From NCBI GenBank assembly GCA_963739455.1, contig CAVUAK010000001.1:2368001-2432000 (forward strand): a stretch of DNA of 64,000 nt. Direction: 5' to 3'. A program made the position numbers and the translations under genes. The notes below the pieces were generated by a model. That model worked only from the letters and a program-made list of their open reading frames with translations, searched no databases and was not told where the DNA came from. Below are positions 1 to 64,000 of this stretch, one piece after another. Each line of letters starts with the position of its first letter. Positions within the stretch are counted from its first letter, which is position 1. The DNA is from an uncultured Gemmatimonadales bacterium. GTDB lineage: Bacteria; Gemmatimonadota; Gemmatimonadetes; Gemmatimonadales; GWC2-71-9.

Positions 1-577
1 GACGCTCACGGTGGGGGCCACGGACTGGCCGCTCCCGATCCCGCTGGTGAAGGTGGATGACAAGTGGCACTGGGACGGTGCAGCGGGGAAGGACGAAGTG
101 TTCTACCGCCGCATCGGGCACTATGAACTGAAGGCGATCGCGGCCGTCAGGGGCGCGGTGTCGGCGGAGCAGGAGTACGCCGCGACGTCGCACGACGGGA
201 AGCCGGCGGGGACCTTTGCCACGCGCATCATCAGCCAGCCGGGCACGCAGGACGGCCTGTACTGGGCGGCAAAGCAGGGCGAGCCGGAGAGTCCGCTGGG
301 TCCTGGCATCGCAGCCGCCGGCGCAGAAGGGTACGACACGACGGGCGCGCGGACACCGTACCATGGCTACTTCTACCGGATCTTGCCGAACGGGTCGGGG
401 TTCGGAATCGTGGCCTTTCCGGCGGACTATCGCGAGAGCGGCGTGATGACGTTCCAGTCGAGCGAGTCGGGAGTGGTGTTCCAGAAGGACCTGGGCGACA
501 GCACGGCGGCGGTGGCGCAGGCAATGACGGCGTACGCGGTGGACTCGACGTGGACGGTGGTGAAGGACGACGAGTAG
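1..577 (+). CDS. DUF2950-family protein (5' partial)
   Basis: Open frame from the window edge. Motifs WPLPIPLVK, RRIG.NE-like, DGLYW, PYHGYFYRIL and YRESGVMTF are typical of DUF2950. Confidence 0.85.
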   Translation, partial: TLTVGATDWPLPIPLVKVDDKWHWDGAAGKDEVFYRRIGHYELKAIAAVRGAVSAEQEYAATSHDGKPAGTFATRIISQPGTQDGLYWAAKQGEPESPLGPGIAAAGAEGYDTTGARTPYHGYFYRILPNGSGFGIVAFPADYRESGVMTFQSSESGVVFQKDLGDSTAAVAQAMTAYAVDSTWTVVKDDE

Positions 578-598
578 GGAGTCGGCAGTCGTCAGAGC

Positions 599-631
599 AC
601 AGGGGGGCCCCGAGCGGGCCCCTCTGTCTTT
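599..631. terminator. Hairpin terminator between convergent genes
   Basis: acaggggggccc-cgagc-gggcccctctgt followed by ctttg, between the stops at 577 and 636. Confidence 0.65.
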
Positions 632-635
632 GTAT

Positions 636-3040
636 TCACTCCAGCTTGACCTGAACGCCATGGATGCGGCCATTGAACCTGAATGGCCGCCGCTCGGCGT
701 AGCTCGGCGATACCGGAGAGCCCAGGTCCACGCCAACGTCGAACGATTCACTAGGCGTGAAGGCTGCGGGGACGGTCCGCTTCACTGTCGTGCGCGCCAC
801 CTCCGTGCCGTCAACGCTGAGTACGACCTCGGCGGGTGACAGCGGGGCCTTGCCGGCGAGCGTAGTGCGGACCTCGATGCGGTGGCGTCCCGCGGGAATA
901 CGCATGGGGGAGCGGGCGGTATATCGCTCGATGATCATCATGTTGTACTCGTACACGAGCTGGCCGCGGTCCATGTACAGTGCCAGCCCGCCACTGGCAC
1001 CACCGAGCGCGTAGAGCACACCTGAGGCATTGGGGCCGAGATCAGCCTCGACCGTGACCAGGCTGTTCTGCCGGCCGAGCCCGGGCGCGGTGAACTCAGG
1101 CATGCGGGTTGTCGTCGTGTCGAATTGCCAGCTGGTGTACGGCGACTTGAGACGGTCCTCGGGGTGGATCCGGAGCCAGATGCCGGCGCCGATGGGGAAG
1201 ACCTTGTTGGCTTCGGCTTCCTCGAGGAAGAGCGCCTTCATCGCGGCGAGCTTTTCCGGGTTGGCGGCCGCCACGTCGTGAGACAGCGAGAAGTCTGTCG
1301 ACAGGTCGAAGAGCTCCCACACGTCGTTGCGCGAATCCCAGGTGGCGAGCCCCGGACTGACGTTGAGCCACGGCGAGAGCGGCCCGAAGGTGCTGGCGAA
1401 CCAGCCGTCATTGTAGACCCCACGACTCCCGTTGTTCTCGAAGTACTGCGTCTTCTTCCGCCCCGGTGCATTGGCGTCGGCGAAGGTGTAGGCGAACGAG
1501 GTCCCGTCGAGTGGATCCTGCGTGAACGCCATCCACCACTCGCGGCGGCGTGATGCCGATAATGTCGTACAGCGTCGGGACGATATCGTTGACGTGGTGG
1601 AACTGGGTCCGCGGCGTGGCGTCGGGCTTGATCCGCGCGGGCCAGGAGATGACCATCGGGTTCCGCGTGCCGCCGAAGTCGGATGCGACGAGCTTGGTGT
1701 AGCGGAACGGCGTGTCACCGGCCCAGGCCCAGCCGGCGTTGTACATGTTGTCGGTCTTCGGGCCGCCGAGCGCATCGAGGCCGCCCAGCTTCTTGAGCGC
1801 ATCGAGTTGCTGCTGCACGGTGTTCGGAATCTGGTTCTGGGCCAGCAGCTCGCTGATGGTGCCGTTCTGTCCCTCGGCGCTGGAGCCGTTGTCGCCCCAG
1901 ATGTAGATGATGATGGTGTTGTCGCGGATGCCGAGGCTGTCGAGCTCGGCGACCACGCGGCCGGCCTGGGTGTCGGCGTGCTCGACGAAGCCGGCGAACA
2001 CCTCCATGAGGCGGCGCTGGAAAGGGCGCTCCGACTCCGGGATGCTGTCCCATCCGAGCATGGTGGCGGGACGAGGGGTGAGCTGGGTCGAGTCGGGAAT
2101 CCACCCGATCTGCTTCTGCCGGGCGAAGATCTGCTCGCGCAGTACGTCCCAGCCGCCATCGAACTTGCCGCGGTACTTGTCGGCCCACTGCTTGAAGATG
2201 TGGTGCGGACCATGCCCGGCGCCGGGCGCCCAGTAGAGCAGGAAGGGTTGGTCGGGCGCAAACGCGCGATGGCGCTTCATCCAGGTGATGGCATGATCGG
2301 CGAGATCGGCGCTGAGGTGGTAGCGCGGATCGTTCGGGGGCTCGACCGGATTCAGGTTCTCGAAGAGCCGCGGTTCCCACTGCGACGTTTCGCCGGCGAG
2401 GAAGCCGTAGAAGTAGTCGAACCCGACGCCAACGCCGGTGGGCCAGAGATCGAAGGGCCCCATCGCCGTGGTCTGGTCGGCGGGGGTGTTGTGCCACTTC
2501 CCGATGGCGGCAGTCTTGTAGCCGTAGTCGCCCAGCACCTTGGCCACGGTGGCCGACGTGCGGGGCATGACCCCGACGTAGCCATCCCAGTCGACCGCTC
2601 GTTCGGCGATGGTACCGGAGCCCACCCGCTGGTGATTGCGGCCGGTGAGCAGGGCGGCCCGCGTCGGGGAGCAGATGGAGGTCGTGTGGAAGTGGTTGTA
2701 GCTGATGCCGCGCTCCGCGAGCGCGCTCAGTGTGGGGGTGTGCACCGGGCCCCCGAACGTTTCCGGAAGGCCGAAACCGACGTCATCCATCAGGATGATG
2801 AGGATGTTGGGCGCTTCCGGGGGCAGATGGTTGGGCCGAGCCCGGCGGACCATCTTCGATTCCTGCAGGCTCTGGCCGGCCACGCTCGCCGAGGGCACTG
2901 GGGGGAACGGAAGCACGGAGCCATCGGTGGGTGTGCCCGCGGTGGTCCGCCGGCGCCTTTCCGCAGGCTGCGCAGAATGCCACCAGACAGACCGTCGCCA
3001 GGCGGGCAAGAGCGGACGGGGTCCGGTGGGGTGATGCCAT
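636..3040 (-). CDS. Arylsulfatase, probable lipoprotein; two apparent indels (~2945, ~1528)
   Basis: GGAGG RBS then ATG at 3040 with signal peptide (LVAFCAAC). Motifs NILIILMDDVG, CSPTR formylglycine motif, GKWH, GDNG. C-terminal part continues in ORF 636..2261. Confidence 0.9.
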
Positions 3041-3096
3041 TGATGCCTCCCTGAATTGCGCGGCGCCAGGAAGGCGCGCAGTGACAGTCGAAGATT

Positions 3097-3124
3097 GGAA
3101 GAGGGAAGAGGGAAGAGGGAAGAG
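3097..3124 (+). repeat. Heptamer tandem repeat (GGAAGAG)x4
   Basis: Read directly; intergenic, upstream of pyrR. Confidence 0.9.
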
Positions 3125-3171
3125 GGGGTACGTTGCCTACGCACCGGATGCCCCTGTAGCTTCCCGCCCCG

Positions 3172-3710
3172 ATGCCTACCCGCACTGCAGTCATGGACGA
3201 ACGGGCCATCGCGCGCTGTCTCGCGCGGATGGCGTCCGAAATCGTCGAACGGGCCCGGGGCACGGAACAGCTCGTCATCGTCGGCATCCAGCGCCGAGGG
3301 GTCGAACTGGCCGCCCGCCTCAAGCGGCTCATCGACGACGCAGAATCCTCCCATATCGCCTTCGGCAAGCTCGACATCACGCTCTACCGCGACGATCTCC
3401 AGGCGGTGGGACCCCGGCCCATGGTCGGGGAAACCACGCTGCCCCGAGCTCGACGACAAGACGGTGGTGATCGTGGACGACGTGCTCTACACCGGGCGGA
3501 CGGTGCGCGCGGCGCTGGACGAGTGCGCCGACTTCGGGCGGCCGCGGCGGATCCTGCTCTGCGTGCTGATCGACCGCGGCGGCCGGGAGCTGCCGATCCA
3601 GGCCGACATCATCGGGGTCAGCATCAGCACCGGCGGCTGCCGACCGGGTGGACGTGCTGGTCAAGGAACTCGACGGCGAGGATGCCGTCGCCGTGGTGCG
3701 GGGAAGCTGA
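3172..3710 (+). CDS. pyrR: PyrR pyrimidine regulator / uracil phosphoribosyltransferase (indels ~3445, ~3638)
   Basis: [51 protein letters not shown] spread across frames. Confidence 0.92.
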
Positions 3711-4704
3711 TGCCGACACCACTGGGCAAGGACCTGACGGCGCTCGAGTACCTCTCGGCCGACCAGATCCGCCTGATCCTCGACACCGCCGAGCCGTTCA
3801 AGGAAGTGAGCGAGCGGCAGATCAAGAAGGTGCCGGCGCTCCGGGGCAAGACGATCGTCAACCTGTTCTTCGAGGCGTCGACCCGCACGCGCATCTCGTT
3901 CGAGTTCGCGGAGAAGCGGCTGTCGGCCGATACGGTGAACGTGGCGAGCTCGGGCTCCTCGGTGAGCAAGGGCGAGACGCTGGTGGACACTGCGCGGAAC
4001 CTCGAGGCGATGCACATCGACATGGTGGTGATCCGTCACCATGCCTCGGGCTCGGCGGAATTCCTGGGGAAGCGGATTCGCTCGAGCGTGATCAACGCCG
4101 GCGACGGAAAGCACGAGCACCCGACGCAGGGCCTGCTCGACATCCTGACGCTGCGCGACAAGTTCGGGAAGATCGAGGGACTCAAGGTGGCCATCTGCGG
4201 CGACCTGCTGCACAGCCGGGTGGGCCGGAGCAACATCCACGGGCTGCTCAAGCTCGGCGCCGAGGTGGCGGTGTGCGGACCGGCGTCGCTGATGCCGCGC
4301 GACGTGGAGGATGATGGGCGTGACGTTCATCCCGCGGATCGAGGACGCGATCCAGTGGGCTGACGCGCTCAACATCCTGCGGCTGCAGCTGGAGCGGATG
4401 ACGGCGGGCTACATCCCGTCGCTGCGGGAATACAACCGGGTGTTCGGGCTGTCGACGGCGCGGCTGGACCGGGCGCCCAAGGACCTGGTGATCATGCACC
4501 CGGGCCCGATGAACCGCGGGGTCGAAATCGACAGTGAAGTGGCCGACGGTCCGCACAGCGTGATCCTGCCGCAGGTGACGAATGGAGTGGCGGTGCGCAT
4601 GGCGGTCCTCTATCTGCTTGCTGGTGGCGCGCCGAATTGGGCTGATGACGAGGCGGGGAGGCGGGGAGGGCGGGAAGGCGGGGGAAAGAGGAGCGAGGCT
4701 ATGA
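3710..4704 (+). CDS. pyrB: Aspartate carbamoyltransferase catalytic subunit (indel ~4310; 3' end uncertain)
   Basis: [45 protein letters not shown]. Confidence 0.93.
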
Positions 4705-5993
4705 GCAGACCAATTCTCCTGCGGGGCGGACGGGTGATCGACCCTTCGCGGGGATCCGATGGCGTGGCCGACGTCCTTCTTCAGGGCGGGCGGATCGAGG
4801 CGGTGGGCCTCAACATCGGGAATCCCGATGAGGCGCTCGAGATCGACTGCGCCGGCAAGGTGGTGGCGCCGGGGCTGATCGACGTGCATGTGCACCTGCG
4901 CGAGCCGGGCCAGGAAGACCTGGAGACGGTGGCGACGGGTGCGATGGCGGCGGTGGCCGGCGGCTTCACCGGCATCTGCGCGATGCCGAACACCGATCCG
5001 GTGTGCGACAACCAGGGCGTGGTCGGGTTCGTGATCGCGCAGGCGCAGCGGGCGGCGAAGGCGCGGGTGTACCCGATCGGTGCCGTCTCGGTGGGGCAGA
5101 AGGGGCTGCAGCTCGCCGAGTTCGGTGAACTGGTCGGAGCAGGCGCGGTGGCGGTGAGCGACGACGGCAAGCCGGTGGCGTCGAGTCACCTGATGCGGAT
5201 GGCGCTGGAGTACGCGCAGACGTTCGGGATCCCGGTGGCGGACCACTGCGAGGACCCGACGCTGGCGGCAGGCGGCTCGATGCACGAGGGGATCATCTCG
5301 ACGCGGCTCGGGACTCAAGGGCATCCCGGCGGCGGCAGAAGAGATCATGGTGGCGCGGGACATTCTCCTCGCGGAGCTGACCGGGGGCCATGTGCACCTC
5401 TGTCACATGTCGACGCGCGGGATCGGTGGAGCTGATCCGCCGGGCGAAGGACATGGGTCTCAAGGTGACCGCCGAGGCGTGTCCCCATCATTTCGCGCTG
5501 ACGCACGAGAGCTGCCTGGGCTACAACACGAACGCGAAGATGAACCCGCCGCTCCGGGAAGACCTGGATCGCGAGGCGATCCGGCAGGGCCTCAAGGACG
5601 GCACGATCGACGTGATCGCGACGGACCATGCGCCGCATCACTACGATGCGAAGGAGCGTGAGTTCGACGATGCGCCGAACGGCATCATCGGGCTGGAGAC
5701 GGCGTTCGGCCTGGCGATGGCGGAGCTGGTGAACACGGGGCTCCTGTCGCTGCCCGACCTGCTGCTCCGGATGAGTACGACGCCGGCCCGCACGTTCAAC
5801 CTGCCGGGCGGCACGCTGGCGACGGGGGCACCGGCCGACGTGGTGGTGCTGGACCCGGATGTGCAGTGGGTGGTGAAGCCGGAGGCGTTCTATTCCAAGA
5901 GCCGGAACACGCCCGTTCGCGGGCCGGACCCTGACGGGCCGGGCGGACCTGACTATCGTCCGGGGCATGGTGGCGTACCAGCGGACGCCCTGA
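4701..5993 (+). CDS. pyrC: Dihydroorotase (indels ~5310, ~5420, ~5915)
   Basis: [48 protein letters not shown]. Confidence 0.92.
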
Positions 5994-6076
5994 GACGGCG
6001 TTACATTCGAGGCGAGATGCACCGGATTGCGCGGTGGCATTAGCCTTTCTGCAACAACTCTGTGAGAGGGTACGCG

Positions 6077-6971
6077 ATGGCTGATACCGATTCCCCCCTG
6101 GCGCAGGTGGATCACCTGCTGCAGCAGCGGGAACAGTACGAGCAGTGGCTTGCCCGCCTCGATGGCAGCGGTTCCAAGGCGCCAGATGCAGTGCGACAGA
6201 AGGTCCGCACGGACTACCAGGCCCGTCTCGACACGGTGATGGTGGAGCTGCGGTCGCATGTGGCATCGGTCGGAGACGGCGCTCTCCGGTCACAATGAAT
6301 CGCTCGCCTCCCTCGAAGCACGCCAGACGGACATCCAGGAACGCCTCGCCGAGGCGGAGATTCGTCACACGGTCGGGGAATACACCGACGACGAGTGGGG
6401 TGCGGTGGGCGCCGAGGCGGAAGCGGCGCTGGACGAGATCGGTCGCCGGATCGGGGCGGAGCAGGGGGAGATCACGCGGTTGTCGGCGGTGCTGCACCTC
6501 GTCGCCAAGCCGGCGCCGGCACCCGCGCCGTGGCTGCGCCAGCCCCGACGCTCCGGGTGCCGACGCCGATGCCGGCGCCGGTGATCGAGCCGGAGCCGCC
6601 AGCGGCTCCCGCGTCGGGGCACCGAGGTTCGTGCCGAAGACGCCGGGCGCGATGCCGCGCGCGTCGCGCACCGCCGCACCAAGCCGGTGGCCCCGGTGGA
6701 CGAACTCGCGTTCCTCAAGTCGGTGACGGGGGAGCAGGCACCGCGGAAGGCGGCGCCCCGGAAGTCGGACAGCGGGCAGATGCGCGCGATCGACGTGGCG
6801 CAGGAGCCGCCGGCGGTTGCGGTGGACAGCGACGCTTCGGAGGCGGCACCAGCGGCGCGGCCGGGTTCGACGGCCAACGTGAAGACGCTCAAGTGCGGGG
6901 AGTGCGGGACGCTGAACCGGCCGACGGAGTGGTATTGTGAGCGGTGCGGCGCTGAGCTTGCCGCGCTATAG
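6077..6971 (+). CDS. Hypothetical protein: N-terminal coiled coil, Pro/Ala linker, C-terminal zinc ribbon (several indels)
   Basis: ORFs 6062, 6258, 6395 and 6687 join into one reading. C-terminus KTLKCGECGTLNRPTEWYCERCGAEL has CxxC..CxxC. Confidence 0.7.
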
Positions 6972-6977
6972 GAAGAG

Positions 6978-7101
6978 CTGTCAGTCGGACAGTCGACTGT
7001 CGACAGTGAGTCGTGAGCCAGCAATCACTGAGAAGCGGCCTCCGTCATCACGGGGCCCTCTGTTTTCTGTCGACTCTCTGCCGACTGCCGACTGCCGACT
7101 G
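6978..7101. repeat. Inverted heptamer-repeat arms (AGTCGNC / GCCGACT) around a terminator-like hairpin
   Basis: Between convergent genes; central ggcctccgt-catc-acggggcc followed by ctctgttttct. Confidence 0.7.
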
Positions 7102-7107
7102 CAGGCT

Positions 7108-7369
7108 CTACTTCTTCCCCCAACTTCGCGACGGCCTTGGCCAGGCGGCTCTTCTGCCGGGCGGCGGTGTTGCGATGGATGAGGTTCTTGCGACCGGCGC
7201 GGTCGAGGACCTTCTGGGCGGCTTCGAACGCCTTGGCGGCCTCATCGGCGGTGCCGGCAGCGCGGACCTTCTTGACCGCGTTACGGAGCTGGCTGCGCTG
7301 GGCGCGGTTGCGCTCAGTGCGCGTCTTCGTTTGCCGCATGGCCTTCTTGGCCGACTTGGTTCGTGGCAC
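7108..7369 (-). CDS. rpsT: 30S ribosomal protein S20 (one extra G in a G-run near the stop)
   Basis: PRTKSAKKAMRQ...NRAQRSQLRNAVKK...LIHRNTAARQKSRL. Removing one G gives LGKK-TAG at 7108. Confidence 0.95.
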
Positions 7370-7417
7370 TATCAACCCCGGGTTCAAAAGCGTTCAAGTG
7401 CTGATCAGAGGCGGGGA

Positions 7418-7446
7418 TATATAGCCCCAGCCCCCATCCGGGTCAA
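7418..7446 (-). promoter_or_regulatory. Sigma70-like promoter of rpsT
   Basis: TTGACC-N17-TATATA on the minus strand. Confidence 0.7.
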
Positions 7447-7548
7447 GCGGAGGCGGTCGTTTCGGCTGGGCACCGGGGCCATTAGCTTACGCCCTTCGAA
7501 ACACGGCGTTTAGACCGCCCCGGACCTCCCACGAGCGGAACCACGACC

Positions 7549-8251
7549 CTGGACGCTTCAGCGCTCGCGACATTCGTCATCGCCTTTCCCGCCCTGATCT
7601 TTTCGCTGGTGGCGCACGAGTACGCCCATGCGGTGGCGGCGTACCGCCAGGGGGACGACACGGCGTACCTGCTGGGGCGGATCACGCTCAATCCGCTGCC
7701 GCACATCGACCCGATCATGAGCATCGCGTTCCCGGCGATCACGTTCCTGCTCTCGGGCGGGCAGTTCGTGTTCGGCGGGGCCAAGCCGGTGCCGGTCAAC
7801 CCGCGGAAGTACCGCAACTACAAGAAGGGCGACATCATCGTCTCGTCGGCGGGCGTGGCGACGAACTTCGTGCTCTCCTTCGTGTTTGCGCTGCTGTTCG
7901 TGCTGCTCGGCCTGCTGGCGCGGACCGCGCCCGACATGGTGAGCGTGTTCGACGCGGCGCAGCGGATGATGATGTGGGGCGTGTGGCTCAACCTGCTGCT
8001 CTGCTTCTTCAACCTGATCCCGATCCCGCCGCTGGACGGGTCGCACATCTTCTACTACCTGCTGCCGCCGGCGTGGGGCGCGAAGTACCGGGAACTGCAC
8101 CGGTTCGGGTTCATCCTGGTGCTGGTGCTGGTGTCGTTCCTGCGGCCGGTGCTCTCGCTGGTTCCTGACGCCGGCGTTCCTGCTGCTGAGCGCCATCATG
8201 CGCGCCATCGCCCCGTTCGCGGTGGGTGACGGGCTGCGGATCTTCGGATGA
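7549..8251 (+). CDS. Site-2 protease (M50); start approximate; indel ~8160
   Basis: HEYAH zinc motif, GRITLNPLPHIDP, AKPVPVNP, FNLIPIPPLDG. Confidence 0.9.
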
Positions 8252-8994
8252 CGACGACCGACGCGCCCACCATCGCCCTCGGCGCCACGCCGGGGTTCGT
8301 GGTGCAGCTGGACCGCTTCAACGGTCCGCTCGACCTGCTGCTGCACCTGCTGCGCGAGCAGCAGATCGAGATCGCCGACATTCCGATTGCGCAGATCGCC
8401 GACCAGTTCCTGAGCGTGGTCCACGAGCTGGGCCTCAACCAGGCGGCCGACTACCTGGACATGGCGAGCCGGCTGGTGCGGCTCAAGGCGCAGATGCTGC
8501 TGCCGCGCCGCTCGGAAGAAGAGGGGTGGGAGGACCCGCGCGCGGAGCTGGTGCGGCGACTGCTCGAGTACCAGCAGATCAAGGAGATCGCGCTCTGGCT
8601 GCAGCGGCAGGCGGATCGTCGCGCGCTGCAGTTCGCGCGCGCCTTCCTGCCGATGCCGCCGGAGCTGCCGCCACCGCCGCTGGAGCTGGGCCTGGTGGAC
8701 CTGCTCGCCGCGGTGGACCGGGTGATCAACGGCATCCCGTCACCGGTGATGCACCGGGTGGTGGTGCGCCCGCTCAATGTGGAGGGCGCGACGCGCCGCA
8801 TCGAGGCACTGCTCCTCGAGTCGCCAGAGATTTCCTGGCGGGAGGCGCTCGGCGCCAGTCCCACGATCGTGGACGTGCTCTCCACGCTGCTCGCCCTGCT
8901 CGAACTCGCGCGACGCGGCCTGCTGCGCGTTGCCCAGGATGCTCCCTTTGCTGCCATGGTGATCCGCCGTGAATCCCCTCTCCCAGCTGATTGA
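8248..8994 (+). CDS. scpA: Segregation and condensation protein A
   Basis: F.GPLDLLLHL, EDPRAELVRRLLEY, LALLELAR; adjacent to scpB. Confidence 0.92.
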   Translation: MTTTDAPTIALGATPGFVVQLDRFNGPLDLLLHLLREQQIEIADIPIAQIADQFLSVVHELGLNQAADYLDMASRLVRLKAQMLLPRRSEEEGWEDPRAELVRRLLEYQQIKEIALWLQRQADRRALQFARAFLPMPPELPPPPLELGLVDLLAAVDRVINGIPSPVMHRVVVRPLNVEGATRRIEALLLESPEISWREALGASPTIVDVLSTLLALLELARRGLLRVAQDAPFAAMVIRRESPLPAD

Positions 8995-9553
8995 AGCGGC
9001 GCTGTTCAGCGCGCCGCGGCCCCTCACGGTCGAGGAGCTGGCCACGCTCGACGCCGACGCGACGCTCGCCGACGTGCGGACCGCGATCGACGAGCTCAAG
9101 GAGCTGCTCGATTTCGGCGGGCACGGGGTAGAACTGACCGAGATGGCGGGTGGCTGGCAGATCCTGACCCGGCCGGCACTCGCCGAGGCGATCGAGCGGG
9201 CACAGTTCGCGGTGCGGACGCCGCGGCTCACGGGTGCGGCGCTGGAGACACTGGCGATCATCTCGTACCGGCAGCCGGTGGGCCGGGCGGAGATCGAGGA
9301 GATCCGCGGCGTGTCGGCGGGCGGAGTGCTTCGTTCACTGCAGGAGCGGGGACTGATCGAGGTGGTGGGGCGGAGTGAGGCGCTGGGGCGTCCACTGCTG
9401 TACGGCACGACGCCGTCATTCCTCGAGCTGCTGGGCCTCAAGGACCTGGCGGACCTGCCGAGGGCGGATGAGTTGATGATCGCGCTGCATCCGCATGGCG
9501 CGTCGACGACGGGGCCGGATGATGCGGCGGCGTATGTGGAGGCGGAGAGTTAG
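8969..9553 (+). CDS. scpB: Segregation and condensation protein B
   Basis: IEAALF, LETLAIISYRQPV.RAEIEEIRGV, GRPLLYGTT..FL. Confidence 0.95.
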   Translation: MNPLSQLIEAALFSAPRPLTVEELATLDADATLADVRTAIDELKELLDFGGHGVELTEMAGGWQILTRPALAEAIERAQFAVRTPRLTGAALETLAIISYRQPVGRAEIEEIRGVSAGGVLRSLQERGLIEVVGRSEALGRPLLYGTTPSFLELLGLKDLADLPRADELMIALHPHGASTTGPDDAAAYVEAES

Positions 9554-9554
9554 G

Positions 9555-9631
9555 AGTTCAGGGTTCAGGGTTGTGAGTTGAGGGTTCGGCGTTCAGGCCC
9601 CTCAACGCTTAACTCAGAACCCTCAACCCAG
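9555..9631. repeat. Inverted heptamer-repeat arms (GGGTTCA/GAGTTGA ... CCCTCAA/ACTCAGA)
   Basis: Intergenic; the left and right arms are imperfect reverse complements. Confidence 0.7.
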
Positions 9632-9641
9632 AGGAGGTTCA

Positions 9642-10523
9642 GTGGCGGGTGAGGGACGGAAGGACCAGGCGGGACGAGGGCGGGGGCCACGGCGACCGGC
9701 GAAGACCGGGATCGCCAAGGGACCGGCTGAGCCGTCACGCCCCAAGTCGGCAGGGCGGAAGCCACCGAAGCGGCTGGCGGAGAAGCCGGCCTCCGCGGAG
9801 ATGCGGGTGCAGCGGGCACTGGCGCAGGCGGGCGTTGCTTCCCGGCGTCAGGGCGAGGAGCTGATCAAGGCGGGGAAGGTGCGGATCGACGGGAAGGTCG
9901 CGGAACTTGGCAGCAAGGTGAATCCGTCGAAGCAGAAGATCACGGTGAACGGGCGGGTGGTGAAGGCGGTGGAGAAGCGGTGGCTGGCCTTCCACAAACC
10001 GCTGGGCGTGGTGACGACGGCAGATGACGAGCAGGGCCGTCAGACGGTATTCGACCTGATCCCGAATCATGCCGGGCTGACGTACGTAGGGCGTCTAGAC
10101 GTCATGACGACGGGGCTGCTGCTGCTCACGACCGATGGCGAAGCGGTGCACCGGCTGACGCACCCGAAGTATCATATTCAGAGGAAGTACACGGCACTGG
10201 TGCATGGGCGGTCCACCGCCGAGCTGACCGGTGCGTTGAAGGAGAACGTGGTGCTCGATGGCCGGCCGGTGATCCCGCGGGATGTGCGGGTACGCCCGGG
10301 GAAGGATGGCCGCAGCATCATCGACGTGACGTTCGAGGAAGGGCGAAACCGGCTGGTGCGGCGTTGGTGCGAGGAGCTGGGGCTCAAGGTGGAGCGACTG
10401 GCGCGGCTGAGCTACGGGCCGGTGCGGCTGGGGGACCTGCCGCCGGGGCGGTACCGGCCGTTGACGCCAGTTGAAGAGAAGGATTTGTACAGGGCGATAC
10501 ATCTAGATAGTGGGCAGTCGTGA
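9642..10523 (+). CDS. rluB: RsuA/RluB-family rRNA pseudouridine synthase
   Basis: S4 domain (LAQAGVASRR), HKPLGVVTT, GRLD catalytic motif, EGRNR. Confidence 0.85.
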   Translation: MAGEGRKDQAGRGRGPRRPAKTGIAKGPAEPSRPKSAGRKPPKRLAEKPASAEMRVQRALAQAGVASRRQGEELIKAGKVRIDGKVAELGSKVNPSKQKITVNGRVVKAVEKRWLAFHKPLGVVTTADDEQGRQTVFDLIPNHAGLTYVGRLDVMTTGLLLLTTDGEAVHRLTHPKYHIQRKYTALVHGRSTAELTGALKENVVLDGRPVIPRDVRVRPGKDGRSIIDVTFEEGRNRLVRRWCEELGLKVERLARLSYGPVRLGDLPPGRYRPLTPVEEKDLYRAIHLDSGQS

Positions 10524-10559
10524 GTCGGCAGTCGACAGTGAGTCGTCAGTTGAGAGTCC

Positions 10560-10657
10560 AGAGTTGAGAGTTCAGAGTTCAGAGTTCAGAGTTCAGAGTT
10601 CAGAGTTCAGAGTTCAGAGTTCAGAGTTCAGAGTTGAGAGTTGAGAGTTCAGAGTTG
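10560..10657 (+). repeat. (AGAGTTC/G)x14 tandem heptamer, preceded by AGTCGNC units (10515-10550)
   Basis: Counted directly; ends at the RBS of the MoxR gene. Confidence 0.95.
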
Positions 10658-10668
10658 AGAGGAATTAC

Positions 10669-11691
10669 ATGACTGCACCGCAGCCGCAGCGTCTTCCTGC
10701 CGAGCCTGCCCGCCCTGCCGCGGCGCGGGCGGATCTTGCCGCCGAGAGCGCGAGACTGCGCCTGGCGCTGGAAGAGGTATCGAAGCGCATCGTCGGGCAG
10801 GACATGATGGTGGAGCGGCTGCTGATCGGCATGCTGACGGGCGGGCACATCCTGCTCGAGGGCGTTCCGGGTCTGGCCAAGACGCTGGCGGTGCGGACAC
10901 TGGCGGAGATCATCCACGCGAGCTTCTCGCGGATCCAGTTCACGCCCGACCTGCTGCCGGCCGACGTGATCGGCACGATGATCTACGACCAGAAGAACCA
11001 GGACTTCTACGTGAAGAAGGGTCCGCTCTTCGCGCAGATCGTGCTGGCCGATGAAATCAACCGCGCGCCGGCCAAGGTACAGGCGGCGCTGCTGGAAGCG
11101 ATGCAGGAGCGCCAGGTGACGATCGGCGGCACCTCGTTCAAGCTGGAGGAGCCGTTCCTGGTGCTGGCGACGCAGAACCCGATCGAGAACGAGGGCACGT
11201 ATCCGCTGCCCGAGGCGCAGCTCGACCGGTTCATGCTCAAGGTGCACGTCGGCTACCCGAGCCGCGACGAAGAGCGCGAGGTGCTGACGCGCATGGGGAC
11301 GGGGCACGACATCCCTGTCGCCCGGATCCTGGAGCCGGCCGAGATCCTCAAGTTCCGCTCGCAGATTTCCGACGTGTACATGGACCAGAAGCTGGTGGAC
11401 TACATCGTCGACCTGGTGCGCGCGACGCGGGAGCCCGGGTCGGTGGGACTGCAGGACCTGAAGCCGCTGGTCGCGTTCGGTGCGTCCCCCCGCGCCACGC
11501 TGTCACTGGCCTCCGCCGCGCGGGCGCACGCATTCCTGCGGGGCCGGGCGTACGTCATTCCCGAGGATGTGCGCGCGCTTGCGCCGGACGTGCTGCGGCA
11601 CCGGGTGGTGCTGACGTTCGAGGCGGAGGCGGAGGACACGACGAGTGATGACGTGATACAGCGAGTGTTGGGCGCGGTGAGAGCGCCTTAA
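10669..11691 (+). CDS. moxR: MoxR-family AAA+ ATPase
   Basis: LEGVPGLAKT, RIQFTPDLLPAD, LADEINRAP, ATQNPIE, LDRF, GASPRA. Confidence 0.95.
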   Translation: MTAPQPQRLPAEPARPAAARADLAAESARLRLALEEVSKRIVGQDMMVERLLIGMLTGGHILLEGVPGLAKTLAVRTLAEIIHASFSRIQFTPDLLPADVIGTMIYDQKNQDFYVKKGPLFAQIVLADEINRAPAKVQAALLEAMQERQVTIGGTSFKLEEPFLVLATQNPIENEGTYPLPEAQLDRFMLKVHVGYPSRDEEREVLTRMGTGHDIPVARILEPAEILKFRSQISDVYMDQKLVDYIVDLVRATREPGSVGLQDLKPLVAFGASPRATLSLASAARAHAFLRGRAYVIPEDVRALAPDVLRHRVVLTFEAEAEDTTSDDVIQRVLGAVRAP

Positions 11692-11795
11692 CCGCGTGAG
11701 GGGTGAGGGGTGAGGGGGGCGCTCCGACCAGCTTCGCCCCCGCTCAAGTTGCGCGACCTCTCTCACCCCTCTCCCCTTACCCTCACCATCAATCC

Positions 11796-12683
11796 ATGAC
11801 CGCCGTCTCCCCAGAAATCCTCAAGCAGGTCAAGGGCATCGAGCTCCGCACGCGCGGGCTGGTGTCGGCCCTGTTCGCGGGCGAGTACCGCTCGGTGTTC
11901 CGGGGCCAGGGGATGGAGTTCGCCGAGGTGCGGGCGTACGAGCCGGGGGATGATTTCCGGAGCATCGACTGGAACGTCTCGGCGCGGCTCGCGAGCCCGT
12001 TCGTCAAGACGTACACCGAGGAGCGCGAGCTCACGCTGATGCTGGTGGTGGACCAGTCCGGATCCACGCGGGTAGGCGACCCGATCAGCAAGGTGGGTCT
12101 CGAGGTGGAAGTGGCGGCGGTGCTGGCGCTCGCCGCCGCATACCAGAACGACCGCGTGGGCGCGCTGCTCTTTGCGGAAGAGGTCGAGCATGTCGTTCCG
12201 CCCCGGAAGGGACGCCGGCACGCGCTGCGCTGCATCCGCGACCTGATCGCCTTTTCGCCCGCCTCGAAGAAGACCAACCTCGGCGCCAGCCTGACGTACA
12301 CCGGACGACTGCTGCGGCATCGCAGCATCGTGGTGGTGCTCTCCGACTTCCTCGCCAATGACTGGGAACGGCCGCTGCGCCGCCTCGCGGCGCGGCACGA
12401 GGTCGTGGCAGTGACGGTGGACGATCCGCGGGAGCGCACGCTGCCGGATGCGGGCGTACTGTGGCTGGAGGATGCCGAGAGCGGGCAGCTGGTGCAGGTG
12501 GACACGACGGCGGGGCGCACGCGTGATGCACTGGCGCGCCACACGGAGCGCCGGCGACTGGAGCGGGCGCGGATGATCACGTCGGCGGGGGTGGACCAGG
12601 TGGCGCTGGTGGCCGGCCAGGACTACGCGCCGATCCTGCGGCGAGCATTCGCGGCGCGGGCGCGCCGGCTGCACCGCGGATAA
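11796..12683 (+). CDS. DUF58 domain protein
   Basis: G.GMEFAEVRAYEPGDD.RSIDWNVSAR, EERE, VVLSDF; follows moxR. Confidence 0.93.
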   Translation: MTAVSPEILKQVKGIELRTRGLVSALFAGEYRSVFRGQGMEFAEVRAYEPGDDFRSIDWNVSARLASPFVKTYTEERELTLMLVVDQSGSTRVGDPISKVGLEVEVAAVLALAAAYQNDRVGALLFAEEVEHVVPPRKGRRHALRCIRDLIAFSPASKKTNLGASLTYTGRLLRHRSIVVVLSDFLANDWERPLRRLAARHEVVAVTVDDPRERTLPDAGVLWLEDAESGQLVQVDTTAGRTRDALARHTERRRLERARMITSAGVDQVALVAGQDYAPILRRAFAARARRLHRG

Positions 12684-13484
12684 TGCTGCTGCTCCTGGCC
12701 CTGCTGCAGCAGGGCGCGCCGACGGTGGGTGACACGATCTGGCTCGTGCGCACCGTCGCCGTACCGAGAGGAGGCGTCGCGCGCCCGGCGCCGTGGAACC
12801 CGACTGGTGCACTGGAGACGCTGGGTCCCCCGCGGGTCACGGTGCGAGGTGACTCGGTGGAGATCGCCTACCCGGTGGTGGGATGGCTTGCCGGATCGCA
12901 TTCGGTCGAGGTTCCGGGCCCGCTCCTGCTCCTTGCCGGCGGCGGGGTGGACTCGATTCCTGCCGAAAAGGTGTCGGTGACCGTCGCCAGTGTCCTCCCG
13001 GCCGGCGTCCCTGATTCCCTCCTGCAGATCCAGCCTGCGGCACAGGCGGTCGTGCGCGGTGAGCGGACGATCCGTTCACTGCTCGCCCTGCTGTTGCTCG
13101 CGGGACTGATACTCCTCCCGGTTCACCTGCTGTGGCGACGGCGTGGCAAGGCGCTGCCGCGCGCACCGGCACGCCCGGTGCCGGCGCTTGCCGCTGGAGC
13201 GCTGGGCCGATGCCGGTGAGGTGCGGGTCGTGCTTGCCGCGGCGACGGCGGCGTTGCGCGACGCGATTGCCCGCTCGGTGCCGGAGGCGACGCCGGCGGT
13301 AGACGTGCCCCAGGTGCTCGAGGCGGTGCGGGTCGCGCGCCCCGACTGGCCGCACGCGGAGATTGCCGACGTGCTCGGTGCGCTGGAGGAGGCGCGCTTC
13401 ACACCGGAAGCATTTCCCGATGCCGCCGGGCTGGCGACCTGGGCCCAGAACCTCGCGGGCCAGCTCACCAAGGCGGCGGCGTGA
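12683..13484 (+). CDS. Bat-operon membrane protein (indel ~13190)
   Basis: Signal peptide and one TM segment; overlaps both neighbours; continues in ORF 13143..13484. Confidence 0.65.
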
Positions 13485-14452
13485 GCTTCGCGCGTCCATT
13501 CCTGCTCCTTCTGCTGCTGCTGCTGCCGCTCTGGTGGTGGCAGCGCCGCAAGCGTCGCGTGACCGTCCCCTTCAGCGACGTGGGGATGGTCGCGGCCGAC
13601 GCGCGCCCGCCGTGGTGGACGCGCCTGCCACCGGTGCTGCGGTCGATTGCGCTGACTGCGTGGATCCTGGCGGCGGCGGGTCCGCAGGTGGGCGGGAGCA
13701 CGGTGGAAGAGAAGCGCGAGGGAATCGCGATCGCGATTGCGATCGACATCTCGAGCAGCATGCTCGCGGAAGACTTCGCGCCGTCGAACCGGATGGAAGT
13801 GGCGAAGCAGCAGGCGATCGAGTTCGTCCAGGGCCGGAAGGCGGACCGGATCGGCCTGGTGGCATTCGCGGGTGAGGCGCTGACTCAGGTACCCGTCACC
13901 CTCGACTATGCCGTGGTGGTGCAGGCGATCGAGGGACTCCGCATCGGGAGCCTGGAGGACGGCACGGCAATCGGCAGCGGGCTCGCCACGGCGGTGAACC
14001 GGCTGCGACGCGCGCCGGGCAAGTCGAAGGTGGTGCTGCTGCTGACCGACGGTGAGAACAACCGGGGACGGATCGACCCGCGCACGGCGGCGGCGACGGC
14101 GCAGGCGTACGGCATCAAGGTGTACACGATCGGTGTGGGTACCGATGGTGAGGCGCGCATCCCGACGGGGCGCGGTATCGGCGGGCTTCGCTATGAAGTG
14201 CTGCAGGTCAACATCGACGAGGACCTGCTGCGAGAGATCGCGAGCAAGACCGGTGGCAAGTACTTCCGGGCGCGTGACAGCGAGGCGTTGAGCCGGATCT
14301 TCCACCAGATCGATGCGCTGGAGAAGACCCCGGTGACGGTGACACGCTACGCCCGGTACGATGAAGTGATCCAGCCGTTCGTGATCGCAGGGCTCCTGGC
14401 CTTGCTGCTGGAGCTGGCGCTGTCGGCCACCGTCGCAGTGCGGGTGCCATGA
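13481..14452 (+). CDS. batA: BatA-like VWA protein
   Basis: N-terminal F..P.LL segment, MIDAS DISSS, DRIGLVAFAG, GTAIG, LTDGENN. Confidence 0.88.
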   Translation: MSFARPFLLLLLLLLPLWWWQRRKRRVTVPFSDVGMVAADARPPWWTRLPPVLRSIALTAWILAAAGPQVGGSTVEEKREGIAIAIAIDISSSMLAEDFAPSNRMEVAKQQAIEFVQGRKADRIGLVAFAGEALTQVPVTLDYAVVVQAIEGLRIGSLEDGTAIGSGLATAVNRLRRAPGKSKVVLLLTDGENNRGRIDPRTAAATAQAYGIKVYTIGVGTDGEARIPTGRGIGGLRYEVLQVNIDEDLLREIASKTGGKYFRARDSEALSRIFHQIDALEKTPVTVTRYARYDEVIQPFVIAGLLALLLELALSATVAVRVP

Positions 14453-16062
14453 CCTTCGAGACCCCACTCCTGCTCGCTGCGGCACCGATCCTGGGCGGAT
14501 TGCTCCTCGCCGGGGCGTGGCTGGCGCGCCGGCGCCGGTTGCGCGCGGCCACCGCGTGGTCAGGCGCGCTCGGGGCGATCGCGAAGAAGCGGGCGCGCTG
14601 GACACCGGCAATCCTGGCGGTGGGTGGCGCGCTGGCGGCGGTGACCTTTGCGGGTCCGCGAGGGGGCCCCCGGAGTGTCGTGTCGGAGAGCAGGGCACTC
14701 GACCTGGTGATCGCGGTGGATGTGAGCCGCTCGATGCTGGCGGAGGATGTGTCGCCGAGCCGGTTGCAGCGATCGGTGCGCGAAGCCCGTCGCCTGGTGG
14801 AGGACCTGCCGGGCGACCGCCTGGGCCTGATCGCTTTCGCGGGGAAGAGCTACATCCTGTCGCCGCTCACGGTTGATGGTGGCGCGGTCGAGATGTACCT
14901 CGATGCACTCGACCCGGATATCGCCTCGGAGGGAGGAACGAACCTTTCGGCGGTGCTGCGCCAGGGGGCGGAGCTGCTCACCGCGACGCGGGACGGGGCG
15001 GACCGGGTGCTGGTGGTGTTCACCGATGGCGAGGCGCACGACTCGCTGGATGACGCGCTGGCCGCGGCGCGCGCGCTGGCGAAGCAGGGTATCACGCTGA
15101 TCCTCGTGGCCGAGGGCGGCACCGAACCGGTACGGATCCCGATCCGTGACCCGAACGGGGCGCTGCTGGAATACAAGCTGGACGAGAATGGGGAAGTGGT
15201 CCGCACGAGACGCAGTGACGAGAACCTCCGCGCCATTGCGGAAGCGGCGAAGGGATCGGTGGTGGCGTCGGAGCTGCCGGACCAGGCGGGGGCGACGCGC
15301 GAACTGGTGGCGACTTTGCGGCGCAGCGCGTCGCGCGAGAGTCGCACCGCCGACCTCGAACCACTCGCATGGATCCCGATGCTGATTGCAGTAGTGCTGC
15401 TGCTCATCGATACGTGGCGCCAGCGGGCGGGGGCGCTGGTGGGCCTGTTGCTGATGCTCTCGGCGCGCGAAGCCTCGGCGCAGCGCCCGTCACCCGGCGA
15501 GCGCAAGCTCGCCTCGGGGGAGCACTCCGCGGCTGCGTCGGCGTTCCTGAAGGAAGCCGGCCGAGCGGCAAGTGACACGGCGCTGTACGACGCCGGCACG
15601 GCGGCGCTGGCGGCGGGTGACATCGAGGCGGCGATGTCGGCGCTGTCGCTCGCGTCCAAGTCGGTCGATCCGGGACTCAGGTATCGCGCCCTCTACAACC
15701 TTGGCGTGGTGAACCTGATGACGGCGCGCGCGGACACGGCCAAGCGCGAGGCGATGACGCAGGAGGCGATCGACCACCTGCGCGAGGCACTGCTGCTGGC
15801 GCCCAGCTCGCCGCGGGCCAAGTGGAACCTCGAGCTGGCGGAGAGCATGCGTCCCCCGCCGACGGGTGGTGGTGGCGGTGGCCAGAGCGGCGGGCCAAGC
15901 AAGCCGCAGCCGCAGCAGGCGGCACCGACGCCGTCGAGCGGCGGGCTCAATAAGAGCCAGGCGGAGCAGATCCTGAGCTCGATGGAACGAGAAGAGCTGG
16001 GCACGCAGGAAGCGAGGCAGCGGAAGCTCCGCGCCTCCCCGCCTCCGGGGAAGGACTGGTAG
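14449..16062 (+). CDS. BatB-like VWA fused to a TPR (BatC-like) region
   Basis: DVSRS MIDAS, FTDGE, then YNLG/WNLELA TPR motifs and a Q/E-rich tail ending KDW. Confidence 0.82.
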   Translation: MTFETPLLLAAAPILGGLLLAGAWLARRRRLRAATAWSGALGAIAKKRARWTPAILAVGGALAAVTFAGPRGGPRSVVSESRALDLVIAVDVSRSMLAEDVSPSRLQRSVREARRLVEDLPGDRLGLIAFAGKSYILSPLTVDGGAVEMYLDALDPDIASEGGTNLSAVLRQGAELLTATRDGADRVLVVFTDGEAHDSLDDALAAARALAKQGITLILVAEGGTEPVRIPIRDPNGALLEYKLDENGEVVRTRRSDENLRAIAEAAKGSVVASELPDQAGATRELVATLRRSASRESRTADLEPLAWIPMLIAVVLLLIDTWRQRAGALVGLLLMLSAREASAQRPSPGERKLASGEHSAAASAFLKEAGRAASDTALYDAGTAALAAGDIEAAMSALSLASKSVDPGLRYRALYNLGVVNLMTARADTAKREAMTQEAIDHLREALLLAPSSPRAKWNLELAESMRPPPTGGGGGGQSGGPSKPQPQQAAPTPSSGGLNKSQAEQILSSMEREELGTQEARQRKLRASPPPGKDW

Positions 16063-18371
16063 TGCTGGCGCTGCTGCTGCTCCTGCAACAGGGGCCGGGC
16101 CTCACGCTCACGGCCACGGTAGATCGTCCGCGCCTGAACGTGGGTGAGGAAGTGGTCCTCACCATCGTGGCGGGTGGCCGCACGGCGGACGCGGTGCAGT
16201 GGGACCTGCCGGCGTTCAGCGGATTCGCGCTGATGTCGCGGAGCGAGGCGAGTGAAGTGACGCTCGGCGTGGAGCGCGCGCGTATCAGCACGCTGGAATT
16301 GCGGCTTCGCGCGGTGCGAGCGGGGAGCTACGCGTTCGGGCCGATCAGGGCGCAGCAGGGGACAATCCAGGCGAGCATCGACGGCCCGGATGTGGAGGTG
16401 ACGGAGAACGCCGCAGCCGGCATGGTGGCGCTCAATCCCCGGGTGCGAGACCTCGTGGCGCGCGCGCCACCGCCCAAGGCAGGCTCCGGTGCCAGCGTGC
16501 AGGTGGTACTGTCGCGCGATACGGTCATGGTGGGCGAGCAGGTGGACGTGCTCACGGCGGCATGGTTCTCCCGCGAGCTGCGCGGGCGGCTCAGGCGCCA
16601 GCCGCGCTTCGAGCCACCGGTGCTCACGGGGGTGTGGGCGTTTCCCCAGACGGCACTGCCGGGCATCGCCGCGAGCAAGCGAGTCGCCGACCGCTGGTAC
16701 GACCTCTTCGTGCTGCACCAGGTGGTGTTCCCGCTCGCGCCGGGCGAGGTGACGATCCCGCCGGTGACGCTGACGTACGAAGTGCCGGTCGCGATGCAGT
16801 TCTTCAGCCAGGATGAGCGCTACACGGTGTCGAGCCCGCTGCGCACGCTGACGGTGCTGCCGCTCCCGACCGCGGGGCAGCCGCCGGGATTCGCCGGCGC
16901 CACCGGGGTCAACCTCAAGCTCGAGCGATCGATCACGCCGACCGCGGCGCGCGCGAACGAAGCGGTGAACGTGGAGATCGCCGTGCGGGGCGAGGGGAAC
17001 GTCGCGCTGTGGCCGTCACCGGACATCACGTGGCCGGCGGGAACCAGGGCGTACGCGGAAGGCAGCAGCGAGGAGATGGAGCCGGTTGCGGGCCGCCTCG
17101 CGGGCGTGAAGCGATTCAAGTTCGTGGTGGTGCCGACGCAGGCCGGCGTGCTGTCGGTACCGGCGGTGAGCTACCCGTACTACGACTTCGGCCGGCGAGG
17201 CTACGTGGTGCCGACGCTGCCCGCGCTTGGGGTGGCCGTTGCGCCAGGGAATGAGGCGGCGGCCGCGCGCTCGATGCCGCCGCCATTGCTCGAGCGGCGC
17301 GGCGCGCCGCCCGCCGACCAGGTCAGCGAGGCGATGACGGAGTGGGGCTGGGCAGCGGTATTCCTGCTTCCACCGCTCGCCGTGCTGGGAATGTCATTGC
17401 GCCGACGGCGCCGGCCCAAGCCGGTGCCGACGCGCCGCAAGTCGGACGACCCGTCGCTTGCGCTCGACCGGGCGCTGATGCAGCTGCTGCCGAAGGAGGA
17501 TATCGCCACGCCGGAGCGGCTGGTGCCGGCGCTGCGCGCGGCAGGGTTCGATGCAGCAACGGCACAGGCAATCGCATCGGTGCGGGATGCAGTGCAGGGG
17601 CATCGCTACGGACCACCGGGCAGCGACATGGCGCCTGATTCGCAGGCGCTCGACCGGGCGCTGGCGTGGCTGCGCGACGCGATGGCGAGCCGTCCGGCCG
17701 GGGTCATCGCCATGCTGATGTTCTGCGTGGTGTCGCTGAGCCAGGCGCAGATGACGCCGGACAGCCTCTACGCGGCGGGTGCGCTGAGCCGGGCGGAGCA
17801 GGGCTTCCACGAAGAAATCGCGAAGTCGCCGCGCGACCCGGCGCTCTGGTACGGCCTGGGTGCAGCGCGCTACCGGCAGGGTGATGACGGTGGTGCTGCG
17901 GCGGCGTGGATCACGGCGCTCCGGCTGGCGCCGCGGGACGGCACGATCCGGCGCGCGCTGCTGCTGACACCGCCGCCGGACCAGGCGAGTGCGGCGAGAC
18001 GGAGCGTCCCGCCATTCACGGCGGCGGAACTACTGCTGGTGGCGGGGCTCTGCTGGCTGGCGGGATGGGCCCTTCTCCTCGCGTCGCAGCGGAAGGTGCG
18101 CCGCTTCGCACCGGTGCTGCTGGTGCTGGGCGTGGTGGTGGGGGCGAGCGCGGGTGCCACGTACTGGTGGGACCGTCGCCCGATTGCGCTCGCGGTGGAA
18201 GACACGCCGCTCCGTGCGTCGCCGCATGGTCGTGCCACCATGATCCGCATGCTGCCGTCAGGGTCGGCGGTCTTCGTCGAGCGGGAGCAGCCGGGCTGGG
18301 TGCTGGTGCAGGGTGCCGGCAAGGAGCTCGGCTGGCTGCCACGGAGCGCCATCGCCGCAGCGGGGGAGTAG
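16062..18371 (+). CDS. BatD-like protein fused to TPR+SH3 (BatE-like)
   Basis: LTATVDRPRLNVGE, PPGFAGATG, GEGN, TM segments, WYGLG TPR, terminal GWLP. Confidence 0.78.
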   Translation: MLALLLLLQQGPGLTLTATVDRPRLNVGEEVVLTIVAGGRTADAVQWDLPAFSGFALMSRSEASEVTLGVERARISTLELRLRAVRAGSYAFGPIRAQQGTIQASIDGPDVEVTENAAAGMVALNPRVRDLVARAPPPKAGSGASVQVVLSRDTVMVGEQVDVLTAAWFSRELRGRLRRQPRFEPPVLTGVWAFPQTALPGIAASKRVADRWYDLFVLHQVVFPLAPGEVTIPPVTLTYEVPVAMQFFSQDERYTVSSPLRTLTVLPLPTAGQPPGFAGATGVNLKLERSITPTAARANEAVNVEIAVRGEGNVALWPSPDITWPAGTRAYAEGSSEEMEPVAGRLAGVKRFKFVVVPTQAGVLSVPAVSYPYYDFGRRGYVVPTLPALGVAVAPGNEAAAARSMPPPLLERRGAPPADQVSEAMTEWGWAAVFLLPPLAVLGMSLRRRRRPKPVPTRRKSDDPSLALDRALMQLLPKEDIATPERLVPALRAAGFDAATAQAIASVRDAVQGHRYGPPGSDMAPDSQALDRALAWLRDAMASRPAGVIAMLMFCVVSLSQAQMTPDSLYAAGALSRAEQGFHEEIAKSPRDPALWYGLGAARYRQGDDGGAAAAWITALRLAPRDGTIRRALLLTPPPDQASAARRSVPPFTAAELLLVAGLCWLAGWALLLASQRKVRRFAPVLLVLGVVVGASAGATYWWDRRPIALAVEDTPLRASPHGRATMIRMLPSGSAVFVEREQPGWVLVQGAGKELGWLPRSAIAAAGE

Positions 18372-18380
18372 ATTCTGCGC

Positions 18381-20139
18381 GTGACCCTTCCCACGACAAC
18401 AACGCGCCGAATTGCCATCCTGCCCGATGCGGTCGCAGACCAGATCGCGGCGGGCGAGGTGGTGGAGCGCCCAGCATCGGTGGTGAAGGAGCTGGTGGAG
18501 AACAGCATCGATGCCGGCGCGCGGCACGTGCGGGTGGAGATCGAGACCGGCGGGAAGACGCTGGTGAAGGTGAGTGACGACGGCAGCGGCATGGGCCGCG
18601 ATGACGCGGTGCTGGCGCTCGACCGTCATGCCACGAGCAAGATCACGAGTGCGGCGGAACTGGTGGGAATCGCGACCTTCGGTTTTCGCGGTGAGGCACT
18701 CCCCGCCATTGCATCGGTGTCCCGATTCTCGCTCTCCACCGCGGACCAGGATGGCGCGGGCGTCGAGGTGACGGTCAATGGCGGGCGCATGGAGCGGGTG
18801 GACCCCATCGCACGCCAGCGCGGCACGACCATCTCGGTGCGCACCCTCTTCTTCAATACGCCGGCACGGCGGAAGTTCCTGCGCTCCACCTCGAGCGAGA
18901 CGCGGGCGTGTCACGAGGCGGTGCTCACGCTGGCGCTGGCGCACCCGGGAGTCGGCTTCGAGTTCCATGCGGACCAGGTGAACCGGTTCCACGCGCCGGC
19001 GGGGCAGTCGCTCGCCGAGCGGCTGCGGACGACGTGGGGTCGCGAGCTGTCGGAGACGCTGATCCCGGTGGAGTTCGCGGCGGGCGGGTTCCGGGTGCAT
19101 GGATTCGCGCAGCGTCCCGCTGATGCGCGACCCACGGGGCGGCGCACACAGCTGTTCGTGAATGGCCGGCCGTTCCGGGACAACTTCCTGGTGCGCGCGG
19201 CGGAGGCGGGATATCGCTCGGCGATTCACCCGGGCGACCGTCCGTCGCTGTACCTGGACGTTCAGGTGCAGCCGGGTGACGTGGACGTGAACGTGCACCC
19301 GGCGAAGCTGGAGGTGCGGTTCCGGGACCGGATCGGGATCGAGCGGGTGGTGGAGGATGGGGTGAGGCATGCGTTGGGGTCGCTTGTCCGCGGCGGCTGG
19401 AAGTGCTGGAGGAGTCGGCAGTCGGCAGTCCACAGTCGACAGGGAGTCGGCAGTCAGTCGGCCAATCGGGGCTGTGGCCAGCTGTCGACTCACGACTCAC
19501 TGCCGACTCACGACTGACGACTGACGACTCGATCCGCCGACTCGCCGGACTCCCGGCCTTCATTCGCGAACATCCCCGTCACCCAGATGTTCGACACCTA
19601 CCTCGTGTACGCATCAGACACCGGCATTGTCATCGTGGACCAGCACTCGGCGCATGAGCGGGTGCTGTACGAGGAAGTGCTGAAGCAGCTCGCCGGGGAC
19701 CGGGGGAGCGCACAGCACCTGCTGATCCCGGTGACGATCGAGCTGACCGATGAAGAGCTGGACGCGGTGGAGTCGTACCGCGACGTGCTGGACCAGATCG
19801 GCTTCGAGGCGGTGCCGTTCGGCGGGCGCACGGTGGCGCTCAATGCGGTGCCGAACCCGCACCCGAAGTTCGATGCGGCGCGCTGCTTCCGGGAAATGGT
19901 GGCCGACCTGGCGCGAGGGCGTTTCGGTGGGTGGCACAACCGGCTGGAACGGTTCGCGGCGACGTATGCGTGTCGCGCGGCAGTGATGGCAGGGGACAAG
20001 CTGAGCGAGCGGGAGATCCGGGAGCTGCTGCTGCGACTGTTCGCGACGACAGTTGCCGCCGCACGATGTGCATGGACGGTCGACGATCGTGCAGCTGCCG
20101 GTGGAGGAGCTCGAACGGCGGTTCGGGAGGAGGAACTGA
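18381..20139 (+). CDS. mutL: DNA mismatch repair protein MutL; in-frame TGA at 19515-19517 in the linker repeat, indel ~20052
   Basis: IAAGEVVERPASVVKELVENSIDAGA, GFRGEAL, DVNVHPAKLEVRF. C-terminal domain DQHSAHERVLYE, ACR, HGR. Confidence 0.93.
19412..19530. repeat. Inverted heptamer-repeat element inside mutL
   Basis: GAGTCGGCAGTCGGCAGTC...GGCC / loop / GGCC...GACTCACGACTGACGACTGACGACTC. Confidence 0.9.
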
Positions 20140-20173
20140 AACAGCGTGAGGAGGAACTGAAACAGCGTGAGGA
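20127..20173 (+). repeat. 21-bp tandem duplication spanning the mutL stop
   Basis: GAGGAGGAACTGAAACAGCGT x2 plus GAGGA. Confidence 0.9.
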
Positions 20174-20196
20174 ACCAACCGCGTGAGGGGTGAGGG

Positions 20197-21124
20197 GTGA
20201 GGAGTGAGGAGAACCGACTCACTCCGGTGATTGTGGGGCCCACTGCGGTGGGGAAAACGGCTGTTGCCGTCGCACTCGCATCGTTGCTGCCGGTCGAGGT
20301 CATCTCAGCCGACTCTCGGCAGGTGTACCGGAACCTCGACATCGGGACGGCGAAACCGACGAAGAAGGAACGCGCAGGGGTACCACACCATGGGCTGGAC
20401 CTGATCCTGCCCGGGCGAGCGGTACAGTGCGGGGCGGTTTGCGCGGGCGGCGGCGGACTGGATCGACGATGTGCGATCGCGGGGGAAGCTGCCGATCGTG
20501 GTGGGCGGCACGGGGCTCTATGTGCGGGCGCTCGCGGAGGGACTGTTCGAGCAGCCGGCGATGGATGTGGAGCGGCGGCGCGGGATCGAAGCGTGGGCGT
20601 CGGGGCTGGATCCGCTGGAGCTGGTGCGCTGGGCGGGGCGACTGGACGCCGGGTTTGCGGGCGGTGGCCGGCAGCGCGCGGTGCGGGCGATCGAGGTGGC
20701 GCTGCTGACGGGGCAGTCGCTCTCGACGTGGCAGCGCGAGGCGAAGAGTGCCGGGGCCATCGTGCCGTGGTACGTGCGACTGACGGTGCCGCGCGCGGTG
20801 CTGCACACGCGGATCAGGCACCGGGCGACGCAGATGATCCAGGCGGGTATGATCGAGGAAGTGGCGGCGGTGCTGGCGGACGGCGCCGTGGCGGGATCGC
20901 CGGGACTGGACGGGGTGGGACTTCGGGAAGCGGTGGCGTACCTGACGTGCGGCGGGGACCGGACGGCGGTGGCGGAGGCGATCACGATCAGCACGCGGCA
21001 GTATGCGAAGCGGCAGGAGACGTGGTTTCGGCATCAGCTGCCCGCCGAGGCGGTGACGATTGATGCGACGCGGCCGGCGGCGGTTGTCGCCGCGGAGATC
21101 AGGGAGCTTTGGGAAAAGCGTTAG
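20197..21124 (+). CDS. miaA: tRNA dimethylallyltransferase (indel ~20418)
   Basis: [45 protein letters not shown]; mutL-miaA synteny. Confidence 0.93.
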
Positions 21125-21194
21125 GTGGGGAACCGCGACTGACGTGAGGAGGAACGGCAACAGTGGTAACAGGGAACAGGGAACAGGAGTTCGG

Positions 21195-22322
21195 ATGAAG
21201 ATCGGGATTACTTGTTATCCAACGTATGGCGGATCTGGTGCGCTTGCCACAGAGCTCGGTCTCGAGCTCGCTCGGCGGGGGCACGAGGTGCACTTCATCA
21301 CCTATGCCTCACCGTTCCGGCTCCGGGGTTACGCCGAGCGGGTCTACTTCCATGAAGTAGAAACGACGATGGGGCGGTATCCGCTGTTCGAGCACTATCC
21401 GTACACGCTGGCACTGGCGTCGAAGCAGCATGAGGTGGCGCTGCGGGAGAAGCTGGACCTGCTGCACGTACACTATGCCATTCCACATGCGACGACGGCG
21501 TGGCTGGCGCGGGCGATGCTGCAGGGCGAGGGGCAGAAGCTCAAGGTGATCACGACGCTGCATGGCACCGACATCACGCTCGTGGGGCAGGAGGCGAGCT
21601 TCTACGCCATCACCAAGTTCTCCATCGAGCAGTCGGACATGGTCACGGCGGTGTCGGCGTACCTGCGGGACGAGACGTATCGCGCGTTCGGGTGCGTGAG
21701 CTGTGACGTGAAGGTCATCCCCAATTTCGTGAACCTCGCGGAGTATCACCCGGACCCGGCGCGACACTGGGAGGGGCTGGCACCGGCGGAGCACCGGCGG
21801 ATCATGCATGTCTCCAACTTCCGCGAAGTGAAGCGGGTGAAGGATGTCATCCGGGTCTTTGCGCGGATCCGGCGGGCGATGCCGGCGACGCTGGCGATGG
21901 TGGGCGATGGTCCGGAGCGGCCAGACGCGGAGTCGGAGGCGAAGGAGCTGGGGGTGGCGGAGGACGTGAAGTTCACCGGGCGGCTCGACTCGGTGGCGAC
22001 GCTGCTGCAGGGATGCGAGCTCTTCCTGCTGCCGTCCACTACCGAGAGCTTCGGGCTCGCGGCGCTGGAAGCGATGGCGTGCGGTGCCGTGGTGGTGGCG
22101 ACGCGTGTGGGCGGCCTGCCCGAGGTCATCGATGACGGAGTGAACGGCATCCTCGAGCCGGTGGGCTCGGTGGAAGCGATGGGTCGCCGATCGGTGGACC
22201 TGCTGCGTGAACCGGGAAGCCTCGCGGTGATGCGTGCTGCCGCGATTGCGCGGGCGCGGGAGTTCTCGGCGGACCGGATCGTGCCGATGTACGAGGCGCT
22301 CTACGCCGAAGTGGTCAAGTGA
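21195..22322 (+). CDS. bshA: N-acetyl-alpha-D-glucosaminyl L-malate synthase (bacillithiol pathway)
   Basis: MKIGITCYPTYGGSG..ATELG, HVHYAIPHA, TTLHGTDITLVG, HVSNFR.VKR, ESFGLAALEAMA. Confidence 0.92.
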   Translation: MKIGITCYPTYGGSGALATELGLELARRGHEVHFITYASPFRLRGYAERVYFHEVETTMGRYPLFEHYPYTLALASKQHEVALREKLDLLHVHYAIPHATTAWLARAMLQGEGQKLKVITTLHGTDITLVGQEASFYAITKFSIEQSDMVTAVSAYLRDETYRAFGCVSCDVKVIPNFVNLAEYHPDPARHWEGLAPAEHRRIMHVSNFREVKRVKDVIRVFARIRRAMPATLAMVGDGPERPDAESEAKELGVAEDVKFTGRLDSVATLLQGCELFLLPSTTESFGLAALEAMACGAVVVATRVGGLPEVIDDGVNGILEPVGSVEAMGRRSVDLLREPGSLAVMRAAAIARAREFSADRIVPMYEALYAEVVK

Positions 22323-23137
22323 CGGGACTGGCCGGGGTCAGTGACATCGTCGCGGCGGGGATCCTGGGGCTGGTGGAGGGCGTCACCGAGTTCATCCCGG
22401 TGTCGTCCACCGGTCACCTGATCCTGGCAGGAGAGTGGCTGGGGCGCACGGGCGAGACGTGGAAGACGTTCGAGGTGGTGATCCAGCTCGGCGCCATCCT
22501 CGCCGTGGTGTGGATGTACCGCGAACTGTTCCTGAGCGTGGCGCGCGGACTCGGGCGGACGGCGGCGAGCCGCAAGTTCGTGCTCAACCTGCTTGCCGGA
22601 TTCCTGCCGGCTGCGGTAGTGGGCCTGGCGGCGCGGGACTTCATCAAGGCACACCTGTTCACCGGCAGCAGCGTGGCGTGGGGGTTGATACTCGGCGCGA
22701 TCTACATCCTGGTCATCGAGCGGGTGCATCCGCCGACGACGGTAGAGAGCGCCGAGGCGATTCCGCTGCGGACGGCGTTCGGGGTGGGCCTGTTCCAGAT
22801 ACTGGCACTCTTTCCCGGCTTTTCGCGGAGCGGTGCGACGATCATGGGCGCGTACCTGCTCGGCTGCTCGCGGAAGGCGGCGGCGGAGTTCTCGTTCTTC
22901 CTCGCGGTGCCGGTCATGTTCGCGGCGACGGGGCTCGACCTCTACAAGAGCCGTCACCTGCTGACGACGGCGGACCTGCCGATCTTCACCGTCGGCATGG
23001 TGGTGGCCTTCATCAGTGCGCTGCTGGTGCTCAGGGCATTCATCAAGTTTGTCTCCCACCGCAGTTTCGTGCCGTTCGCGCGGTACCGGCTGGCACTGGG
23101 CGCGGTCATCCTGTTCCTCGCGTCGCGCGCGGCGTGA
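22319..23137 (+). CDS. uppP: Undecaprenyl-diphosphatase
   Basis: GLVEGVTEFIPVSSTGHL, VIQLGAILAV, PGFSRSGATI, AAEFSFFL. Confidence 0.95.
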   Translation: MTGLAGVSDIVAAGILGLVEGVTEFIPVSSTGHLILAGEWLGRTGETWKTFEVVIQLGAILAVVWMYRELFLSVARGLGRTAASRKFVLNLLAGFLPAAVVGLAARDFIKAHLFTGSSVAWGLILGAIYILVIERVHPPTTVESAEAIPLRTAFGVGLFQILALFPGFSRSGATIMGAYLLGCSRKAAAEFSFFLAVPVMFAATGLDLYKSRHLLTTADLPIFTVGMVVAFISALLVLRAFIKFVSHRSFVPFARYRLALGAVILFLASRAA

Positions 23138-23826
23138 CGCCGGCGCTGGTGCGGCTCCGCGACTCGGCGTCGACGCAGGATGAGCTGCATCGACTGGCTG
23201 AAGAGGGAGCACCGGCGGGCACGGCGGTGGTAGCGGAGACTCAACATGCGGGCCGAGGCAGTCGCGGGCGCGGATGGGTGTCAGCGCGGGGCGGACTGTG
23301 GCTGAGCGTGCTGTGGCGGGGGCAGCCCGATGTGGCGCAGCTGCTGAGCATTCGCGCCGGGCTCGCGGTGGCAGCACTGCTCGATTCGCTGGGCGGGTTG
23401 CCGCCGGCGCGGCTCAAGTGGCCCAACGACGTCATCGTGGATGACGCGAAGGTGGGCGGCATTCTCTGTGAGGGGCGATGGGGCGGCACGAACGGCTGGG
23501 TCGCGGTAGGGCTTGGCCTCAACGTGACCAACCCGGTGCCGTCGGATGCGAGGTTCCCGCCGGCGTCGCTGTCGCAGTGGAGGCCGGACCTGGATGCGGC
23601 GTCGCTGGCGGCACCGGTGGTGGCGGCGCTGAGCCGTCTCCCGGCAGACCCTGTGCTTTCGGCGGAAGAACTGGAAATGTGGAAGGCGCGCGACTGGCTT
23701 GCGGGGCGAAGGCTGCGCGCGCCGGTGACAGGTGTGATCGGGGGAATGAATGCCACAGGACGTCTCCTTGTTGATACCGACGCTGGCCGCCTCGAACTCG
23801 TGGCGAGCGATGGTATCGAGGTATAG
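23134..23826 (+). CDS. birA: Biotin-[acetyl-CoA-carboxylase] ligase (no HTH)
   Basis: STQD, Q.AGRGSRGRGW.S, KWPND, KVGGILCE, GLGLNV. Confidence 0.88.
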   Translation: MTPALVRLRDSASTQDELHRLAEEGAPAGTAVVAETQHAGRGSRGRGWVSARGGLWLSVLWRGQPDVAQLLSIRAGLAVAALLDSLGGLPPARLKWPNDVIVDDAKVGGILCEGRWGGTNGWVAVGLGLNVTNPVPSDARFPPASLSQWRPDLDAASLAAPVVAALSRLPADPVLSAEELEMWKARDWLAGRRLRAPVTGVIGGMNATGRLLVDTDAGRLELVASDGIEV

Positions 23827-23835
23827 CTTCTCGCC

Positions 23836-24648
23836 ATGCTCCTAGTCCTCGACATCGGCAATACTGAGATCACGGTCGGCCTGTACCGGGGCGACGACCT
23901 CATGTCGCATTGGCGACTGACGACGACGCCGGATCGCACGCCGGATGAGTGGAGTGCCGACCTGGGATCGTTCCTGATGCAGCGGGGCCACTCGCCGAGC
24001 GAGGTGAAGGCGGCGTGCCTGGCCTCGGTGGTGCCGCCAGTGACACGCAGCGTGGCCGATGGGGTGGAGAGTGCGACGGGACAGCGCCCGCATTCGATCA
24101 ACGCGCGCACGCCGCTGCCGCTGACGCTGGACGTGGACGAGCCGTTCGCGGTGGGTGCCGACCGGATCGTGAATATCCTGGGCGCGCTCGACCGGTATCC
24201 GGGCGACAGCATCGTGGTGGACTTCGGCACGGCGACGACGTTCGACTGCGTCACGGCCGACCGGCGGTTCATCGGCGGGTCGATCATGCCGGGGCTTCGC
24301 ACGTCGGCGGATCAGCTGGTACGGAAGGCCGCGAAGCTGACGGCGACAGAGCTCCGGCCGCCGGCGCGAGCGATCGGGCGGACGACGGAGGAGCACATCC
24401 AGGGCGGAGTGTTGTTCGGCGCGGCGGACTCGGTGGATGGGATGGTGCGGAGACTGCGGGCGGAATGGCCGGGAACTACAGACGCGGCGGGGAAGGCGGG
24501 GAGGGCGGGGACTGAAGTCCGCGTAGTCGCGACCGGTGGATTGTCCGTCGTGGTGGCGCCGTTGTGTACGACCGTCGATGTGGTGGACAACGACCTGACG
24601 CTGCACGGCCTCAAGCTCGCCGCCCGGCACGTGGGACTTCGCTGGTGA
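23836..24648 (+). CDS. coaX: Type III pantothenate kinase
   Basis: LDIGNT, SVVP, GADR, VDFGTATTFD, ATGG. Confidence 0.94.
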   Translation: MLLVLDIGNTEITVGLYRGDDLMSHWRLTTTPDRTPDEWSADLGSFLMQRGHSPSEVKAACLASVVPPVTRSVADGVESATGQRPHSINARTPLPLTLDVDEPFAVGADRIVNILGALDRYPGDSIVVDFGTATTFDCVTADRRFIGGSIMPGLRTSADQLVRKAAKLTATELRPPARAIGRTTEEHIQGGVLFGAADSVDGMVRRLRAEWPGTTDAAGKAGRAGTEVRVVATGGLSVVVAPLCTTVDVVDNDLTLHGLKLAARHVGLRW

Positions 24649-25571
24649 GCGCAGGGGATCCTTCCGCGCGGGCGCTGGGATACAAGCTGCTGGGCTCCCG
24701 TTTCGATTACATCCTGCATCTCCGTCCCGCCGAGTGGCCGATCATGGCTGGGCATACGCTGCTGGGCGCGCTGCTGGCGCTGGGGCTGGCGCGTGCGGCA
24801 TCGGGTGAACAGATGGGTGCGGTGCTGCTGGGGCTGGTGCTGTGGGTGGTGGCGCTCAACGGCGGGACGCTCGCGATCAACAGTGCGTTCGACAAGGACG
24901 AGGGAGACGTCGCGTATCTCAGGCGTCCGCCGGAGCCGCCCAGGGGACTGTTCGCATTCGGGCTGGGGCTCATGGTGGTGGGGCTTTTCGTCTCCCTGTT
25001 GCTGCCCCGGATGTACACCTGGCTCTATGTGACGTGCCTGGCGATGTCGGTGCTGTATTCGGTTCCACCGATGCGGCTCAAGGCGGTGGCGGGTGCGGAC
25101 TGGCTGATCAACCTGCTTGGGTTCGGCACGCTGACACCGCTGGCGGGGTGGGCGAGCACGGGTGAGGCGCTGACGGTGTGGGGCTGGTTCATCGTGTGGG
25201 GATTCGGGGCGCTATTTGCGGGGTTCTATCCGCTGACGCAGCTCTATCAGTTCGATGAGGATGAACGGCGCGGGGACCGGACGTTTGCGCTGCTGCTGGG
25301 AAAGCGGCGGAGCATGGCGGTGGCGATCGGGTGCGTGGTGGTGGCGTTCGGGCTGTTCGTGGCGGCGGCGAGCTCGGCGGGGTGGACGCCGGGAGATGTG
25401 TGGAGGTGGTCGGCGCTGGCGGTTGCGTTTGTGGTGTGGATGGCGCTGCTGGTGCCTTGGTACAGGGCGGCGCGGGAGTGGGAAGCGGCGCAGCACCAGC
25501 GGGGGATGTATCTCGCGCTGGGGGCGTGGGCCCTGACGGACGTTGTGATCTTGTTTGGATGGGCGAGGTGA
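24645..25571 (+). CDS. UbiA-family prenyltransferase
   Basis: Multi-TM; NSAFDKDEGD, YSVPP.RLK, QFDEDERRGDRT Asp-rich motifs. Confidence 0.82.
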   Translation: MSAGDPSARALGYKLLGSRFDYILHLRPAEWPIMAGHTLLGALLALGLARAASGEQMGAVLLGLVLWVVALNGGTLAINSAFDKDEGDVAYLRRPPEPPRGLFAFGLGLMVVGLFVSLLLPRMYTWLYVTCLAMSVLYSVPPMRLKAVAGADWLINLLGFGTLTPLAGWASTGEALTVWGWFIVWGFGALFAGFYPLTQLYQFDEDERRGDRTFALLLGKRRSMAVAIGCVVVAFGLFVAAASSAGWTPGDVWRWSALAVAFVVWMALLVPWYRAAREWEAAQHQRGMYLALGAWALTDVVILFGWAR

Positions 25572-26326
25572 CGAGTCCGAGAATCGCGGTGCTGGGCGCG
25601 GCGCGGAACATCGAGCCGTATGTCGAACCGGTGATGCAGAACTTCCGCGCCATTCGCTCCCGGTTTCCGGAGAGCGAATTCTTCATTGTGGAGAGCGACA
25701 GCAGCGACCGCTGCCTCAAGATGCTGCGCAACCACGCGAAGACGTTCCCGGGGCTGCATATCCACAGCCTCGGTCACCTTCGGTGGCGAGTGTGGGGTGG
25801 GCGCATGGCCCGGCTGGCGGTCGCCCGGAACCATGCGTATTCACTGGTGCGGGGGAAGCCGTTCGACTTCATCGTGTGGATGGACATGGACGACGTGGTC
25901 GAGTCGCCGCTGGACCCTGCGATCCTGGATGCTCGGCTGACGGCCCCGGAAGGCTGGGCGATGCTGACCGCGACCAAGAAGGGCCGGTACTACGACATCT
26001 GGGCGCTCCGTCACCCGACCATCTGCCAGTTCGACTGCATCAGGGAGCTCTCGAAGTTCCCTCCGGGAGACGAGGCGGCACGGGAGCGCTTCATCCTGGC
26101 CCCGGAGCGGCAGGTGCTGGCGGCGCTGGAGACGTCGCGGTTCCTGGAGGTGGAGTCGGCGTTCGGGGGGCTGGCCATCGTGCGGAACGACCTGGACCTG
26201 GGCCCGAAGCCGTTTGTCGGGCTCGACGCGGACCGGAAGCAGATCATCGAGTGGACGTCGTGGTGCGGCCGGCTCAGGGCCCTGGGCGGGCGGGTGTTCA
26301 TCGACCGGGAATTGCGGATCGGGTGA
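25568..26326 (+). CDS. Putative GT-A-fold glycosyltransferase
   Basis: GAARN, ESDSSD, RLAVARN, DMDD (DxD), YYDIWALR, V.SAFGGLA. Confidence 0.68.
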   Translation: MTSPRIAVLGAARNIEPYVEPVMQNFRAIRSRFPESEFFIVESDSSDRCLKMLRNHAKTFPGLHIHSLGHLRWRVWGGRMARLAVARNHAYSLVRGKPFDFIVWMDMDDVVESPLDPAILDARLTAPEGWAMLTATKKGRYYDIWALRHPTICQFDCIRELSKFPPGDEAARERFILAPERQVLAALETSRFLEVESAFGGLAIVRNDLDLGPKPFVGLDADRKQIIEWTSWCGRLRALGGRVFIDRELRIG

Positions 26327-26401
26327 GGTCCCGGGGGCGCTTGGCGGCGGGTGGCGGAGCGGGCTAAGTTCATGGAGCTAAACCCCTACCATGGAGTCGG
26401 C

Positions 26402-27028
26402 ATGAGTTCGGCTGTCGAGCTGGAGCGCGACATCGATCGGACGGATCTCCCCTGGGTGGTGCGCGGGGCGGTCAAGATCGGGCTGGTCACGGCCATCGCG
26501 GTGCTGCTGTACTCGCTCGTCTCCCGCTTCGCGAACGGCGTGGTGGAGAGCGTCCTCAAGGTGCTCATCATCGCGGCGGGGACGTACCTGGTGACGTTCC
26601 TGCCGGGGCTGTGGACCAAGGCGCGGACGATCGAGGGGATCGCGGGGGCGGCTGGGATCGGCCTCGCGGCGACGGTGGTGTTCCTGCTCATCGACGTGAC
26701 GCTGCTGCAGACGATCGGGACGTACACCAACCGGTGGCGGCAGATCGGCGGCGGGTCCAACTGGTGGTATCACCCGATATGGTGGATGGTGGGCACGTTC
26801 CTGCCGTGGATGGGCGCGTTCATGATCGCGAACCAGGCGGCGCGGGGTGCGGTGTCGGTGACCAAGGCCGCCGGGCTGGTGACGGTGGCGACGCTGGTGC
26901 TGGGCGCGCTGGCCGTGGTGCTGCATGTGCCGTACGCGGAGTGGAGCGTGCCGACGTTCGGGGTGGCGATCATTCCCGCCCTGGCCGTGGCGACCGCCAT
27001 TACAGGGCTGGGTCAGCGCCGCGCCTGA
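26402..27028 (+). CDS. Hypothetical multi-pass membrane protein
   Basis: About 6 hydrophobic segments; GGAG RBS. Confidence 0.72.
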   Translation: MSSAVELERDIDRTDLPWVVRGAVKIGLVTAIAVLLYSLVSRFANGVVESVLKVLIIAAGTYLVTFLPGLWTKARTIEGIAGAAGIGLAATVVFLLIDVTLLQTIGTYTNRWRQIGGGSNWWYHPIWWMVGTFLPWMGAFMIANQAARGAVSVTKAAGLVTVATLVLGALAVVLHVPYAEWSVPTFGVAIIPALAVATAITGLGQRRA

Positions 27029-27033
27029 GCGGC

Positions 27034-27389
27034 ATGAAGGTTCTCCGGTTCGTTGCACGTCTGTTCGGCTGGCTGCTGACGCCCATCGTGGCGTCAGCAG
27101 CTTCTTTTTTTGGTGCTGTGTGGGCGCGATGATCGCGCGATCGATCGAGGACCCGACGAAGGGGCTGATCGTGAGCGGGGTGTGCGCACTGGTGGCAGCG
27201 GTGGTGGTGACGTGGTTCTGGCTGCAGTGGCTCCGGCTCCGGCCGGAAGTGCGTCATGCGCTGGGCGTGGATGAGACGGGAGCACCGGAGGCGTTTATTC
27301 CGGAGCTGGAGGACGGGGAGGGCGGGGAGGACGGGGAAGGCGGGGAGGGCAAAGCGGGAACAGGGAACAGGGAACAGGGAACAGGATGA
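27034..27389 (+). CDS. Small membrane protein (indel ~27120); tail encoded by tandem repeats
   Basis: MKVLRFVARLFGWLLTP... joins MIARSIEDPTKG...; ends DGEGGEDGEGGEG...GNREQGTG. Confidence 0.6.
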
Positions 27390-27766
27390 TCTGGGGCAAG
27401 GGCGGCTGGCTGTCGCTGGGGCTGCTGGTTGCCACAGGATGCGGCGACAAGGGCGTGGTGAAACCGGTGGGGGTTGTGGCGAGCGCCCCGGTGGCGGAAC
27501 TGGCGCTCAAGATATCCGACACCGTGGCGGTGTGGTTCACGAGGGCCAGGGCGGATACTTCCGCTGATGGCGCGGAGTGCCTGGAGCGGGTGATGGAGAT
27601 TCGTTCCGGAAGCGAAGTGGTGCCGATTCCGCTGTTGTACACGGGCGAGACTCCCACGATCACAAGTGATTCGACGATGCAGGTGCACATCTGGCGGCAC
27701 TGTGCGCCGACGGACTTGTATCGAGTCAACCTGAAAACCGGGCAGCCGACGAGGGCTGCCCCGTGA
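27386..27766 (+). CDS. Hypothetical lipoprotein
   Basis: LLVATGC lipobox-like signal; overlaps neighbours. Confidence 0.65.
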   Translation: MIWGKGGWLSLGLLVATGCGDKGVVKPVGVVASAPVAELALKISDTVAVWFTRARADTSADGAECLERVMEIRSGSEVVPIPLLYTGETPTITSDSTMQVHIWRHCAPTDLYRVNLKTGQPTRAAP

Positions 27767-28299
27767 GGTTGTCGTTGTGGTATGTGCTGGCGCTCATTCC
27801 GGTGGTCGGCTGCAGCAGCAAGCCAGCATCTGTTGCTCCGGTGCCGGAACGGGCAACCGCGGACCAAGCCGCGGCGGAGAAGCAGAGTACGGACCTCCAG
27901 GAGGAAGGGGTGGTATCCGCGGCCCGGCTGGCGATGGGGAAACCCTACCTCTATGGCGGCACGGGGAAGGGTGACACCGGGTACGACTGCTCAGGGTTGA
28001 TCCAGTACGCCTATGCGCAGCAGGGGATCTCGCTGCCGCGCGTGAGCAGGGACCAGGCGATGCAGGGTGTCGCGGTGGAGAAGACTGTCGCTGCGTTGCA
28101 GCGCGGGGATATCCTGACGTTTGCGGGGCAGCCGGGCAGCAAGAAAGTGAGTCATGTCGGCATGTACCTGGGCCAGGGGCGGTTCGTGCATAGTTCGTCG
28201 TCCAAGGGCGTGGCGGAGAGTACGCTGAGCGGGACGGACCCGAACGGTCAGTGGTGGTACGTGCGGTGGGTGGGGGCGAGGAGAGTGATTGGGGAGTAG
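27763..28299 (+). CDS. NlpC/P60 (C40) cell-wall peptidase lipoprotein
   Basis: GKPYLYGG, YDCSGL, LPRVSRDQ, SHVGMY, FVHSS. Confidence 0.93.
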   Translation: MRLSLWYVLALIPVVGCSSKPASVAPVPERATADQAAAEKQSTDLQEEGVVSAARLAMGKPYLYGGTGKGDTGYDCSGLIQYAYAQQGISLPRVSRDQAMQGVAVEKTVAALQRGDILTFAGQPGSKKVSHVGMYLGQGRFVHSSSSKGVAESTLSGTDPNGQWWYVRWVGARRVIGE

Positions 28300-28365
28300 G
28301 CAGTTGAGTCTGCAGTCGGCAGTCGTCAGTCGTCAGTGAGTCGTCAGTCGTGAAGGATCCCGTCG

Positions 28366-28878
28366 ATGACATTCTTTGCCATTTCTGAAGCGGTGCGGAG
28401 TGCGCTCCCCCCACAGGCGCGGGCGTTCGACTTCCTTCAGGGCGAGTGGACGATTCACCACCGGCGGCTCAAGGAGCGCCTCGTGGGGTCGACGGAGTGG
28501 GTCGAGTTCGAGACGCCGTTCGTGCTGGAGCAGATCCTGGGCGGGCTGGGCAACATTGATCAATGTCGCACGCTGCCGCCGGCGCCGTTCTACGAGGGTG
28601 TGTCGCTGCGCTTCTTCGACCGCACCGCCGAGAAGTGGAAGATCTACTGGGTGGACTCGAACACCGGCCAGCTCTGTCCGCCGGTGGAAGGCGTCTTCGA
28701 CGGTGATCGCGCCACGTTTCTCGGTGACGACTCGCATGCCGGTATTCCGGTGCGCGCGCGCTTCCTGTGGGACAAGAGCGATCCCGACGCCCCGACGTGG
28801 CAGCAGGCGTTCTCGGTAGATGGTGGTGAGACGTGGGAGACGAACTGGCACATGGCGTTCCGCCGAGCAGCGCCTTGA
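28366..28878 (+). CDS. DUF1579-like hypothetical protein
   Basis: FDFLQGEW...RRLKERL, W.IYWVD, WQQAFS.DGGETWETNW. Confidence 0.72.
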   Translation: MTFFAISEAVRSALPPQARAFDFLQGEWTIHHRRLKERLVGSTEWVEFETPFVLEQILGGLGNIDQCRTLPPAPFYEGVSLRFFDRTAEKWKIYWVDSNTGQLCPPVEGVFDGDRATFLGDDSHAGIPVRARFLWDKSDPDAPTWQQAFSVDGGETWETNWHMAFRRAAP

Positions 28879-30029
28879 GCCGTTCGCGCGTCGAGTCGGT
28901 CGACCTGGTGCGGGGCGTCATCATGATCCTGATGGCGCTCGATCATACGCGGGACTTCTTCGGCATTCCGGGGCAGAACCCCACTGACATGGCGACGACG
29001 ACACCGGCGCTCTTCTTCACCCGGTGGATCACCCATTTCTGTGCACCGGTGTTCTTCCTCCTGGCCGGTACCGGGGCGTACCTGTCGCTCCGTCGAAAGA
29101 CCAGGGCGGAACTGTCGCGGTTCCTACTGACGCGGGGACTTTGGCTGGTATTCCTCGAGCTCGTGCTGGTCCGCGGCCTGGGCTACCAGTTCAACTTCGA
29201 CTACCGCGTCACCATGCTGCTGGTGCTCTGGGCACTGGGCTGGTCGATGGTGGTGCTGTCGTTCCTGGTGTACCTGCCGACGTGGTTCGTCACCGCCCTC
29301 GGCGTGGTGATGATCGCGGGACACAATCTCCTCGACGGGGTGAAGAGCAGCAATCCGCTCTGGTCGATCCTGCATGCGCCGGGATTCGTGCTGAACACGC
29401 CGGAGCATGTGGTATTCACGGGTTATCCGCTCATTCCGTGGATAGGGGTCATGGCGGCGGGATACGGGCTGGGGCAGGTCTACGAATGGGACGCTGTTCG
29501 GCGGTGCCGTTTCCTGCTGCGCCTGGGGTTGGGGCTGATGCTGGCGTTCGTGGTGCTCCGGTGGCTCAATGTGTACGGCGATCCGTCACCATGGGTGCAG
29601 CAGCCGACCACGACCCAGACGGTATTGTCGTTCCTCAATACCACGAAGTATCCGCCGTCGCTGCTGTTCCTGCTGATGACGCTGGGCCCGGCGATGCTCT
29701 TCCTGCGGGCGGTAGATGGGGGCTTCCCCGCGGTGCTCCGGCCGGCGCTGGTGTTCGGGAAGGTTCCGCTCTTCTACTTCGTGCTGCACTTTGTCCTGAT
29801 CCACCTGCTGGCGGTGGCGACCTGCCTGGTGCGGTACGGCACGGCTCACTGGATGTTCGAGTCGCCCGACTTGGGGAACTACCCGTTCACGGCGCCGCCG
29901 GGGTGGGGGTACTCGCTGCCAGTGGTCTACCTGGTGTGGGCATTTGTAGTACTGGCGATGTATCCGCTCTGTCGCTGGTTCGCCGCGCTCAAGCAAAGAC
30001 GCAACGACGCCTGGCTCAGCTACCTGTAA
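28875..30029 (+). CDS. DUF1624 / HGSNAT-like membrane acyltransferase
   Basis: RVESVDLVRG..MILMALDHTRD, TRWITHFCAPVF, KYPPSL. Confidence 0.85.
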   Translation: MSRSRVESVDLVRGVIMILMALDHTRDFFGIPGQNPTDMATTTPALFFTRWITHFCAPVFFLLAGTGAYLSLRRKTRAELSRFLLTRGLWLVFLELVLVRGLGYQFNFDYRVTMLLVLWALGWSMVVLSFLVYLPTWFVTALGVVMIAGHNLLDGVKSSNPLWSILHAPGFVLNTPEHVVFTGYPLIPWIGVMAAGYGLGQVYEWDAVRRCRFLLRLGLGLMLAFVVLRWLNVYGDPSPWVQQPTTTQTVLSFLNTTKYPPSLLFLLMTLGPAMLFLRAVDGGFPAVLRPALVFGKVPLFYFVLHFVLIHLLAVATCLVRYGTAHWMFESPDLGNYPFTAPPGWGYSLPVVYLVWAFVVLAMYPLCRWFAALKQRRNDAWLSYL

Positions 30030-30071
30030 GCGTCTTCAGGATCAACCTGACCCACGAAGAGGAAGCCTGGC

Positions 30072-31355
30072 ATGCCTACGCTCCGCCCTCTCGACGTCGT
30101 TGCGGTCATCATGGGGGGCGGTGCGGGCACACGCCTCTTCCCGCTCACCAAGGACCGCTCGAAGCCGGCGGTGCCGCTGGGCGGGAAATACCGGCTGGTG
30201 GACATCCCGATCAGCAACTGCATCAACTCCGAACTCCGCCGCATCTTCGTCCTGACCCAGTTCAACAGCAGCTCACTGCACCGGCACATCCAGGATGCGT
30301 ACCGGTTCGACGTCTTCGCGCCGGGGTTCGTGGAGATCCTTGCGGCGCAGCAAACGCCGGATCGGACTGACTGGTACCAGGGCACCGCCGATGCGGTGCG
30401 GCAGAACCTGCGGCAACTGAACAACTATCCGCACAAGCTGGTGCTGATCCTGTCGGGCGACCAGCTCTATCGCATGGATTTCCGGGCAGTGATGGAACAG
30501 CACCTGGAGACGGGCGCCGATGCCACGGTGGCGACGATCCCGGTGGCGCGATCGGAAGCGAGCGGGCTGGGGATCATGCAAGTGGCGAGTGACAAGCGGA
30601 TCACGCGATTCGTGGAGAAGCCGAAGGACGCTGCGAGCCTCGACTCGCTGCGGGTGGACTGGGATGCGCTGGGAGGATCGCTGACCGACGTGAACCCCGA
30701 CTCTCTGCTGGCGTCGATGGGCATCTACGTGTTCAATCGGGAGGTGCTGTCCGAGGCGCTGGCGGGACCGGAGGCGGACTTCGGGAAGCACATAATCCCG
30801 TCTCTCATCGGGTCGAAGAAGGTCTTCGCCTACCTGTACCAGGGTTACTGGGAGGATGTGGGAACGATCCGGTCGTTCTACGAGGCGAACCTCGACCTGT
30901 GCGAGCCGGTGCCCAAGTTCAACTTCTACGATGCGACGGCGCCGATCTTCACGCACGCGCGCTACCTGCCCGGCAGCAAGATCATCAAGTCACGGATCGA
31001 GCGGTCGGTCATTGCCGATGGCTGCGTCATCAATGACGCGGTGATCGAGCATTCACTGATCGGGGTACGGAGCCGAGTGCAGTCGGGGGCGGTGATCCGC
31101 GACTCGCTGCTGATGGGGCAGGACTACTATGACACGCCGGACCGGGACAGCCCGACCGGTGCCCCGCCGATGGGCATCGGGTACGGCAGCGTGATCGAGC
31201 GGACGATCGTGGACAAGAATGCGCGGATCGGGGATGGAGTGCGGATCTCGCCTGATGGGAAGCCGGCGCAGGTGGATGGGCCGAATTTTCACGTGCGGGA
31301 TGGGCTGGTGATCATCCCGAAGAATGCGATTGTACCGAGCGGGACGGTCATTTAA
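30072..31355 (+). CDS. glgC: Glucose-1-phosphate adenylyltransferase
   Basis: GGGAGTRLFPLT..RSKPAVP, WYQGTADAVRQN, FVEKP, YWEDVGTI. Confidence 0.96.
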   Translation: MPTLRPLDVVAVIMGGGAGTRLFPLTKDRSKPAVPLGGKYRLVDIPISNCINSELRRIFVLTQFNSSSLHRHIQDAYRFDVFAPGFVEILAAQQTPDRTDWYQGTADAVRQNLRQLNNYPHKLVLILSGDQLYRMDFRAVMEQHLETGADATVATIPVARSEASGLGIMQVASDKRITRFVEKPKDAASLDSLRVDWDALGGSLTDVNPDSLLASMGIYVFNREVLSEALAGPEADFGKHIIPSLIGSKKVFAYLYQGYWEDVGTIRSFYEANLDLCEPVPKFNFYDATAPIFTHARYLPGSKIIKSRIERSVIADGCVINDAVIEHSLIGVRSRVQSGAVIRDSLLMGQDYYDTPDRDSPTGAPPMGIGYGSVIERTIVDKNARIGDGVRISPDGKPAQVDGPNFHVRDGLVIIPKNAIVPSGTVI

Positions 31356-31389
31356 CTGCGGGAACAGGGAACAGGGAGCCGCCTTCCCG

Positions 31390-31890
31390 ATGAACAGTCG
31401 ACGACAGGTCACCCTGTTCGTGCCGAGCGATGAGGCGCGCCTGCTCGAACCGATCAGGAAGCGTATGGACCCGGTTCAGCATCGGCTGATCGCGGCGCAC
31501 GTGACGCTCTGTCGCGACGAGGACCTCGCGCACCTGCCTGACGCGGAGCTCGAGAGTCGGCTGGCGCACGCGGGCCAATTGCCTCTGACGCTGCAGTTCG
31601 GGCGGCCCGAGGCGTTCGGGGGGCACGGGGTGCTCCTCCCGTGCGTTGCCGGCGAGGAGTCGTTTGACCGGTTGCGGGTGGCACTCCTCGGTGTCGAAGC
31701 GCGACCTCACGGCGCGCACATCACGCTCGCGCATCCGCGGAATCCGCGCGCGGCCGGGAACGTCGCCTCGACCTGGGCGTCACTGGCTTTCCCGCTCAGC
31801 ATCTCGTTCAGCGAGGTGAGCCTCATCGAGCAACGGGACGGTCAGCCGTGGGAAGTGCGAGAGACGCACCAGTTCCCTGCGGAGGGCTAG
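31390..31890 (+). CDS. 2H phosphoesterase (2'-5' RNA ligase-like)
   Basis: Two HxT motifs (HVTL, HITL). Confidence 0.8.
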   Translation: MNSRRQVTLFVPSDEARLLEPIRKRMDPVQHRLIAAHVTLCRDEDLAHLPDAELESRLAHAGQLPLTLQFGRPEAFGGHGVLLPCVAGEESFDRLRVALLGVEARPHGAHITLAHPRNPRAAGNVASTWASLAFPLSISFSEVSLIEQRDGQPWEVRETHQFPAEG

Positions 31891-32072
31891 GGAACAGCGG
31901 GAAGAGGGAAGATGGAAGAGGGACGATGACACCGCCTGGCGTCATATTCGAGGACCCGGTTGCTGCGATGGAAGAGGTCAAGAAGTTCCTTCCGCCCAGC
32001 GTGGGCGCTTCGCTCGAGGTACCGGAGTAGGCGTCGGTTGCGCCGGCGACCTTTCGCTTTATATTCGGGTCT

Positions 32073-33332
32073 GTGTCCGGACCAGCCCACGATCTCTCGA
32101 AGCTGCGCATCAACCGCGACCCGCCGCCTGAAGTGCGGCGCGCTTTCGGTCGTACCCTCCTCATCATCCTGATTGTCCTCGCCGTGGTTGCCGCGGCGGT
32201 CTTTGTCATGCGCCGGAACGCCGTGGTGCCGGTGGAGGCCGTGGTCGTCGAGGGGAGCACGAGCGGCGGGTCACCTGCGGCCGGGAGTACGGCGGTGACG
32301 GCGAACGGCTACGTGGTGGCGCGCACGCGGGCGGCGGTATCGGCGAAGATCCCAGGGCGGCTGGCGTCGCTGCCGGTGGACGGCGGATCAGTGGTGAAGA
32401 AGGGGGAGGTCATCGCCCGGCTAGACAATGCGGACTACCAGGCGGCGGTGGCGGAGCAGAAGGGGAACCTCGCCAACGCCGAGGCGGCGCTCATCGAGGC
32501 CGAGGCTGAAAGGGACCAGGCGGGGCGGGAGTATGCGCGGGTGAAGGACATGCGCGCATCGAACCCGAACCTGATTTCGGCGCAGGATGAAGAGGTCTCG
32601 CAGAATCGTCTCACCACGACGACGGCGCGGGCTAATGCGGCGCGAGCGCGGGTGCAGGCGGCCAACGCGGCACTCCAGTTTGCCGAAGCCAACCTCGAGA
32701 ACACGATCATCCGCGCTCCCTTCAGCGGCACGGTGCTGCGGAAGGAAGCGGAAGTGGGTGAGGTGGTGGCACCGAGCGTGGGTGGCGGGCTGACGCGTGG
32801 CGCAGTGGTGACGATGGCCGACCTGAGCACGCTCGAGGTGGAGGTGGACGTCAACGAGGCGTACATCGGGCGCGTGCAGCATGGGCAGCAGGCGCGCATC
32901 ACGCTCGACGCGTATCCGGACACGGCGTTCCGGGGTGCGGTGCGACAGGTGGTGCCGACGGCCGACCGGCAGCGCGCGACGGTGCAGGTGAAGGTGACGA
33001 TCCTGGATCACGACTCGCGGATCCTGCCGGAGATGGGTGCGAGGGTGGACTTCATCACGGCGTCGGCGGATACGGCGGCGTCCGGGAAGGTGGCGAGCAC
33101 GGAGTCGGCACCGCGGTACCGTCTCCCGGCTGCGGCGGTGCACGAGTCGGGCGGCGGCACGATCGTGTGGCTCATCCGGGGCGGCAAGCTGGAGTCGCGC
33201 AGTGTAGACGCGGGCCCGGTGAGCGCCGGCTTTCGCGAGATCCGGAAGGGACTCAGCGGCGGCGAGCAGGTGCTGGTGAGCGGAGTGACCCAGCCGGAGC
33301 AGGGGATGCGGGTGGAAGTCAGGGGGAAGTAA
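32073..33332 (+). CDS. Efflux periplasmic adaptor (MacA-like)
   Basis: TM anchor, VKKGEVIARLD, coiled coil, IRAPFSG, VDVNE, LPEM. Confidence 0.9.
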   Translation: MSGPAHDLSKLRINRDPPPEVRRAFGRTLLIILIVLAVVAAAVFVMRRNAVVPVEAVVVEGSTSGGSPAAGSTAVTANGYVVARTRAAVSAKIPGRLASLPVDGGSVVKKGEVIARLDNADYQAAVAEQKGNLANAEAALIEAEAERDQAGREYARVKDMRASNPNLISAQDEEVSQNRLTTTTARANAARARVQAANAALQFAEANLENTIIRAPFSGTVLRKEAEVGEVVAPSVGGGLTRGAVVTMADLSTLEVEVDVNEAYIGRVQHGQQARITLDAYPDTAFRGAVRQVVPTADRQRATVQVKVTILDHDSRILPEMGARVDFITASADTAASGKVASTESAPRYRLPAAAVHESGGGTIVWLIRGGKLESRSVDAGPVSAGFREIRKGLSGGEQVLVSGVTQPEQGMRVEVRGK

Positions 33333-33377
33333 CCGTCACATTGAGAGCAGTTCCGAACCCATTACATCGAGCTTCGT

Positions 33378-34066
33378 ATGGCCCTCGTTGAAATCCGTGA
33401 CGTGTACAAGAGCTTCACTCGCGGCGCCGAGCGAATCGAGGTTTTCGCCGGCCTGACGATCGATTTGGAGGAGGGCAACTTCACGGCGCTGATGGGCCCA
33501 TCGGGCTCCGGCAAGTCCACGCTGCTCAATCTGATCGCGGGCCTCGACAAGCCGACGAGCGGCAGTGTGCGGGTGAACGGGTCGGAAGTGAGCGCGATGA
33601 CGCCGTCGCAGCTGGCGGACTGGCGCTCGGAGAACGTCGGCTTCGTGTTCCAGTCGTACAACCTGCTGCCGGTGCTCACGGCGCTCCAGAACGTGGAACT
33701 GCCGCTGCTGCTCACGAAGCTCTCGAAGAAGGATCGCGACGAGCGGACGAAGATCGCGCTGGGCGTGGTCGGGCTCGACGACCGGATGGATCACTATCCG
33801 CGGCAGCTCTCCGGCGGACAGGAGCAGCGCGTGGCGATCGCGCGCGCCATCGTCGCCGACCCGACGCTCATGCTGCTCGACGAGCCGACGGGGCAGCTCG
33901 ACGCGAAGAGCTCGGACGACGTGCTGTCGCTGCTGGCGCGGCTCAACGACGAGTTCGACAAGACAATCCTCATGGTGACGCACGACCCGGCAGCCGCGAG
34001 CCGAGCGAAGCGCCAGCTGCACCTGGAGAAGGGACGTTCGTGGAGCAGGCGGAGCTGGTGCCATGA
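33378..34066 (+). CDS. ABC transporter ATP-binding protein (LolD/MacB type; indel ~34032)
   Basis: [28 protein letters not shown]. Confidence 0.93.
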
Positions 34067-35211
34067 AGTTCCTGGACCGCTGCTCCGCGCCAATCTTGGC
34101 CGCCACAAGCTGCGCACGATCCTCACCATCGCGAGCGTGGCGCTGGCGCTCTTCCTGTTCGCGTCGCTCCGCAGTGTCGTCACGACGCTTGGTGCCGCGG
34201 CTCAGTTCGGCAGCGCGCGCCGGCTCGATCGCGCAGAACGCCACCGCGTTCGTCATGCCGCTGCCGATGAGCTATGCCAACGCGACTCGAGGCGGTGCCG
34301 CACGTGGAGGCGGTGACGTGGGCCAACTGGTTCGGCGGAAAGTACGGCGATGGGAAGAGTTCTTCGCGCAGTTCGCGGTGGAGCCGAAGTCGTATCTCAA
34401 GATGTATCCCGAGATGTCGGTGCCGGACGACCAGAAGCAGGCGTTCCTGCAGGAAAGGGCGGGGCGTTGATCGGCGCGGGCCTGGTAGACGCTGTTCGGC
34501 TGGAAGGTCGGCCACAACGTGACGCTGCAGGGGACGATCTTCCCGGGCGACTGGATCTTCACCATCCGGGGCATCTACACCCGACCGATCCGTCGATCAA
34601 TGACGACGCGCTCATGTTTCACTACGACTACCTCTACGAGCGCACCGGCCGGAGGGGAACGCCGGGGTGGTTCATCATGAAGATCGACAAGCCGGACAAT
34701 GCGGCACAGATCGCGAAGACGATCGACGATCAGTTCAGGAACTCGACCGTATCCCACCAAGACGGGGACGGAGACAGGCGTTCGCCGCGGGCTTCGCCAC
34801 GATGTGGGGCAACGTCAAGCTGCTGATGAGCACGATCGGCATGGCGGTGGTGTTCGCCATCCTGCTCGTGACGGCGAACGCGATGATGATGAATGCAGCG
34901 CGAGCGGACGCCGGAGGTCGCGGTGATGAAGACGGTCGGCTTCTCCGATCGCCTGCTGTTCGGGCTGGTGATGGCGGAGTCAGCGGCTCATCTCGATCGC
35001 GGGCGCGGTGCTCGGCCTCGGGGCGGCGACGCTGCTTTACCGGGCCACGAACTTCAACGCCGGCGGGTTCCTGCCGGGATTCCACGTGAGCTGGGGGACC
35101 ATCGCGACCGGCGGGGTGATCGCGCTGGTGCTCACGGTCGCGAGCGGGATCTTGCCGGCGCTGCAGGCGGCCCGGCTGCCGGTGGTGCAGGCGCTGCGGA
35201 GGGTCGAATGA
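34063..35211 (+). CDS. ABC permease (FtsX/MacB type), multiple indels
   Basis: [35 protein letters not shown] across frames. Confidence 0.8.
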
Positions 35212-36376
35212 AGATCCCCCTTTCTACAACGTGCGCAGCATGCGGGCGCGGCCGGTGTCGACGGCGCTGACGGCGCTCGGCATCGCGCTCGTGGTGGCGG
35301 TGTTCGTCGCGATGCTCGCGCTGGCGAACGGCTTTGCGTCGGCACTGGTGCGGACCGGGTCGCCGGACAACGTGCTCGTGCTCCGGAAGGGCGCCGACAG
35401 CGAGATGTCGAGCAGCATCGCGCGCGAGGCGTCGAGCATCATCAGCGTCGATACCGCAGGTGGCGCGTGGGCGCCGACGGTCGCCCGCTCGTGAGTCCCG
35501 AGACGTACGTGGTGATCCCGCTCGGGCGCATCGAGGATACGTCGGGGATGGCCAACGTCGTGCTGCGCGGCGTCGATCGGACAGGCGTTCGAAGGTGCGC
35601 ACCAACATCAAGGTGACGAAGGGCCGGTTGCCGGCCAGCGGGCAGAGCGAGCTCTGCCTCGGCAAGAAGCTGGTTGGTCGTTTCGCCAACACGGCGGTGG
35701 GGCAGTCGATGACGTTCGCAGCGCAACCGTGGAACGTGGTCTGTCACTTCACGGCGGGCGGGTCGGCGTTCGAGTCGGAGATGTGGGGCGAGAACGAGCA
35801 GTTCCAGGGCGTCTTCCGCGGGAGAGTCTTCCAGTCGGTGACGTTCCGGCTGAACGATCCGGGTGCGTTCGAGGAAGTGAAGCGCAGTCTCGAGGCCGAC
35901 CAGCGGTTCACGGTGGATGTGCACCGGGAGTCGGAGTTCTACGCGCGACCAGTCGCAGCTGCTGGGGAACATCCTCCGGTTCCTGGCGATCATGATCACG
36001 ACGATCATGGCGGTGGGCGCGGTGTTCGGCGCGGTGAACACGATGTATGCGGCGGTCTCGTCGCGCACGCCGGAGATCGCGGTGCTGCTGACGCTCGGGT
36101 TCAAGCCGAGGAGTGTGCTGGCGAGTTTCCTGATCGAGTCGGCGGTGATCGCGTTCATCGGGGGAGTGATCGGGTGCCTGATGGCGCTGCCGATCAACGG
36201 GGTGGTGACGAGTACGACCAACTGGGCGACGTTCAGCGAGATCGCGTTCGCGTTCCGGGTCACGCCGCAGCTGCTGCTGACGGGGCTGGTGTTCGCGGTG
36301 GTGATGGGGATGCTGGGCGGGATTCTTCCCGGCTCGGAGGGCGAGCAAGGTACCGGTGGTGCAGGCGCTGAGGTAG
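35208..36376 (+). CDS. ABC permease (FtsX/MacB type), multiple indels
   Basis: YNVRSM..RPVST, NTMYAAVSSRT.EIAVLLTLGF, FAFRVTP; ends VVQALR-TAG. Confidence 0.8.
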
Positions 36377-36415
36377 GACGTGAGGACGTGAGGACGTGAA
36401 GACGTGAAGACGTGA
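36376..36415 (+). repeat. (G/A)GACGTGA x5 octamer repeat
   Basis: Read directly; the same unit occurs x3 at ~56155-56178. Confidence 0.9.
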
Positions 36416-36462
36416 GGTAGACTGCGACCCTTTTCACTTGAGGATGATTGAGTCCGGGTGGG

Positions 36463-36509
36463 ATGGGGCGTTTGGCCTATGTGGGTGCGGTGGTCGGGCT
36501 GGGTATGTT
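36463..36509 (+). promoter_or_regulatory. Palindromic box plus -10 (copy 1), upstream of the cassette array
   Basis: ATGGGGCGTTTGGCCTAT-N23-TATGTT. Confidence 0.65.
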
Positions 36510-36575
36510 CGGTGAGTGGGAGAGTCTCGCAACTCATGAGTTAGTTAGGCCGCTGCCGACCAATATGGGGAAGCT

Positions 36576-37118
36576 ATGGCGTACTTCGATGGGCTAACGG
36601 CAAGCATCACGCAGACGGGGCTGGACGGTCGCACCTACTACGCTCCGGTCGGGCGGTATGGATCTCTGCACTTGGTGCCTGATGAGGTTGCGCTCACGGC
36701 GCTAAGGCGCGACTGGCGCCGGTTCTTCATCGCGTCCTTCGCTGTCATGATGGGCGTGATCATGTTCGCAGGGCCGGCGCGGCTCATGGGAGCTGGCTGG
36801 GCTTTTCTGCTGTTAGCGCCGCTCATCGCCGGTCTGATTGCCACGGGATACGGCTTGGTCCTCGCGCGACGGTTGCCGCGCGCTGCGATCACGCACGATC
36901 AACTTGTCCGCGTGAGCCCGGCCCAGGCACAGGCGAGGGTGCGTACGGCGATGGGTCCGAAGACATGGCTGCTGGTCGTTGGGTGTTCAGTCCTCATGAG
37001 CGTGGTTAGCGTAGCAGTCGCAATCATCACTCCAACACCAACGCTATGGTTCGGCGCGGTCTTCTTCGTGGCCTGCACAGTGAGCTTCTTGTGGCGACAC
37101 AAGACACCCAGGCCCTGA
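36576..37118 (+). CDS. Cassette 1: hypothetical 4-TM membrane protein
   Basis: ORF between GTTAGGC (36544) and attC1. Confidence 0.75.
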   Translation: MAYFDGLTASITQTGLDGRTYYAPVGRYGSLHLVPDEVALTALRRDWRRFFIASFAVMMGVIMFAGPARLMGAGWAFLLLAPLIAGLIATGYGLVLARRLPRAAITHDQLVRVSPAQAQARVRTAMGPKTWLLVVGCSVLMSVVSVAVAIITPTPTLWFGAVFFVACTVSFLWRHKTPRP

Positions 37119-37129
37119 GCGCGGCGGCG

Positions 37130-37259
37130 GCCTAACACGCACATGGTGCCGCCGGCCGCGGGTGTTGATGCGGCGCCAGCGCCGCCCGTGCTACCAGCTC
37201 TTTCAGCCGCGTCGCTGGCGCCGCGACCGCGGCCGCGGCACATGTGCAACGCGCTATGC
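37130..37259 (+). other. attC site 1 (130 bp; R' reads GCTATGC instead of GTTATGC)
   Basis: GCCTAAC..gcacatgGtgccgCcggccgcgg...ccgcggccgcggcacatgtgc..GCTATGC; long hairpin with extrahelical bases. Confidence 0.88.
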
Positions 37260-37275
37260 CGCACGTGGAGGGAAT

Positions 37276-37551
37276 ATGGCACGCTTCCTAATTAGGTGGC
37301 GCCCCCTGCTGTGGGTCGCTGGTCTTGTGGTTGTGGCAGTGTTGATCTCGTTCACGTGGGAACGTCAGACTTCGTATGACGACGGAGGCCTTGGGACGGC
37401 GAGCTTCCTCGTGACCACAGTGTCCGCTATACCGGGCCAAGCCCTCGGCCTCGGGTATGGAGCTAGCCTGTTCGTCGCGGTGCTGGGGCTTGTTATAACC
37501 GATGTCGTTTCGCGACGGGCGCTTGTCGCTCGAGGCCGGATCGACAAGTGA
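37276..37551 (+). CDS. Cassette 2: small membrane protein
   Basis: GGAGGG RBS; 91 aa, hydrophobic. Confidence 0.7.
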   Translation: MARFLIRWRPLLWVAGLVVVAVLISFTWERQTSYDDGGLGTASFLVTTVSAIPGQALGLGYGASLFVAVLGLVITDVVSRRALVARGRIDK

Positions 37552-37584
37552 GGCGAGGTGGCTCAACGTTTTGATGCGCGCGCG

Positions 37585-37715
37585 GCATAACGAGCACATG
37601 GTGGCTGTCGGCCGCGGGTGTCTATGCGGCACGAGCGCGGCCTGTGCTTCAAGCCTGTTAAGCCGCCGCGCTCGCGCCGCCACCGCGGCCGCAGCACATG
37701 CGCAAAGCGTTAGAC
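37585..37715 (+). other. attC site 2 (131 bp, intact)
   Basis: GCATAAC...GTTAGAC; arms homologous to attC1; unpaired G, G, T on the left arm. Confidence 0.92.
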
Positions 37716-37720
37716 CGCCA

Positions 37721-38404
37721 ATGACAACAAGAGGCCGCACGACGATGCTTGACGATGGATCGGAAGCCCAACCCCTCTACCTGCAGGCGACCCTTCGAGG
37801 GCCGACCGCCAGGCTAACAGCGACGCTAAGCTTCCTGAACGGGTTCGGTGAACGGTCGCCACCCACCGAGCCACCAGCATTGCTCCTGCAAAGCCTCATT
37901 GTCGCGGGGCCACGCACACCCGAAGGTGCAATCGTCGAGGCTGTGACGTTGCCGTGGCACCACATACTCGGCCTAATAGCTGCCAACGAGGAGACGATCC
38001 ACCAGATCGACTGGCGCAAGTGGGAGGAGATCATCGCCGGCGCCTACAAACAGGAAGGATACGACGTCGTTATCACCGCTCGGTCCAACGACGGCGGGCG
38101 CGACATTATCGCTACCAAGGTCGACGTTGGCTCTATTCGCATCCTGGATCAAGTGAAGGCGTATTCGCCGGGGCACCTTGTGAATGCAGATGAGGTGAGG
38201 GCGATGATGGGCGTCCTGAGCCTTGAGGGGAACGTGTCCAAGGGCTTTGTCACCACCACGTCAGATTTTGCCCCTGGGATCATGAAGGACCCTCGACTGG
38301 CGGGGTTCATGCCGCATCGCCTCGAGCTTCGCAATCGCTCCAAGCTGCTGCAGTGGCTAGCTGATCTGGCGCTGCGTGGCGCCTCGGAGCCAAAGGCGGT
38401 CTAA
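37721..38404 (+). CDS. Cassette 3: Mrr-family restriction endonuclease (start 37721 or 37745)
   Basis: WEEIIA..Y..EGY, DGGRDIIA, DQVKAY, EVR, TTSDF. Stop TAA lies inside GTCTAAC. Confidence 0.85.
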   Translation: MTTRGRTTMLDDGSEAQPLYLQATLRGPTARLTATLSFLNGFGERSPPTEPPALLLQSLIVAGPRTPEGAIVEAVTLPWHHILGLIAANEETIHQIDWRKWEEIIAGAYKQEGYDVVITARSNDGGRDIIATKVDVGSIRILDQVKAYSPGHLVNADEVRAMMGVLSLEGNVSKGFVTTTSDFAPGIMKDPRLAGFMPHRLELRNRSKLLQWLADLALRGASEPKAV

Positions 38405-38417
38405 CAACGCGTTAGCT
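38399..38417 (+). other. Truncated 19-bp attC (R''-5 nt-R')
   Basis: GTCTAAC-AACGC-GTTAGCT. Confidence 0.8.
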
Positions 38418-38439
38418 TGCACTAGCTAGGGAGAAATCC

Positions 38440-38661
38440 ATGCCGACGTCTGCCAACCCCTACCTGCTGCAGATCCTCATGAGTCTGTATTTCGCCGGAA
38501 CCGCCGCGCGGTGGCTGATTACGCCCACCAACCACCCTGACGCCTCGACATTGCGGTACGTCGGCGTCTGGGCGCAGCTCATCATCGCAGTGGCTCTCCT
38601 CATCCGTTTCAGTCGCAAGGCCAAGGCTGCTGCGAATGGCTCCGCTGTAAGCGCAAGCTGA
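38440..38661 (+). CDS. Cassette 4: 73-aa two-TM protein
   Basis: GGGAG RBS; stop inside AGCTGAC, followed by the attC-like remnant aagcacatgtgcc. Confidence 0.68.
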   Translation: MPTSANPYLLQILMSLYFAGTAARWLITPTNHPDASTLRYVGVWAQLIIAVALLIRFSRKAKAAANGSAVSAS

Positions 38662-38708
38662 CAAGCACATGTGCCACGTGCCATGTGGCCGCACAACCGG
38701 AGGCCATC

Positions 38709-39068
38709 ATGGTCGCTGACATCTTTGACAATGGTTCGGGTCCTGAGGCGCTCCTGGAGGCCATCGCCCGACAAGCTTCGCGGGCTTCCCGAATGCAACT
38801 CACCATCCTCCTGGCGCTCGCCACATTGGGGTCCGTCGGGGCCGCGCTGACTGCTGGTCACGGGTTGGCGCTCGCCATCGCGATCAGTGCGTTGTGCGCC
38901 TCGACGGCGGTGCTGGCGCTATGGGAGCTTTGGCGCCGATCGACAGTGCGCCCGACGCGCATGCGAGCCGCCCTTCAGACGGGTCTCGCGACACTCGGCG
39001 TGGTCCTCTGGTTTCTCAGTGGCATGGCGCTGCTGCTCGTGCTACTCGGCGATTCGTGGAAGCTATAG
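38709..39068 (+). CDS. Hypothetical membrane protein
   Basis: GGAGG RBS; three hydrophobic segments. Confidence 0.65.
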   Translation: MVADIFDNGSGPEALLEAIARQASRASRMQLTILLALATLGSVGAALTAGHGLALAIAISALCASTAVLALWELWRRSTVRPTRMRAALQTGLATLGVVLWFLSGMALLLVLLGDSWKL

Positions 39069-39126
39069 GCGACAGGCCGCGCCGCCCGGTGCGTGCGCCC
39101 AAGGTGAGTGATGCTATGGGGACGCC

Positions 39127-39585
39127 ATGAAGCCCTGGCTTGCCGGTCTCGCCATAGTCGCCCTTGGCGGAGCTGCCACACCTGCATCAAGTCAGGTGGC
39201 GAACCCCGTTTTTGTTGTGACCGCCACGGGGGCCATTCCAGCCGCCTTGCCGGCTCTCAATGCATGGCTCACACAGCTCGATCTGGCTGAATACGGCGCT
39301 AGCTGGGATTCCGCGTCGGCGGCTTTTCAGGCGGCGACGGAGAGGGCCGAGTGGGAGAAGGCGGTCCTGCAAGCGCGGGGCGCGTTCGAGCCGTTCGGTG
39401 CCCGGCAGTTGATCACGCTTGCCTATAGCCGTGATTCGACGCGCAAGGCTGACGGTGAGACAGTCCTCGCTCAGTATCGCACTGCGGTGGAAGGCCAGCG
39501 GACGGTCCTCGAAACAGTCACAGTAGCGAAGGGGCCCGATGGACGCTGGCGCGGTGCTGGCTACTTTGTGCGCCTCCAGCCGTAG
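39127..39585 (+). CDS. DUF4019-domain secreted protein
   Basis: Signal peptide; WL..LD...Y.ASW..AS..FQ, LETVT, DGRWR..GYFV. Confidence 0.78.
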   Translation: MKPWLAGLAIVALGGAATPASSQVANPVFVVTATGAIPAALPALNAWLTQLDLAEYGASWDSASAAFQAATERAEWEKAVLQARGAFEPFGARQLITLAYSRDSTRKADGETVLAQYRTAVEGQRTVLETVTVAKGPDGRWRGAGYFVRLQP

Positions 39586-39604
39586 TCCTGACAGGGGATC
39601 CATT

Positions 39605-40228
39605 GTGAGGCGGATTGCGGTTCCCCAGCTGTTACCCCTTGTCACGGCCATAGTGCTACATGCGACGGCATTGGTGGCGATTGCGTTCCTATGGCACGCA
39701 GCGCCTCAGCCGGTTGCGCTCGGCGCTCGCAGGGCACCCTCCGATCCTGTCCGCTTCGTTCTCCCTGTACTGATTCCTATCGCCGATGCCCGCCAGAAGG
39801 CGCGCGAACGAAAGCCCGAGCGGAGCACGAGCGAGCCTCAGCCTTCCGACGCGGGGACGCCTGCCTCGCCAAACGCGGAACCCATGCCCAGCGAAGGCGG
39901 CACCGCTTCCGTCGCAGAGGGTTCTACGGGACCTGGGTGGGCATATCGGCCTGCGCAGCCCTCGTCGCGCTTCACTGAAGCAACCTCGCGCTCGGTGATG
40001 TCGGATCTCCCGGCGCGCCCAAACTGTGCCGAGGAGCACCTCCAGCAATTTCACTGCGCTCAGCTTCAGTCCCGCTGGTCCCTTGATTCCAGTATAAGCG
40101 TCAACTTGAACTGCGCCCGCGTCACCCTGTCCCGCCAGCGATACGCCGAGTGTGTGCGGCACCCAATGGTCGCCGTCGATACCTCCCCGATGGACCGCTC
40201 CTCCGGGGAGAGCATCGCACCGGAATAG
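39605..40228 (+). CDS. Hypothetical protein (N-terminal TM, Pro/Ser-rich linker, Cys-containing C-terminus)
   Basis: TAIVLH TM anchor resembling TonB-type anchors; no family recognised. Confidence 0.5.
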   Translation: MRRIAVPQLLPLVTAIVLHATALVAIAFLWHAAPQPVALGARRAPSDPVRFVLPVLIPIADARQKARERKPERSTSEPQPSDAGTPASPNAEPMPSEGGTASVAEGSTGPGWAYRPAQPSSRFTEATSRSVMSDLPARPNCAEEHLQQFHCAQLQSRWSLDSSISVNLNCARVTLSRQRYAECVRHPMVAVDTSPMDRSSGESIAPE

Positions 40229-40265
40229 CATGGTGTGTCGACCCGGCACGGCGGGCAAGCAAGTT

Positions 40266-40311
40266 ATGGGTCGTTTGGCCTATGGGGCGCGATCGTGAGG
40301 CTGGGTATCGT
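40266..40311 (+). promoter_or_regulatory. Palindromic box plus -10 (copy 2)
   Basis: ATGGGTCGTTTGGCCTAT-N22-TATCGT. Confidence 0.68.
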
Positions 40312-40364
40312 TCCCCGGACAGTCGTTCCGCTGCCCTTGCGCTGTTGACGACCCCGGAGGCTGG

Positions 40365-40865
40365 ATGAGTGAGCCTTCCTCGAAGCTCGAAGGCCTTGGC
40401 GGATGGCTGCTGTTCGTCGCCATTGGCCTCTTTGCGAGGCCAGTGGGGATCCTCATGAACGAGGCGCCTGCACTCGTCAAGATCGTAACTGACGGTACGT
40501 GGCATGCGCGCACAACGCCTGGAAGCCCGGACTATCATCCACTCTGGCGCTACACGCTGGGCCAGGAGATTGTCGGCAACGTTGGTGTTCTCCTTGTGGA
40601 GCTGTGGCTCATTTTCTTGTTCTACCGGCGCTCACCACGGTTCCCCGCCTGGTATATCGCCTGGGCGCTGTTCATGCCGGTGTTCATCCTGACCGACTCC
40701 TGGCTCTTTACCAGGATCCTGCCAGCCGAGCCATTGTTTGATCCTGTAACCCTCAGGAAGTTCGCCGGCACGGCAATTGGAGCCCTCATATGGGTTCCCT
40801 ACATGCTTGTGTCGAAGCGGGTCAAGGCAACGTTTGTTCCTTCCCCGCGCGGGCGTTCAGGCTAG
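40365..40865 (+). CDS. DUF2569-family membrane protein
   Basis: GLGGWL N-terminus and WVPYMLVSKRVKATF C-terminus. Confidence 0.85.
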   Translation: MSEPSSKLEGLGGWLLFVAIGLFARPVGILMNEAPALVKIVTDGTWHARTTPGSPDYHPLWRYTLGQEIVGNVGVLLVELWLIFLFYRRSPRFPAWYIAWALFMPVFILTDSWLFTRILPAEPLFDPVTLRKFAGTAIGALIWVPYMLVSKRVKATFVPSPRGRSG

Positions 40866-40895
40866 CTGACATTACAAGAGGGCACGTACTCCGCG

Positions 40896-41192
40896 TCAAG
40901 CAACTCTGGCAGTCCTGGTGGTGAAGGTCACCTTGACCCCGGCATGCCCGAGCATGGTTACCAGGCTATCGATGCTGAAGCGGTCGATCTTGCCTCGGCG
41001 AAGATCGCTGACGCGCGGTTGCGAGACGCCTAGCAGCTTGGCGGCCTGGACCTGGGTCAGGCCCCGCGCCTCCAGCGCCTTGCTCAGCGCAATCATGAGT
41101 TCGGCGCGGACCCGGAGATGCTCGGCTTCCTCAGGCTCGAAGCCCAGGTCAGCAAAGACGTTGCCGGTCGACCGGCGGAGTTTAGTAACCAT
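40896..41192 (-). CDS. XRE/HigA-type antitoxin (HTH_37-like)
   Basis: GGAGG RBS; STGNVFADLG, LTQ..AAKLLGVSQPRVSDL.RGKIDRFSID.L. Confidence 0.88.
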   Translation of the reverse strand: MVTKLRRSTGNVFADLGFEPEEAEHLRVRAELMIALSKALEARGLTQVQAAKLLGVSQPRVSDLRRGKIDRFSIDSLVTMLGHAGVKVTFTTRTARVA

Positions 41193-41486
41193 GCTTTCCT
41201 CCCTTAGCGCCGTCGCCAGGCGCCGCTGCAGAATTTCCGCGAGGCGCTTCCGCGCGACCTCGATATCGACCATCCGGGACTTGCGCGTCCGCTTCTCAAA
41301 GGCGTGGAGGACATAGATGCCCTCCTCGAATTTGGCGATGTAGAAGACCCGGTGCTCGGCTCCAGTGTGCAGTCGGATCTCCAGGACGCCCGTGCCCACA
41401 CTCGTCATGGGCTTCCAGTCATCAGGCATAAGGGCCCGGAGATCATCGAGGGCGGCGCCGACCCACAGCAGCGGCTTATCAGGCAT
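41193..41486 (-). pseudogene. RelE/Gp49 (HigB-like) toxin with apparent internal deletion, reading in frame into the antitoxin
   Basis: KPLLWVG..LDDLRA, DWKPM..VG.GV.EIR, RVFYIAKF...YVLHAFEK; no stop before the antitoxin ATG. Confidence 0.7.
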
Positions 41487-41488
41487 TG

Positions 41489-41520
41489 GCAAATATATAA
41501 GTAGGTATATATTGCTGCAA
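41489..41520 (-). promoter_or_regulatory. TA promoter with overlapping palindromic operator; leaderless start
   Basis: TTGCAG-N17-TATATT-5 nt-ATG; ATATATA-N6-TATATAT inverted repeat. Confidence 0.75.
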
Positions 41521-41600
41521 GAGTTGCCGAGTACGCACAGCCAGGCGCCTGGGTTAGGTCGTGATGGCCAGCTGACAGTCCCGGAAAGGACGCGTAAACA

Positions 41601-43436
41601 CTGCGAGCTTCGTTCTGGAACCTTGTTCTCGGGCTTGTTGCAGCCTCACCAGTCCACGCGCAGCGGCCACTCAACCTTGGTTTCGAGCAACCCAGCAGTG
41701 CCGAGCCCGCCCGCCCGTGGGGATGGAGCCTCGGCTGGTCGGCATTCGGCGGCGGTTCTTCCGCTACGATTTCCCTCGACAGCGTTGTAAGGCACGGCGG
41801 GCGACGGAGCCTTCGGTTGTCGCAAGGCGACTCTGCGCCCTCGACACAGCCGCAGACGATCATGCTGCAGATCCCTGCCGATTCGTTCCGGGGGCGGGAA
41901 GTTGCGCTGACAGGGTGGATGCGCGCGGACCGTCTACGCGGCAAGGCGTGGCTCGCCCTCGAGGCGTGGAAGAACCAGGACTACGCTGCAGCTGATACCG
42001 CATTCGTTGCAAGCGACGGCCCTCCGCAGTGGCACCGATACCAACTCCATATCACCGTTCCAAAAGACCCGACGATTCACTCGATCGTCATCAGCGCAGT
42101 GCTGGAGGGTTCCGGCACGGTGTGGTTCGATGACCTTCAGTTGAGCGTGGACGGGACGCGTCTCGTCGCCCATCCGCCCGTCGCCGCTCCGCCCACCAAG
42201 GTGGATCTCGCCTGGCTGGCCCAGCATTCTGTCCCACTCATGCCGATCAGCGACTCGATCACTGCCGCGTTCAGACGGTTCTCCGAGATCGTGGGCCCCG
42301 CCCGCGTCGTCGGCCTCGGCGAGTCGACACACGGAACCGGGGAGTTCTTCCAGCTCAAGGCGCGCTTGCTCGAGTATCTCGTACGGGTCGAGGGATTCCG
42401 GGTGTTCGCGATCGAGGCGAACCAGCTCGCCACGGAGCGGGTGAACCGGTACGTGGAGGGCGGGGCAGGAACGGCGCCTGACGTGATGAAGGTGATGTTC
42501 CGGGTGTGGAACACGGAGGAGATGGAGCAGCTGGTGGAGTGGATCAGGAGCTTCAACACCGAGCATCCCGACAAGCGGGTACGCTTCGTGGGCTACGACA
42601 TGCAGGACCAGCGGACGCCGGCCGACACGCTGCGGGCTTTCCTGACGCGGGTGGAGCCGTCGTTCGTCGCCCGTTTCGATTCGCTTGCCGGTGAGTACCA
42701 GGCCCAGAAGTCGTATGCGACGCCGCAGATCGCGGACAGTACCAGGGCGAGGTGGTTCGACCAGGCCGCGACACTCTGGGACAGCGTGAGCGCGCGACGG
42801 ACGGGATGGCTCGACCGGGCCGCGAGCGCAGCGGACACAGTCGCCGTGGAATGGGCGGTGCAATCGGCCAACCTGTTTCGCCAGGCGGCGAAGTTCAACG
42901 TCACACTCAACTCACCAGAGCGGGACAGCCTGATGGCGGCCAACCTCGACTGGATGCTGCGGACGTTGGCGCCGGGCGAGCGGGCGGTGGTGTGGGCTCA
43001 TGACGTGCATGTGAGCCGAGGAGGCGACGCGGAGCTCAGCTTCAACGGCGGGGCGCAGATGGGGGCGTATCTCGCGCGGCTGTATGGCACCGGGTACCGG
43101 GCGTTCAGCTTCCTGACCTACGATGGGGCCTATACCGCGACACGGAGTTTCACCAACCACGAGATGGTGTCGGTGGCAGCCACGCCCGCGCCGTCGGGCA
43201 CCCTCGAGGCGGCGCTGAATGCGCTGCCGAGGCCGGCGTCAAGTATCGGATGGCTGGCAGACCTTCGCACGGCGCGGACGGACCCGGGTGGCCAATGGCT
43301 GAACAGGCCACGACCTATTCGCCACGTCGGCTACGCTGCGTACGACTATGGCTTCGAGATCAGTGTCGTGGTTCCGCTCGAGTTCGATGGGGTCTTCTTC
43401 GTGGACCACACCACGCCGTCGCGGCTCCTGCCGTAG
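41601..43436 (+). CDS. Secreted erythromycin-esterase-family protein with N-terminal beta-sandwich
   Basis: Frame open from CTG at 41601 (AAAGGA RBS, signal ..VHA-Q). GLGESTHGTGEF, AIEA, GYDMQ, RD..MA.N, WAHD.HV, FDG.FF. Confidence 0.85.
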   Translation: MRASFWNLVLGLVAASPVHAQRPLNLGFEQPSSAEPARPWGWSLGWSAFGGGSSATISLDSVVRHGGRRSLRLSQGDSAPSTQPQTIMLQIPADSFRGREVALTGWMRADRLRGKAWLALEAWKNQDYAAADTAFVASDGPPQWHRYQLHITVPKDPTIHSIVISAVLEGSGTVWFDDLQLSVDGTRLVAHPPVAAPPTKVDLAWLAQHSVPLMPISDSITAAFRRFSEIVGPARVVGLGESTHGTGEFFQLKARLLEYLVRVEGFRVFAIEANQLATERVNRYVEGGAGTAPDVMKVMFRVWNTEEMEQLVEWIRSFNTEHPDKRVRFVGYDMQDQRTPADTLRAFLTRVEPSFVARFDSLAGEYQAQKSYATPQIADSTRARWFDQAATLWDSVSARRTGWLDRAASAADTVAVEWAVQSANLFRQAAKFNVTLNSPERDSLMAANLDWMLRTLAPGERAVVWAHDVHVSRGGDAELSFNGGAQMGAYLARLYGTGYRAFSFLTYDGAYTATRSFTNHEMVSVAATPAPSGTLEAALNALPRPASSIGWLADLRTARTDPGGQWLNRPRPIRHVGYAAYDYGFEISVVVPLEFDGVFFVDHTTPSRLLP

Positions 43437-43618
43437 CGCGCATCAGCTGCTGGCCAGATTGTCCCTGCGGGACACTCTGTCTGTGGCGATTGGGACCAGC
43501 GGGCGCTCGCCCACCGCGAATGTGCGGCGGCATACGACGCTGGCGTCCGTTTTCGCAGCATCCACACCACGGCATGACGCGTGCATTGAATGGGGGTCCC
43601 GCGCCCGGAGCGCCCTCC

Positions 43619-45267
43619 ATGCCACAGGTTCGCGCCTCGCTTCGAAATCTCCCGCCGGTCGCTCGCACCGTCGCGCGCTGGACCGGCGAACTGGCGTCAC
43701 AGCTGCTTGCGATCGCGACCTTCGTCGCTGGAGCCATTCTCCTCCTGGCGGGTGCCACGCCACCGGTCGACGAGCGCATCGCGTGGCTGGACCGGGTTCT
43801 TCCGGCTGGCACCATCGACATCTCCCATTTCCTGGGGAGCCTGATCGGCACGGCGTTGTTGCTGGTGGCGCGCGGCCTTCAACGCCGGCTCGACGGGGCC
43901 TGGGTTGCCGCCTGCGGACTGCTGGCTGCCGCGAGCATCACGTCGGTGCTGCACGGCGAGCTCGGTGCGGCTGCGCTGGCCGCGCTGGTCCTCGCGCTGC
44001 TCGGCTCCAGCCGGCGTCACTTCCATCGTCGCTCGTCCCTCCTGCACGCCTCGTTCAGCCGGGGCTGGATCGTTGCCATTGCCGGGGTCGTCCTGGCGTC
44101 CACATGGCTGGGCTTCTTTGCCTATCGGCACGTGGAGTACGACAGCGATCTCTGGTGGCAGATCGCGCGGGACGCGGACGCGCCGAGATTCCTGCGGGCC
44201 ACCGTCGGCGTAGTGGTGATGCTGTTCATGGTGGCGTGCTGGCGCCTGGTGGGGCCCGCTCGTCGCCGGCCCCAGGTTTCCGCCCCTGATGACCTGGCGA
44301 CGGTGCGCCGCATCGTGGCCAATGCCACCCGACCAGATGCCAACCTGGCCTTCCTCGGCGACAAGTCATTCTTCTTCAACGCCGAGCGGACCGCCTTCGT
44401 GATGTATGCCATCCGCGGGCGTACCTGGGTCGTACTGGGCGACCCGGTCGGTCCGCGTGATGCCTGGCCGGCGCTACTGCACCGGTTCTGCAACGAAGTG
44501 GATCGGCACGACGGATGGCCGGTGTTCTATCGACTGACGCCGGACGGACTGCCGGCGTATCTCGACCTCGGGCTGGCGGTGCTGAAGATGGGGGAAGAAG
44601 CCTGCGTGGACCTGACGACATTCTCGCTGGCCGGAGGTGAGCGGGCCGGACTGCGCTACATCGTCAACCGTCTCAGCAAGCGGCAGGCGCGATTCGAGCT
44701 GCGTGCGCCTGGAGAAGCCCACGACCTGCTGCCCCGGCTGAGGGAGATCAGTGACGAGTGGCTGGAGGAACGCGACGCCGGCGAGAAGAGTTTCTCCATG
44801 GGTTCCTTTGATCCCGCGTACGTCAGCAACCTGCCGCTGGGGCTGGTATGGGAGGGCGATACGCTGATTGCGTTCGCGACTGTCTGGATCGCGCGCGCCA
44901 GCCGGACCATGACGGTGGACCTGATGCGGCATACGGTGGGAGCCCCGCGCGGCACGATGGAGTTCCTGTTCGTGAAGCTGATGGAAGCGGGCCAGCGGGA
45001 CGGCTTCGATCGTTTCTCCCTCGGCATGGTGCCATTGTCCGGCCTCGCGGCCAGGCCGTTCGCGGAGCGATGGCACCGCGTGGGACGCCTCGTGTACCGG
45101 CTGGGCGAACGGTTCTACAATTTTCGCGGCCTCAGGGAATTCAAGGACCGGTTTCACCCCGAATGGCAGCCGCGATACATCGCAGTACCGAGACGGGTAG
45201 TGATGCCCCTCGTGATCAATGACCTCACGGCGCTGATCGGCGCGGGTCCAAAGCGGGTGGAGGCAAC

Positions 45268-45271
<4 letters not shown>
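43619..45271 (+). CDS. mprF: MprF-like aminoacyl-phosphatidylglycerol synthase, N-terminally shortened
   Basis: SHFLGSLIG, APRFLRA, GDKSFFF, LGDPVG, KMGEEA, EKSFSMG.FD, DLMR, FYNFRGLREFK..F.P.W.PRY. Confidence 0.85.
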
Positions 45272-48009
<2,738 letters not shown>

Positions 48010-48014
48010 GCGCC

Positions 48015-48896
48015 TCAGGCCACCCGTGCCTGCACGTCGAGATACTCGCTGGCGACCGCGGTGGTGCCATCAGTGGCCAGGTTGTGCTGCTGGAAGAGCC
48101 GAGTGAGCTCGCTACGCAACTTGCGCGCGCCCAGGGCGTCCGTTGCCTTGATTGTCGCCACCGAGGGCCCGTAGCTGGTGGCAAACAGCTCGGCCACATC
48201 CGCTGGATCCAGGTCAAAGCGAAGCTCGATCATGCGCCGGGTGAAGGTGATGGCGGTGACGCCGTCGCCGAAGCGCTCGCGCACCGTGTCTTCCTTGCCC
48301 CATGCCAGGGAACTGGGAACGCCCTGAGGAGGAGGCACGATGGCGACGTGCGCGCGAAGCATCTCGCCCACGAATCCCTCGGGAGTCCAGTTCGCCATTG
48401 CGATTCGGCCACCGGGGCGCGTCACCCGCATCAGTTCGGCCGCAGCTCGGTCGGGCCGATAGGCGAACATCGCACCGAACATGGTGACGGTGTTGTCGAA
48501 CTGCCCGCTGGCGTAGGGGAGGGCCTCTGCGTCGCCCACGTCGAAGTCCACGATGCAGCCGGCGGCGCGGGCCTCGCGGCGGGCATCCTCGATGAGGTTG
48601 GGGGCGATGTCCACACCGGTGACGCGCGCGCCAGCGAGCGCGGCGGGGATGGCGAGGTTGCCGGTGCCGCAGGCGACGTCGAGCAGCGAGTCACCGGCAC
48701 GCAGCTTCAGTCGCGCAACGAACTCGGCGGCACCCGGGGCGAAGCTGCGCGCGATCGGGAGGAAGTCGCCACCAGTCCAGACAGCGATGGCGCGGGCGGT
48801 GAGGGGATCGAGCGACTTCGCGCGCACGTCACCCACCACGCCGAATTCGCCAGTGCAGGGAAAGCTGTCGGTGTTCATCGGTAGTTCCTCCGTCAT
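48015..48896 (-). CDS. Class I SAM-dependent methyltransferase (start 48896 or 48878)
   Basis: LDVACGTGN, GVDIA, GDAEALPY, FGAMFA, RPGGRI..ANWTPEG. Confidence 0.9.
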   Translation of the reverse strand: MTEELPMNTDSFPCTGEFGVVGDVRAKSLDPLTARAIAVWTGGDFLPIARSFAPGAAEFVARLKLRAGDSLLDVACGTGNLAIPAALAGARVTGVDIAPNLIEDARREARAAGCIVDFDVGDAEALPYASGQFDNTVTMFGAMFAYRPDRAAAELMRVTRPGGRIAMANWTPEGFVGEMLRAHVAIVPPPQGVPSSLAWGKEDTVRERFGDGVTAITFTRRMIELRFDLDPADVAELFATSYGPSVATIKATDALGARKLRSELTRLFQQHNLATDGTTAVASEYLDVQARVA

Positions 48897-48958
48897 CGGT
48901 TCCTGTCGCGTCGTGGTGACGCGCGAATCCAATGTGCGAAGGGAGCTACGGCGGGCCA

Positions 48959-48993
48959 ATGACTGATCGTCCCGACTTCCTGTGCGAGCGTCT
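48959..48993 (-). promoter_or_regulatory. Putative AraC operator B, upstream of the methyltransferase
   Basis: AGACG-N6-CAGGAAGT-N-GGGACG-N4-GTCAT. Confidence 0.7.
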
Positions 48994-49950
48994 TATGATC
49001 GAGCGGGGCGACGTGCCTCGCGCCAGCCGCCGGGGGCGAGCCCGGTGGCCTTCTTGAACGCCCGGCTGAATGCGGCCTCGGAGTCGTATCCCACTTCCGC
49101 GCCGATGGTCGCGACCTTGGCGCCACCCTGCGCCAGGAGATTGGCGGCCACCTGCATGCGCCACTGGGTGAGGTACTGCATGGGCGGCTGGCCCACGAGG
49201 TCGGTGAAGCGCCTGGCAAGATTGGAGCGGGACGACGCCGACTCCTGCGCCAGCTCGGCGAGGGTCCAGGGATGCGCAGGCCGGGCGTGGAGCAGCGTCA
49301 GTGCGCGGCTTACCACTTCGTCACGGAGGCCGGCGAGCCAGCCGGTCTGTTCCGGCGGCAGGTCGTCTATATACCGGCGCAGCACCTCGATGAACATGAG
49401 CTCGGCCATGCGGGTGAGTACGGTATCGGCGCCGGGCCGGCCGAGGCGGCTCTCCTCGATGACCTGTCGGGGGAAGGTGCCGAGCCAGGCGTTGGACATG
49501 CCGCGGATATGGATCTGGCGTGGCAGCGCCGCAGAGCAGGGGATTGAAGGGGCGGAGGTCGCAGCCGAGGAAGCCGCAGACAAAGGAGGCACCGCGGGGC
49601 CCGGCGTCGCCGAGCATGACGGTGTGGGGGTAGCGGTCGGCGGCGGAGCTGTGGACGTCAGGGCCGATGCGGACGCCCCGGCCACTCGACACAAAGTGCG
49701 CATCGCCATGGGAGAAGACGATCACGTCGCCGGGGGCAAGCTCCACCTGTTCCTCGCCGATGAGCCCGGCGTAGCAGCGGCCCTCGATGAGGATGTGGTA
49801 GGCGATAAGGTGCTCTGCCGCTGGAAGGATGCGGGGCGAGAGCTCGCGCGCCGGCAAGGACTCGACGCTCCATGGATCAACGGCCTCGACGGCGTAGAAG
49901 TAGGCCCCGTCGAGGCGTACGACGCGCAGCAGGTCGGAGAGCGGGTCCAT
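48993..49950 (-). CDS. AraC-family regulator with Cupin_6 domain (RclR-like; indel ~49535)
   Basis: MDPLSDLL..VRL.G, PWTLAELA..SRS..ARRF..LVG.PPMQYLT.WRM, VGYDSEAAFSRAFKK. Confidence 0.9.
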
Positions 49951-49998
49951 TCCAAAGCATAGCGCCGGGTGCGGCGGCGCGGGAGTTCGGGCACCGGC

Positions 49999-50033
49999 AG
50001 ACGGCGGAGCAGGAAGTGGGGACGCACGGTCAT
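49999..50033 (+). promoter_or_regulatory. Putative AraC operator A, upstream of the DinB-family gene
   Basis: Same 35-bp pattern as operator B; TACGTT at 50056. Confidence 0.7.
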
Positions 50034-50120
50034 GGTACAACGATGCAGCATGCCGTACGTTGCTTGCGTAAGCCAGGTGACCGGATGGTCGTGTCGTTCA
50101 ACGAAGAAGGGAGTCGAGCA

Positions 50121-50603
50121 ATGGGACGTCGTGCTGAAGAACTGGCCGCCCGGATCGAGGCGGGGGCGGCGCTGCTGGGAGCGTACGCAGCGGAGCTGTC
50201 TGATTCGGAGTGGAATACCCGGGTGCGGGACGGGCGCACGGTTGGCGTCATCGTGCACCATGTCGCCACCATGTACCCGATCGAGATCGACGTGACGCGC
50301 GCGATTGCGGGCGGCAACGCGGTAGAGGGTGTCACGTGGGAGGCAGTGGCCGACATCAATGCGAAGCATGCGGCGGAGTTCGCGACCGTGAGCAAGGCGA
50401 CGGCGCTGGAGCTGCTGCGACGGAACAGCTCGGATGCGGCGGCGGCGGTGCGGAAGTTCAGTGATGTGGAGCTCGACACGGCGGCGCCATTCTCGCTCAG
50501 TTTCGATGCCCCGATGACGGCGCAGTTCGTGATCGAGGACCATGCGCTGCGTCATGCGTGGCATCACCTGGCGCGGATCAAGTCGGCGCTGGGACGCCAA
50601 TGA
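50121..50603 (+). CDS. DinB-family protein
   Basis: AAGGGAG RBS; DGRTVGVIVHH, EDHALRHAWHH His motifs. Confidence 0.78.
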   Translation: MGRRAEELAARIEAGAALLGAYAAELSDSEWNTRVRDGRTVGVIVHHVATMYPIEIDVTRAIAGGNAVEGVTWEAVADINAKHAAEFATVSKATALELLRRNSSDAAAAVRKFSDVELDTAAPFSLSFDAPMTAQFVIEDHALRHAWHHLARIKSALGRQ

Positions 50604-51904
50604 CCTGGCTCCAGCGGTACCGCATCACCTGGACGCTTCGATGGTCGCTCTGGCTCCTGCCGGTGATGGCCATCGTTGCGGCCATTGTCGCGGCGCCGGT
50701 CATCCGCTGGCTCGACCACAGGACCGGCTGGACGCTGTTCAACCTGACGCCGGAGGGCGCGCGCACCATCCTGGGCGCGCTCACCGCTTCGATGCTGACC
50801 TTCGTCGTCTTCGTGGTGTCGTCGCTGCTGATCGTGGTGCAACTGGCCAGTGCGCAGCTGACGCCGCGCGTGATCGCCAGGGTCTTTGCGGACGACCGCC
50901 TGAAGTGGGTGCTCAGCGCCTTCACCCTCGCCTACACGTACAGCATCGCCGCGGCGGGCCGGGTCGACGATGCCGTCCCCCAGCTGCCAGTCGCGCTGGC
51001 GATCGCGCTCTGCCTGGGGTGCATTGCGGTCTTCTTCTGGTTCGTGCAGTGGCTGGGCGAATCGCTGCGGCCGATTGCCATGCTCCAGAGCGTGGCAGAG
51101 GAAGGGCACGCGGTGGTGGCCGCCGTCTATCCCCAATTGTATGATCGCGCCGAGGAGCCACCGGGGCTGCCGCAATCGCCGGCCGGCGCCGTCTCCACCG
51201 TGGAGCATGCGGGCCGGTCCGGTGTGGTGCTTGCGTTCAGCCAGGATGGGCTGGTGGCGCTTGCCGAACGGGGCGACGCGGTGATCGAGGTGCTGCCACA
51301 GGTGGGTGATTTCGTGGCCCGCGGCGATCGACTCTTCAATGTTCGAGGAGGCAGGGTCGATGCCGAGAGCCTGCGGGACAGCATCGCCATCGGCCCGGAG
51401 CGCACCATGGAACAGGATCCGCGCTTCGCATTCCGGATCATGGTGGACATCGCCAACAAGGCATTGTCACCCGCCATCAACGATCCCACGACGGCCGTCC
51501 TGGCGCTGGACCAGATTCACAGCCTGCTGATGAATGTGGGCAAGCGGCGACTGGAGCCGGGGCGGGCCCACGATGCGCGGGGGCAACTGCGCCTGTACTT
51601 CGGGACGCCCGACTGGAGTGACTATGTCAGTCTCGCCGTCACGGAGATCCGGCAGTTCGGGGGTAGCAGCATGCAGGTGGTGCGACGGCTCCGCGCGATG
51701 ATCGAGCACCTGCTGCAGGTGCTGCCAGAGGGACGCCGGGCAGCGCTGGAGCGGGAACTGAGCCTGCTCCGACTCACCGTCGAACGGTCGTTCCCGGACG
51801 AACGCGACCAGGTCCAGGCGCAGATCGGCGACCTCCAGGGTATTGGCAGCTCGAACCAGGACGTGAAGACCCTCCGTTCCGCTTCAGCGGCGCCGCGCCT
51901 CTAG
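50600..51904 (+). CDS. DUF2254-family membrane protein
   Basis: QLASAQLTPR, ERTMEQD..F..R..VDIA.KALSPAINDPTTA. Confidence 0.88.
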   Translation: MTWLQRYRITWTLRWSLWLLPVMAIVAAIVAAPVIRWLDHRTGWTLFNLTPEGARTILGALTASMLTFVVFVVSSLLIVVQLASAQLTPRVIARVFADDRLKWVLSAFTLAYTYSIAAAGRVDDAVPQLPVALAIALCLGCIAVFFWFVQWLGESLRPIAMLQSVAEEGHAVVAAVYPQLYDRAEEPPGLPQSPAGAVSTVEHAGRSGVVLAFSQDGLVALAERGDAVIEVLPQVGDFVARGDRLFNVRGGRVDAESLRDSIAIGPERTMEQDPRFAFRIMVDIANKALSPAINDPTTAVLALDQIHSLLMNVGKRRLEPGRAHDARGQLRLYFGTPDWSDYVSLAVTEIRQFGGSSMQVVRRLRAMIEHLLQVLPEGRRAALERELSLLRLTVERSFPDERDQVQAQIGDLQGIGSSNQDVKTLRSASAAPRL

Positions 51905-51949
51905 GTCGTTTAGCCCATGCTGTTGTGCCGCGGTGCCGGTCGTTAACAT
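51901..51949 (+). promoter_or_regulatory. Palindromic box plus -10 (copy 4, more divergent)
   Basis: CTAGGTCGTTTAGCCCAT-N25-TAACAT. Confidence 0.5.
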
Positions 51950-51981
51950 GGCTGTTCCGAGGCCCCACTTCCGGAGCTCCC

Positions 51982-53904
51982 ATGGCTACCGTCCTTCGTC
52001 GCCTCGTCGGTGTTTTGCAGGCTACGCTGATTGCGCTCGCCCCGCTCGCTTGCGGAGGCGAGTCCGATCCCAATCCCAATCCGCACCCTCCTCCTTCATC
52101 ACCCGACTCTCCCGAGCCGCTGGTCGCGACCGGTCCTGCGCCGGACAGGGTGGTATACAGCAACAACAGGGTCTACTGGAGCGAAGGTGGTGACGCGGCG
52201 ATTCGGTCGGTGTCTGCATCGGGCGGGACGGCAACCTTGCTGGCCCAGCGGATCGGGTCGCCGAGCGCCGTCGCCTTCGCCGGCGAGGACATCATCTGGC
52301 TCGACGCCCAGACCGGGTTTTCGCCGTCGGGATGTGGCGTCATCCTGCTCCTGCGAAGGACTGCCGGCGGCGTCACCACGACACTGGAGACGCAGGACAA
52401 CTGCTGGGCGGAGGTGCCGCCGCTCGTGGTTGCGGGAGGAGACGCCTACTGGGTCAGTGCCACTGCCTCACAGAACCCGTACGTCATCCGCAAGACGTCG
52501 CTCGCGGGTGGTGCTTCCATCGCGCTCGTTACCAGCACACACCGGATCCCCGCCATGGTCGCAGACGGGGTCAATCTCTACTGGCTGGAGGATGAATTCC
52601 TGGTTCCCACGGCGGCCGTCCGTGCCGTACCGCTTGCCGGCGGCACGCCGGTGACACTCGCGAGCTTTTCGGATCGTGCCGGTACCTTCGCGATCAATGC
52701 CACATCGGTCATCTACTCCGAGGTGAATTCCCCCAGCTCAGACCGGCTCCGGATGGTACCGCTGGGCGGCGGTGATCCCATAGATATCGCGACGGTGCCG
52801 AACACACCACGCAAGATGGTGTCCGATGAGGCGCAGGTGTACTGGATCGACTTCGATGGCGTATGGTCGCTCCCCCTCGCTGGGGGGACGCCGACACTTC
52901 TCGCGCGCAGCACCAACACGCCGATCGATCTCATCGCGCGGGGGGACGACCTGATCTGGACGGAGACGACGGGCCCGGCGCACGGCGAGACCGGCACGGT
53001 GCGCCAGGTTCCGAAGGCCGGCGGGCCGACGCAGGTGCTGGTGCAGGGGGGCGACGCACCACGGCAGCTCGCGTCTCACCCATCCTGGCTGTACTGGACA
53101 GAAGGCGGACCAAATGGGGAGGTCGAGGGCTTCGGCCGAATTGCGCGGGTACCAACGAGCGGTGGTGCAGCGGAAACGGTCGTGAGTGGCGTCGTCACCC
53201 AAACGCCGTCGATTGCCGTCACGAACACTCACGTCTATATCGGTGATCGGTGGCGGATCAAGCGCGTGCCCATCCTCGGCGGAAAGGTGGAGACAGTGGC
53301 CGCCGGGAACGACGAGATTGCTTCCGTTGCGGTCGATGCGACATCGGTCTTCTGGGTGAGCAAGGGGCTCGGGAGAGTATTCAAGGCGCCGGCGGCGGGT
53401 GGCGCGGCGACGCTGCTCAGTGGCCTGGGTACGTCTATCGGGCCGGGTGGCCCGATCTCAATACAGGGCGGGCGGGTGTACTGGGCGAGCACCTACAGCA
53501 CGATCCAGTCGGTCCCCACGGCCGGGGGCACAGCGACCGTCGTGCGTGGGGACATACCCTTCATGAACGACCTTGTCGCGGATGAGGCGGCGCTGTACTG
53601 GTCGGAGAACGACACGGGGAACATCTGGCGCGTGGCCTTGAGCGGCGGCACGCCGACCCTGATGGCGAGTGCTCGCGCCGGGACGGAGCGCCGGCTTGCG
53701 GTAGACGGTGAGACGCTGGCATGGATAGATGGTGGAGCAGCGGTCGCGATGCCAAAGGGTGGTGGCGACCTCCTCACTCTGAAGTTTGGGATCAGCAACG
53801 ATCCCTACTTCGTGGGATCCATCGCACTCGGCCAAGGTGCCGCGTTCTGGACGGCGCCACCGACGCAGCAGATCGTGACGGTGTCGAAGACCCTGGGGCA
53901 GTAG
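51982..53904 (+). CDS. Lipoprotein with many beta-propeller repeats (DUF5050-like)
   Basis: LAPLAC lipobox; repeated D...VYW......I..VP..GG...L blades. Confidence 0.8.
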   Translation: MATVLRRLVGVLQATLIALAPLACGGESDPNPNPHPPPSSPDSPEPLVATGPAPDRVVYSNNRVYWSEGGDAAIRSVSASGGTATLLAQRIGSPSAVAFAGEDIIWLDAQTGFSPSGCGVILLLRRTAGGVTTTLETQDNCWAEVPPLVVAGGDAYWVSATASQNPYVIRKTSLAGGASIALVTSTHRIPAMVADGVNLYWLEDEFLVPTAAVRAVPLAGGTPVTLASFSDRAGTFAINATSVIYSEVNSPSSDRLRMVPLGGGDPIDIATVPNTPRKMVSDEAQVYWIDFDGVWSLPLAGGTPTLLARSTNTPIDLIARGDDLIWTETTGPAHGETGTVRQVPKAGGPTQVLVQGGDAPRQLASHPSWLYWTEGGPNGEVEGFGRIARVPTSGGAAETVVSGVVTQTPSIAVTNTHVYIGDRWRIKRVPILGGKVETVAAGNDEIASVAVDATSVFWVSKGLGRVFKAPAAGGAATLLSGLGTSIGPGGPISIQGGRVYWASTYSTIQSVPTAGGTATVVRGDIPFMNDLVADEAALYWSENDTGNIWRVALSGGTPTLMASARAGTERRLAVDGETLAWIDGGAAVAMPKGGGDLLTLKFGISNDPYFVGSIALGQGAAFWTAPPTQQIVTVSKTLGQ

Positions 53905-54018
53905 TCCCGACTGGCGTGTGCCATTGGCGTCAGCCGTCGGGCTCGTCACCCGAGTGATCCTGCCAAACTGACGTATTCCACAGGCACCGGGGTTGCACTC
54001 CGGGGCCTTCGAAGGCGC

Positions 54019-54046
54019 TTGACGGACAGGTGGGGCGCCTTATCTT
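54019..54046 (+). promoter_or_regulatory. Sigma70-like groESL promoter
   Basis: TTGACG-N16-TATCTT directly upstream of CIRCE. Confidence 0.6.
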
Positions 54047-54057
54047 ACGCCCCGAGC

Positions 54058-54084
54058 TTGGCACTCAGCGCTCAAGAGTGCCAA
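54058..54084 (+). promoter_or_regulatory. CIRCE (HrcA operator)
   Basis: TTGGCACTC-N9-GAGTGCCAA perfect inverted repeat. Confidence 0.93.
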
Positions 54085-54129
54085 ATTGTTGCAAATCAAT
54101 CAGTTACACCAAGCATCAGGAGGCAGGTG

Positions 54130-56111
<1,982 letters not shown>

Positions 56112-56115
56112 CAAG

Positions 56116-56152
56116 CAAAGCGGCCCCGGTGAAAACCGGGGCCGTTTTGTTT
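56116..56152 (+). terminator. Intrinsic terminator after groEL
   Basis: cggccccggt-gaaa-accggggccg followed by ttttgttt. Confidence 0.9.
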
Positions 56153-56266
56153 GCGGACGTGAAGACGTGAGGACGTGAGGGGGCGTCTAGCGGGATCGCG
56201 GGTGGGGCGTAGATTCGCCTGAACCCGCCACATACCGATGTCGAGCTTCCAATAGGGGAGGTTGCC

Positions 56267-56716
56267 ATGCCGCGTGTGCCTCGCTTGTCCACGCTACTCC
56301 GCATTGCGCTAGTGCCTGCCGTGGCGGTGGTATTCATGGGAGCGGATTGCGGTGACAGCGGCGGCCCGTCCACCGCGAACGTGATTGGCGTACGAGTCCA
56401 GAACGCACTCGGGACCTCGATCAGGCTGGAGGTGCACGTATTTGGCGGCGATCTCGGTACACCCACGAACGTGGCGGGCAATGGGGCGTATGTGGATGAG
56501 CTGGACGGCAACGCTGGAGAGAGGGTTTCCTTCAGTGCCACTGACAACAGCGGCGTGTACTCCAGCGGATCCACAAGTTGTACCTCCACACCGGCCATCG
56601 TTGCGCCGAGCACAGGCACGCCGCAGCAGTACGGCCAGGCGAATGTGCTCGCGGGTTCGGCGCCAGGGCAATCGCTGGTCCTCGAGTGCAGTTCGGGCTG
56701 GACGGAGAACCAGTGA
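56267..56716 (+). CDS. Hypothetical exported protein, probable lipoprotein
   Basis: GGAGG RBS; signal ending VFMGADC. Confidence 0.7.
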   Translation: MPRVPRLSTLLRIALVPAVAVVFMGADCGDSGGPSTANVIGVRVQNALGTSIRLEVHVFGGDLGTPTNVAGNGAYVDELDGNAGERVSFSATDNSGVYSSGSTSCTSTPAIVAPSTGTPQQYGQANVLAGSAPGQSLVLECSSGWTENQ

Positions 56717-56742
56717 GCAGGACGGGAGCAGGTGAGGATGCG

Positions 56743-56777
56743 AAGGGGGCCCCGGCGAAAGCCGGGGCCCTTTTTTG
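56743..56777. terminator. Intrinsic terminator between convergent genes
   Basis: gggccccggc-gaaa-gccggggccc followed by tttttt. Confidence 0.9.
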
Positions 56778-56779
56778 TA

Positions 56780-57622
56780 TCAGAGGGGGCCGGTGCTACA
56801 GACACTCACGGTGAAGGTGACGTCCGTGGTGACGCCGGGCTCTACCGTCACCATCTGCGGATTGTCGGGAATGATGTCGCATCCGTAGACGTAGACCGGG
56901 TACGGCCCCGATCTCAGGGCAGGAAGGGTGACCTCGCCGGCGCTGTCGAGGGGGTAGAACTCGTCTTCGATGACAATGAAGCGTTCGTCGGCCCCGAGGG
57001 TGTTGCCGTTGACCGTTACGTGCAGGGCGCCCATGCCACCGCAGCGGACGAGCAGGGCGATCTCGGCGGGCTGGTCGACCCTCACATCGACCATGACAGG
57101 GTTCGTGCTGCTGGGTGTGCAGTCCGGGGCAACATCGCTGAGGATGAGGCTGCGCCGGCCCGGGGCCAGTGACTGCACGCTGGTGAGGCCGTTGGCGAGG
57201 ATGCGCTGCGGCTCTTCGGGACTGATCCGGATGAGGTAGCCGTCGGCATCGGCGGGCCCGGTGCTGGTCACGGTGAAGTTGACCGTGGCCGGCGTCGGGC
57301 AAGTGACGTTGAAGGTGGCGCGGCCCTGCCCGCCGTCGTCGAGCCTGACGAACACGGGGTTGGTGCCGGCGACGGCACAGCCGGGCGCAATGCCGGAGAG
57401 GGTGATGGTATAGCTGCCGGCGGCGAGGTCGGTGATGGTCACGTCGCCGTTGGTGGGCGCGTTGGTTGTCCGGTCGCCGAGCGTGACGACGTACCCATCG
57501 GGGTCGGGGTTCGCGCCCTGCGTTGCTACCGACAGCAGGATGGAACCGCCGTCGTCGCCACCGCAGGCCGAGAGCAGTGCGAGGGACAGGGAGGTGAGAA
57601 ACAGGGGTCGCAGGGTGCTCAT
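56780..57622 (-). CDS. Lipoprotein of three ~80-aa Cys-pair beta repeats (DxDGY module)
   Basis: LLSAC lipobox; repeats T.G...D.DGY...NG...L..G...LS..AP.C....NP..V......F.V.C. Confidence 0.75.
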   Translation of the reverse strand: MSTLRPLFLTSLSLALLSACGGDDGGSILLSVATQGANPDPDGYVVTLGDRTTNAPTNGDVTITDLAAGSYTITLSGIAPGCAVAGTNPVFVRLDDGGQGRATFNVTCPTPATVNFTVTSTGPADADGYLIRISPEEPQRILANGLTSVQSLAPGRRSLILSDVAPDCTPSSTNPVMVDVRVDQPAEIALLVRCGGMGALHVTVNGNTLGADERFIVIEDEFYPLDSAGEVTLPALRSGPYPVYVYGCDIIPDNPQMVTVEPGVTTDVTFTVSVCSTGPL

Positions 57623-57717
57623 TGGTGGTTCCCGGCTACAGGACAAGGGCGATACTTCCGGTTGATGCGCCGCCCTTATCCTGGAACGCGCAGAAGGCTG
57701 CAAAAAGGGGCCACCTG

Positions 57718-59172
57718 TCAGTGAGTGCGCTTGATGGAGAAAGCCCAGCCATTGGGCGTCGTTCCATCAACCTCGGTACCGAGGATCACCAATTCACTGC
57801 CTACGTTGGGCAAATCGGCTGGATCTACCTCCAGGAAGGCGGTGGGAAGTTCACTGGTTGCACCGGGGTAACTCTGGCTGAAGGGGCAGCCACCGTTCTC
57901 CGGGTCGCTGATGTGGTAGGTGGATGCGGCCAGGATGCTGGTTCCGGAGAAGCCGATCAGGATCTCCGACCCGACCCCATTGCCGCCGACAAAGGTGTTG
58001 AAGGTGCCGTACTCGTAGGGGCTGTCGAGGGTGAAGCTGCAGATGCCGCTCCCTTCCGAGCCCGGGGGAAGGCGATCGTTGGTGTGTACCGACGGATAAT
58101 TGGTGATGCCCGATACGAGCACCCCACCGCTCTCGTCGAGGGAGAAATCGAAGTCGAGCTTGTCGGTGACCTCGGCGCCAACGAGCACGGCGATGCCCAG
58201 GAGTGTTCCGGAGAATCCACCGACCGCGTGATAGTTGGCGCCGGCTGTCTTCACCCTGATGTTGGCATTCAGGATCGCGGTCGTGACGCCGTTGGCATTC
58301 TTGAGGCGCACGCTGACCGCGACGGGGTTGCGATCGTCGGGGGCGTCGGATGGTGCGATGTACTCTCCCCCGGCATCGGTGCCCTCGATGAAGCCGTAGG
58401 TGGCTGATCCGCCGGCGTCACCATTTACCTGCCAGCTGGTGTGGTCGACTTCGATCCGGCCGCCGCCGGGGAGTGCCACGAGGTCGGGATCGGGGTCGGG
58501 GCCATCACAGTCGTAGGCATAGACTACGTCATCAGCACGGGCGAGGCAGTTCTTCACCTGCAACGCGACGCGCGCGCCCGGTTCCACCTCGGCGTACTCC
58601 GGTCGTATCTGCCAGCCTTCCAGCAGGGTCCAGTCGCTGAAGTGGGTCGTCGTCACCGTGACGGTTTGCGCCGTCTTGTCGAGCACCACGTCATCCGAGA
58701 AGCGCCATGCACCGGCGGCGTCCTGTGAAGCGATCCAGAGGAGCTCCGGTGCGGAGCGCAGGATGTCGGCGTCCTGATAGTGGAATGAGAGCGAGACCGG
58801 CGCCGAGAAGGTGACGCCTTCCGGCCCGAGCCGGTACCCGGTGCCGACGGCGCCGGGTGACTGGGGCGTGATGGGTTGGATGCTGATGTCGGTGGCTGTG
58901 GCGAGGGCCCCGGCTGGCACGCTGATGGTGACGGTGCCGTCGGTCGACGTCAGCGATCCGCCGGCCGCCCCGATGGATTGAGTGGTGACCGCCCCATTCG
59001 GCGTTCCCGCTGGGGTGGTTGTCGGGTCTGGATCATTGCCGCCGTTGTTGCCCCCCGGATCCGACGTTCCGGCCCCGCAGGCGGAGAGCGCCAGCGGCAG
59101 TGCCGCCACCGTCAGAAGCCACCACCGAGTAAATCCCGCCCGCACATCGCGACTAATGCCGACCTCAGCCAT
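57718..59172 (-). CDS. Lipoprotein with ZU5-like domain
   Basis: LSAC lipobox; IGAAGGSL....VPAGAL, LGPEG.TF..PV, TTHFS. Confidence 0.75.
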   Translation of the reverse strand: MAEVGISRDVRAGFTRWWLLTVAALPLALSACGAGTSDPGGNNGGNDPDPTTTPAGTPNGAVTTQSIGAAGGSLTSTDGTVTISVPAGALATATDISIQPITPQSPGAVGTGYRLGPEGVTFSAPVSLSFHYQDADILRSAPELLWIASQDAAGAWRFSDDVVLDKTAQTVTVTTTHFSDWTLLEGWQIRPEYAEVEPGARVALQVKNCLARADDVVYAYDCDGPDPDPDLVALPGGGRIEVDHTSWQVNGDAGGSATYGFIEGTDAGGEYIAPSDAPDDRNPVAVSVRLKNANGVTTAILNANIRVKTAGANYHAVGGFSGTLLGIAVLVGAEVTDKLDFDFSLDESGGVLVSGITNYPSVHTNDRLPPGSEGSGICSFTLDSPYEYGTFNTFVGGNGVGSEILIGFSGTSILAASTYHISDPENGGCPFSQSYPGATSELPTAFLEVDPADLPNVGSELVILGTEVDGTTPNGWAFSIKRTH

Positions 59173-59199
59173 TGTGCCCCCGAATCAGGTTGATGCCCG

Positions 59200-59251
59200 A
59201 GGGTACAGCGAGGTCATCAGCAGTCGATCACGACCCGATCACGGCGGATCA
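59200..59251 (-). promoter_or_regulatory. Phased TGAT(C/G) direct repeats plus -10 (putative SARP/OmpR-type sites)
   Basis: Four repeats at 59247, 59237, 59226 and 59215, then TG-TACCCT. Confidence 0.55.
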
Positions 59252-59264
59252 TTGTGCCAATTGC

Positions 59265-61289
59265 CTACCGCGAAGGGGCCCGATTCACCCTGGAAGGAGC
59301 GACAAGGGCGGCGCTGAAGCGCGGGTCGGCCTTGAGCGCCCGGGCCTTGGGATCGAGGGAGAGGGTGAGGATCCCGGGGTCGCGCTCGGTCTGGGCGCGC
59401 TGGAGGAGGGCGAGCGCCGTCTCGTTGTCTCCCGCTGCTGCATGTGCCAATGCGAGGTTGACGGAGGGGACGTAGAGGCGCTTCCGGTCGGCGTCCAGGC
59501 CCTCGAGCAGGACACGGGCGGAGTCGTGCCGGCCGGCGGACGCGAGGGCATAGGCAAGCGATGCGCGATAGCGCGCGTCGCCGTGGGATTCGCGGACCAC
59601 CCGCTCGAGCTCGCCCAGGGCGCCGATGGTATCACCGGTGGCGAGAAGCGAGAGTCCGAGCCAGTTGCGCGCGGCGAAAAAGTCTGGTTCCTGCTGAAGC
59701 ACGGCGCGACTGGCGACGACGGCGGTGCCGGGGTGGCCGGCGAAGTACTCGATGACCGCGACGCCGGTGCCGACAGCAGGCGACAACGGGTCGAGCGCGT
59801 GGGCAGCGCGCACCTCGGCGATGGCGCTGTCGGGTGCGCCACTCACGAGCAGGTTGAGTGCATGCCAGTGACGGAGGGTCGCGTCCTGGGGCTCGATGAG
59901 GATCGCGCGGCGGAACTGCATCTCGGCGCCGTCGAGGTCGCCCTCGACGAGCTGCCGCGCCAGCGCCGAGACGCCGAGCGCCTCGGCGTTGTTGGAGTCA
60001 TGGGCGATGGCGCGCTCAGCGGCGTGCTGCGCCTCCACATAGGGACGAGGTGGCGCCTCGACTCCATAGGTGGGCGCCACGAGCCAGGTGGCAGCGATGC
60101 CAGCCTCGGCCGCCGAGTAGGTGGGGTCGATGGTGAGCGCGGAGTCGAAGTAGGCGAAGGCGCGCCGCAGGCCCTTCGCGCTGCGCTCGGTCCAGGCATG
60201 GCGTCCCTGGAGATAGTAGACGTAGGCCTCGAGGCTCCGGGTTGCGAGGGCGGGAGGCCGATTGGGCAGGCGATCGAGAACGTCGTGCTTCAGGGCATCG
60301 GCGATGCCGCGCGCGACGTCGTCCTGGAGGCTGAAGAGGCTGAGGAAACTGCGGTCGAAGGAACGGGACCAGAGTTCGTATCCGTTCCGGGTATCCACGA
60401 GGCGTGTGGTGACACGCACGGAGTCACCGTTCCGGCGCATGCTTCCCTCGAGCACGGCGGAGACATGAAGCAGCTCGCCGACCTGCTGGGCGCTGAGCTG
60501 GCGATGCCGGAGTGAAAACGAGGAGGTGCGGGCTACGATGCGCAGTCCGCTGACGCGACCGAGCCGGGTGATGAGATCCTCGGCGATGCCATCGCTGACG
60601 AGGGCATCGAGGGCATCGCTGCCGAGATTCGCGAAGGGCAGTACCGCCAGGGAGGCGATAGGCGCAGCGGCGGGGCCTTTGGGGGTGGTGCGGATGAAGA
60701 AGAGGGCGGCGAGGGTGGCGACGACGATCGCCAGGCCGACCAGCATGGCGAGGCGACGGGGCGGGGAGGGCGGGGAGGGCGGGGAAGATGGGGAAGGCGA
60801 GGAGGACGGGGAGGACGGGGAGGGTGTAGCGGCGCGCGCGGTGGCGACGATATCGCGGAAGCGCGCGCGTTCCGTCTCCATCCACTTGTCGAAAGCGGGA
60901 GAGTCGGGGAGGGTGAATCCGTCGAGGAAGTCGCCGGTGTAGAGCTGGACGACGCGGGCATGGTTGCCGGCGGCGGCGGCCTCGAGGAACTCCGCGACGT
61001 CGCTCGAGAGCGAGCTCGGATTGAGGCGCAGCTGGTGCTCGCCCTGAATGAGGGACTGGTCGCCGGTTGTGCGGCGGAGCGTATACACCGCCTGTGCCAG
61101 GGCGTGACGGGCGCGGTCGCGCTCACTGTCGGGCCAGAGGCAGGTCATGACCTTGTCGCGGCTGGCGCCATGGCGTCCGGCGGCCGCGACCATCGCCAGC
61201 AAGGCGAGTCGCCTTGGCTGGGAGAGTGCTGCGACCGGCTGGCCGTCGTCGTGGAGGAGCTGTGCAGTGCCGAGGGTGAGGAGGCGCAT
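59265..61289 (-). CDS. Membrane-anchored SARP-like regulator: wHTH/partial BTAD - TM - TolB_N-like - TPR
   Basis: LALLA...SRDK....LWPD....ARHAL.Q..Y.LRR, LY.GDFLDGF, TM, SLAVLPFANL, TPRs. Confidence 0.82.
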   Translation of the reverse strand: MRLLTLGTAQLLHDDGQPVAALSQPRRLALLAMVAAAGRHGASRDKVMTCLWPDSERDRARHALAQAVYTLRRTTGDQSLIQGEHQLRLNPSSLSSDVAEFLEAAAAGNHARVVQLYTGDFLDGFTLPDSPAFDKWMETERARFRDIVATARAATPSPSSPSSSPSPSSPPSPPSPPRRLAMLVGLAIVVATLAALFFIRTTPKGPAAAPIASLAVLPFANLGSDALDALVSDGIAEDLITRLGRVSGLRIVARTSSFSLRHRQLSAQQVGELLHVSAVLEGSMRRNGDSVRVTTRLVDTRNGYELWSRSFDRSFLSLFSLQDDVARGIADALKHDVLDRLPNRPPALATRSLEAYVYYLQGRHAWTERSAKGLRRAFAYFDSALTIDPTYSAAEAGIAATWLVAPTYGVEAPPRPYVEAQHAAERAIAHDSNNAEALGVSALARQLVEGDLDGAEMQFRRAILIEPQDATLRHWHALNLLVSGAPDSAIAEVRAAHALDPLSPAVGTGVAVIEYFAGHPGTAVVASRAVLQQEPDFFAARNWLGLSLLATGDTIGALGELERVVRESHGDARYRASLAYALASAGRHDSARVLLEGLDADRKRLYVPSVNLALAHAAAGDNETALALLQRAQTERDPGILTLSLDPKARALKADPRFSAALVAPSRVNRAPSR

Positions 61290-61302
61290 GGAGGGGAAAT
61301 AT

Positions 61303-61380
61303 GGCGGGGAGGGCGGGGAGGGCGGGGAAGGCGGGGAGGGCGTTGGGCGTGAGGCGTTAGGCGTGAGGCGTTAGGCGTTA
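61303..61380 (+). repeat. (GGCGGGGAR)x4 plus (GGCGTKR)x6
   Basis: Read directly; fills almost the whole intergenic gap. Confidence 0.92.
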
Positions 61381-61391
61381 GGCGGATGGGG

Positions 61392-62789
61392 CTAACGAGG
61401 AGTTCCGATTCCCGGTGCGTAGAGAGAAGCAATGCGCTGGGCGCGGAAGATGTAGCCGGTGCCGCCCGACAAGCGCCACACCACATTTCCGGCGGCGTCG
61501 TATTCCTCGACCTTCTGGCCATTGCCGAGCGATGCCAGGACATGGCCATTGCTCAACTGCTGCACGCTGCCACCGAGGAGGCCGACGGCGGGTGGCAATG
61601 AACTGAAGCTCTCGACAAGGGTGGCGGTGCGCGTGGTTGCGTCGACGCTGTATCGCTCGACGCGTGAGGCACCGGGTTCACCGCGATTGTCGAGGAGCAG
61701 GAGACCGGTGGCGGTGAAGCGGAGCCCATGCTGGCCGACGAATGGCGGATCGCCTGTACCAGCAAAGGTGAATTGGTTGGCGAGACCACCGAGGCGCCAG
61801 AGTATTGCACCGGTGGTGGTGGAGATCTTCGTGATCTCGCTCAAGCTCCGGAAGGAAGCGAGCAGGTTGCCGTCGGTGTCGAGGGCAATGGCATTGCCGT
61901 GGGTGAAGTTCACTGCCGCGCCGGCGCGATCGGCGGCAGGCAGGTCGGTGAGGGCGAAGTGGTCGAAGGCGTTCCACTGGAAGGGTGCCGCACCGGTCGC
62001 GTCCACGTGCTGGATGACAGTACCGGTGACGCGTGCCGCGGCCTGGCCACCGATGGCCGAGAGGTCCATGGTGCGGATCTCGTCGCACATGAGCCAGTGG
62101 CCGCCGGCGCCATCACCGATGGCATCGTGGAAGCGGGACACGAGGCCATTCGCACACCCGAATGTTGCGGTGATGTCACCCGCAGGATCGAGCTCCGCCC
62201 AGGGCTCCGCATCATCGAGAGCGGGGGTGTGGGGCTGCGTGGCATAGCGCCCGTTGGCGAGTGCCTGGAAATTGAGCCCGATACCGTCAGGGAAGTATCG
62301 ATACCAGATGACGCGCCCACTGTTGTCGATGACGATACCGTAGCTGCCGGCTGCGAAGACGACGAATCCGGGAGTGGGGTTGTTCCCGGTGGTGGTATAG
62401 GCCGGAAGGTCGGTGGGGATCGCGGCGGTGGTGAACTCAACGGGAGCTGCAGTGACGGTGCCGCCGGGACCGAACGCGACCACGGTGGCGGTATAGTGGC
62501 GCTCGGGGAAAAGGCCGAGCAGGAGGCTGCTGGCAGCTCCATCACTGACTGGCTGCGCCGGTGCCGCGAGTTCCGTCGACGCGGCGGAATCGGTGAGGCG
62601 ATAGCGCACGGTGACGCTGTCAGCCCCGGTGACCTGCAGGTCAATGGTGGCGCTGAGCGCGTTCGTGTCGTGCAGGCGCGGTGTCACCCCGCTGATCGCG
62701 GGGGGATCGGGGGTCGGAGCCGCCTCGCCGCCACAGGCGACGAGGCCGAGAAGGAGGGCTACTGGCAGTGCCCGACTCAGGGACGCCAC
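61392..62789 (-). CDS. Arylsulfotransferase (ASST)-family lipoprotein
   Basis: LVAC lipobox; Ig-like N-terminus; FHDA, THGNAI, SFR, WRLGG, GQH, LDN. Confidence 0.8.
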
Positions 62790-64000
62790 GCCGGCTCCAA
62801 GGAGGCCTGCGACATCTGGACCACGGTCCCATCAGGCTGGAGGATGGCAAGTCCCTGGGTGAGGGTGTAGCACGCAAACCAGTCATCGCAGCGCAACGTC
62901 GTAAACGCGATCCGGTCGTCGGCGCCCCACGACAAGCTGGTTGACTCGGAGGTGGTGGCACTGCGGCTTCTGACCGCGGTACCGTTTGCGCTCATGACGT
63001 ACAGCTGTTTGGTGGGATTGGCGCCGCCGACTTTCTGCACAAAGGCCACCCGTGCGCTGGAGGGCGACCAGACGGGACTGACCGCCTCGGCTGTGCCCGA
63101 CGTGAGCTGTACGACGCCCGAGCCGTCGGCGTTCATGACGTGGATGCTCCGTGCCGAGTTAGAGCGGCCACTGACGAAGAGGATGCGATCGCCACTGTGG
63201 GACCAGTCCGGCTCGTTGTCCGCGCCCGGATCCGAGGTGAGGCGCACCGGGTTGGAGCCGTCGGCGCTCATGACGTAGATCTCCGGGTTGCCGTCACGCT
63301 CGCTCACGAAGGCGATCCTGGTGCCGTCGGAGGACCAGGTTGGCTGGTAGTCGGCGTACACACTGTTGGTGAGGCGCCGAACGTCACTGCCGTCGGCGTT
63401 CATGAGGTAGATCTCGTTATTCCCGTCGCGCACGCTGGTGAAGGCCAGATGGGTGCCATCGGGTGACCAGGCGGGGTTCGAGTCAGCCACGGCGTTGCTG
63501 GTGAGCAGCGTAGAGGTCCCCAGTTCCGTCCCGATCCCGATCTCGGAGCCACTTCCCACGCCGACCACAAAGGCCAGCTCCTTCGCGGGATCGCACTGCA
63601 CGGTGACGCTGAGCGTCACGTCTCCCGTGTTATGGACGACGATGGAATTGTCGGTCGGGCCCGGGCTCACCAGGTGGCAGTTGGACGCGATGCCACGGAC
63701 GGTGACGGTATAGGTACCAGATTGCATAGCGACGCTCGTGGCGGTGCCATTGCTCGGGACCTCCATTATGAAGGACGGGCCGTAGTAGTCGTCGCTGGAC
63801 CCCAGCCCGACGGTATAGCCATCGACGTCGATATCCTGACCGGTACTCACGACATTCGCGACAACTCTCGGCAGCGCCGTGCATGCCACCTTGAGCGTGA
63901 GCGGGGTCTCGGTGTCGAGCGCCGTCGTGATCGTCGTCGGGTTGGTGGGATCCGGCGTGCAATTGGGCGCGACGTCACCGAGCGTGAGGGTCAGGGGGCC
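62777..64000 (-). CDS. TolB-like PD40 beta-propeller protein with N-terminal DxDGY modules (5' partial)
   Basis: Repeated PAWSPDG..LAF.S.RDGN.EIY.MNADGS...RLT. Confidence 0.88.

Follow-up and report, generated by a model that had tools for sequence, protein, structure and literature searches.

Integron cassettes are defined by hairpins of the form RYYYAAC...GTTRRRY, and cassette arrays that lack the integrase gene intI are termed CALINs. In the counts given by Cury et al. (2016, PMC4889954), CALINs outnumber complete integrons (279 versus 164), and their origin is left undecided there among four proposed routes, since attI is rarely recognisable. In inverted integrons of the Treponema denticola type, as described by Wu et al. 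(2013, PMC3607928) and Cury et al. (2016), intI transcription runs in the direction of attI and the cassettes, an orientation shared by the lineage studied here. Treponema phagedenis is presented in this literature as a case in which intI was lost and attC remnants were left.

The array considered here lies in a 64,000-nt stretch of DNA from an uncultured Gemmatimonadales bacterium, analysed at full length and called the window below. It lies within a 13.7-kb insertion that is absent in G001, G003 and G009, where the DinB gene directly follows the permease gene; the permease orthologues of these three genomes and of G004 are 83 to 85% identical. Our data confirmed the array as a CALIN, with two full attC sites, no intI within 4 to 10 kb and the nearest intI about 150 kb away, and the window holds no tyrosine recombinase, the four PF00589 loci of the genome all lying elsewhere. 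We consider it probable that this integrase-less array begins with a likely complete head, that an integrase of the genus filled this head serially, and that the array is now frozen and decaying. The features of the locus, in window coordinates, are as follows.

35917..36376, plus strand: 3' end of an FtsX-type ABC permease gene (PF02687), left flank of the 13.7-kb insertion
36377..36417, plus strand: 8-nt tandem repeat after the permease stop codon, from a genome-wide repeat family and not array specific
36463..36480, no strand: 18-bp palindrome ATGGGGCGTTTGGCCTAT, predicted binding site (operator) for a LuxR-type regulator with a PAS-like domain
36504..36509, plus strand: -10-like hexamer TATGTT, 23 nt after the palindrome, putative cassette promoter Pc
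36528..36550, plus strand: attI-like site, CGCAACTCATGAGTTAG followed by TTAGGC, with the crossover probably between G36544 and T36545
36544..37136, plus strand: cassette 1, ORF 36576-37118, encoding a hydrophobic protein of 180 aa without a Pfam family
37130..37259, plus strand: attC1, 130 nt, core GTT changed to GCT
37253..37591, plus strand: cassette 2, ORF 37276-37551, 91 aa, no family
37585..37715, plus strand: attC2, 131 nt, core intact
37709..38405, plus strand: cassette 3, ORF from 37721 or 37745 to 38404, Mrr-type restriction endonuclease domain
38399..38417, plus strand: site 3, attC collapsed to 19 nt
38411..38662, plus strand: cassette 4, ORF 38440-38661, 73 aa, no family
38656..38686, plus strand: site 4, 31-nt collapse through a repeated GCACATG, cores mutated at both ends (GAC, GCC)
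38680..39085, plus strand: cassette 5, ORF 38709-39068, 3' attC lost, right end approximate
39127..40228, plus strand: DUF4019 gene and a 200-230-aa ORF (the 39539 ORF), within the array span
40266..40283, no strand: second palindrome, followed by 35 nt with homology to the promoter of the head (p 0.0005 against shuffles)
40365..40865, plus strand: DUF2569 gene, followed by an attC remnant at about 40864-40901
40895..41532, minus strand: higBA-like toxin-antitoxin cassette (Gp49 and HTH_37), genes opposite to the array
47045..47062, no strand: third palindrome in the insertion, followed by an ordinary ATG and without an attI-like site
50121..50600, plus strand: DinB-family gene, right flank of the insertion

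The array starts with a 90-bp head composed of the palindrome, the -10-like hexamer and the attI-like site. A model whose sole training sequences were those lying just downstream of intI in relatives gives the palindrome 22.4 bits, and in all eight short heads the first or only TAnnnT lies 23 to 28 nt past it. The attI-like site has the form CGCA-N4-ATG-N5-GTT, with A before GTT, no hairpin (z +0.2), no upstream TAAC and no left arm within 220 nt. All 11 heads share the A and the lack of a hairpin (z -1.8 to +1.6), whereas the base before GTT in attC is C in 23 of 23 cases. On an attI model trained only on the intI-linked sites of G006, G008 and G010, the three array heads of this genome rank 1, 2 and 17 of 61,984 GTT sites, the present head being the weakest, at rank 17, with a match to attI over 16 nt; a model with two training sites ranks the three 2, 3 and 39, and the attI models rest on two to four sites. 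Just three of the 25 palindromes of at least 19 bits have an attI-like GTT 30 to 200 nt away, and these are the three array heads (13.2, 17.6 and 23.5 bits, against -1.6 or less at the other 22), in a scan whose model included the main attI in its training set. From these features, the head likely carries the array's own attI, and its promoter is predicted to be regulated, with Pc at the hexamer. Between the palindrome and attI, this head is not significantly like intI-linked heads (p 0.056 to 0.55), nor is residual homology to the main intI-attI interval significant (p 0.056); the heads of G009 gave a nominal match for copy a (p 0.01) and p 0.26 for copy b, among nine comparisons. Neither intI nor a recognisable stub of it was found between the permease stop codon and the head, and no insertion repeat was seen upstream of the head.

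The main chromosomal integron, 115 to 150 kb away, has the same attC family, which is restricted to the genus in the sample searched, as the lineage-specific integron proposed by a first-pass annotation of this DNA would have it. The only intI that our search found belongs to this integron; it is co-oriented with the array and broken. In G006, G008, G010 and G002, intI is likewise co-oriented with attI or the array. The assembly is 83.7% complete and indel errors occur in it, with a rough tally of 13 HSP breaks in 10,745 aligned residues, so that it may lack an intact intI. Among nine attC loci without an adjacent intact intI, five have heads, namely head B of this genome (G000-B), the present array, G003:C10 (palindrome with two changes), G009:C4 and G010:C1, so that such heads occur in three sister genomes; one metagenome contig adds a B-like head with another cassette, and reading of the contig sequence showed no intI over 2 kb upstream. 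A further metagenome match is doubtful, being followed by GTTACGA, which is not a cassette core. The G010:C1 head is a near copy of an intI-linked head, with intI reduced to about 20 nt, and shows a head descending directly through the loss of intI; G009:C4 has two head copies of 176 nt that are 89% alike and have different first cassettes, and shows head copying. The first cassette of the main array recurs at head B as a 98.8% copy, as would fit an IntI serving two heads. The other four detached loci (two in G007, G008:C34 and G009:C6) have no head, and the intI-linked head of G002 has no palindrome. The palindrome was found at none of 25 family-level intI loci with at least 150 nt downstream and in none of 80 named integron loci at 15 bits, and the head pattern in no viral contig. 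Different first cassettes were seen only at other heads; no relative has the present head empty or differently filled at the same locus. The genome-contig listing does not represent a set of nearest neighbours. An empty head after the permease, sought in nine relatives, was likewise not found, the whole head being absent there; relatives lack the entire 13.7-kb insertion.

The palindrome is restricted to the genus and occurs at about 25 to 26 sites in this genome, mostly unrelated to integrons. It is predicted to be the operator of a VqmA-like PAS-LuxR protein. The candidate regulator (G000:C3:426372-426971) has a LuxR HTH (PF00196) and fold matches to PAS proteins, the best being VqmA (E 2.6e-7) and EL222, although the overall fold similarity is low (TM 0.40, pTM 0.51). 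In eight of nine orthologues the palindrome lies 76 to 81 nt upstream of the regulator gene, as an autoregulatory-type site. The full-length regulator is present in exactly eight of 11 genus relatives, those with 4 to 19 palindromes, and was found neither in the three with 0 or 1 palindrome nor in 69 other genomes; the co-occurring genomes are kin, and the pattern may reflect a single event. The palindrome was rejected as a LexA box, being found within 300 nt of none of 30 lexA and none of 28 recA genes, all of which carry TTCG-N7-TTCG. It is also unlikely to be a CRP site, as the sole CRP homologue has the canonical RETVSR helix, and canonical TGTGA-N6-TCACA sites number eight, against one for a reversed control. 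The second palindrome, at 40266, was considered as a second head; its spacing fits (60 nt), but its GTT ranks 54,969 of 61,984 and is not attI-like.

The first-pass annotation had taken the array for a detached piece of a chromosomal integron, a reading under which a mid-array piece of the main integron was moved by rearrangement and has no insertion site of its own. The array does share the attC family of the main array, the region is rearranged, with the platform absent from the locus occupied in G003, G006 and G008, and such a route is among those listed by Cury et al. (PMC4889954). Such a piece is expected to begin on the left with a truncated cassette or with the arm of an attC, whereas cassette 1 starts exactly at GTT after an A, preceded by an attI-like head without hairpin or upstream TAAC and with the palindrome at head-typical spacing. 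No window cassette is duplicated in the main array, the window holds no tRNA, and there is no transposase among the genes scanned. The mid-array reading is largely refuted and strikes us as highly improbable; by its sequence, the array would start with its own head. Even less credit, in our view, is due to the idea that what looks like attI is a right arm left over from a decayed attC that belonged to a different family. It draws on the observations that CGCA-N4-AWG-N5-GTT also ends some other attC sites of the genus, that CGCAGCAGAAG-N5-GTT occurs in G003 and G008:C34, with GCCTAAC 83 nt upstream of the former, and that a CGCAG..ATG box is common to the attC right arm and attI. The sites in G003 and G008:C34 nevertheless have C before GTT, as all attC do, where this site has A; a left arm within 220 nt and a hairpin are lacking here, and the palindrome and the -10 spacing are left without explanation.

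A de novo origin as an attG site has more in its favor, but we still regard it as unlikely. Cassettes would have inserted at a chance GTT behind an ordinary palindrome promoter and have been kept because they were expressed, the site having been selected, or having drifted, toward attI through the preference of IntI, so that the head would be convergent and not inherited. The promoter part of this head is indeed most like two ordinary palindrome promoters of the same insertion that have no attI (p 0.0005 and 0.033), most palindromes of the genome have nothing to do with integrons, and the intI remnant upstream is absent. Genomic insertion at GWT has moreover been shown, and attI suggested to arise from such hotspots, in the preprint of Loot et al. 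(10.1101/2022.09.11.507474). A bare GWT suffices in that work, against the 16-nt attI match of the highly ranked site here; 22 of the 25 palindromes are without an attI-like site, and the descent of the G010:C1 head and copying of the G009 head also speak against it.

The cassettes behind the head form an array that is being fixed in place. All eight core heptamers lie at the positions claimed by the first-pass annotation (GTTAGGC 36544 and GCCTAAC 37130; GCTATGC 37253 and GCATAAC 37585; GTTAGAC 37709 and GTCTAAC 38399; GTTAGCT 38411 and AGCTGAC 38656), and the four cassettes are real. Beyond 7 nt, terminal complementarity reaches 14, 12, 13 and 11 of 15 nt for cassettes 1 to 4, and a perfect 10-nt GTTRRRY inverted pair brackets 11 units genome-wide, eight of them integron cassettes, including cassettes 1 and 3. 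Cassette 1 has one relative with 90% identity and unnamed Atlas clusters at 0.94. The cassette 3 ORF matches PF04471 (E 5e-17), with weak PADLOC matches only and a homologue in one of 200 family genomes; its Mrr-type product is likely to be anti-phage. None of the four was found as a mobile cassette in 11 genus relatives.

The attC1 and attC2 sites are 79% alike and, as predicted, fold on the bottom strand into long hairpins (z -4.85 and -5.29, with none of 200 shuffles as good) with single unpaired bases in the stems. R-box pairing was recovered in main-array copies and in one attC1 fold; the minimum-energy fold of attC2 lacks it. Rfam gave no matches; on a profile of the family's own 23 full-length copies, attC1 and attC2 among them, attC1 scores 119 and attC2 135 bits, and the 21 main-array copies 116 to 146. 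Changes at family-invariant columns (two in attC1, one in attC2, zero to five in main-array copies) stay within the main-array range, and the full-length sites are thus not globally more degraded. The GCT of attC1 is the sole case in the 23 copies; attC1 is predicted to be inactive, and attC2 to be the only site of the array still recombinable. Of the proposed graded decay, the decay itself stands, but a strict gradient does not, because attC1 has lost its core and attC2 has kept it. Site 3 is collapsed to 19 nt by alignment to the family, and its junction is compatible with loss of the sequence between CAA copies of the two arms, a mechanism that we infer. Site 4, previously read as a left arm only, is a 31-nt collapse that holds R'', one GCACATG copy and a decayed R' (GCCATGT, with GTTATGT as its counterpart in G008, when aligned to the G008 attC and next cassette). 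CALINs as such and attC collapse are ordinary, and a 19-bp attC site is known for blaGES-1. Fusion of cassettes by truncated attC is described for blaGES-1/aacA4, aadA10 and aadA1-blaOXA-9, with a loss of 91 bp given (PMC8876359, PMC4670013); in these cases neighbours are joined into a fixed unit by partial attC loss, with no difference in principle from sites 3 and 4. Together with the broken state of the only intI found, the loss of attC bears out the view that the array is being fixed.

The array does not end at 38675, as had been thought, but runs on, since sister genomes have both the 38709 gene and the higBA pair (40896) as intact cassettes. The cassette 5 gene has a 66% identical counterpart that is a full attC-flanked cassette in G008. 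Both ends of the higBA-like cassette are decayed (GTCAAGC, GCCGAGT) and its toxin half is about 19 codons shorter than in G006, where it is a full attC-flanked cassette (71% and 91% amino acid identity). No support was found in five relatives for the DUF4019, 39539 and DUF2569 genes as cassettes; the genes at 39127..40228 have one 28% homologue there and the DUF2569 gene none, although the latter, with its attC remnant, is possibly an old cassette.

We propose a model for the array in which a spared head was filled in trans. Since intI points toward the array, in this lineage the operator, promoter and attI would each be situated past the stop codon of intI, so that deletion of intI, or its being left behind, would spare a working head. 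IntI from another locus would then keep filling it, with new cassettes entering at G36544 and older ones being pushed to the right. The latter would lose attC through deletions that join short repeats of the hairpin arms, ending up as fixed genes that are co-transcribed, while the PAS-LuxR protein, bound to the palindrome about 44 nt upstream of the presumed transcription start, would switch on the proximal cassettes. We extend this model only tentatively, as a possibility that falls short of a probable one, to a distributed integron, with a portable head of 90 to 180 bp that was copied to, or left behind at, several chromosomal and island sites, one integrase acting in trans, and, in place of LexA or CRP, a VqmA-like sensor of small molecules switching on all proximal cassettes together. 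Such heads would let one integrase stock several separate arrays, and many CALINs of inverted-integrase lineages could then be live satellite integrons with unrecognised attI. As attI is readable here from relatives, and one genus presents intI loss (G010), duplication (G009) and dispersal (G000) of heads, the question of remnant versus live satellite becomes testable.

With respect to its control, the array resembles the CRP-activated Pc of the Vibrio cholerae chromosomal integron as summarized in PMC8876359, where the site of the activator is a palindrome about 41 bp upstream of the point at which cassette transcription starts, but both the palindrome (TRGGNC-RWWY-GNCCYA) and the predicted factor are different. 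VqmA (PDB 7dwm, 6ugl, 6ide), EL222 and the Streptomyces PimM family combine a PAS-like domain with a LuxR HTH, the architecture predicted here, and PimM-type proteins are described as binding a 16-bp palindrome in the -35 region (PMC9774167); the present regulator is only 12 to 20% identical to known PAS-LuxR proteins and has another palindrome. LuxR-type control of integron cassettes goes unmentioned in the integron review searched (PMC8876359), and the array is a candidate for signal-responsive cassette control outside the LexA and CRP cases.

With respect to its origin, the array shares with attG insertions (SALINs), as outlined in 10.1101/2022.09.11.507474, cassettes outside an integron, IntI in trans and a nearby promoter, but the attG consensus GWT is unlike attI, whereas the site here is a match to the cognate attI and received no fewer than five cassettes serially. 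For delta-attI-type cassettes, attI x attI recombination is reported to excise and insert units (PMC12901181), a possible route for head movement (compare the tandem heads of G009), although those are truncated attI inside arrays of class 1 and 2 clinical integrons and the heads here are dispersed in the chromosome. In the Treponema integrons as presented by Wu et al. (PMC3607928) there is one attI per integron, compared with up to three heads per genome here, two without intI and each with a conserved palindrome. Finally, like the CALINs characterized in PMC4889954, this array has two or more attC sites, no nearby intI, a small size, cassettes without assigned function and an intI elsewhere in the replicon, but unlike them it starts with a head that recurs at several loci and in which an operator, a predicted Pc and a site resembling attI can be identified.

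The array in the window is a true CALIN, an attC array without an adjacent integrase gene, and by its sequence the start of the array is a satellite integron head, that is, a palindrome (predicted operator), a -10-like hexamer (putative Pc) and an attI-like site before the first cassette. All eight core heptamers lie where the first-pass annotation had placed them, and the four cassette units (c1 to c4) do have complementary ends, at 14, 12, 13 and 11 of 15 terminal bases. The bottom strands of attC1 (37130-37259) and attC2 (37585-37715) fold into hairpins (z, -4.85 and -5.29), the GCT replacing GTT in attC1 is unique among 23 full copies of the attC family, and site 3 has collapsed to 19 nt, as had been read, in a manner compatible with deletion between CAA copies of both arms. 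Site 4, thought to retain its left arm only, is instead a 31-nt collapse through a repeated GCACATG that kept R'' and a decayed R'; two main-array sites are shortened internally in like manner. The c3 product contains an Mrr-type nuclease domain (PF04471; E, 5e-17), and a Pfam scan matched no family for c1, c2 and c4. In the right arm of this attC family, for example in attC2, 8 nt separate the ATG box from GTT versus 5 in attI; the difference yields a 2-against-5 unpaired spacer, which may be relevant to recognition by other integrases.

The extent first assigned to the array (36544 to 38675) proved too short, as more cassettes lie downstream. The gene at 38709-39068 has a 66% identical counterpart in relative G008 that is a complete attC-flanked cassette, and the G006 counterparts of the higBA-like pair (40896-41492), at 71% and 91% identity, form a complete cassette; the window copies of both still carry decayed ends. 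For the three intervening genes, a homologue search in five relatives gave no cassette evidence. In G001, G003 and G009 a DinB-family gene comes right after the permease, and in the genome under study (G000, with C1:2368001-2432000 as the window) that gene stands at 50121, which indicates that 36385-50100 is a 13.7-kb insertion; G004 has different DNA in its place. Neither a head nor an attC lies 3' of the permease in any of nine relatives. Directly after the permease stop is an 8-nt tandem repeat of GGACGTGA-type (36377-36417), with many copies in G000 and its sister genomes. The insertion also contains, at 41817-45993, an erythromycin-esterase-family gene with an N-terminal extension, followed by an MprF-like lysyltransferase and VirJ/AcvB pair.

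The same attC family makes up the main array of G000 (C1:2520350-2554583; 21 full and 3 damaged copies). With up to 14 candidates per genome scored, 5 of 11 genus relatives and none of 49 genomes beyond the genus have near-full matches (E < 1e-20). The sole intI of this 3.6-Mb assembly (4 contigs, 83.7% complete), at C1:2555865-2555037, is oriented toward the main array, lacks about 40 N-terminal codons, adjoins the stop of another gene, has lost 2 nt and contains an in-frame TAG. The assembly has indel errors (13 HSP breaks in 10,745 aligned residues by a crude count), and the frameshift may be one of them; the truncation is structural. Among the matches listed, the best named relatives of IntI (59 to 61%) include many Gemmatimonadota records, which suggests that the genome belongs to this phylum. 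Intact, co-oriented intI genes are found in G002, G006, G008 and G010. The platform in G003, G006 and G008 adjoins genes located at about 927 kb of C1 in G000, where there is no integron. The 19 kb at C1:2523880-2542860, between the array of head A, the attI of the main integron, and the array of a second head, B, hold a decayed copy of the first cassette of G009 (82%) and an ArsR-AHSA1 pair (89%) that also interrupts intI in G003; we read this interval as an older cassette graveyard. One main-array cassette without a clear sense-strand gene, common to G006, carries its own palindrome (C1:2551260; L057:11556) and is possibly a promoter cassette. Distal cassettes of G003 (C12; L061:12278-14712) have shorter attC of other families.

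Three G000 arrays open with CGCA-N4-ATG-N4-AG immediately before TTAGGC: A, B (31 kb downstream of A, with a 98.8% copy of its first cassette) and the window head. Trained on the intI-linked attI of G006, G008 and G010 only, an attI model ranked them 1, 2 and 17 among 61,984 GTT sites. An 18-bp palindrome lies just past the intI stop in G000, G006, G008 and the two copies of G010; B and the window head are preceded by it as well (36463-36480 in the window). A palindrome model from relatives found 26 G000 sites of at least 19 bits (25 with unrounded scores) versus 0 and 2.4 in two simulated genomes, and exactly 3 of the 25 have an attI-like GTT nearby, namely, the three heads, under a model whose training set included A. 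Adenine precedes GTT, with no hairpin, in 11/11 heads compared, and cytosine does so in 23/23 attC. The first or only TAnnnT falls 23 to 28 nt past the palindrome in eight short heads and 52 to 53 nt in three long ones; genome-wide, 9 of 25 palindromes have it in this head-derived interval versus 2 to 5 in other intervals. A family-level attI, TGCAAGTGAAGTAATA immediately before GTT, follows intI in L257 (genome G174) and matches G009 heads at 13 of 16 positions, so that this motif predates the palindrome.

The palindrome is genus-limited, with 26 exact copies in G000, 4 to 19 in 8 of 11 relatives, 0 or 1 in three and 0 to 2 in 69 others. It is not a LexA box, being absent within 300 nt upstream of 30 lexA and 28 recA genes. 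Across the order, all 30 lexA (L093, L096-L124) and all 28 recA (L094, L125-L151) are instead preceded by a TTCG-N7-TTCG direct repeat, likely the SOS box of this group, found in G000 at:

C2:224500-224600, TTCG-N7-TTCG upstream of lexA/recA
C2:416450-416520, TTCG-N7-TTCG upstream of lexA/recA

Before intI, this repeat has one exact copy in G003 and none in G002, G006, G008 or G010. A scan of 73 of the 137 called genes adjoining palindromes gave as candidate regulator a 199-aa LuxR-HTH protein (C3:426372-426971) with a palindrome 80 nt upstream, a spacing of 76 to 81 nt in 8 of 9 orthologues. Full-length copies of this protein occur in precisely the eight palindrome-rich relatives, which are kin and not independent. 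Its structure model (pLDDT, 76; pTM, 0.51) best matches VqmA (E, 2.6e-7; TM, 0.40) and EL222. A WYL protein, a GntR protein and sigma factors are likewise encoded close to palindromes; the copy at C1:1460625, upstream of a sigma-70-family gene, adjoins two TTATCCAC repeats, which we take to be DnaA-box-like.

Nine attC loci lack an adjacent intact intI, and heads stand at five: B, the window, G003:C10 (palindrome with two changes), G009:C4 and G010:C1, the last a near copy of the intI-linked head of G010 with about 20 nt of intI remaining. G007:C12, G007:C13, G008:C34 and G009:C6 have none. At G009:C4, two 176-nt head copies, 89% alike and 2 kb apart, precede different first cassettes within a segment (L063:6659-11022) flanked by a 44-bp direct repeat and appear to ride an island; the repeat resembles a tRNA 3' end. 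An exact-pattern scan of metagenome contigs gave two matches, a B-like head with a different cassette and no intI within 2 kb upstream (L317) and a doubtful one (L318); viral contigs gave none.

With cassette anatomy, family links and distributions established here, we propose the following model. Since intI is oriented toward its array, the intI stop precedes operator, Pc and attI, which would outlast intI loss or be copied separately. IntI acting in trans would insert cassettes at G36544, while older ones would shift rightward, lose attC through short-repeat deletion and become fixed. Because the attC1 core is mutated, only attC2 could still recombine, releasing c1 and c2 as one unit. Given the broken intI, we predict that the array is frozen, barring an integrase from unassembled or incoming DNA.

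Alternatively, the window site may have arisen de novo behind a regulon promoter. The window head is the weakest attI match of the three, its promoter is closest to two attI-free promoters with a palindrome elsewhere in the insertion (40266, P = 0.0005; 47045, P = 0.033), and neither an intI stub upstream nor an insertion repeat was seen, which together make this origin conceivable. Its palindrome-attI stretch has no significant likeness to those of A, G006 and G008 (P = 0.056 to 0.55) and a nominal one to a G009 copy (P = 0.01, of nine comparisons), and the palindrome is absent from the intI-linked head of G002 and from 25/25 family-level loci. We consider a de novo origin unlikely.

The sources compared, each in part (PMC4889954, 10.1101/2022.09.11.507474, PMC8618304, PMC3607928, 10.1101/2022.02.06.479319, PMC8876359, PMC4670013, 10.1101/2025.06.18.660453, PMC9774167, PMC5027507 and PMC12901181), and literature searches with most subscription papers outside coverage gave no published account of attI heads that are dispersed or present a second time, of integrons in Gemmatimonadota or of a TTCG-N7-TTCG LexA motif; attI sites or CALINs of Gemmatimonadota may be listed in supplements. 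A head-bearing unit might be excised by attI x attI recombination (compare PMC12901181), a route that would fit the tandem heads of G009 and not obviously the window head. Xanthomonas CALINs at conserved loci, to which the passages compared assign no attI, may be a parallel.
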